The position numbers and the translations under genes were made by a program. The notes below the pieces were generated by a model. It saw only the letters and a list, made by a program, of their open reading frames with translations. It did not search any database and was not told the DNA's origin. DNA of 29,095 bases from Candidatus Fraserbacteria bacterium (GTDB taxonomy: Bacteria > Bipolaricaulota > Bipolaricaulia > RBG-16-55-9): assembly GCA_037442925.1 (NCBI GenBank), contig JBBIPG010000026.1:1-29095 (forward strand), written 5' to 3'. This document shows positions 1 to 29,095 of the stretch, piece by piece. Positions within the stretch are counted from its first letter, which is position 1. Each line of letters opens with the position of its first letter.

Positions 1-506
1 ATGGCCACCATCCCTCCGCTCAGGCCCGTCACCTGCACCGGCACCGGGCTACAACTAATGCTAAACTGCTCATTTGTACATTGAGCAGTTGTCGGAGTGC
101 CTAGTTGCCCTGCATAATTGGCCCCCCAGGCCCAGACGGTCCCGTCGCTCTTCACTGCCAGACTGTGACTGACACCGGCGCTAGCGGCGATGGCAACTAC
201 GTCACTCAGGCCCGCCACCTGCACGGGCACAGAGCTATCCGTGAGTGTGCCATCGCCCAGTCGGCCTGCATAATTGACCCCCCAGGCCCAGACGGTCCCA
301 TCCTGCTTGAGAGCAAGCCTGTAAGCGTGACCCACGGAGATGGCCTTGACGAAATGGGGATCGGTCAATGCCGTTGCGGACTGAGGCGACACAGCTGGGG
401 AGATTAGAGGACCGCCGGCTCTCAGAAAGAAGACACCACCGAGGATCAAGACCAGCAGCGTTAAGCTACCCGCAATATAGAGCTGTGGCTTGCGATCCAC
501 GCGCAT
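1..506 (-). CDS. RCC1/BLIP-II beta-propeller repeat protein with N-terminal signal/TM segment; runs off the left window edge
   Basis: Absent from the ORF track; translated by hand from ATG at 506 (SD GAGGTG): MRVDRKPQLYIAGSLTLLVLILGGVFFL...LALKQDGTVWAWGVNYAGRLGDGT...VPVQV...HSLAVKSDGTVWAWGANYAGQLG. Open to position 1. Confidence 0.9.
   Translation of the reverse strand, partial: MRVDRKPQLYIAGSLTLLVLILGGVFFLRAGGPLISPAVSPQSATALTDPHFVKAISVGHAYRLALKQDGTVWAWGVNYAGRLGDGTLTDSSVPVQVAGLSDVVAIAASAGVSHSLAVKSDGTVWAWGANYAGQLGTPTTAQCTNEQFSISCSPVPVQVTGLSGGMVA
109..299. repeat. Coding direct repeat (35 bp, 1 mismatch, 156-bp period) from RCC1 repeats
   Basis: cctgcataattg[g/a]ccccccaggcccagacggtccc at 109-143 and 265-299. 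Confidence 0.9.
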
Positions 507-512
507 GGCACC

Positions 513-3251
513 TCACCTCTTCCAAGACAGGCCCTGGATACAGACTTGCTGCATCGGAGTATTGTCCGAGCAGATTCGGGGTCCGATTCCCCCTATGATA
601 GCGGGCTCTTCCTCCACACCCTGCCCGCTATCGGGAGGGAGTGATCCATTGGTCGGCGGTGGGCTGCAGACAGCGGACACGACCTGTGCACTCGTACAGA
701 TGCCCATGGATTGGCAGACACCGGGGGCATCAATCTCATTCGCGCCTGCTGCGTAGACCACTTGACCATTCAAGACCACAGCTACTGTCACGGGAGCTGC
801 TTGCCCATTGATCACTTGCTGTATCTGATCTTCAAGAGAAGCGAGAGACTCTGCCTCGCAAGAGTGGATGACGATGAAGATGTACGGGATGGCACCTTTC
901 AGTGAGGAGAACTGAGAATCCGCTGCCCCTGCAAACACTTTCGTGACTAGGCTGCGTATTGTGTTGCTAAGTCGAAGAATCAGATCTCCCTTAGCGGAAG
1001 CGTCCACCGTGCTCAAGAAGGGCTGGACCAGAACGTAGCTCACGACCTTGCGCCCGTTGAAGGTCCCGGTAGCAATGATGTCCACCTGCTGATGGAACGT
1101 GCAGTTTTGACCGACTATGCAGATACCGCCCAAATAGTCGTTTGTCAGATCATACTCCAAGCGGACGAGATCCCACCCTTGGTCTACGAGCTTGATGGCC
1201 AGCTGGATCGTGTCCTCAAAGCGATAGAAGTTGTCGGATAGTCCGCCAGCTCCCGCAAAGACCGTCATCGCGGCCAGGTTCTGGAGATCCGTCAGCAGCA
1301 GTGGATATTGTTGGTGGTCAGTTGCGTATTGCAGAAGTCCGGCTATCGCTTCAAAGAGACTCGTACCATCAGCATAGGGGAACGCGCCGAGCCTAGGATC
1401 CTGGCTAGGCTTGTTGTTGTCGAGCATGGCTACACCAACCACGGCCACAGCGCCCAGCGATCGGATGAGCAGGTCCATCTCTGACGGCTTGTCGGCGAAT
1501 TGGAGGAAGAAGTGCAAAAGGAAGGCGCTAGTGTTGTTGATAGCCGGCGCGGCTGCACCCTGGCAGCTAATTGAGTGGGCATCAAAAGTGGCTGTCCCTC
1601 CTTCGAGCTCGCATATGTAAGCTGCAATGGCATTTATGAGCGGATCTGTCACTGGATGGGTGTTAAGGTACTCATGGATGAAGCGATTCAGATCACACGA
1701 TGATGCAGTGGGACAGTTGGTCTGAACCCAGTTCCGTCCGTCGGCTAAGGCTGCAACAAGCTCATCCAGCGCCTGAGGACCGAGCGCACTCATCACCGCC
1801 TGGAACGACGCGATTAGGTCTAGCAGGTCCGCTATACAGAAGTCGGCACTCACTATGCTAAGACCGAAGAAGAAGCCGAACTCAAATCCCAGCGATACAC
1901 TTACGCAACCTGCACTAACGCCGGTTGCGCTGACACCGCTCGTCGGATTCGGAAAGTCGCCTTTGAGAGCCAGCTCGCGCAAACGCTGCACTGTCTGAAG
2001 ATTCACGTTCTGGAAGCCAGCCAATAACACACTCATTCGCGGATCGGGGAAGAACGCAATTCCCGGTTTATTGAGAGCTTGGGTCACTTGAGTGGACGCC
2101 TGAGCCACCCCATTGAAGAGCGACGGCCTCGTCTGGTTTTCCCACGTCTTCTCATACCAGCGCTCATCGTAGTCCATACACTGGAGTCGGCTTACCGCGC
2201 TCGCTGGACCCATATAGGGAGCAGGGCAATAGGGCAGCATGGGCTTCGGCAATTCTATTCCCTTGATGACCACGGGTGCAGGCGGCAGGGGCGGCGGACT
2301 CGGCGGAGCCGGCTTGGGTGCTGGCAACTTCGGCGGGGTTGGCGTCGGCTTGGGCACCGGCTTGATCACCGGTAGCTGCGGCACAGGTTCAGGCAGAATC
2401 TGCCACTTCGACCCCGATGTGCCCCCGGTACTTACCCGCTGCACCTTCACGGCGGTGTGCACGGCCCGATCCAGATCGAAGCTCATCCCGCCCGGCAGCA
2501 GTGCTTGCCCTGTGGTGGCTCCCACCTCCGGCACGACCACCAAGGCCGTGGCTTCATCCAAATCCGCGTTCAGAATCACCACCTGGGCTTGAGACCAGTC
2601 CAGCTCCTGAGCGCTCACGCCCTGTGATCCTGCAGTCGTGCTCAGCAGCGGCTGCACCTGAGAGGCGATCTCTTGTGTGCCGATCTCATCCGGGAGGAAG
2701 AGATCGACTCCTACTGGCTCCTCTGAGCTGGTGACCTCCTCTTCCAGCCCCACCTCCAGCTGCGTGAGCCATTGGCCTCCTTCGTCCACTCCTACCATGG
2801 CAGCCCAGCTGTTGCTCTCTTGAGCAGGCTCGTTCTCCAATAGATACAGCGCGGCATCACTGCCAGCAGGAACCTCGATGAGGGTGAGGTCTGGGCTCTC
2901 TTGCTGAGCGCTGAGTCCCTGCCCTCTGGCCTTGCCCTTCACCTTGCAGCCGTGGGCCTTGCTAAGCACCAGTTTCTTACCCCGGCGTTCGAGAGCCTGC
3001 TTGAGTAATTGGATCTCTCGTTTGTCCTTGAGGGCCTTCTCCGCCAGCTTCTTGGCCTGGCTGGGAGGAAGATCCTTCACGCAGTTTGGGGGACCTCCTT
3101 GGCCTTGGGCCGCGATCAGCCACGTTGAGCTGTCCATCACGGCAAGATCCTTCTGGACTACCTCATCGCTCGATAAGAAGAGAGAACAGCCGGTCAGAAT
3201 GCCCACCACCAAGAGAAGTCCTGCAAATCCCCCAATGTGTAGCGCCTTCAT
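513..3251 (-). CDS. Large lipoprotein of unknown function with Pro-rich linker and Cys-containing C-terminal half
   Basis: 912-aa ORF; lipobox ILTG-C; PKPTPTPPKLPAPKPAPPSPPPLPP linker; G-run SD; stop 6 bp before the RCC1 gene start. Confidence 0.85.
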   Translation of the reverse strand: MKALHIGGFAGLLLVVGILTGCSLFLSSDEVVQKDLAVMDSSTWLIAAQGQGGPPNCVKDLPPSQAKKLAEKALKDKREIQLLKQALERRGKKLVLSKAHGCKVKGKARGQGLSAQQESPDLTLIEVPAGSDAALYLLENEPAQESNSWAAMVGVDEGGQWLTQLEVGLEEEVTSSEEPVGVDLFLPDEIGTQEIASQVQPLLSTTAGSQGVSAQELDWSQAQVVILNADLDEATALVVVPEVGATTGQALLPGGMSFDLDRAVHTAVKVQRVSTGGTSGSKWQILPEPVPQLPVIKPVPKPTPTPPKLPAPKPAPPSPPPLPPAPVVIKGIELPKPMLPYCPAPYMGPASAVSRLQCMDYDERWYEKTWENQTRPSLFNGVAQASTQVTQALNKPGIAFFPDPRMSVLLAGFQNVNLQTVQRLRELALKGDFPNPTSGVSATGVSAGCVSVSLGFEFGFFFGLSIVSADFCIADLLDLIASFQAVMSALGPQALDELVAALADGRNWVQTNCPTASSCDLNRFIHEYLNTHPVTDPLINAIAAYICELEGGTATFDAHSISCQGAAAPAINNTSAFLLHFFLQFADKPSEMDLLIRSLGAVAVVGVAMLDNNKPSQDPRLGAFPYADGTSLFEAIAGLLQYATDHQQYPLLLTDLQNLAAMTVFAGAGGLSDNFYRFEDTIQLAIKLVDQGWDLVRLEYDLTNDYLGGICIVGQNCTFHQQVDIIATGTFNGRKVVSYVLVQPFLSTVDASAKGDLILRLSNTIRSLVTKVFAGAADSQFSSLKGAIPYIFIVIHSCEAESLASLEDQIQQVINGQAAPVTVAVVLNGQVVYAAGANEIDAPGVCQSMGICTSAQVVSAVCSPPPTNGSLPPDSGQGVEEEPAIIGGIGPRICSDNTPMQQVCIQGLSWKR

Positions 3252-3357
3252 GAAATTCCCCCCTTAGAGTTTTGCGCCAAGTGCAGGAGCCGATAGCGAA
3301 TGGAGAGAAAGCAGATGAGACCGGAGAGGCGATGGTTCTGCTTGTGAACTCTTCTTT

Positions 3358-3525
3358 GCCTTCGGCAGCCCGGCGACCATGGAAATCTCCTTGCTAGGGG
3401 AGTCTGTTGAGTCCAGGGAGTTTCTTGAGTCTTTGGACTCTTTCGACTCTGTGACTCCTCAGACTCTATCCGTAGGCCCGTGGCTTTGCGCTCCCAGCTT
3501 TCACTGGGTTTGCCTTTTCTGGTCC
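3358..3525 (-). ncRNA. c-di-GMP-I (GEMM) riboswitch with an unusually long insertion in the distal loop
   Basis: Minus strand AAAAGGCAAACCCAGTGAAAGCTGGGAGCGCAAAGCCACGGGCCTACGGA-(85 nt)-TCCATGGTCGCCGGGCTGCCGAA matches GEMM landmarks (GGCAAAC, GAAA tetraloop, GCAAAGC, CCUAxG/xAUGG receptor, GCCGA). It lies between a promoter and the lipoprotein gene. Confidence 0.88.
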
Positions 3526-3536
3526 TTCCCGCGGAT

Positions 3537-3565
3537 ACTCTACCACATGATTGTTGAAATGTCAA
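3537..3565 (-). promoter_or_regulatory. Sigma70-type promoter for riboswitch-lipoprotein-RCC1 transcript
   Basis: TTGACA-N17-TAGAGT with extended -10 TG. Confidence 0.8.
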
Positions 3566-3613
3566 GGGGGGGGGTAAGAGTATAAACACGTGCTATTAAC
3601 TATACCTAGCATA

Positions 3614-4375
3614 TCAGTTCTTCAGATGGTATCCTCGCCAAAAGAGGGTGATGGAGGTGAGCAGCAACCCAATGCCCAGAGCAGCGGTGATCCCCAAACC
3701 CACGGATGGGTCCGTATCCGCAATTCCCAGCAGACTATAGCGAAACCCGCCCGTGATGTACGTAAACGGATTGATCTGAGTGAGCACCTCCAAAATGGGA
3801 ACCCCGCGAATCATCTCCAGAGAGTAGAAGACCCCACCCAACATCACCAACGGGTCCAATAAGAAGATCGATATGGCGTTCACGCCATCCCAGCCCTTCG
3901 TCCATAGCCCCACGATGCAACCGAAGCTGGCAAACGCCAACGAGACCAACATCAAGTAGAGCACCATTAAGCCCGGATGAGCAAACGGAAGACTTGTAAA
4001 AGCAAAAGCCGCTCCCAAGACGATCACCCCGACAATGATCCCACGACATACGCCCGCTAAGATGATCGCCACCGCCATCTGCGTGTACGAGAGCGGACTG
4101 GAGAGAAAATCAGCGATGTTTCCCTGCCAGCGGGATTGAAACACACTGTAGGCCGGGTTATAGAAGGAGTTCATAATGACAGACATCATCATGACGCCCG
4201 GCAGCATGAACTGAATGTACGGGAACGTTCCCACAACTCCCAAACGCGATCCCAAGGCCAACCCGAATACGAAGATGAAGAGGATCGTCGAGATGATGGG
4301 AGGCGCAATGGTGTCCAGAGAACCCTTGAGGTAGCGGACCATCTCGCGCTTCCAAAGAGTATAAAAGCCAATCAT
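3614..4375 (-). CDS. ABC-2 type transporter permease (YadH-like)
   Basis: Multi-TM protein; QFMLPGVMMM and INPFTYITGGFR motifs; overlaps ATPase stop. Confidence 0.9.
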   Translation of the reverse strand: MIGFYTLWKREMVRYLKGSLDTIAPPIISTILFIFVFGLALGSRLGVVGTFPYIQFMLPGVMMMSVIMNSFYNPAYSVFQSRWQGNIADFLSSPLSYTQMAVAIILAGVCRGIIVGVIVLGAAFAFTSLPFAHPGLMVLYLMLVSLAFASFGCIVGLWTKGWDGVNAISIFLLDPLVMLGGVFYSLEMIRGVPILEVLTQINPFTYITGGFRYSLLGIADTDPSVGLGITAALGIGLLLTSITLFWRGYHLKN

Positions 4376-5310
4376 TTCCCATCCTTGAGCCCCTGCGTGA
4401 TCTCGAGGAAGACATCTTCCAAGCGAGCACGCTGAGTATGGATCGCGCTGATCTTAAGACCGCCTCTAGCTAGTGCGCTCAGAGTTTCCAGAACATGCGC
4501 ATCTTCCAGAGTGCCCGCAAGCCGAAGTCTTCCGTTCTCCAACGTGTACTCGATGCCCGATAGTTGAACACGTGTTGGCCAATACGAAGAGGAAGCCAGC
4601 TCGATCTCAACGAAGTCCCGCTGCGCGCTCTTGGTGAGCTCCGTGGGGGGTCCCACCGCGAGCAATTCCCCTCGATCGAGGATGGCCACGCGCTCGCAGA
4701 GCCGTTCGGCCTCTTCGAGATAGTGCGTTGTGAGGAGAATCGTCCTGCCCTGAGCATTCAGCTCTTTCATCAGTTCCCAGATCTGACGGCGCAGCGCCAC
4801 ATCAGCTCCCGCCGTGGGCTCGTCAAGAATTAGAATTTCTGGATCATGGATGAGGGCTTTCGCAAGCAAGAGACGTCGCTTCATGCCTCCGGAAAGCTCG
4901 CTCACTTTGGAGTGTTTCTTCTCACCGAGATCGAAGCGTTCCAGCAGCTCATCGGCGCGTCGTTTGGCCTCACGGGAGCGAATCCCGAAGTAGCCTGCAT
5001 TGTAGATGAGGATCTCGCGCACGTTGAGGAACCAGCTGTCGAGCACTTCTTCCTGAGGCATGACTCCCACCCTGCGATGCACCTGGCGATAGTCCCGCAC
5101 GGCGTCGAGGCCATTCACCAACACACAACCCGCTGTGGGTTTCACCAGACCTGCAATCACGTGTATACTGGTCGTCTTGCCCGCACCGTTGGGCCCCAAA
5201 AGCCCAAAGAATTCGCCTTGCTTGATATCGAGCGTGAGGTCTTTTACAGCTACGACATTTGGGTAGATTTTGCGAAGATGCTGAAATGAGATCGCGATCT
5301 TTCCCGTCAT
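4372..5310 (-). CDS. ABC-2 type transporter ATP-binding protein (YadG-like)
   Basis: Walker A GPNGAGKT, signature LSGGM, Walker B ILILDEPT, H-loop TTHY. Confidence 0.95.
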   Translation of the reverse strand: MTGKIAISFQHLRKIYPNVVAVKDLTLDIKQGEFFGLLGPNGAGKTTSIHVIAGLVKPTAGCVLVNGLDAVRDYRQVHRRVGVMPQEEVLDSWFLNVREILIYNAGYFGIRSREAKRRADELLERFDLGEKKHSKVSELSGGMKRRLLLAKALIHDPEILILDEPTAGADVALRRQIWELMKELNAQGRTILLTTHYLEEAERLCERVAILDRGELLAVGPPTELTKSAQRDFVEIELASSSYWPTRVQLSGIEYTLENGRLRLAGTLEDAHVLETLSALARGGLKISAIHTQRARLEDVFLEITQGLKDGK

Positions 5311-5654
5311 GTCTCTCCCTGTCTTAGCAATTGCTCTCCTAGCTCAATCGCAGCCTCCAAGGTGATATGATAGGCCTGTGTCAGCGCTTGTTCATCCGCA
5401 AAAGCCAAGCCAGCATGACCCTCGTTCAATACATGCAATGATTTATAAAATGCCTGCAACATCGCAACCGTGCCCTGGTCTATATTCGAGAGGATTCCTG
5501 GATGTAGGGCCTCATATTCCTGAAAGCGATACCCCTGTGCAACAGAATCATCTTCGGAGTCTGGCATATGCAGCATGGCCAGATCTCGGCGCAAGCGCTT
5601 CACATTCTGCGTCACTTCTTGGAGCAGTGCGTCAGGAAATCTGTTCACGAGCAT
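5307..5654 (-). CDS. Hypothetical helical protein (115 aa), first gene of the ABC-2 operon
   Basis: ATGA overlap with the ATPase. Start moved from 5693 to ATG 5654 because an extended -10 (TGcTACAAT) lies within the track's N-terminal extension. Confidence 0.65.
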   Translation of the reverse strand: MLVNRFPDALLQEVTQNVKRLRRDLAMLHMPDSEDDSVAQGYRFQEYEALHPGILSNIDQGTVAMLQAFYKSLHVLNEGHAGLAFADEQALTQAYHITLEAAIELGEQLLRQGET

Positions 5655-5693
5655 GATTGCACCCGGATCATTGTAGCAAGATAATGAACCCAT

Positions 5694-5842
5694 ATGCAGG
5701 AAGATACTTCGCTTCGCATCAACGATGACTTGTCGATCCCGTTAAGCGAGCTGCGGTTTCAGTTCAGTCGAAGCAGCGGACCCGGTGGACAACACGTCAA
5801 CCGGTCTGCCACCCGAGTCGAGTTGGTTTTCGATGCGGCACA
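5694..5842 (+). pseudogene. arfB: N-terminal fragment of alternative ribosome-rescue factor ArfB/YaeJ, in frame with downstream nth
   Basis: IPLSELRFQFSRSSGPGGQHVNRSATRVELVFD is the typical ArfB N-terminus with GGQ. Similarity ends after ~50 codons and the basic C-terminal tail is absent. Confidence 0.8.
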
Positions 5843-5871
5843 TTGCCCAGACAGCACCCTTTGGCTATGCT
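5843..5871 (+). promoter_or_regulatory. Putative internal promoter for nth
   Basis: TTGCCC-N17-TATGCT, 14 nt before ATG 5886. Confidence 0.55.
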
Positions 5872-5885
5872 CTTTCACAACTACC

Positions 5886-6551
5886 ATGCGCGACCAAGAA
5901 CGCCTGCTTCGTATCGCCGCACGCTTTGAAGAGTTCTATGGCCCGATTCCCTGGAAGAGCCACGGTGAGCCGCTGGATATTCTCATTCTTACAATTCTTT
6001 CTCAGAACACGAACGACACCAATCGAGATCGGGCCTATGAATCACTCAACGAAAAGTTCCCCAGCTATGAAGCCATAGTCAAAGCGGACGTGAAGAAGCT
6101 AGCAGAAGCCATTAAAGTAGGTGGCCTCCATCGCCAGAAAGCCCGCCGCATTCAGAAAATTCTTCGAGCCATCAAAGCCAAACACGGCAGCTATAGCCTC
6201 GATCACTTGAAGAAACTCAGCCGTGAAGAAGCTCTAAAAGATTTGCTCAAGCATGAGGGCGTGGGCAAGAAGACTGCCGGCATCGTCCTGACCTTCAGCT
6301 TGAATAAGCCCTACTTCCCCGTGGACACACACATTCATCGCATCACCCGCCGCCTCCGACTCGTCAAGAATAGACAAGACCCTCATGACGTCATGAACAG
6401 GCTCGTGCCCGATCACTTGAAATATCAGCTCCACTTGCACCTCATTCGCCACGGCCGCGAAACGTGCAAAGCCAGAAAGCCCTTATGCGATGGCTGCGTG
6501 ATTCGTGATCTTTGCCCTGTGCCCGAGAAAGGTCTTGCTAGAGACGATTGA
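5886..6551 (+). CDS. nth: Endonuclease III (HhH-GPD, 4Fe-4S)
   Basis: ILSQNTND, HhH GVGKKTA, PVDTH, CKARKPLCDGCVIRDLC iron-sulfur motif. Confidence 0.9.
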   Translation: MRDQERLLRIAARFEEFYGPIPWKSHGEPLDILILTILSQNTNDTNRDRAYESLNEKFPSYEAIVKADVKKLAEAIKVGGLHRQKARRIQKILRAIKAKHGSYSLDHLKKLSREEALKDLLKHEGVGKKTAGIVLTFSLNKPYFPVDTHIHRITRRLRLVKNRQDPHDVMNRLVPDHLKYQLHLHLIRHGRETCKARKPLCDGCVIRDLCPVPEKGLARDD

Positions 6552-6570
6552 GGCTCTTTCCGAACTTTTC

Positions 6571-6599
6571 TTGCAGGTGAGATGGTCTTCCCCTATAAT
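6571..6599 (+). promoter_or_regulatory. Promoter of guaB
   Basis: TTGCAG-N17-TATAAT. Confidence 0.7.
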
Positions 6600-6631
6600 G
6601 GCGTAACGCTACGACCGGGAGCCAGGATGCC

Positions 6632-8092
6632 ATGAGGATGGGCATAACCTTCGATGATGTGCTCTTAATTCCCCGCCGCTCGGATGTGCTCCCCGACGAA
6701 GTGGATGTCAGCACTCAGCTCACTCCCCACATTCACCTCAATGTCCCCATCATCAGTGCTGCGATGGACACCGTTACGGAATCTCGCATGGCCATCGCCA
6801 TGGCCGTCGAAGGCGGGGTCGGGGTTATCCATCGTTATTTACAACCTGAAGAGCAAGCTGAGGAAGTGCAGAAAGTCAAACGCTACGAATCCGGAGTCAT
6901 CAAAGATCCCTTTACGCTCGCTCCGGATGAGCCCGTGTGGAAAGCCCTCCAGTTGATGAGAGAGAAGCACATCTCCGGCGTGCCCATCGTAGACTCTCAA
7001 GGCCGACTCGAGGGCCTGGTGACGCGGCGCGACCTGCAATTTCAAATGGACCTCGAGGCACCCATTGCTAAAGTCATGACTCCTCGCGGAAAACTCATAA
7101 CCGCTCCGCCCGATGTCGACCTGGAGAAGGCGAAAGAGATCCTCCATGAGCATCGCATCGAAAAACTGCCTCTGGTCGATAAGAAATTCAGACTCCAAGG
7201 GCTCATCACCATCAAAGACATCTCGAAGGCTTCCGAGCACCCGCACGCCTGCAAAGACGAGCGAGGCCAGCTGATCGTTGGAGCTGCCGTGGGAACGGCT
7301 CTGGATCTTAAGCGCGAGGAATTGCTCTTGGAAGCCCAGGTCGATTTCTTCGTGGTGGACACCGCGCACGGGCACTCCACGCGCGTTTTAGAGAAAGTGC
7401 GCCTGCTCAAGCGTGAGTTCCCGGAGATCGATGTGATGGCCGGGAACGTCGCCACTTCTCAAGCGACTCTGGATCTGATCGATGCCGGGGCAGACGCCGT
7501 GAAAATTGGCCTGGGTCCCGGGGCGATTTGCACGACTCGGGTGATCGCTGGCATCGGCGTCCCGCAGCTTACGGCCGTTATGGATTGTGCCCAAGCGGCC
7601 AAAGAGGCGGGCATTCCCGTCACGGCCGATGGGGGGATTCGCTCCTCAGGCGATATCGTGAAAGCCCTGGCTGCCGGTGCCAGCTCCGTGATGTTGGGAG
7701 GCTTGCTGGCAGGCACGGAAGAAGCACCCGGTGAGCTCTACACCCTGCGGGGAGAGACGTATAAGACGTATCGAGGGATGGGCTCCGTGTCAGCCATGAA
7801 ATCCGCGCGGGATCGCGAGCGTCGCTACTTCTGGGATGAGACGAGAGAGCCCATCGCCGAGGGAGTCGAGGGACGAGTCAAGTATCGAGGGAAGCTTGCC
7901 GATGTCCTTCATCAGCTCGTCGGTGGGATCAAAGTGGGGATGGGCTACTTGGGCGCTGCGAATCTGGCGACACTTCGAGAGACGGCGGAGTTCATGCAGA
8001 TCACGCGCGCCGCGGTCATCGAGTCGCATCCGCACGACGTTCACATCACAAAAGAAGCGCCCAACTATCGCTTTGAGGACCGCGCCTCTTGA
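6632..8092 (+). CDS. guaB: IMP dehydrogenase with CBS pair
   Basis: [32 protein letters not shown] (catalytic Cys), YRGMGS, flap RY, EGVEG, ESHPHDV. Confidence 0.95.
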
Positions 8093-8196
8093 TGGCAGTT
8101 TGAATTCGTTTTGAATTCGTTGTAAAAAGAGTTCGGATCGATCCCAAGGAGGGAGAGGAGAACCCTACCCTTCTTAGAAAACAGAGGAGGTCAACG

Positions 8197-9087
8197 ATGT
8201 ACATCAGCAAGAAGTTTCTCGCTTTGGGGCTGATTGCCCTGGTCGGGCTTGTGCTGTCCGGTTCGTTGTTAGCAGACGATCCGACGCTGGCGCAAAAGTC
8301 GACTCTGGAATCCATCCTCCAGAGCGGCAAGATCACCGTATGCTCGGATTTTCCGTTTGAACCCTTCGAGTTCGAGGACGAGCAGGGCAATCTCGTGGGT
8401 TTGGATGTCGATCTCATCAAGATGCTCGCCAAGCAGATGGAAGTGACCTTCGAGTTCCTCGCCACCCCCTTCGACACCATCATCCCGGCTCTCAACGCCC
8501 GCAACTGCGATCTCATCGCATCGGACATCACCGCCACTCTCAAGCGGGCTCTGACGGCCAATTTCACGGAGCCGTACCTGCGAACGGGCCAAATCGTGCT
8601 GCTGAGCACCAGCCCGAATCGGCCTCTGGCCAATGCCGTGCAACAGTATGGCGATTTGAACAAAGAGGGTGTGATCCTCACGGTACAGCTGGGCACCACA
8701 GGCGAGGAAGCCGCCCGGAAGTTCTTCCCCAAAGCGCAGATCAACACGTTTGACAATGCACAGCTGGCCCTGCAGGCGGTCGTCGCTGGTAACGCGGATG
8801 CCATCGTCTTTGATGATGTGTTCCTGCGCCCGCAGGCTGCTATTGTAGGGAACGCCGGAGTGCTCTGTTGCCCGCGGGGAAACCCGGAGAGACTGACCGA
8901 AGAGCCGATCGCCCTGGCGATCCGCAAAGGAGATCCCGATTTCCTGACCTACTTGAACCTGTTCATTCGCGAAGCGGGCACGACCATCCGTGTGACACAA
9001 GAGCTGGCCGACGAGTTCAAATTCCCGGCGAAGACGATTGGGATGACCTTCCTGGATGCACTTGTGGCGACATGGTTGGAGAAATAG
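8197..9087 (+). CDS. Polar amino-acid ABC transporter substrate-binding protein (family 3)
   Basis: Signal peptide; FEPFEF, GLDVDL, FDTIIPAL, FTEPY, VQLGTT; SD GAGGAGG. Confidence 0.93.
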   Translation: MYISKKFLALGLIALVGLVLSGSLLADDPTLAQKSTLESILQSGKITVCSDFPFEPFEFEDEQGNLVGLDVDLIKMLAKQMEVTFEFLATPFDTIIPALNARNCDLIASDITATLKRALTANFTEPYLRTGQIVLLSTSPNRPLANAVQQYGDLNKEGVILTVQLGTTGEEAARKFFPKAQINTFDNAQLALQAVVAGNADAIVFDDVFLRPQAAIVGNAGVLCCPRGNPERLTEEPIALAIRKGDPDFLTYLNLFIREAGTTIRVTQELADEFKFPAKTIGMTFLDALVATWLEK

Positions 9088-9131
9088 ACATAATCATTGC
9101 GGGACCAGCTCCATCACATACGATGTAGACT

Positions 9132-9163
9132 GTGAGGGGAGGGAATCAAATCCCTCCCCTCAC
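9132..9163 (+). promoter_or_regulatory. Perfect 13-bp hairpin between the binding-protein and permease genes
   Basis: GTGAGGGGAGGGA-atcaaa-TCCCTCCCCTCAC immediately before ATG 9165. Confidence 0.7.
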
Positions 9164-9164
9164 T

Positions 9165-10034
9165 ATGTTCTGGAGGCTTGTGAACCGAGCTTCAATTCCT
9201 CCTTGGCAGCGTGCCGGACGTTCCGCGTTATGGCTGGGACTGCGCTTCATCCTCGCAGGTGCTGTACTCTTTGGCGCGATTGCCCTGATCTTTCGAGGCT
9301 TGGGGAGTACCTACACCTTCCATTGGAGTGAGGCACTCCGATTTCTGCCGCGCTTCAATGAGGGCCTATGGGTCACTCTAGAACTCTCCGTTCTCGGGGC
9401 ACTACTTGCCATTCTGCTCGGGATTGTAGTGGCTCTGGCACGCTTGAGCCCATGGGGACCCGTAAGAGATCTCGCAGGAGTCTACGTCCACACCTTTCGC
9501 AATCTGCCGTTTCTCGTGGTCGCGCTGCTCTTCTTCTTCGGGCTCGGACAAGCGATACGCCTACGACCGTTCGAGCTGCTCGGACAGATCTTCATGCCTC
9601 AGTTCATTTGGGGTGTACTGGCTTTAGGAGTCTATGAAGCCAGCTATTTGGGCGAGACCTTTCGAGCTGGGATACAATCCATCCATAAAGAGCAAGTCGA
9701 AGCAGCCCGCTCTTTGGGTATGCATTACTTTCAAGTGATGCGCTACGTCGTACTCCCCCAGGCATTTCGAGTCATTTTGCCGCCCATGACCAGCACACTC
9801 ATCGCGCTGGTGAAAGAATCTTCGCTGCTGTACTTGATTCAAGTGCCGGAACTGACCAACGCCGCGCGACAGTTGGCCATCCCAACGCGACGGCCGTATG
9901 TGTTCGAGTTCTACACGATTTTAGCGGGTTATTATCTGGCCATTGTCGTGCCCTTGAGCCTGCTTTCTCAATGGCTGGAAGGACGCTTGGGGGCCAGCCG
10001 GGCTCTGCGGGAGGCCGCACATCATGACGCCTGA
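9165..10034 (+). CDS. Amino-acid ABC transporter permease (HisM/GlnP family); start uncertain (9132 or 9165)
   Basis: FRNLPFLV, ETFRAGIQSI, EAARSLG, LPQAFR, LVKESSL. Confidence 0.92.
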   Translation: MFWRLVNRASIPPWQRAGRSALWLGLRFILAGAVLFGAIALIFRGLGSTYTFHWSEALRFLPRFNEGLWVTLELSVLGALLAILLGIVVALARLSPWGPVRDLAGVYVHTFRNLPFLVVALLFFFGLGQAIRLRPFELLGQIFMPQFIWGVLALGVYEASYLGETFRAGIQSIHKEQVEAARSLGMHYFQVMRYVVLPQAFRVILPPMTSTLIALVKESSLLYLIQVPELTNAARQLAIPTRRPYVFEFYTILAGYYLAIVVPLSLLSQWLEGRLGASRALREAAHHDA

Positions 10035-10884
10035 ACTGGACCTGGGAACCCTCAGGCCACCGCGTGAGTATCGGGTCTTCAAGCTCGTATTGCGAGTGTT
10101 GGTGGTCGCCTTGATGGTGATGGGGCTGCTCAGCTTGATGTACTGGGAGCTCTCGCAGAGCTACCCCTTCCGCTGGCGACCTGCGCTGCAACGCCTTGAT
10201 GAGTTCTATCACGGCCTGCAAGGAGATGGTGGGTTCTTGCTCACCCTCAAGATCTCGGGTGTGGCGATGATCCTGGGCACCATCTTAGGGCTCTTGGTAG
10301 CGCTGGCACGGCTGGCTCCGCTGGCACTCTTGCGGGACATGGGAACCCTCTACGTGCACTCGCTGCGCAACATTCCCTTTCTGGTCTTCATTTTGTTCAT
10401 GTACTTTGGGGTGGCGGAAGTGGTTCAGAAGGGTGCCTCTGTAAATCTCTTTGGCTGGGTCATAGAGGGGCGCTTCTTCTGGGGAGTTCTCGCGCTTTCG
10501 CTCTTCGAAGCCAGCTTCATCTCGGAGATCTTACGAGCCGGGATTCAATCCATTCATCCCACTCAGATGGAATCTGCTCGCTCGCTGGGCATGAATTACT
10601 TTCACGCGATGCGGTACGTCATCCTGCCTCAGGCCTTTCGCGTCATCATTCCGCCGCTCACGGGCGAGCTGATTGCGCTGGTGAAGGAATCGGCTCTTTT
10701 GATGGTGATCTCGCTGCCTGAGCTTACGCTGACAGCCAAGCAGCTGGGCAGCCAGACGCCCCTACAGTTTGAGTTCTACACCGTCCTTGCCGCCTATTAT
10801 TTGGCGATCACTCTGCCGCTGGCAGGCCTCTCGTATCTGCTCGAGCGCAAGCTCCACATCCCCGCAAGAGAGGATTCCCGATGA
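10024..10884 (+). CDS. Amino-acid ABC transporter permease (second)
   Basis: [31 protein letters not shown]. Confidence 0.92.
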
Positions 10885-11624
10885 GCTCGCACCCCATGAT
10901 CGAAGTCAAAGACGTGCACAAGTGGTTCGGTCGCCTGCACGTGCTTCGGGGTATCAATCTCACTGTTCACGAAGGCGAAGTGGTGGTGATCGCCGGAGCC
11001 AGCGGGTCTGGCAAGTCAACGCTCTTACGTTGCATCAACGGGCTGGAAAGAATCCAAAGCGGGCAAATCACGGTGGATGGCGTCTCCATTCACCACTCCA
11101 AAACGGATCTCAACAAGATCCGTCAAAGAATTGGCATCGTCTTCCAGAGCTACAATCTCTTTCCTCACATGACGGTGCTGCGCAATATCACCATCGGCCC
11201 GATGAAGGTGAAAGGCATGTTCTCCACACGCGCCAAGGAACGAGCCATGAGTCTGCTCCAGAGGATCGGCATTGCCGATAAGGCGAACGCCTACCCCGAT
11301 CAGCTCTCCGGCGGCCAGCGCCAGAGAGTCGCCATCGTGCGCGCACTGGCCATGGAGCCGAAAGTCATGCTCTTCGATGAGCCCACCAGCGCGCTCGACC
11401 CGGAGATGATCAGCGAAGTGCTCGATCTCATGCGCGAGCTAGCCAAAGAGAAGATGACGATGATCGTCGTCACGCACGAGATGGGCTTCGCGCGTGAGGT
11501 TGCCGATCGAATTGCGTTTATGGCCGACGGTCAGATCGTGGAGATCGCCTCACCTCAAGAGTTTTTTGCTCATCCCAAAGACGAGCGCACCCGCCGCTTC
11601 ATCGAAAAAGTTCTCGCTGTCTAA
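10881..11624 (+). CDS. Amino-acid ABC transporter ATP-binding protein (GlnQ family)
   Basis: [41 protein letters not shown]. Confidence 0.95.
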
Positions 11625-11768
11625 AGAAACTCACCCAAGAAACTTCCCACTCTGCCAGCTGTATATAGCGTGTCCTTTTGCTTTGATGGCGAACGGAAGG
11701 GAGCGGCAGAACGTGATCATCCAAAGACTGAGCCAAAAGAAGCCAACAAGAGATTCGACCTCCTTTAG

Positions 11769-11926
11769 GCATGGCCGAGGGTGCGAGGGACTCCGGAGTG
11801 ATCCAAAATCCACCGGCCAGCTGGGTTTTGCCCGTGGAATTCGCCTCCTTGTCCACGGGATTTTTCCCCAGTGGCTCTCCCACATCACGTGTTGGGAGCG
11901 GAGTCCCCAGCCGAGGCCAGTCATGC
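11769..11926 (-). ncRNA. Candidate structured RNA, four-way junction, family not recognised
   Basis: Nested inverted repeats: 11769-73/11922-26, 11786-95/11899-908, 11831-38/11852-59, 11877-82/11893-98. A G-U pair and A-rich internal loops favour the minus strand. Confidence 0.55.
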
Positions 11927-12068
11927 TCCTGGCAGTTCCCCTATCCTTGGGAGACCGCAAGGAGTAGTAAGCCCCCTCCCATCCTCACCGCTTCGGGCGG
12001 TCGCCCTAGCACAGCTAGCAGGGTCGGCCGCCCGCCCGTCTTTATGAGATTGAGATACAGTCCCTCAA

Positions 12069-12098
12069 TTGCAAATCACGCTTCCTATCGCGTACACT
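12069..12098 (+). promoter_or_regulatory. Promoter of carboxyltransferase gene (probably leaderless)
   Basis: TTGCAA-N18-TACACT, 7 nt before ATG 12106, no SD. Confidence 0.65.
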
Positions 12099-12105
12099 CC
12101 CAGCG

Positions 12106-13653
12106 ATGGCCATGCCGAACGATCCCTTGAAGAAACTCAAAGAGTCGAAAGAGCGGGCGCTCCTAGGCGGCGGTAAGGAGCGCATCGAACGTCAGCACAA
12201 AGCCGGAAAACTGACTGCCCGCGAGCGACTCGAAGTCTTGCTCGATGAGGGCAGCTTTACCGAGCTCGACATGCTCGTCACCCATCGCATCACGGATTTC
12301 CCACTGGAAAAGATCCCCGGAGATGGGGTCGTCACAGGCTACGGCACAATCCATGGACGCAAAGTCTACGTCTTCTCCCAGGATTTTACGGTCTATGGCG
12401 GCTCGCTCTCTCTCGCTCATGCCGAGAAGATCGTGAAAATTATGGATCTGGCACTCAAAGCGGGCGTGCCGGTCATCGGCCTCAACGACTCCGGAGGGGC
12501 GCGCATCCAAGAGGGAGTCGTCAGCTTAGGCGGTTATGCCGAGATCTTTCTGAGAAACACGCTGGTCTCTGGCGTCATCCCCCAAATTTCAGCCATTATG
12601 GGTCCCTGCGCGGGTGGGGCAGTCTACTCACCAGCCATCACAGACTTCTTACTGATGGTCAAAGGCACCAGCACGATGTATGTCACCGGCCCTAAAGTTG
12701 TGAAGACCGTGACCCAAGAGGACGTCAGCCACGAGGAGCTGGGAGGAGCCGAAGTGCACGCCCAGAAGAGCGGCGTGGCTCATTTCATAGAAGAGAACGA
12801 CGTGGCGTGCCTCGAGCGCATTCGAGAACTCCTCACCTATCTGCCCCAGAACAATCGCTCAGATCCTCCAACAGTCCCCACAGAAGATCCCGCAACCCGA
12901 CGATCGGAAGAACTGCGAGAGATCATCCCCGACAGCCCTACAAAACCCTATGACATGCATGAAGTCATCCGGCGCATCGTCGACGAGGGCGTCTTTCTCG
13001 AAGTCCATCGCGAGTACGCGAAGAACATCATCGTCGGCTTTGCGCGCTTAAACGGGCGCAGCGTGGGAATTGTCGCCAATCAGCCGGATGTTCTGGCGGG
13101 CGTCTTAGATATCGATGCTTCCCTCAAAGCGGCCCGCTTCGTCCGAACGTGCGATTGCTTCAACGTCCCCATCGTCACCTTGGTTGACGTACCCGGTTTC
13201 CTGCCGGGCACGAATCAAGAGTGGCGCGGGATCATCAAACACGGCGCAAAACTCCTCTATGCCTTTGCCGAGGCCACGGTGCCCAAAGTGACGATCATTG
13301 TGAGGAAGGCCTACGGCGGTGCCTATGACGTCATGAGCTCCAAGCACATCCGCGGCGATTTCAACTTCGCCTGGCCCATGGCCGAGATCGCCGTGATGGG
13401 CCCTCAAGGCGCTGTGGAGATCATTCACAGTAAAGAGATCGAGCGGGCCAAAGACCCGGAGGCCCTCGAGGCAAAGTTCATTGGTGAATATCGCACGAAG
13501 TTCGCCAATCCCTACATCGCCGCTCAGATGGGCTACATCGACGATGTGATCGATCCAGCCGACACACGCCCCGTACTGATCAAATCCCTAGAGATGCTCT
13601 CCTCCAAGCGCGATAGCAACCCCTGGCGCAAGCACGGGAATATCCCACTCTAG
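12106..13653 (+). CDS. Acyl-CoA carboxylase carboxyltransferase subunit (PccB/MmdA family)
   Basis: [47 protein letters not shown]-terminal KHGNIPL. Confidence 0.95.
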
Positions 13654-16614
13654 TCAGCGTGTATCGATGTGCACGACATCGCCACACACGATGACCTCAT
13701 TGCCCGCTGGAATCTCGAATTCTCGAATCGTGTCGTCCGACAGCGTCACTCGCAGCAGGCTGGGCGCATCGCTCACGTTGGTGTAGACCACACAACCCTC
13801 GCGCTGAGTCCGCTCCCAATCAGTGGGTTCGACGAACTCCAGCACCACGAATTTGAGAGCGATGAGTTCCCCAGTGGTAGGTGCTCTCAAGGCGAGTGTC
13901 ACCGGGACCACCAAGGGCTCGAAGCCCTCGGCACCGAAGGTGATGCGTCCTTGCTGTGTTCCGGCAGGCAACCCCGCGATCTCTACTGTAATGCTGAGCA
14001 CTGTGCTTGCCCCGGCCTCCAGAGTCCCTTCCGTAAGATCGAGCTTAAGCCAAGGGACATCCACCGAGGCATTCCAAGTGACAGCACTGGTGCCTGCGTT
14101 CGTCAGTTGGAGTGATTGCGCTGCTGGGTTGGCTCCTCCAGCTGTGGCTTCGAAGTTCAAACTGGATGGGTCAGCCGTAAGAGGCGAAGGCTTAGGCGCT
14201 GCGGGCTCAACAGTGAGAGTGACGGGCACGTTCACGGGACTGTTCGCTGCCCCGGCAGCGGTGATCGTGATCTGGCCTGCGTAACTACCGGCTGCCAGGC
14301 CTGAGATGACCGCTGTGACTTGCAGCTCTGAAGGAGCTGTTCCTTCTGAAGTTCCCAGGCTCAGCCAAGGCGCTTCTGGGTTCACCGTCGCTTGCCAGCT
14401 CAGGGTTCCGCCGCCCGCGTTGGTGATGCGCAGCGTCTGTGCGGGCGGATCGCTCTGCCCTTCCGTGGCTTGGAAGCTCAAACTATCGGGCTCAACTTGC
14501 AAGCGCGGGGCTTGCACGACAGTGAATGTGACCGCGCCGCTCTGAGCTGTGCCTGCGGGTGTGGTGACACTGAACGTACGCGCTCCCGGGGCGGCATCGG
14601 CTGCAATGGTGATGGTAATGGGTAAGACCGTGTCTGTTCCTCCCTGTCGCATGACGGCCGTGACGCCGGAGCCGCTGAAGGTGACGGCGGTGGCTCCGCT
14701 GAGGTTCGTTCCGGAGATGGACGCTTGGAAGGTGCTTCCTTGCACACCGCTTGCGGGCTCAATCTTCGTGATGGTGGGAGCCGGTGGAGTTGGGGGTTGC
14801 CCGAGAAACAGAACTCCCGCACCGTATGAGTTGTCCTTGCCGGGTGCGCCGCTGTCTTCCGCCCGTTGCTCCAGACGCTCTTGAAGCTGCTGCGGGCTGA
14901 GGTTGGGAAAGGCTCCTTTGAAGAGAGCCGCCGCTCCGGTGACGTGAGGAGTTGCCGCTGACGTTCCAGTGAAGCCGGGGTTCTGGTTTTGCCCATCGCC
15001 TGTGTAGCGCCCAAACGCTGTTGTAGATACGTGTGTGGGCGCTGCAATATCCGGCTTGATCCGGCCATCTTTTGTGGGGCCTCGGCTGGAATAGAAGAGT
15101 AGCCTGCCGTCCGGGCACAACGTACGCGAGCACCGATTGGGAGAATGATGCACGGCCCCTACGGTCATGGCGTTAGGTGAGATGGAAGGCTCCTGGATGC
15201 TCACGCTGCCCTCCGGCACCAGATACTGGAAATCCCCTCTCACACAGATGGAACAGTCAAAGATCAACAGGTCCAGACGAGCCGCGGGAGCGCTGGGGTT
15301 ACTCTTGCGAATGACCACATTCCATCGATCTGTGGTGCCGATGAGGCTTGGGTCCCGAATAAAGACGAGCCCTCCCGCCGCTTTGATGGGAATCCCCGGC
15401 CTCCACAGCCAATCGCCCTCTAGACGAAACGAGGGTTCGCTCTCGGGGAACAGGATCAGATTGTAGTCATTGCCCGCCTCGGTGCAGTCGGCGTCCCAGC
15501 TGAAGATGAAGAAGAAGGACAGGGCGGCTACCCTCTCCCCCTCAATCGTCGCTTCGAAGAATTCAGCCTCCAAGGTAATGTTCTCATCCCCTGAGGCAAA
15601 TTCATGCTGGTTATTGAAATTGCTGTCACGCCAAGTCCCTTCCCAGTGAATGTCAGCCTCATTGCCCGCAGCCGTCACCCAAGTGATGCCCTTCTGGCGG
15701 GCCTCGGCGATCTGTGGCTCGAAGATCCCACCACCCTGACGAAAACACCCCGAAGGGAAGCCCCAGGATGTGTTGATCACATCGACCTTCTGGTCGATCA
15801 GCCAGTCTACAGACTGCCGGGCCTCGACATCGGTTTCCGAGTTGACGAGGTAAAACGTGGCTCCAGGAGCAACATCGTAGGCGACCTCCGCGACGGCCAG
15901 ACCATGAAGTTGACTTACTTCACCACACCTGCGACACTCGAGATCTCGATCCGCACGGAAGGAGCGGGTCACAACCCTCTGGCGCGGAGGGAGTTCTCGA
16001 CCGAGCAAGTTCGTATACCCGCGAAAGCCACTGTCTTCGATGGCGATTTTAATCCCCTCGCCGTTGAATCCGGCTTGATGCCACGCTTCCGTGCCAATGA
16101 CGCGTAGCCCCTCACTGGTCACGCTCCCGGACGCTTGCGCGCCAAGCAGCATGGGCTCTTGGGTGCGCTGGGGCCTAACGGGCAGTCGAAGGAAGGTCAC
16201 TTCGTCCAGATTGGCCAGCTCGTCTAAAGCTGCGAAAGGCACCATGGCCTGAACCAGCGCCTCATGGGTAAGCTCCACACGCCCACCCACCTGACTGATC
16301 TTCTGAGCGATCAGCTCCATCGCGGACTCGGAGGTCGCTTCGATGACCACTTGAATCTGGTCCTCCTCAAGTCTGATCGCGAACATCTCTGCTCCTGCCC
16401 AGCTGGATAGAGCCGATGACTGTAAGGGCTGGCCGCTACGCGCTTCCGCGATGAGACCCTCAAGCAAATACTGGATCTTGCTGCGATCCTGCTCCGTCTG
16501 CCGCGGCCAGGTGACGAACTCCTGTGCCCAAGCCCCACCGGCCCAAGCAAACAGCAGCAGAAGAACCACACTCCACAACCCCATTGATCGCTGGCATGTG
16601 CGCAGTAAAGGCAT
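13654..16614 (-). CDS. Secreted S8 (subtilisin-like) peptidase with Ig-like/IPT and two BACON-like domains plus an unassigned C-terminal domain
   Basis: Signal peptide; triad IAIEDSG, HGLAVA, GTSAATPH; AAGN; KPDIAAP; repeated ITNAGGGTLSW / LTNAGTSAVTW; SD AAGGAGG. Confidence 0.92.
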   Translation of the reverse strand: MPLLRTCQRSMGLWSVVLLLLFAWAGGAWAQEFVTWPRQTEQDRSKIQYLLEGLIAEARSGQPLQSSALSSWAGAEMFAIRLEEDQIQVVIEATSESAMELIAQKISQVGGRVELTHEALVQAMVPFAALDELANLDEVTFLRLPVRPQRTQEPMLLGAQASGSVTSEGLRVIGTEAWHQAGFNGEGIKIAIEDSGFRGYTNLLGRELPPRQRVVTRSFRADRDLECRRCGEVSQLHGLAVAEVAYDVAPGATFYLVNSETDVEARQSVDWLIDQKVDVINTSWGFPSGCFRQGGGIFEPQIAEARQKGITWVTAAGNEADIHWEGTWRDSNFNNQHEFASGDENITLEAEFFEATIEGERVAALSFFFIFSWDADCTEAGNDYNLILFPESEPSFRLEGDWLWRPGIPIKAAGGLVFIRDPSLIGTTDRWNVVIRKSNPSAPAARLDLLIFDCSICVRGDFQYLVPEGSVSIQEPSISPNAMTVGAVHHSPNRCSRTLCPDGRLLFYSSRGPTKDGRIKPDIAAPTHVSTTAFGRYTGDGQNQNPGFTGTSAATPHVTGAAALFKGAFPNLSPQQLQERLEQRAEDSGAPGKDNSYGAGVLFLGQPPTPPAPTITKIEPASGVQGSTFQASISGTNLSGATAVTFSGSGVTAVMRQGGTDTVLPITITIAADAAPGARTFSVTTPAGTAQSGAVTFTVVQAPRLQVEPDSLSFQATEGQSDPPAQTLRITNAGGGTLSWQATVNPEAPWLSLGTSEGTAPSELQVTAVISGLAAGSYAGQITITAAGAANSPVNVPVTLTVEPAAPKPSPLTADPSSLNFEATAGGANPAAQSLQLTNAGTSAVTWNASVDVPWLKLDLTEGTLEAGASTVLSITVEIAGLPAGTQQGRITFGAEGFEPLVVPVTLALRAPTTGELIALKFVVLEFVEPTDWERTQREGCVVYTNVSDAPSLLRVTLSDDTIREFEIPAGNEVIVCGDVVHIDTR

Positions 16615-16664
16615 ACTTGATATTCCTCCTTTAGAGCTTTTTGCTCGCCATACTTCATCAGAAG

Positions 16665-16716
16665 ATTATAACGGAGGAAACCTGTCCTTGACAGAAGGAG
16701 TGAATCCACTTACGAT
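16665..16716. promoter_or_regulatory. Overlapping divergent promoters
   Basis: Plus: TTGACA(16688)-N17-TACGAT. Minus: TATAAT at 16665-16670. Small palindrome CTGTC-ctt-GACAG at 16682-16694. Confidence 0.65.
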
Positions 16717-16743
16717 GCGAGCATCATCAAGGGGGGGATAGGC

Positions 16744-18615
16744 GTGAGAGGCGCCATCGTCGTCATTAGCGTGTTTGTTCTCTTTCTCAGTGTGGGAGGG
16801 AGCATGACTCCCGCCCAGGAGACGCGCAATACTTACGATTGGAATCAAGCAACCAGCGAATCCTACTGGTATTCCATCTACAACCTGCAGGCACTCTTTG
16901 CTTCCCAGATGGGCATTCCCCTGTCCATCCCGCAAGAGCTTTTCACGCGATGGGCTCAGGAAGCAGGTCTTACGGAACAAGAGAGCACACTGCTTAAGGA
17001 CACAGGGATCGCTGTGCCTTACTCTTCGGGAGACTCTACGTATACTCAGCCGGCAAGCCAGAAATGGAGCGAGGAGGAATCTGACCGAATCATCACCGCG
17101 GAAGCTATCGCGTGGTGGATCATATCTTTGTCTTCCCAAGCAAAGCAACTAGAACGCCTCCATCACATGGGCATTGCTCAGAGCGGTGAGACTCAGCTCT
17201 GGGCGATGCTCTTGGGACACGTGGCCGCCGAGGCAGCCCGGTTCGCCTATTCCAACCTCAGAACCTCAGAAGACCAACTCTACGTGCGCTCCTGGAGAGA
17301 GAATGTGGGTGTAAGCAATCCGAGCCTGCGCCCGCTCGATCAGATCTGGATGCTTTGGGCTTTGGCGGAGCTAGAGTCCCTGACAGAGGGGTTCTCGTTC
17401 TACCGCGGGACACTCTCGCATGCGCAAGTGGAGTCTTGGGCCCTAGAACTCTTCCGCGCGATCACACAGTATAGCCAGAGCCGTTCAAACTGGCTTGCCC
17501 TCAATCCCCACGATACCGGCATGTGGATCGAGGGCGTTTCTGCGTATGCCGCGGCGTTGAGCAATGGGACTGCTCTGGAAGAGGCAGTGGATCTCATCCA
17601 AAACTCCGCACAAACGTTGAAAGGGCAGATCAAGAACATAGCGGAGTCATCTGCTTCGGGTGACATCAGCCCGGTAGCGAGTTTGGCAGAAGCCATTCGA
17701 GCCTTGATCATCGCGCAGCGGATGACGGGCGACGCCTCTCTTCGCCAGGCAGCTCTGGAAGGCTGGAATTCCATGCAGTCGCTGTGGGATGACACCGCCG
17801 GAGTCTACCGGACGCAGGGAGGTCGTTCTGCGTCTCGGCAAGCTCCTTATGACTACTCGTTATGGGACATCGGAGCCATAGCAGGAGCGTATGGAGCCCT
17901 CATCTACGGAGCAGGCGTGACGGAAGCTAGGGGACAATATGCACGGTTTTTCGAGAACGCACTCAAGATCTCGCATCTCATGATCGCAGAACGGGATGAG
18001 GCAGGAGGCGATGCGGACCGTGATGCTGTTCCTGCCCCGGAGAACGCCGGTGGAGAGTTCGGCCGCGCGCCCGTCTTCGCGAGCGGTCTACAGTACGATC
18101 CCGGCGCGCGCAGCTGGTCTATAACCAGCACCCGCTTCTACACCGCCGGTGCGCTCTATCTTGCCTCACGCCTGCTTTGGATGGGACAGCGAGAGGGGCA
18201 GTGGTTTCTGGGGCCGCCGCGTTGGGGACTCCCTGAGAGCAAAGAGGCTCAGCTTGTCAGCCTTCGCAAAACTGAAGATACCATCTCCACAAAGGTTGAG
18301 GCGATTCGACAGCTCTTGAGCAACCTGGAGGGGCAATTCCGAGAGCTGCGGCAACAAGTAGCTTCCTCGACAGTCATGGCTGAGGATCTTACGAACTTCA
18401 AGGCAAGGCTGGAGACTCTAGAGCAACAGGTGAATGACGAACTTAGCAGCCTCAACAAGAAGCTAGTTGAACTGGAGAGCAAGACGGTGGCTCCTCCATC
18501 TCCCGCTCCACGCAGCAGGTTTGGTCTTCCTGAGACCCTCACGGTCGTTCTGATCTTGTTCATCCTGCTGTTGGGTTTCGTGGCCTATCAACGGGTCTTG
18601 CAACAACCGGCTTAA
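16744..18615 (+). CDS. Exported protein of unknown function with coiled-coil stalk and C-terminal membrane anchor
   Basis: N-terminal hydrophobic signal; helical aromatic-rich body; heptad region near C-terminus; TM LTVVLILFILLLGFVAY. Confidence 0.8.
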   Translation: MRGAIVVISVFVLFLSVGGSMTPAQETRNTYDWNQATSESYWYSIYNLQALFASQMGIPLSIPQELFTRWAQEAGLTEQESTLLKDTGIAVPYSSGDSTYTQPASQKWSEEESDRIITAEAIAWWIISLSSQAKQLERLHHMGIAQSGETQLWAMLLGHVAAEAARFAYSNLRTSEDQLYVRSWRENVGVSNPSLRPLDQIWMLWALAELESLTEGFSFYRGTLSHAQVESWALELFRAITQYSQSRSNWLALNPHDTGMWIEGVSAYAAALSNGTALEEAVDLIQNSAQTLKGQIKNIAESSASGDISPVASLAEAIRALIIAQRMTGDASLRQAALEGWNSMQSLWDDTAGVYRTQGGRSASRQAPYDYSLWDIGAIAGAYGALIYGAGVTEARGQYARFFENALKISHLMIAERDEAGGDADRDAVPAPENAGGEFGRAPVFASGLQYDPGARSWSITSTRFYTAGALYLASRLLWMGQREGQWFLGPPRWGLPESKEAQLVSLRKTEDTISTKVEAIRQLLSNLEGQFRELRQQVASSTVMAEDLTNFKARLETLEQQVNDELSSLNKKLVELESKTVAPPSPAPRSRFGLPETLTVVLILFILLLGFVAYQRVLQQPA

Positions 18616-19391
18616 TGGAAGCCCTGCCAGATCATATTAAATGCCGAATAGAGCAAGACGGCCCCAAAGAGCCTGCGCACGAAGATCTTGGGGACGCGAG
18701 TGGTCGTAAATGCTCCCAACTGGGCTCCAATGATGATCCCCAATGCTAGAGGCACAGCAAACTCAAGCCGGAGATTCCCCTGAAAGGCGTGTTGAATCGA
18801 GCCGATCAGAGCCGATGGCCCCATGACGAAGAGGCTCGTTGCGACGGCTCTTACGATGTCCGTGCCCAACAGGAGCGTCATCGCCGGGACCATGACAGCT
18901 CCGCCACCGATGCCGAAGAAACCGGCTGCCAGCCCAGCAATCAACCCCACTACTCCACCCCCCCCTGCTGAGAAATTCTCGCCATCGCTGTGCATCAGGC
19001 GACCTCGAAGCCAGAGGGCCACCTCTTTAGGCTCTCTCCCTAAGAGCATAATCCCAGCCACGTAGACGAGAAAGATCCCGAAAGCGATAGCCAGCCCTTT
19101 GCTGGAGATGAAACGCGTCAGATACGCCCCCAACCAAGCACCCACGGTGGCCGTGGGCATCAGCAAAAGACCCAATCGAAAATCGACGACGTGCTGGCGG
19201 GCATAACTGGCCGTGCTGGAGACGCTGTTGAAGATGATGGCGGCTAAGCTCGTACCCACGGCCACTTGTGTTGTGGGGACGTATTGAAAGATCGTCAAGA
19301 GCGGAACCATGAAGATTCCGCCCCCTACGCCAATCATGCTGGAGACCCAGCCGATGAGAATGGCCGCGCCAAAGAGCAGGAGGAAGGTCAT
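18612..19391 (-). CDS. Sulfite exporter TauE/SafE (TSUP) family permease
   Basis: Duplicated GVGGG..VP / GIGGG..VP and AVGTSL / AVATSL motifs; ATGA overlap with prfB. Confidence 0.92.
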   Translation of the reverse strand: MTFLLLFGAAILIGWVSSMIGVGGGIFMVPLLTIFQYVPTTQVAVGTSLAAIIFNSVSSTASYARQHVVDFRLGLLLMPTATVGAWLGAYLTRFISSKGLAIAFGIFLVYVAGIMLLGREPKEVALWLRGRLMHSDGENFSAGGGGVVGLIAGLAAGFFGIGGGAVMVPAMTLLLGTDIVRAVATSLFVMGPSALIGSIQHAFQGNLRLEFAVPLALGIIIGAQLGAFTTTRVPKIFVRRLFGAVLLYSAFNMIWQGFH

Positions 19392-20474
19392 CCGTGTTTC
19401 GCTGCCGGCTGACGGAGATAGGCCTCAATAAACTCGTCGATTTCCCCGTTCATCACGGCTTCCAGTTTGCCGGTCTCGATACCCGTCCGGTGATCTTTCA
19501 CCAGTTGGTAGGGATGGAAGACATAAGAACGAATTTGCGAGCCCCACTCGATGCTCTTCTGCTCGCCGCGAATCTGCGCGATCTCTTTCTCCCGCTCGCG
19601 CCTCTGAAGCTCATACAATCGCGCTTTCAACATCTTTAGGGCGATCTCTTTGTTCTGATGCTGCGAACGCTCCTTCTGACAGGCCACCACAATGCCCGTA
19701 GGCAGGTGCGTGATGCGCACGGCAGAGTCCGTCTTGTTCACGTATTGCCCACCGGCACCGCCCGACCTGTATGTGTCAATCTTCAAGTCTTCATCCCGGA
19801 TCTCCACATGGGCATCTTCGATGATGGGAATGACGGAGATAGCGGCGAACGAAGTATGCCGGCGCTGGTTGGCATCGAAGGGAGAGATGCGCACGAGACG
19901 GTGAACACCCTGTTCGCCCTTGAGATACCCATAGGCGTATGGCCCTTGCACTTCGACGGTGGCGCTCTTCAGTCCTGCGACTTCACCAGGGCTGGCTTCC
20001 AACACGCGATAGCGATACCCGCGCCGTTCGAACCAGCTGACGTACATGCGCAGAAGTATCTCGGTCCAGTCTTGCGCATCGGTTCCTCCGGCTCCGGAGT
20101 TCAGACTGAAATAGCAGGGATAGTTGTCGTAGGGGCCGCTCATGAAGATTTCCAACTCCAACTGATCGATCTGGTGCGCGAGCCTCTGCCTTTGGGTTTC
20201 GACTTCTTGAAGGGCTGTGGAATTGCCCTCTTCTTGAGCGAGTTCCGCAAGCACTTCGAGATCTTCCAGCTGATGCTCGATGTCTTGATATTTCTGGAAT
20301 TGAGCGCGTTGGAGTTCCAACTGTTGCGCGAGGGTCTTAGATCGCGCACGGTCATTCCAGAAGCCGGGCTCGGCCATCTGAGTTTCGAGTTCTTGGATAT
20401 GCGCTTTCAGCTGGCCCGCGTCAAAGGCGATCCCCGACGGTCGCAAGTCGCTGTCGCAGCTCTTTCAGATCCAT
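19388..20474 (-). CDS. prfB: Peptide chain release factor 2 with programmed +1 frameshift (~361 aa)
   Basis: SPF and GGQ motifs. True start ATG 20474 gives MDLKELRQRLATVGDRL, then CTT TGA C at 20426-20420, continuing in the +1 frame as DAGQLK. Confidence 0.95.
20420..20435 (-). promoter_or_regulatory. RF2 autoregulatory frameshift site
   Basis: GGG GAT CGC CTT TGA C: SD-like element, slippery CTT-T, UGA-C. Confidence 0.92.
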
Positions 20475-20509
20475 TTGCGTAAATTCTACGAGCATTTTAA
20501 GATCTGCTC
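20475..20509. promoter_or_regulatory. 35-bp divergent promoter region for prfB and rsmI
   Basis: Plus: TTGCGT-N17-TAAGAT, 6 nt before GTG. Minus: TAGAAT, 8 nt before ATG. Inverted repeat CGAGCA-N10-TGCTCG. Confidence 0.6.
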
Positions 20510-21211
20510 GTGGAACCTGCAAGCGCCCCAGGCACGCTCTATCTCGTCGCCACGCCCATTGGAAATCTCGAAGATATCACTCTGCGAGCGATTCGCACAT
20601 TGAAAGAAGTCGATCTCATCGTGGCGGAGGATACGCGACACTCGCGTCGCCTGCTCGAGCATTATGAGATCAAGACGCCCATAGGGCGCAGTCTCTTCGA
20701 AGGTGCGGAGCACAAGCGGGTTGAGCTGCTGATTGAGTTATTAAAATCTGGGAAGAGCATTGCACTCATCAGCGATGCGGGGACTCCACTCATTCAAGAT
20801 CCGGGGTACCCACTCGTGAGACAGGCAGTTGTCGAGGGCATCCGCGTGGTGCCGATACCAGGACCGACGGCGCTCATTGCTGCTTTGATCGCTTCAGGGC
20901 TTCCGACGGATCATTTCATCTTCGATGGTGTCCCACCCAAAGGTGAAGGGAAACGCCGGAAGTATTTTGAATCTCTCAGAGACGAGACTCGCACGGTGGT
21001 GCTGTATGAATCCCCACATCGCATCTTGAAGACTCTTAAGACTATCGCTGAAGTATTGCCCGAGCGCGAGATCGTCGCCTGCCGGGAACTCACGAAAGCC
21101 CATGAAGAGTTCTTGCGAGGCAGATCTGAAGATGTCTTGAGAGAACTCCGCGGACGCCCCAGTATGAAGGGGGAGTTTGTGCTGATAATCCGTGGAACAG
21201 AGCAGCGTTAA
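20510..21211 (+). CDS. rsmI: 16S rRNA C1402 2'-O-methyltransferase
   Basis: LYLVATPIGNLEDIT, AEDTR, ISDAGTP, YESPHR, RELTK, KGEFV. Confidence 0.96.
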   Translation: MEPASAPGTLYLVATPIGNLEDITLRAIRTLKEVDLIVAEDTRHSRRLLEHYEIKTPIGRSLFEGAEHKRVELLIELLKSGKSIALISDAGTPLIQDPGYPLVRQAVVEGIRVVPIPGPTALIAALIASGLPTDHFIFDGVPPKGEGKRRKYFESLRDETRTVVLYESPHRILKTLKTIAEVLPEREIVACRELTKAHEEFLRGRSEDVLRELRGRPSMKGEFVLIIRGTEQR

Positions 21212-21694
21212 CTACGTATGCTTATCTGCCACAGTGGATGCCGCGTAGGCATCGGGCTTCGTCTTAACCGCAAAACCTGAGCCGACGATCATGCCCACTA
21301 CTTCATCGATCAGCTCTTTGGTGGGACCACGCTCACCGACATCCACGTGGATCTCCAGGTTGTAATCGAGAGGCGTGCGCTCTTCTAGCTCTTCCATCAC
21401 GGCCTTGGCCAACTCGAACGAGAGCGTCGCTTCTTTGTAGATCTTCTGACGAAGCGTGTAGATTTTAGATTCTCTCACCCGACTCCAGAAGTATCTGGCT
21501 CCCTTGCCCACGCGATGAATAATAACGGCGCTCACGAAGTCCATCTCGCCCAAGCTGGAGTGGGAGTCCGTGCCGACAACAATCTGGTACTGAACCGTCG
21601 GGTCCTCCTCCATGACGCTCACGATATCGCAGATGACATCCTCGAAAGACATGCGGCCTTTAGTTGGGCTGTAGAATCGCTCTGTTAGCAACAT
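21212..21694 (-). CDS. RNase H-like YkuK (DUF458) family protein
   Basis: IVVGTDS, LRQKIYKE, LEIHVDVG, KPDAYAASTVADK. Start moved to 21694 (SD GGAG) because TTGGCG-N17-TATAAT overlaps ATG 21715. Confidence 0.85.
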   Translation of the reverse strand: MLLTERFYSPTKGRMSFEDVICDIVSVMEEDPTVQYQIVVGTDSHSSLGEMDFVSAVIIHRVGKGARYFWSRVRESKIYTLRQKIYKEATLSFELAKAVMEELEERTPLDYNLEIHVDVGERGPTKELIDEVVGMIVGSGFAVKTKPDAYAASTVADKHT

Positions 21695-21744
21695 GACTCC
21701 AACCTCAGCACCCATTATATCTCAAGAGTACCCACCCGCCAAGA

Positions 21745-23376
21745 TCAGAGCTTGTTGAGCAAGATAGAGATGCGGTCCCCCTCGAAGTGAACGATCACAA
21801 GATCTAAGAACCCGTCCTGATCGAAGTCGCCCGCTACCAGCGCCACAGGACTGCCATCGGCCGGGTACTCTCGGGCTTGTGATAGCGTACGGAATTGCCC
21901 AGCGCCATCGTTCAGAAGCACCGTCACCGTGTTGCTGCCGCTATTGGCAGAAGCCAAGTCCAAAGAGCCATCACCGTCGAAGTCCCCCACGGCCAATCCA
22001 TGTACACCTTCCCCTACGGGTATATCAGGAGCCAAGCTAAAGCGCCCCCGACCCGCTCCTAACAACACAGAGAGGTTCGCACTCTTGGAATTGGCGACTA
22101 CGAGATCCAGCCGAGCATCCCCATCCAGATCAAGAGAAGCCAGAGCCACCGGCCCCTCACCCACAGCACGCAGCCCCCCCTCGCGAAAGCCTCCCACACC
22201 ATCTCCAAAGAGCAGCGTGATCGAATCCCCATGGAAGTTGGCCACGGCCAGATCCGGCCGCCCATCTTCATCAAAGTCGCCGGAGACCAGTGCCGCTGGC
22301 CAGCGACCCACCGGAGTCGTCGAGGCCGTCTCAAAGAGACCTTGCCCGTTGCCCAATAGCACCGTCACTTGATCGGAGCCCGCGTCAGCAACTGCCAGAT
22401 CACTCGAGCCATCCCGGTTGAAGTCAGCCGAGGTGATGGCCGAGGCCCAGCGGCCAATACGGAGCTCATCTCCTTCTCGGAATCCTCGGCTCCCATCGTT
22501 CCATAGCAGGCGAACGCTTCCAGAGTCTAAGTGAGCGACGGCCAGATCCAGTCTCCCATCTCCGTCCCAATCGGCAGATGTTAGAGCTACCGGACGGCGC
22601 CCGACAGAGATCCTTTCTCCGCGGATCAAAGAACCTGCCCTTCCCCCACCGAAAAACAGCGAGACTTCATTGCTCTCACTGTTTGCTACGGCGACATCCA
22701 GCCTCCCATCTCCATCCAAATCGGCAGTGACCGCGCTCACAGGAGAGCGTCCCACGCGCAGATCTTGTGCGCTCATAAAATCGAGCACATGCACCGTCAA
22801 GGTCGCTGTACTGATAGCCCCACCCTGATCTGTGATGGTGAGTTGAACCGTAAAGCGGCCCCCTTGAGCATAGGTGTGTGTAGTGCGTGGTCCACTGGCG
22901 CTCTGCCCATCGCCGAAATTCCACTGGTAGCTCGTGATCGCATCGCCCTCCGGATCGAACGAGACGGAGCCATCAAAAGTGACCATCAGCGGTGGCCACC
23001 CCCTGATGGGCGAGGCGGTGAAAATCGCTTGCGGGGGTGGATTCCCCACTACGATGCGCACTCGATCCTGACCACGGGCCCCGAATGGATCACTGACCGT
23101 GAGCGTGGCAATATACACTCCATTTCGTCTGTACAGATGAGTGACCTTTGGCCCTTCGGCTCGTGTCCCGTCCCCAAAATCCCACTCATAGCGTATGAGC
23201 AACCCTTGGGGATCGAAGGAGAGAGAGCCGTCGAACTCCACCCGAAGCGGAGCGTCCCCTCGGGTCGGTGCGGCTTCGATAATGGCCACCGGCGGTTGGT
23301 TCCCCGTGAGAAGATCACAGCCAGTTAAGGCCAGCATCAAGAGCACATAGAGCCCAATCCCTCGCCATCTCACCAT
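21745..23376 (-). CDS. Lipoprotein with two PKD domains and an FG-GAP/VCBS beta-propeller
   Basis: Lipobox LTG-C; two YxWxFGDG motifs; seven D-[FLW]-[DN]-x-D-[GA]-x-x-D-[LV] repeats. Confidence 0.93.
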   Translation of the reverse strand: MVRWRGIGLYVLLMLALTGCDLLTGNQPPVAIIEAAPTRGDAPLRVEFDGSLSFDPQGLLIRYEWDFGDGTRAEGPKVTHLYRRNGVYIATLTVSDPFGARGQDRVRIVVGNPPPQAIFTASPIRGWPPLMVTFDGSVSFDPEGDAITSYQWNFGDGQSASGPRTTHTYAQGGRFTVQLTITDQGGAISTATLTVHVLDFMSAQDLRVGRSPVSAVTADLDGDGRLDVAVANSESNEVSLFFGGGRAGSLIRGERISVGRRPVALTSADWDGDGRLDLAVAHLDSGSVRLLWNDGSRGFREGDELRIGRWASAITSADFNRDGSSDLAVADAGSDQVTVLLGNGQGLFETASTTPVGRWPAALVSGDFDEDGRPDLAVANFHGDSITLLFGDGVGGFREGGLRAVGEGPVALASLDLDGDARLDLVVANSKSANLSVLLGAGRGRFSLAPDIPVGEGVHGLAVGDFDGDGSLDLASANSGSNTVTVLLNDGAGQFRTLSQAREYPADGSPVALVAGDFDQDGFLDLVIVHFEGDRISILLNKL

Positions 23377-23414
23377 CTGCCTCCCCCCCCCACAGTGCGC
23401 AATTTGCTGAGAGA

Positions 23415-23444
23415 ATCATAGAAGCGACGGCGAGGATTTGTCAA
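23415..23444 (-). promoter_or_regulatory. Promoter of the PKD/FG-GAP lipoprotein gene
   Basis: TTGACA-N18-TATGAT. Confidence 0.75.
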
Positions 23445-23456
23445 CAGAGAATTGCT

Positions 23457-25643
23457 CTAGCGCAATACGATGAATTTCTTGATTTGCCTCGTGAGGATCT
23501 GACCGTTCAATCCACGCACCGTTACCACGTAGAAATAGAGCCCATTGGCCCAGCTTCTACCCCAAGCGATAGCGAGTCGATCCCCATGCACCCAGCCGCT
23601 GTCAAAGCGCTGCTTACCCGATAGATCGAAGACCTGAACCTGCAGGTTTTGAAGAGCACTCCCCTTCGCCTGAAAGAGAATGGACCCAGAGCTCATCTGA
23701 ACAGTAACCGAGCTAGGCGGAAGGATTTCAAGCCACTCATCACCCTCGATGGGCTCTCCATTCATGCTCCCCGTGAGTCGATAGCGACCGGGTTCGACGG
23801 CCTCGGAAATAGAGAGTCGATAGATGACTTCGCGCGCTTCTCCCGGACCGATGGTAGGCCAGACCCACTGCGCTTGATTCAGGTCTTTCATGAACGTTAT
23901 GCGCGCATCTCCTGGATCTATGGTCTCTAGGGAGAAACCCGCAGGGAGCTGTTCACTCAGTGTAAGGCTTCCAAAGGTCGCTGCGGGCATGTGCACGGCA
24001 ATGCGCACTGTCACGCTCTCCCCGACTGTCACCTTCGAGTCCGACAGAGAACGAAGAGCCTGTGGTTGCCCCAGGAAGAGCTGGAGCTTTCCGGCTCCGC
24101 TCTCGACATCCGGCCCTAAAGGCTCAAGATCAATGGCATTGCGCTTCACCGCCTCCCAGAGCTGAGTCAGACTCCAATCGGGATGCTGAGACAGCAATAG
24201 GGCTGCAGCTCCTGCTACATGGGGTGCGGAGAACGAGGTACCAAAGTCACCTCGCACGCCATCGGGGGCCACCAGATCCGGCTTGATCCGCCCGTCGCTC
24301 GTCGGTCCCCGCGCACTGAAGCCTTCTACGATTCCCTCCTCCCAGAGAGAGGAACTCACAGCCCCTACGGCCAAGGCACACGTGCAATCCGCCGGGGCCA
24401 TCACACTCCCATGAGGGATGGCCGGTGTGATCTCATGTCCCAGACTGAAGAGCTTCAGATTCACGGCTCGACTGACGCGCTTGGCTCGCACCTTCAGTTG
24501 GTATACACCCGGATCTTCTACCAGATAGTCGAGCGACTCACGCGGTGGGTCCAAGCCCTGCTGGCGCGTCTCAGAGGAAGCGACAATCTCCCCTGCTCCA
24601 TTGAACAAGAAGAGATCGAGATCTTGAGCCGTCTGAGGCCAGTCATCCCACACCAAGACCAGACTGATCACCCCGCCAAAGCCGGCCCAGATGACCAGAT
24701 TCTCGCGTTCGTAGCCGAACTCCGTCCAGCCATCGCGGTCGCGATCCTGGAAGCGCCCCATCCAATGGCTCTCGGCTTGATTGCCCGCGGCATTCACCCA
24801 AAGTATCCCAGCGTCAGCGGCCCGACGTGCGATCTCATCGACGAGACCCGTGCCATCGCCAAAGTTCGTGTCAAACCAGCCGAGCGAGTGATTGATGATG
24901 CGAACCCCCAGGCGAATCGCATCCCGAACGGCGTTCTCCAACTCGACTTCCGTTCCCTCTTCCCCCAGACTCATCAAGACAAGCTGAGCTTCCGGAGCCA
25001 TCTCATGAACAATACGAGCCACTCGAGTCCCATGATCTGAGCCCATCTCAAGTCCTTGGCCGCCGTAATCTTTCGTTTGGTAGATGGCTCCGGCTTCGAT
25101 CCACCCCTTGAGAATCGCCTCGCTGAGCCCCTGAAAGCCGGCGTCGATGACAGCCACTCTGATCCCTTGGCCGCGGAAGCCATAGCTATGAAAGAGCAGC
25201 GCCCCGGTGGGAAGGGTTCCCGTGCTGTAGTCGATATGCCTTAGAGGCCGAAACGTGTAGGGGCGGCGGATGAAAGAAATTCCCGATAACTGGGCGATCT
25301 CACGCAGATGCCTGAGAGGCAGTCGCGCTTTCAGCAGATACTCGCTCTCCGCTTCGATGATACCTCCTAGAAATCGAAGTGGAGCCGGATCGAACTGGCT
25401 TGATCTGCCTTCGGGCTCAATGATGACCCGGACATATTGACCGCTCGGGTCGAGGGAGATGCCGTGTTCTTGTGCCCAGATGGAGGCTCTTGGGCCGGTG
25501 AAGTCGAGCAGTTGCAGCAGAGCCCCTTCAATTCGAGCAGGAGTAGAGTTGCTCTCGTCCGCGTTCGCCCCTGATAGATAAAAGAGATTCAGACTCCAGA
25601 TCCCGAGGAGGAGTAGGGTGAGTGGTCGAGGTTTCATTTTCAT
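23457..25643 (-). CDS. Secreted S8 peptidase with T9SS type-A-like C-terminal domain
   Basis: Triad VAVIDAG, HGTRVA, GTSFSAPH; C-terminus VQVFDLSGK...ANGLYFYVV...KKFIVLR. Confidence 0.92.
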   Translation of the reverse strand: MKMKPRPLTLLLLGIWSLNLFYLSGANADESNSTPARIEGALLQLLDFTGPRASIWAQEHGISLDPSGQYVRVIIEPEGRSSQFDPAPLRFLGGIIEAESEYLLKARLPLRHLREIAQLSGISFIRRPYTFRPLRHIDYSTGTLPTGALLFHSYGFRGQGIRVAVIDAGFQGLSEAILKGWIEAGAIYQTKDYGGQGLEMGSDHGTRVARIVHEMAPEAQLVLMSLGEEGTEVELENAVRDAIRLGVRIINHSLGWFDTNFGDGTGLVDEIARRAADAGILWVNAAGNQAESHWMGRFQDRDRDGWTEFGYERENLVIWAGFGGVISLVLVWDDWPQTAQDLDLFLFNGAGEIVASSETRQQGLDPPRESLDYLVEDPGVYQLKVRAKRVSRAVNLKLFSLGHEITPAIPHGSVMAPADCTCALAVGAVSSSLWEEGIVEGFSARGPTSDGRIKPDLVAPDGVRGDFGTSFSAPHVAGAAALLLSQHPDWSLTQLWEAVKRNAIDLEPLGPDVESGAGKLQLFLGQPQALRSLSDSKVTVGESVTVRIAVHMPAATFGSLTLSEQLPAGFSLETIDPGDARITFMKDLNQAQWVWPTIGPGEAREVIYRLSISEAVEPGRYRLTGSMNGEPIEGDEWLEILPPSSVTVQMSSGSILFQAKGSALQNLQVQVFDLSGKQRFDSGWVHGDRLAIAWGRSWANGLYFYVVTVRGLNGQILTRQIKKFIVLR

Positions 25644-25647
25644 TCAT

Positions 25648-26712
25648 TTAGAACTCAAAGGAGCGCCCAGCTCTTAGTCCTCCCTGCCGTAGGCCGCTCT
25701 GCGACATCCAAGAGAGTTTTCCACTGAGCTGGAAAAGAGCCAACTGAACATTGCCAGAGAGATCGAGAAGCCACAACGCCGGCGAGCCTGTGACCGTGCC
25801 CCCTAGCTTAAGACCCGATCGGTTCACATTCCCCGTGAGCAAGAGACTGGAAAACCCCTCCGGCCCCACACCCAGCCGGCCTTGCCAGAGATCACCAGTG
25901 CCTGTGGGCATCAACAAGCCATCTACGCTCAGATCTTGCCAGCCTTCCGGGCTGAAGCTCAGAGACCCTCCCAAGTGATTAGCGCCAAGCCCGAACTTAC
26001 GCGTCCCACCCACCTTGAGCTCCTGCCAGCCCGAAGGCGTGAACTGCAGTGACACATCCGCATCGAACTCCCCCAGGGAGCGACTCAAACTCAGCGCTGC
26101 ATCTAGCAATTGCGAATCGTCCGCAAGGAGATCCAACTGCCCAGAGAGTCCGAAAGTCATCTCATTGAACGAATGCTGAGCGGAGAACTGAAGAGGCTTC
26201 CAACCGGAGGGATCGATCTGCCCGTCCAGAGTCAGGCTCTCGCTCTCCCAATGGAACTTCTGACTCCATGTGGCGGCCTTGCCTTCCAGAACCTGTGCCT
26301 GTCCTTCAAGACTTAGCCCAAAGCCCGGGGGCTTCCATAGGCTCTTTAGGGTCCAGGTCCAACCCTCTTGGAAAGAGAGGCTCCCTTGGAGGTCCAGCTG
26401 GAAGTCAGGTCGCTGACGGGAGGCTTGTAGCTGCAAGACGAGCCCCTCTTGGAAGTTCAGCCCCAATCCCACGCGGTCTTCCCCAAAGTTCAGCGTCTCG
26501 GATAGGCTCCAGCGCAGACGCTCTCCCTGATAGCCCGCATGGGCAAAGAAGCTCCAGATTCCTTGGCTGAGCGTGGCTTCCACGTAGAGTTCCACTCCGG
26601 AACCCACAGTGAAGTTCGCTCCCAAAGCGGCATCCAGGCGTGCATTTTCTTCTGCCAAGCCGCTCCAGGGCAGAAGGAACACCACAAGCACTGCACACCA
26701 AGCTGGTCTCAT
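25648..26712 (-). CDS. Putative outer-membrane beta-barrel protein
   Basis: Signal peptide; alternating amphipathic Gly/Leu/Ser/aromatic strands; terminal Phe (RSFEF); 4 bp upstream of the S8 gene. Confidence 0.65.
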   Translation of the reverse strand: MRPAWCAVLVVFLLPWSGLAEENARLDAALGANFTVGSGVELYVEATLSQGIWSFFAHAGYQGERLRWSLSETLNFGEDRVGLGLNFQEGLVLQLQASRQRPDFQLDLQGSLSFQEGWTWTLKSLWKPPGFGLSLEGQAQVLEGKAATWSQKFHWESESLTLDGQIDPSGWKPLQFSAQHSFNEMTFGLSGQLDLLADDSQLLDAALSLSRSLGEFDADVSLQFTPSGWQELKVGGTRKFGLGANHLGGSLSFSPEGWQDLSVDGLLMPTGTGDLWQGRLGVGPEGFSSLLLTGNVNRSGLKLGGTVTGSPALWLLDLSGNVQLALFQLSGKLSWMSQSGLRQGGLRAGRSFEF

Positions 26713-26731
26713 GGCTTCGTGAGTTGCTGCC

Positions 26732-27298
26732 TCAGAAGATCTCCGCCAGCGGAATCTCCAACCCCGCCAGCAGGGAAGATCTCAAGACTTGCCGCTTCTC
26801 GTAGAGTCCCGCCCGCCGATAGCCCCTTGTCCCCAGCTGAAGCACCTCGATCGTTTCCATCTCGGGATCGACCAGCCAGTACTCCTTCACCCCATGGCGC
26901 GCATAGAGGGTGCGCTTGTACGTGCGATCCTTCTCTGCGGTAGTAGGCGAAAGGACTTCCACGACCAGATCCGGTGCGCCTCGGATCTCATCTGCATAGA
27001 TAATGCCGTGCCTGGCCTCAGAGATGAACAAGATGTCCGGTTGGACCACACGTTCGTCTCCGGCTTCTCCGAGCACCACATCCAAAGGTGCTACGTAGAC
27101 TCGGCCTACCTGATGCTCCCGCACAAATCGATACAGAAACGAGGCCAGTCCGATCGAGATCCACTGATGGGGCTCTCCCGGCGAAGGGGGCATGGGGACC
27201 AACTCTCCTTCTAAGAGTTCGTACCGCTCACGCTCTGAGTACGGCAGGCTCTTGTAGTCCTCATAGGTGAACTTGATTGGGGTCTGCACTTCTCCCAT
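26732..27298 (-). CDS. Uma2 (DUF820) family PD-(D/E)XK endonuclease-like protein, copy B
   Basis: RYELLEG, QPD, APDLVVEVLSP, YARHGVKEYWLVDP. Confidence 0.93.
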   Translation of the reverse strand: MGEVQTPIKFTYEDYKSLPYSERERYELLEGELVPMPPSPGEPHQWISIGLASFLYRFVREHQVGRVYVAPLDVVLGEAGDERVVQPDILFISEARHGIIYADEIRGAPDLVVEVLSPTTAEKDRTYKRTLYARHGVKEYWLVDPEMETIEVLQLGTRGYRRAGLYEKRQVLRSSLLAGLEIPLAEIF

Positions 27299-27373
27299 GA
27301 GCGATCACCGCTTGGAGTCTACTTCCTTCTCTTGAGGATGTCAACGAAATTAAGCTGCCTAGAACCATCCGTT
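27250..27373. repeat. 124-bp exact direct repeat (Uma2 5' end and promoter), copy 1
   Basis: Identical to 28972-29095 (offset 1722). Confidence 0.95.
27316..27344 (-). promoter_or_regulatory. Sigma70-type promoter of Uma2-B
   Basis: TTGACA-N17-TAGACT. Confidence 0.8.
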
Positions 27374-27410
27374 AATCCGTTCTCATCTCACATCCGTTGA
27401 CAGATAGCCC

Positions 27411-27448
27411 CAAAAGCCAAAGCCCCCGAGCGTATTGCCGGGGGGCTT
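27411..27448 (-). terminator. Intrinsic terminator, copy 1
   Basis: AAGCCCCC...GGGGGCTT stem followed by TGGCTTTT on the minus strand. Confidence 0.75.
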
Positions 27449-27588
27449 CTCAACTCCGTCCGTGATTTAGCTGTCAGCTTTCAGCCCTCAGCTAGCGATC
27501 AGCTACGCCTTTGCTGACTGCTGATCGCTGACCGCTGACAGCTCTTACCGCTGGACGACCAACTTTCTGACCTCGGTGCGGAGGACCT
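27417..27588. repeat. ~172-bp repeat unit, copy 1 (CTD-gene tail + heptamer hairpin + terminator)
   Basis: Matches 28258-28428 (offset 840); 27455-27561 is identical. Confidence 0.95.
27545..27586 (-). pseudogene. Orphan 13-codon tail of a CTD-bearing gene
   Basis: Translates VLRTEVRKLVVQR*; no start codon. Confidence 0.8.
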
Positions 27589-27974
27589 TATAGGCTCTCC
27601 ACTTCGCCGGACTCTTTGATGATCCGATCCTTCGTGATGATGGCTGCTGCATAGGAGCGTGCTGTTGCTGCGATAATCCGGTCATGAATCTCTACGATGC
27701 CTTTTAGCTTCACGGTCTCCTCGAAGATCTCCGGGCTAAAGCCGATGATCTCAAAACTTGGCTTCTCCTTGATGAGTCTATACATCTCTGGAAAATCGAA
27801 TTCGATTTTTTGTTTCTCGGCAATATCTAAGGACTCTGAAAGCACAATGGTCGGTACAAGGAGCCTACCGCCTTGTATCAGGCATTCATCAATAACTTCT
27901 TTGACTTTGCGCTTCAACCTCTTGCTGCCGATGAAGTACCAGATTAACGTATGGGTGTCCAGCACGTAATTCAC
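27588..27974 (-). CDS. PIN-domain (VapC-like) toxin
   Basis: YVLDTHTLIW, VPTIVLSE, EIHDRIIAATA, IITKD; GTG start directly after the upstream stop. Confidence 0.92.
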   Translation of the reverse strand: MNYVLDTHTLIWYFIGSKRLKRKVKEVIDECLIQGGRLLVPTIVLSESLDIAEKQKIEFDFPEMYRLIKEKPSFEIIGFSPEIFEETVKLKGIVEIHDRIIAATARSYAAAIITKDRIIKESGEVESL

Positions 27975-28193
27975 TTAGAGGTCCTCCAAATCCCGAAAGA
28001 GGGATCGTTTGGCTTGCTCGATCATCTCCTCAGTGATATCTCCCCCTTTCACACTGCCATAGAGGGAAGATGCTCTCTTATGGCGGGTCAATTTGGTATC
28101 CCTGATTAGCTCACGCTTCAAGAACTCTAACTCCCTTTCAATGGCTCGGATTCTCTCCATGAGTACTTTCGTATCTAAGCCGGTTCGGCTCAT
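27975..28193 (-). CDS. Putative cognate antitoxin (72 aa)
   Basis: Small gene coupled upstream of PIN; coiled N-terminal half, then SLYGSVKGGDITEEMIEQAKRSLF; SD GAGGTG before ATG 28193. Confidence 0.75.
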   Translation of the reverse strand: MSRTGLDTKVLMERIRAIERELEFLKRELIRDTKLTRHKRASSLYGSVKGGDITEEMIEQAKRSLFRDLEDL

Positions 28194-28214
28194 AAGGTCA
28201 CCACCTCTGCAACC

Positions 28215-28244
28215 ATCATAATCAAGGGGAGATCCCCCTGCCAC
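28215..28244 (-). promoter_or_regulatory. TA promoter with palindromic operator candidate
   Basis: GTGGCA-N18-TATGAT; GGGGA-ga-TCCCC (28226-28237) in the spacer. Confidence 0.55.
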
Positions 28245-28253
28245 TAAGAGGGG

Positions 28254-28288
28254 AAAACCAAAGCCCCCGAGCGTGCGCCCGGGGGCTT
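28254..28288 (-). terminator. Intrinsic terminator, copy 2
   Basis: AAGCCCCCG...CGGGGGCTT stem followed by TGGTTTT on the minus strand. Confidence 0.8.
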
Positions 28289-28428
28289 CTCAGTTCCGTC
28301 CGTGATTTAGCTGTCAGCTTTCAGCCCTCAGCTAGCGATCAGCTACGCCTTTGCTGACTGCTGATCGCTGACCGCTGACAGCTCTTACCGCTGGACGACC
28401 AGCTTTCTGACCTCAGTGCGGAGGACCT
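28258..28428. repeat. ~171-bp repeat unit, copy 2
   Basis: Matches 27417-27588. Confidence 0.95.
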
Positions 28429-28465
28429 GGCCGTCGTAGCCCTTGGCCTGGCCGAGGTAGAGGTA
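28385..28465 (-). pseudogene. Orphan 26-codon tail of a CTD-bearing gene
   Basis: Translates YLYLGQAKGYDGQVLRTEVRKLVVQR*; aligns without gaps to the last 26 aa of the 23457-25643 peptidase. Confidence 0.85.
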
Positions 28466-29020
28466 TTAGAAGATCTCCGCCAGAGGAATCTCCAACCCCG
28501 CCAGCAGGGAAGATCTCAAGACTTGCCGCTTCTCGTAGAGTCCCGCCCGCCGATAGCCCCTTGCTCCCAGCTGAAGCACCTCGATCGTCTCCATCTCGGG
28601 GTCGACCAGCCAGTATTCTTTCACGCCATAGCGGGCGTAGAGGGTGCGCTTGAGCGTGCGGTCCCGCTGAGTCGTGGCTGGTGAGAAGATTTCCACCACC
28701 AGATCTGGTGCGCCTTGGACTACGCCCTCGCGCACGATCCCCAGACGCACCTTCGAGATGAACATCAGGTCCGGCTGCACAACATCATGCTCGGAGAGCA
28801 CGACGTCCAGAGGGGCAAAGCGGACTTCTCCCAGCCCTCTTGCGCGTATATGTGAATCGAGAAATCGGAATAAAGCCGCAGAGATCGATTGATGAAACCA
28901 GCTGGGTGCTGGGACCATCACCAACTCCCCCTCCAACAGCTCATAGCGCCGGGTTTCCGACTCCGGCAAGTTCTTGTAGTCCTCATAGGTGAACTTGATT
29001 GGGGTCTGCACTTCTCCCAT
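28466..29020 (-). CDS. Uma2 (DUF820) family protein, copy A
   Basis: RYELLEG, QPD, APDLVVEIFSP, YARYGVKEYWLVDP. Confidence 0.93.
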   Translation of the reverse strand: MGEVQTPIKFTYEDYKNLPESETRRYELLEGELVMVPAPSWFHQSISAALFRFLDSHIRARGLGEVRFAPLDVVLSEHDVVQPDLMFISKVRLGIVREGVVQGAPDLVVEIFSPATTQRDRTLKRTLYARYGVKEYWLVDPEMETIEVLQLGARGYRRAGLYEKRQVLRSSLLAGLEIPLAEIF

Positions 29021-29095
29021 GAGCGATCACCGCTTGGAGTCTACTTCCTTCTCTTGAGGATGTCAACGAAATTAAGCTGCCTAGAACCATCCGTT
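28972..29095. repeat. 124-bp exact direct repeat, copy 2 (cut by the window end); includes promoter 29038-29066
   Basis: Identical to 27250-27373. Confidence 0.95.

Follow-up and report, generated by a model that had tools for sequence, protein, structure and literature searches.

The row of small toxin-antitoxin (TA) and nuclease genes with repeat spacers described here is confirmed to be a real array. We propose, with a probability of about 0.6, that its antitoxin-PIN module and Uma2 genes were stacked by repeated 'insertion with long target duplication' through host recombination. The same footprint occurs elsewhere in the genome and in its relatives, probably because host recombination functions, and not an integrase of their own, bring the modules in. 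The window, that is, the whole stretch of DNA that was analysed, is the entire contig C26 (JBBIPG010000026.1; 29,095 nt), and the array is therefore cut off by the assembly.

Organisation of the array

Read on the minus strand, the genes and spacers follow one another in the order Uma2A, repeat A, a 72-aa ORF and a PIN gene, repeat B, Uma2B, a 354-aa gene and an S8 protease gene. The layout proposed in the initial annotation, with an antitoxin-PIN pair between two repeats and an Uma2 gene on either side, holds at every coordinate according to the repeat alignment and Pfam matches. Aligned over 176 nt, the repeats (28254-28428 and 27413-27588) share 94.9% identity and differ in nine columns. 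They consist of the tail of a gene for a protein with a C-terminal sorting domain (CTD), a heptamer hairpin and a terminator-like stem-loop. Their length is not fixed, as copy A includes 81 nt of the tail and copy B only 44 nt. The insert between both copies, of approximately 0.67 kb, holds only the antitoxin-like gene and the PIN gene, without a mobility gene.

All features below are on the minus strand. Stub A (28385-28465) corresponds to the last 26 codons and the stop codon of a CTD-bearing host gene (81 nt) and adjoins the stop codon of Uma2A. Stub B (27545-27588) corresponds to the last 44 nt of the same gene end and overlaps the PIN stop codon by 1 nt; it differs from stub A at two positions, both synonymous. 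The tail peptide, YLYLGQAKGYDGQVLRTEVRKLVVQR followed by the stop, is similar to the C-terminal ends of further exported proteins encoded in this genome. It is matched by the C-terminal domain of the S8 protease in the window, whose own match to TIGR04183 is weak and below the cut-off.

The long heptamer (TCAGC/GCTGA) hairpin of copy A (28309-28383; z-scores of -6.4 as RNA and -4.9 as DNA) is identical to that of copy B (27469-27543). It belongs to a dispersed repeat family of this genome, with related copies on contigs C1, C52, C60 and C85. As had been annotated, both repeat copies end at the U-tract of a terminator-like stem-loop, with GGTTTT in copy A (28254-28289; z -4.1) and GGCTTTT in copy B (27413-27448; z -2.0), i.e. 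GGYTTTT in both. At 27365-27405 is found the 5' half of a hairpin element of the ATCTGTCAACGGAT family, full hairpins of which are present on C17, C20, C22 and C25; the motif of this family has 29 matches in the genome. A search of the window against Rfam gave no match over the gathering score, the best being His_leader at 24.8 bits for a cut-off of 49.

As for promoters, each module had been credited with its own. Consensus matches are indeed present before each: a sigma-70-like TTGACA-17-TAGACT (10 of 12 consensus positions) before Uma2A (29038-29066), the same TTGACA-17-TAGACT before Uma2B (27316-27344), and a weaker promoter-like sequence (9 of 12) before the antitoxin-like gene (28215-28244). 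These are matches to a consensus only, and their number, three, compares with 1.7 +/- 1.4 expected by chance. The promoter lies outside the shared 176-nt repeat.

Cargo genes

Uma2A (28466-29020; 184 aa; PF05685, E 5.5e-38) is a putative PD-(D/E)XK nuclease that forms a mosaic with Uma2B (26732-27298; 188 aa; PF05685, E 1e-39). Their ends are 100% and 97% alike, their middles 54%, and their promoters and starts are identical. For either middle, copies from other genomes are more similar (70-76%) than the partner in the window, and Uma2 of the Uma2B subtype also precedes the same downstream gene in a related genome, G006.

The 72-aa ORF (27975-28193) is coupled to the PIN gene and is called a putative antitoxin by its position; it has no Pfam match over the cut-off, and its homologues precede PIN genes in three other loci (L023, L044 and L049). 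The PIN gene (27588-27974; 128 aa; PF01850, E 1.2e-13) codes for a putative VapC-like ribonuclease toxin. The GC contents of the pair are 0.48 and 0.465, respectively, versus 0.56 for the genome. The nearest relatives of the PIN protein point to the Bipolaricaulia/Fraserbacteria lineage. The gene for a 354-aa protein without a Pfam match (25648-26712), hereafter the anchor gene, served as a marker for the matching site in relatives.

The array beyond the contig edge

The initial annotation had noted that the sequence upstream of Uma2 is still repeating at the window edge, so that the array might continue. This is borne out by the identity of 29002-29095 with 27280-27373, and the last nine positions (29087-29095, minus strand) are what is left of one more half hairpin of the ATCTGTCAACGGAT family, at a third junction cut by the contig end. 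Sequencing run X1 holds 0.94 of the words of the stretch and may be the source data of the assembly, in which case it is not independent evidence; runs X2-X4 hold small shares of it only. The depth in X1 is 13.6-17.4 (about 14) over unique parts and 24 over an unbroken contig covering 27280-27484, which implies that Uma2A, too, is preceded by terminator B, the AACGGAT half hairpin and the Uma2 promoter. A third copy of the repeat beyond the contig edge is thereby implied.

The initial annotation had advised looking for an intact parent gene. In X1, loose ends at 28465 continue into an intact CTD of the ...ANGV type, and a parent-type gene is therefore present in the sample; in the assembly, blastn, tblastn and contig-end scans did not recover it. 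The exact tail patterns had no match in metagenome contigs and none in viral contigs, collections in which very close genomes may be missing. In one X1 contig, the tail is joined to terminator A by 13 letters that replace the 80-nt hairpin, whereas the hairpin is shorter in X2 and X3; these variants may represent other organisms or loci. Loose ends and a joint in X1 suggest an arrangement of tail plus terminator and then another gene, and no assembled empty site of this exact repeat was found. Further contigs of X1, X2 and X3 also carry both synonymous alleles found in stub B. Excised circles, also envisaged initially, left no sign of an excess in contig depth, the modules being at 13.6-17.4 and the flank at 14.6 in X1.

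It is very improbable that the array is partly an assembly artefact, in which modules of co-occurring strains would have been strung together via shared repeats. The contig does end within a repeat, X1 includes related organisms whose tails are similar, and no single X1 contig spans the array. Nevertheless, a separately assembled X1 contig bridges the joint between the Uma2A stop codon and the tail (28422-28514), and another (27560-28283) runs from terminator A through the PIN gene into stub B, with 29 nt on the stub side, fewer than our 31-nt rule. All unique parts are at flank depth, and long contigs assembled from relatives contain arrays of this design.

Matching sites in relatives

The anchor gene was found in five of 35 genomes, this one included, and its surroundings bear out the prediction that the cargo varies among relatives. 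In G008, a gene, a terminator and the anchor gene follow one another without a module. In G007, a CopG-like antitoxin gene and another small ORF precede the anchor gene, and the contig ends before the upstream side. In G006, three modules are found before the anchor gene, between copies of a different terminator: a small gene pair, a DUF5678 gene with an aspartyl-protease-like gene, and Uma2, behind which lies a stub of the upstream RTX-repeat gene. The G004 contig begins within the anchor gene, and this genome is therefore uninformative.

The match to these sites is one-sided, as an RTX-repeat gene and not this CTD gene lies upstream in G006 and G008. The upstream half of the G006 site has its counterpart on contig C69 of the present genome, which led us to reject full orthology; blocks thus appear to have been transferred from array to array. 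G015 and G034 also contain long arrays built in this way, with a repeat particular to each, and arrays of repeated terminators with accessory genes in between are found in L023, C69 and L020. What occupies the slot between the CTD stop codon and the terminator varies with the lineage, from one hairpin or another to none at all. Such arrays also interrupt assemblies and give rise to spurious short ORFs, a point of importance for the annotation of this lineage.

A footprint shared by unrelated host genes

The initial annotation described an accretion site, at which TA and nuclease modules would be added behind duplicated ends of a CTD gene. The third copy and the parent-type gene end in X1, together with the variable cargo in relatives, support this view. 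In contrast, the idea of a special CTD-targeted or integron-like system is not supported, since the same footprint is found at genes of other kinds. Among the matches listed, the tail of cas6 lies behind AbiEi/AbiEii genes on C6, the tail of a cyclase gene is duplicated around a PIN pair on C10, and the 5' end of a glycosyltransferase-like gene flanks VapBC on C17; repeats also surround DUF433/DUF5615 genes on C1, and C42 and C69 carry terminator arrays. Elsewhere, an hslU-like tail begins 4 nt past a PIN stop codon in G003, the RTX-repeat gene of G006 has left a stub, and the footprint is also present in an Anaerolineales locus (L066).

In this genome, PIN genes are found between close direct repeats in four of 16 cases, compared with three of 515 other ORFs of 100-200 aa (p = 2e-5); the enrichment persists without the window (3/15, p = 3.5e-4), and two of the three repeat-flanked 'other' ORFs are themselves cargo (DUF5615 and an aspartyl protease). 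Across phyla, 10 of 69 loci with PIN homologues are repeat-flanked versus five of 129 shifted controls (p = 0.011), a count from which 11 of 80 loci were left out as too short and in which kin are not independent; it changes to 9/68 versus 4/128 (p = 0.013) when one order-level locus is removed. Taking one best locus per genome in the order, after dropping as too short one PIN, four Uma2 and four SmpB loci, repeats flank PIN in 3/29, Uma2 in 1/26 and the SmpB controls in 1/26. The enrichment of PIN or Uma2 over SmpB is not significant in this order-wide test, and the footprint thus represents a minority state that is not enriched there.

The modules had also been said to have their last stop codon exactly on the repeat boundary. 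This is correct for both junctions of the window: the TAA of Uma2A is followed at 0 nt by TAC CTC TAC of the repeat (28465/28466), and the TAA of the PIN gene overlaps repeat B by 1 nt (27588). It does not extend to seven other cases among the matches listed, where the distance from stop codon to repeat is 4, about 12, 21, 33, 42, 81 and 86 nt. Exact abutment is thus the closest case within a tendency and not a general rule.

Origin of the copies

The differences between stubs and intact genes bear on where the copies came from. In nine cases, hand-picked from the repeat matches and leaving out the RTX stub of G006, which is not alignable, 56 of 95 differences are synonymous. A null model of duplication in place, with the intact copy constrained, predicts a synonymous fraction of 0.40-0.45 (p = 1.5e-4 to 5.5e-3). 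The cyclase stub on C10 has 11 synonymous differences out of 12, and its peptide is identical to that of the intact gene. This excess suggests that the stubs derive from the allele of another lineage, although the same pattern would result if the allele of the intact gene had been replaced afterwards. Taken together with the mosaic structure of the Uma2 genes, it leads us to infer homologous exchange with DNA of other lineages. The stub behind a module is a readable footprint, in which synonymous differences can separate a foreign allele from in-place decay, and the route can therefore be tested on existing strain collections.

A purely local origin appears unlikely, if somewhat less so than the other alternatives considered here. 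The tail, hairpin, terminator, promoter and Uma2 would have been duplicated in tandem, followed by deletion and gene conversion, and the antitoxin-PIN pair would have replaced part of one copy, with no foreign allele involved. The stop codon of Uma2A is joined straight to the tail, as in a tandem-duplication joint, the promoters and gene ends of the two Uma2 genes are identical or nearly so, and the tails in the window differ at two sites only. However, the Uma2 middles represent two older subtypes found in other genomes, the synonymous excess is above the in-place null, and the low-GC antitoxin-PIN pair must still have come from outside. Moreover, other loci have a stub without paralogous cargo.

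Proposed mechanism and search for enzymes

In the host-recombination model that we favour, incoming DNA of a related lineage would carry its own allele of the host gene end, with the terminator and a module behind it. The incoming gene end would pair with the resident end by homology, and the other joint, near the stop codon of the module, would be made without homology, from a small circle or by a one-sided join. The host gene would remain intact upstream, and the second allele of its end would be left as a stub behind the module. Each event would add approximately 100-180 nt of homology, allowing later modules to recombine into the same place and neighbours to exchange parts. The modules would be retained through addiction and through the transcriptional insulation that the terminator provides. 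The genes for ComEC and DprA are present; both are common, and they lend weak support to this model. The proximity to a stop codon (at most 1 nt) of both window junctions is not predicted by this model.

That feature is what a dedicated system would explain, one that inserts cassettes at terminators with stop-codon-precise joins, using the hairpins as sites (integron- or REP/HUH-like) or a cut by Uma2. We regard such a system as improbable. Hairpin families do mark the edges of modules in many arrays, the content of the slot between CTD stop codon and terminator varies with the lineage as described above, and the genome has five tyrosine-recombinase matches, integron integrase included, and one serine recombinase, all on other contigs. 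However, the absence of attC cores noted initially was confirmed: RYYYAAC/GTTRRRY were found at none of five positions tested (from -15 to +230 nt), and the same patterns do match the integron region on C52. The integrase gene of that contig codes for an IntI-like protein of 210 aa that is internally deleted and scores below the TIGR02249 cut-off. As annotated, no recombinase is visible in the window, nor is a linked intact IntI or attI, the DNA past the contig edge being unseen. The initial suggestion to look for a recombinase or a reverse transcriptase thus yielded recombinases, on other contigs only, and in this one genome, whose assembly is 94% complete, no match for reverse transcriptase (PF00078), Y1/HUH (PF01797), Avd-like (PF05635), GxxExxY (PF13366) or IS110 (PF01548) proteins. 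In addition, the left junctions differ (81 versus 44 nt), the repeat sequences differ between arrays, and the stub loci on C6, C10 and C17 lack a hairpin among the matches listed.

A broader picture can be sketched as a speculation that we think is probably not correct as a whole. TA and Uma2 modules of many phyla might spread without a recombinase via conserved gene ends and terminators, and here the hairpins or Uma2 might direct the break and a stop-precise join, giving rise to self-extending, integron-like arrays.

Comparison with known systems

Integron cassette arrays and CALINs string together modules of one or two genes, many of them TA genes, with a stop codon beside a palindromic repeat. 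Unlike them, the present array lacks RYYYAAC/GTTRRRY cores, a fixed crossover and a linked IntI, and it has promoter matches and terminators. REP/REPIN-like hairpins are multi-copy and lie just past stop codons, and 'terminons' are terminator arrays with accessory genes; our literature search found no paper on the latter. The array differs from REP/REPIN elements in that this genome has no RAYT/Y1 match and that the window repeat also carries a coding stub. The routes by which small TA modules that carry no mobility gene arrive at scattered places in chromosomes are not generally established.

The available text on the PeSL cassettes of T4-type phages describes repeats of terminator stem-loop and promoter, with gene shuffling by homologous recombination in the absence of a dedicated recombinase (Arbiol et al. 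2010, PMC2839356). As in these cassettes, repeated terminators separate small genes in our array, and the Uma2 mosaic would fit such shuffling. The array differs from PeSL cassettes, as presented there, by its location on a cellular chromosome, by promoter matches outside the repeat, one for each module, and by a coding stub within an array-specific repeat; mini-circles were shown for PeSL (PMC2839356), whereas the present array is known from contigs alone.

The array works like the class of insertions with long target duplication and extends it to TA and Uma2 cargo. Nobusato et al. 2000 is reportedly cited alongside this class. In the part of Furuta 2010 (PMC2853133) available to us, it is described for restriction-modification (RM) genes, with flanking direct repeats of more than 30 bp and variable length, often across start or stop sites, the host gene being left intact. 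There, it is mostly reported in naturally competent species, and the criterion is an insert under 20 kb without a mobility gene. A 2013 review (PMC3874152), in its accessible part, links long target duplication with RM systems only and ascribes the mobility of TA modules to mobile elements. Our literature search, which covered neither subscription papers nor supplements, found no account of long target duplication for TA modules or of such arrays in this lineage. Relative to the available description (PMC2853133), the present case is similar in its module without a mobility gene, its 176-nt repeats at 95% identity and the gene end that they span. The double-strand-break idea put forward there for RM systems does not fit the RNase toxins found here. 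The array is further set apart from that description by its cargo of a PIN-type TA module and Uma2 genes instead of RM genes, by the repetition of events into arrays at terminators, and by copies that differ mainly at synonymous sites.

Exported proteins with a sorting-like domain and the adjoining hairpins

The ANGVYLY...KLVVLR domain forms the end of many exported proteins, encoded in the window at 21745-26712 and on about ten other contigs. Its sequence weakly resembles a type IX secretion system (T9SS) sorting signal; matches to TIGR04183 and PF13585 were below the cut-off. The slot between the stop codon of genes encoding this C-terminal domain (CTD) and a related terminator contains a hairpin whose family differs by lineage, or no hairpin at all, as exemplified by two compared loci (L030:1550-1600 and L023:7925-8000) and by the joint 28303-27544 in a contig of X1, the sequencing run that covers most of the window's sequence. 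It is as if the hairpins in this slot come and go independently of cargo. Heptamer hairpins without cargo are also found elsewhere in the genome, on contigs C52 (11799-11879) and C60 (365-424), where they lie between two apparent ribosomal-protein genes and immediately ahead of a 5S rRNA-like sequence. ATCTGTCAACGGAT...ATCCGTTGACAGAT represents a second dispersed hairpin family, represented at 27365-27405 of the window and by 29 motif matches in the genome. These hairpins, whole or half, are placed directly after terminators and ahead of module promoters. No match at cut-off was obtained in an Rfam search of the window.

Toxin-antitoxin-rich loci and recombinase genes

L044, a 3382-nt locus whose Enterobacteriaceae label looks doubtful, carries an antitoxin-PIN homologue (69%) that ranks among the two closest; this homologue is surrounded by GACCAAATC-type tandem repeats and other toxin-antitoxin (TA)-like pairs. 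In the related genome G015, an 11-kb region (L016:4650-15805) ending at recG harbours four Uma2 genes, BrnT/CopG, DUF433/DUF5615 and further pairs, with GAATCACGG hairpins and a repeated terminator as separators.

On contig C8 (34702-37058) of the window's genome, a TA cluster comes with a recombinase of its own: a full-length tyrosine recombinase gene is directly followed by a Uma2 gene, the two genes of a UPF0150/HicA pair and a gene for a CopG antitoxin. The repeat scan found no flanking repeats around this cluster. Separate from the window, an integron remnant occupies positions 1-1989 of contig C52, reaching the contig end. Its IntI-like gene, internally deleted, codes for 210 aa and is followed by attI-like and attC-like sites and a cassette.
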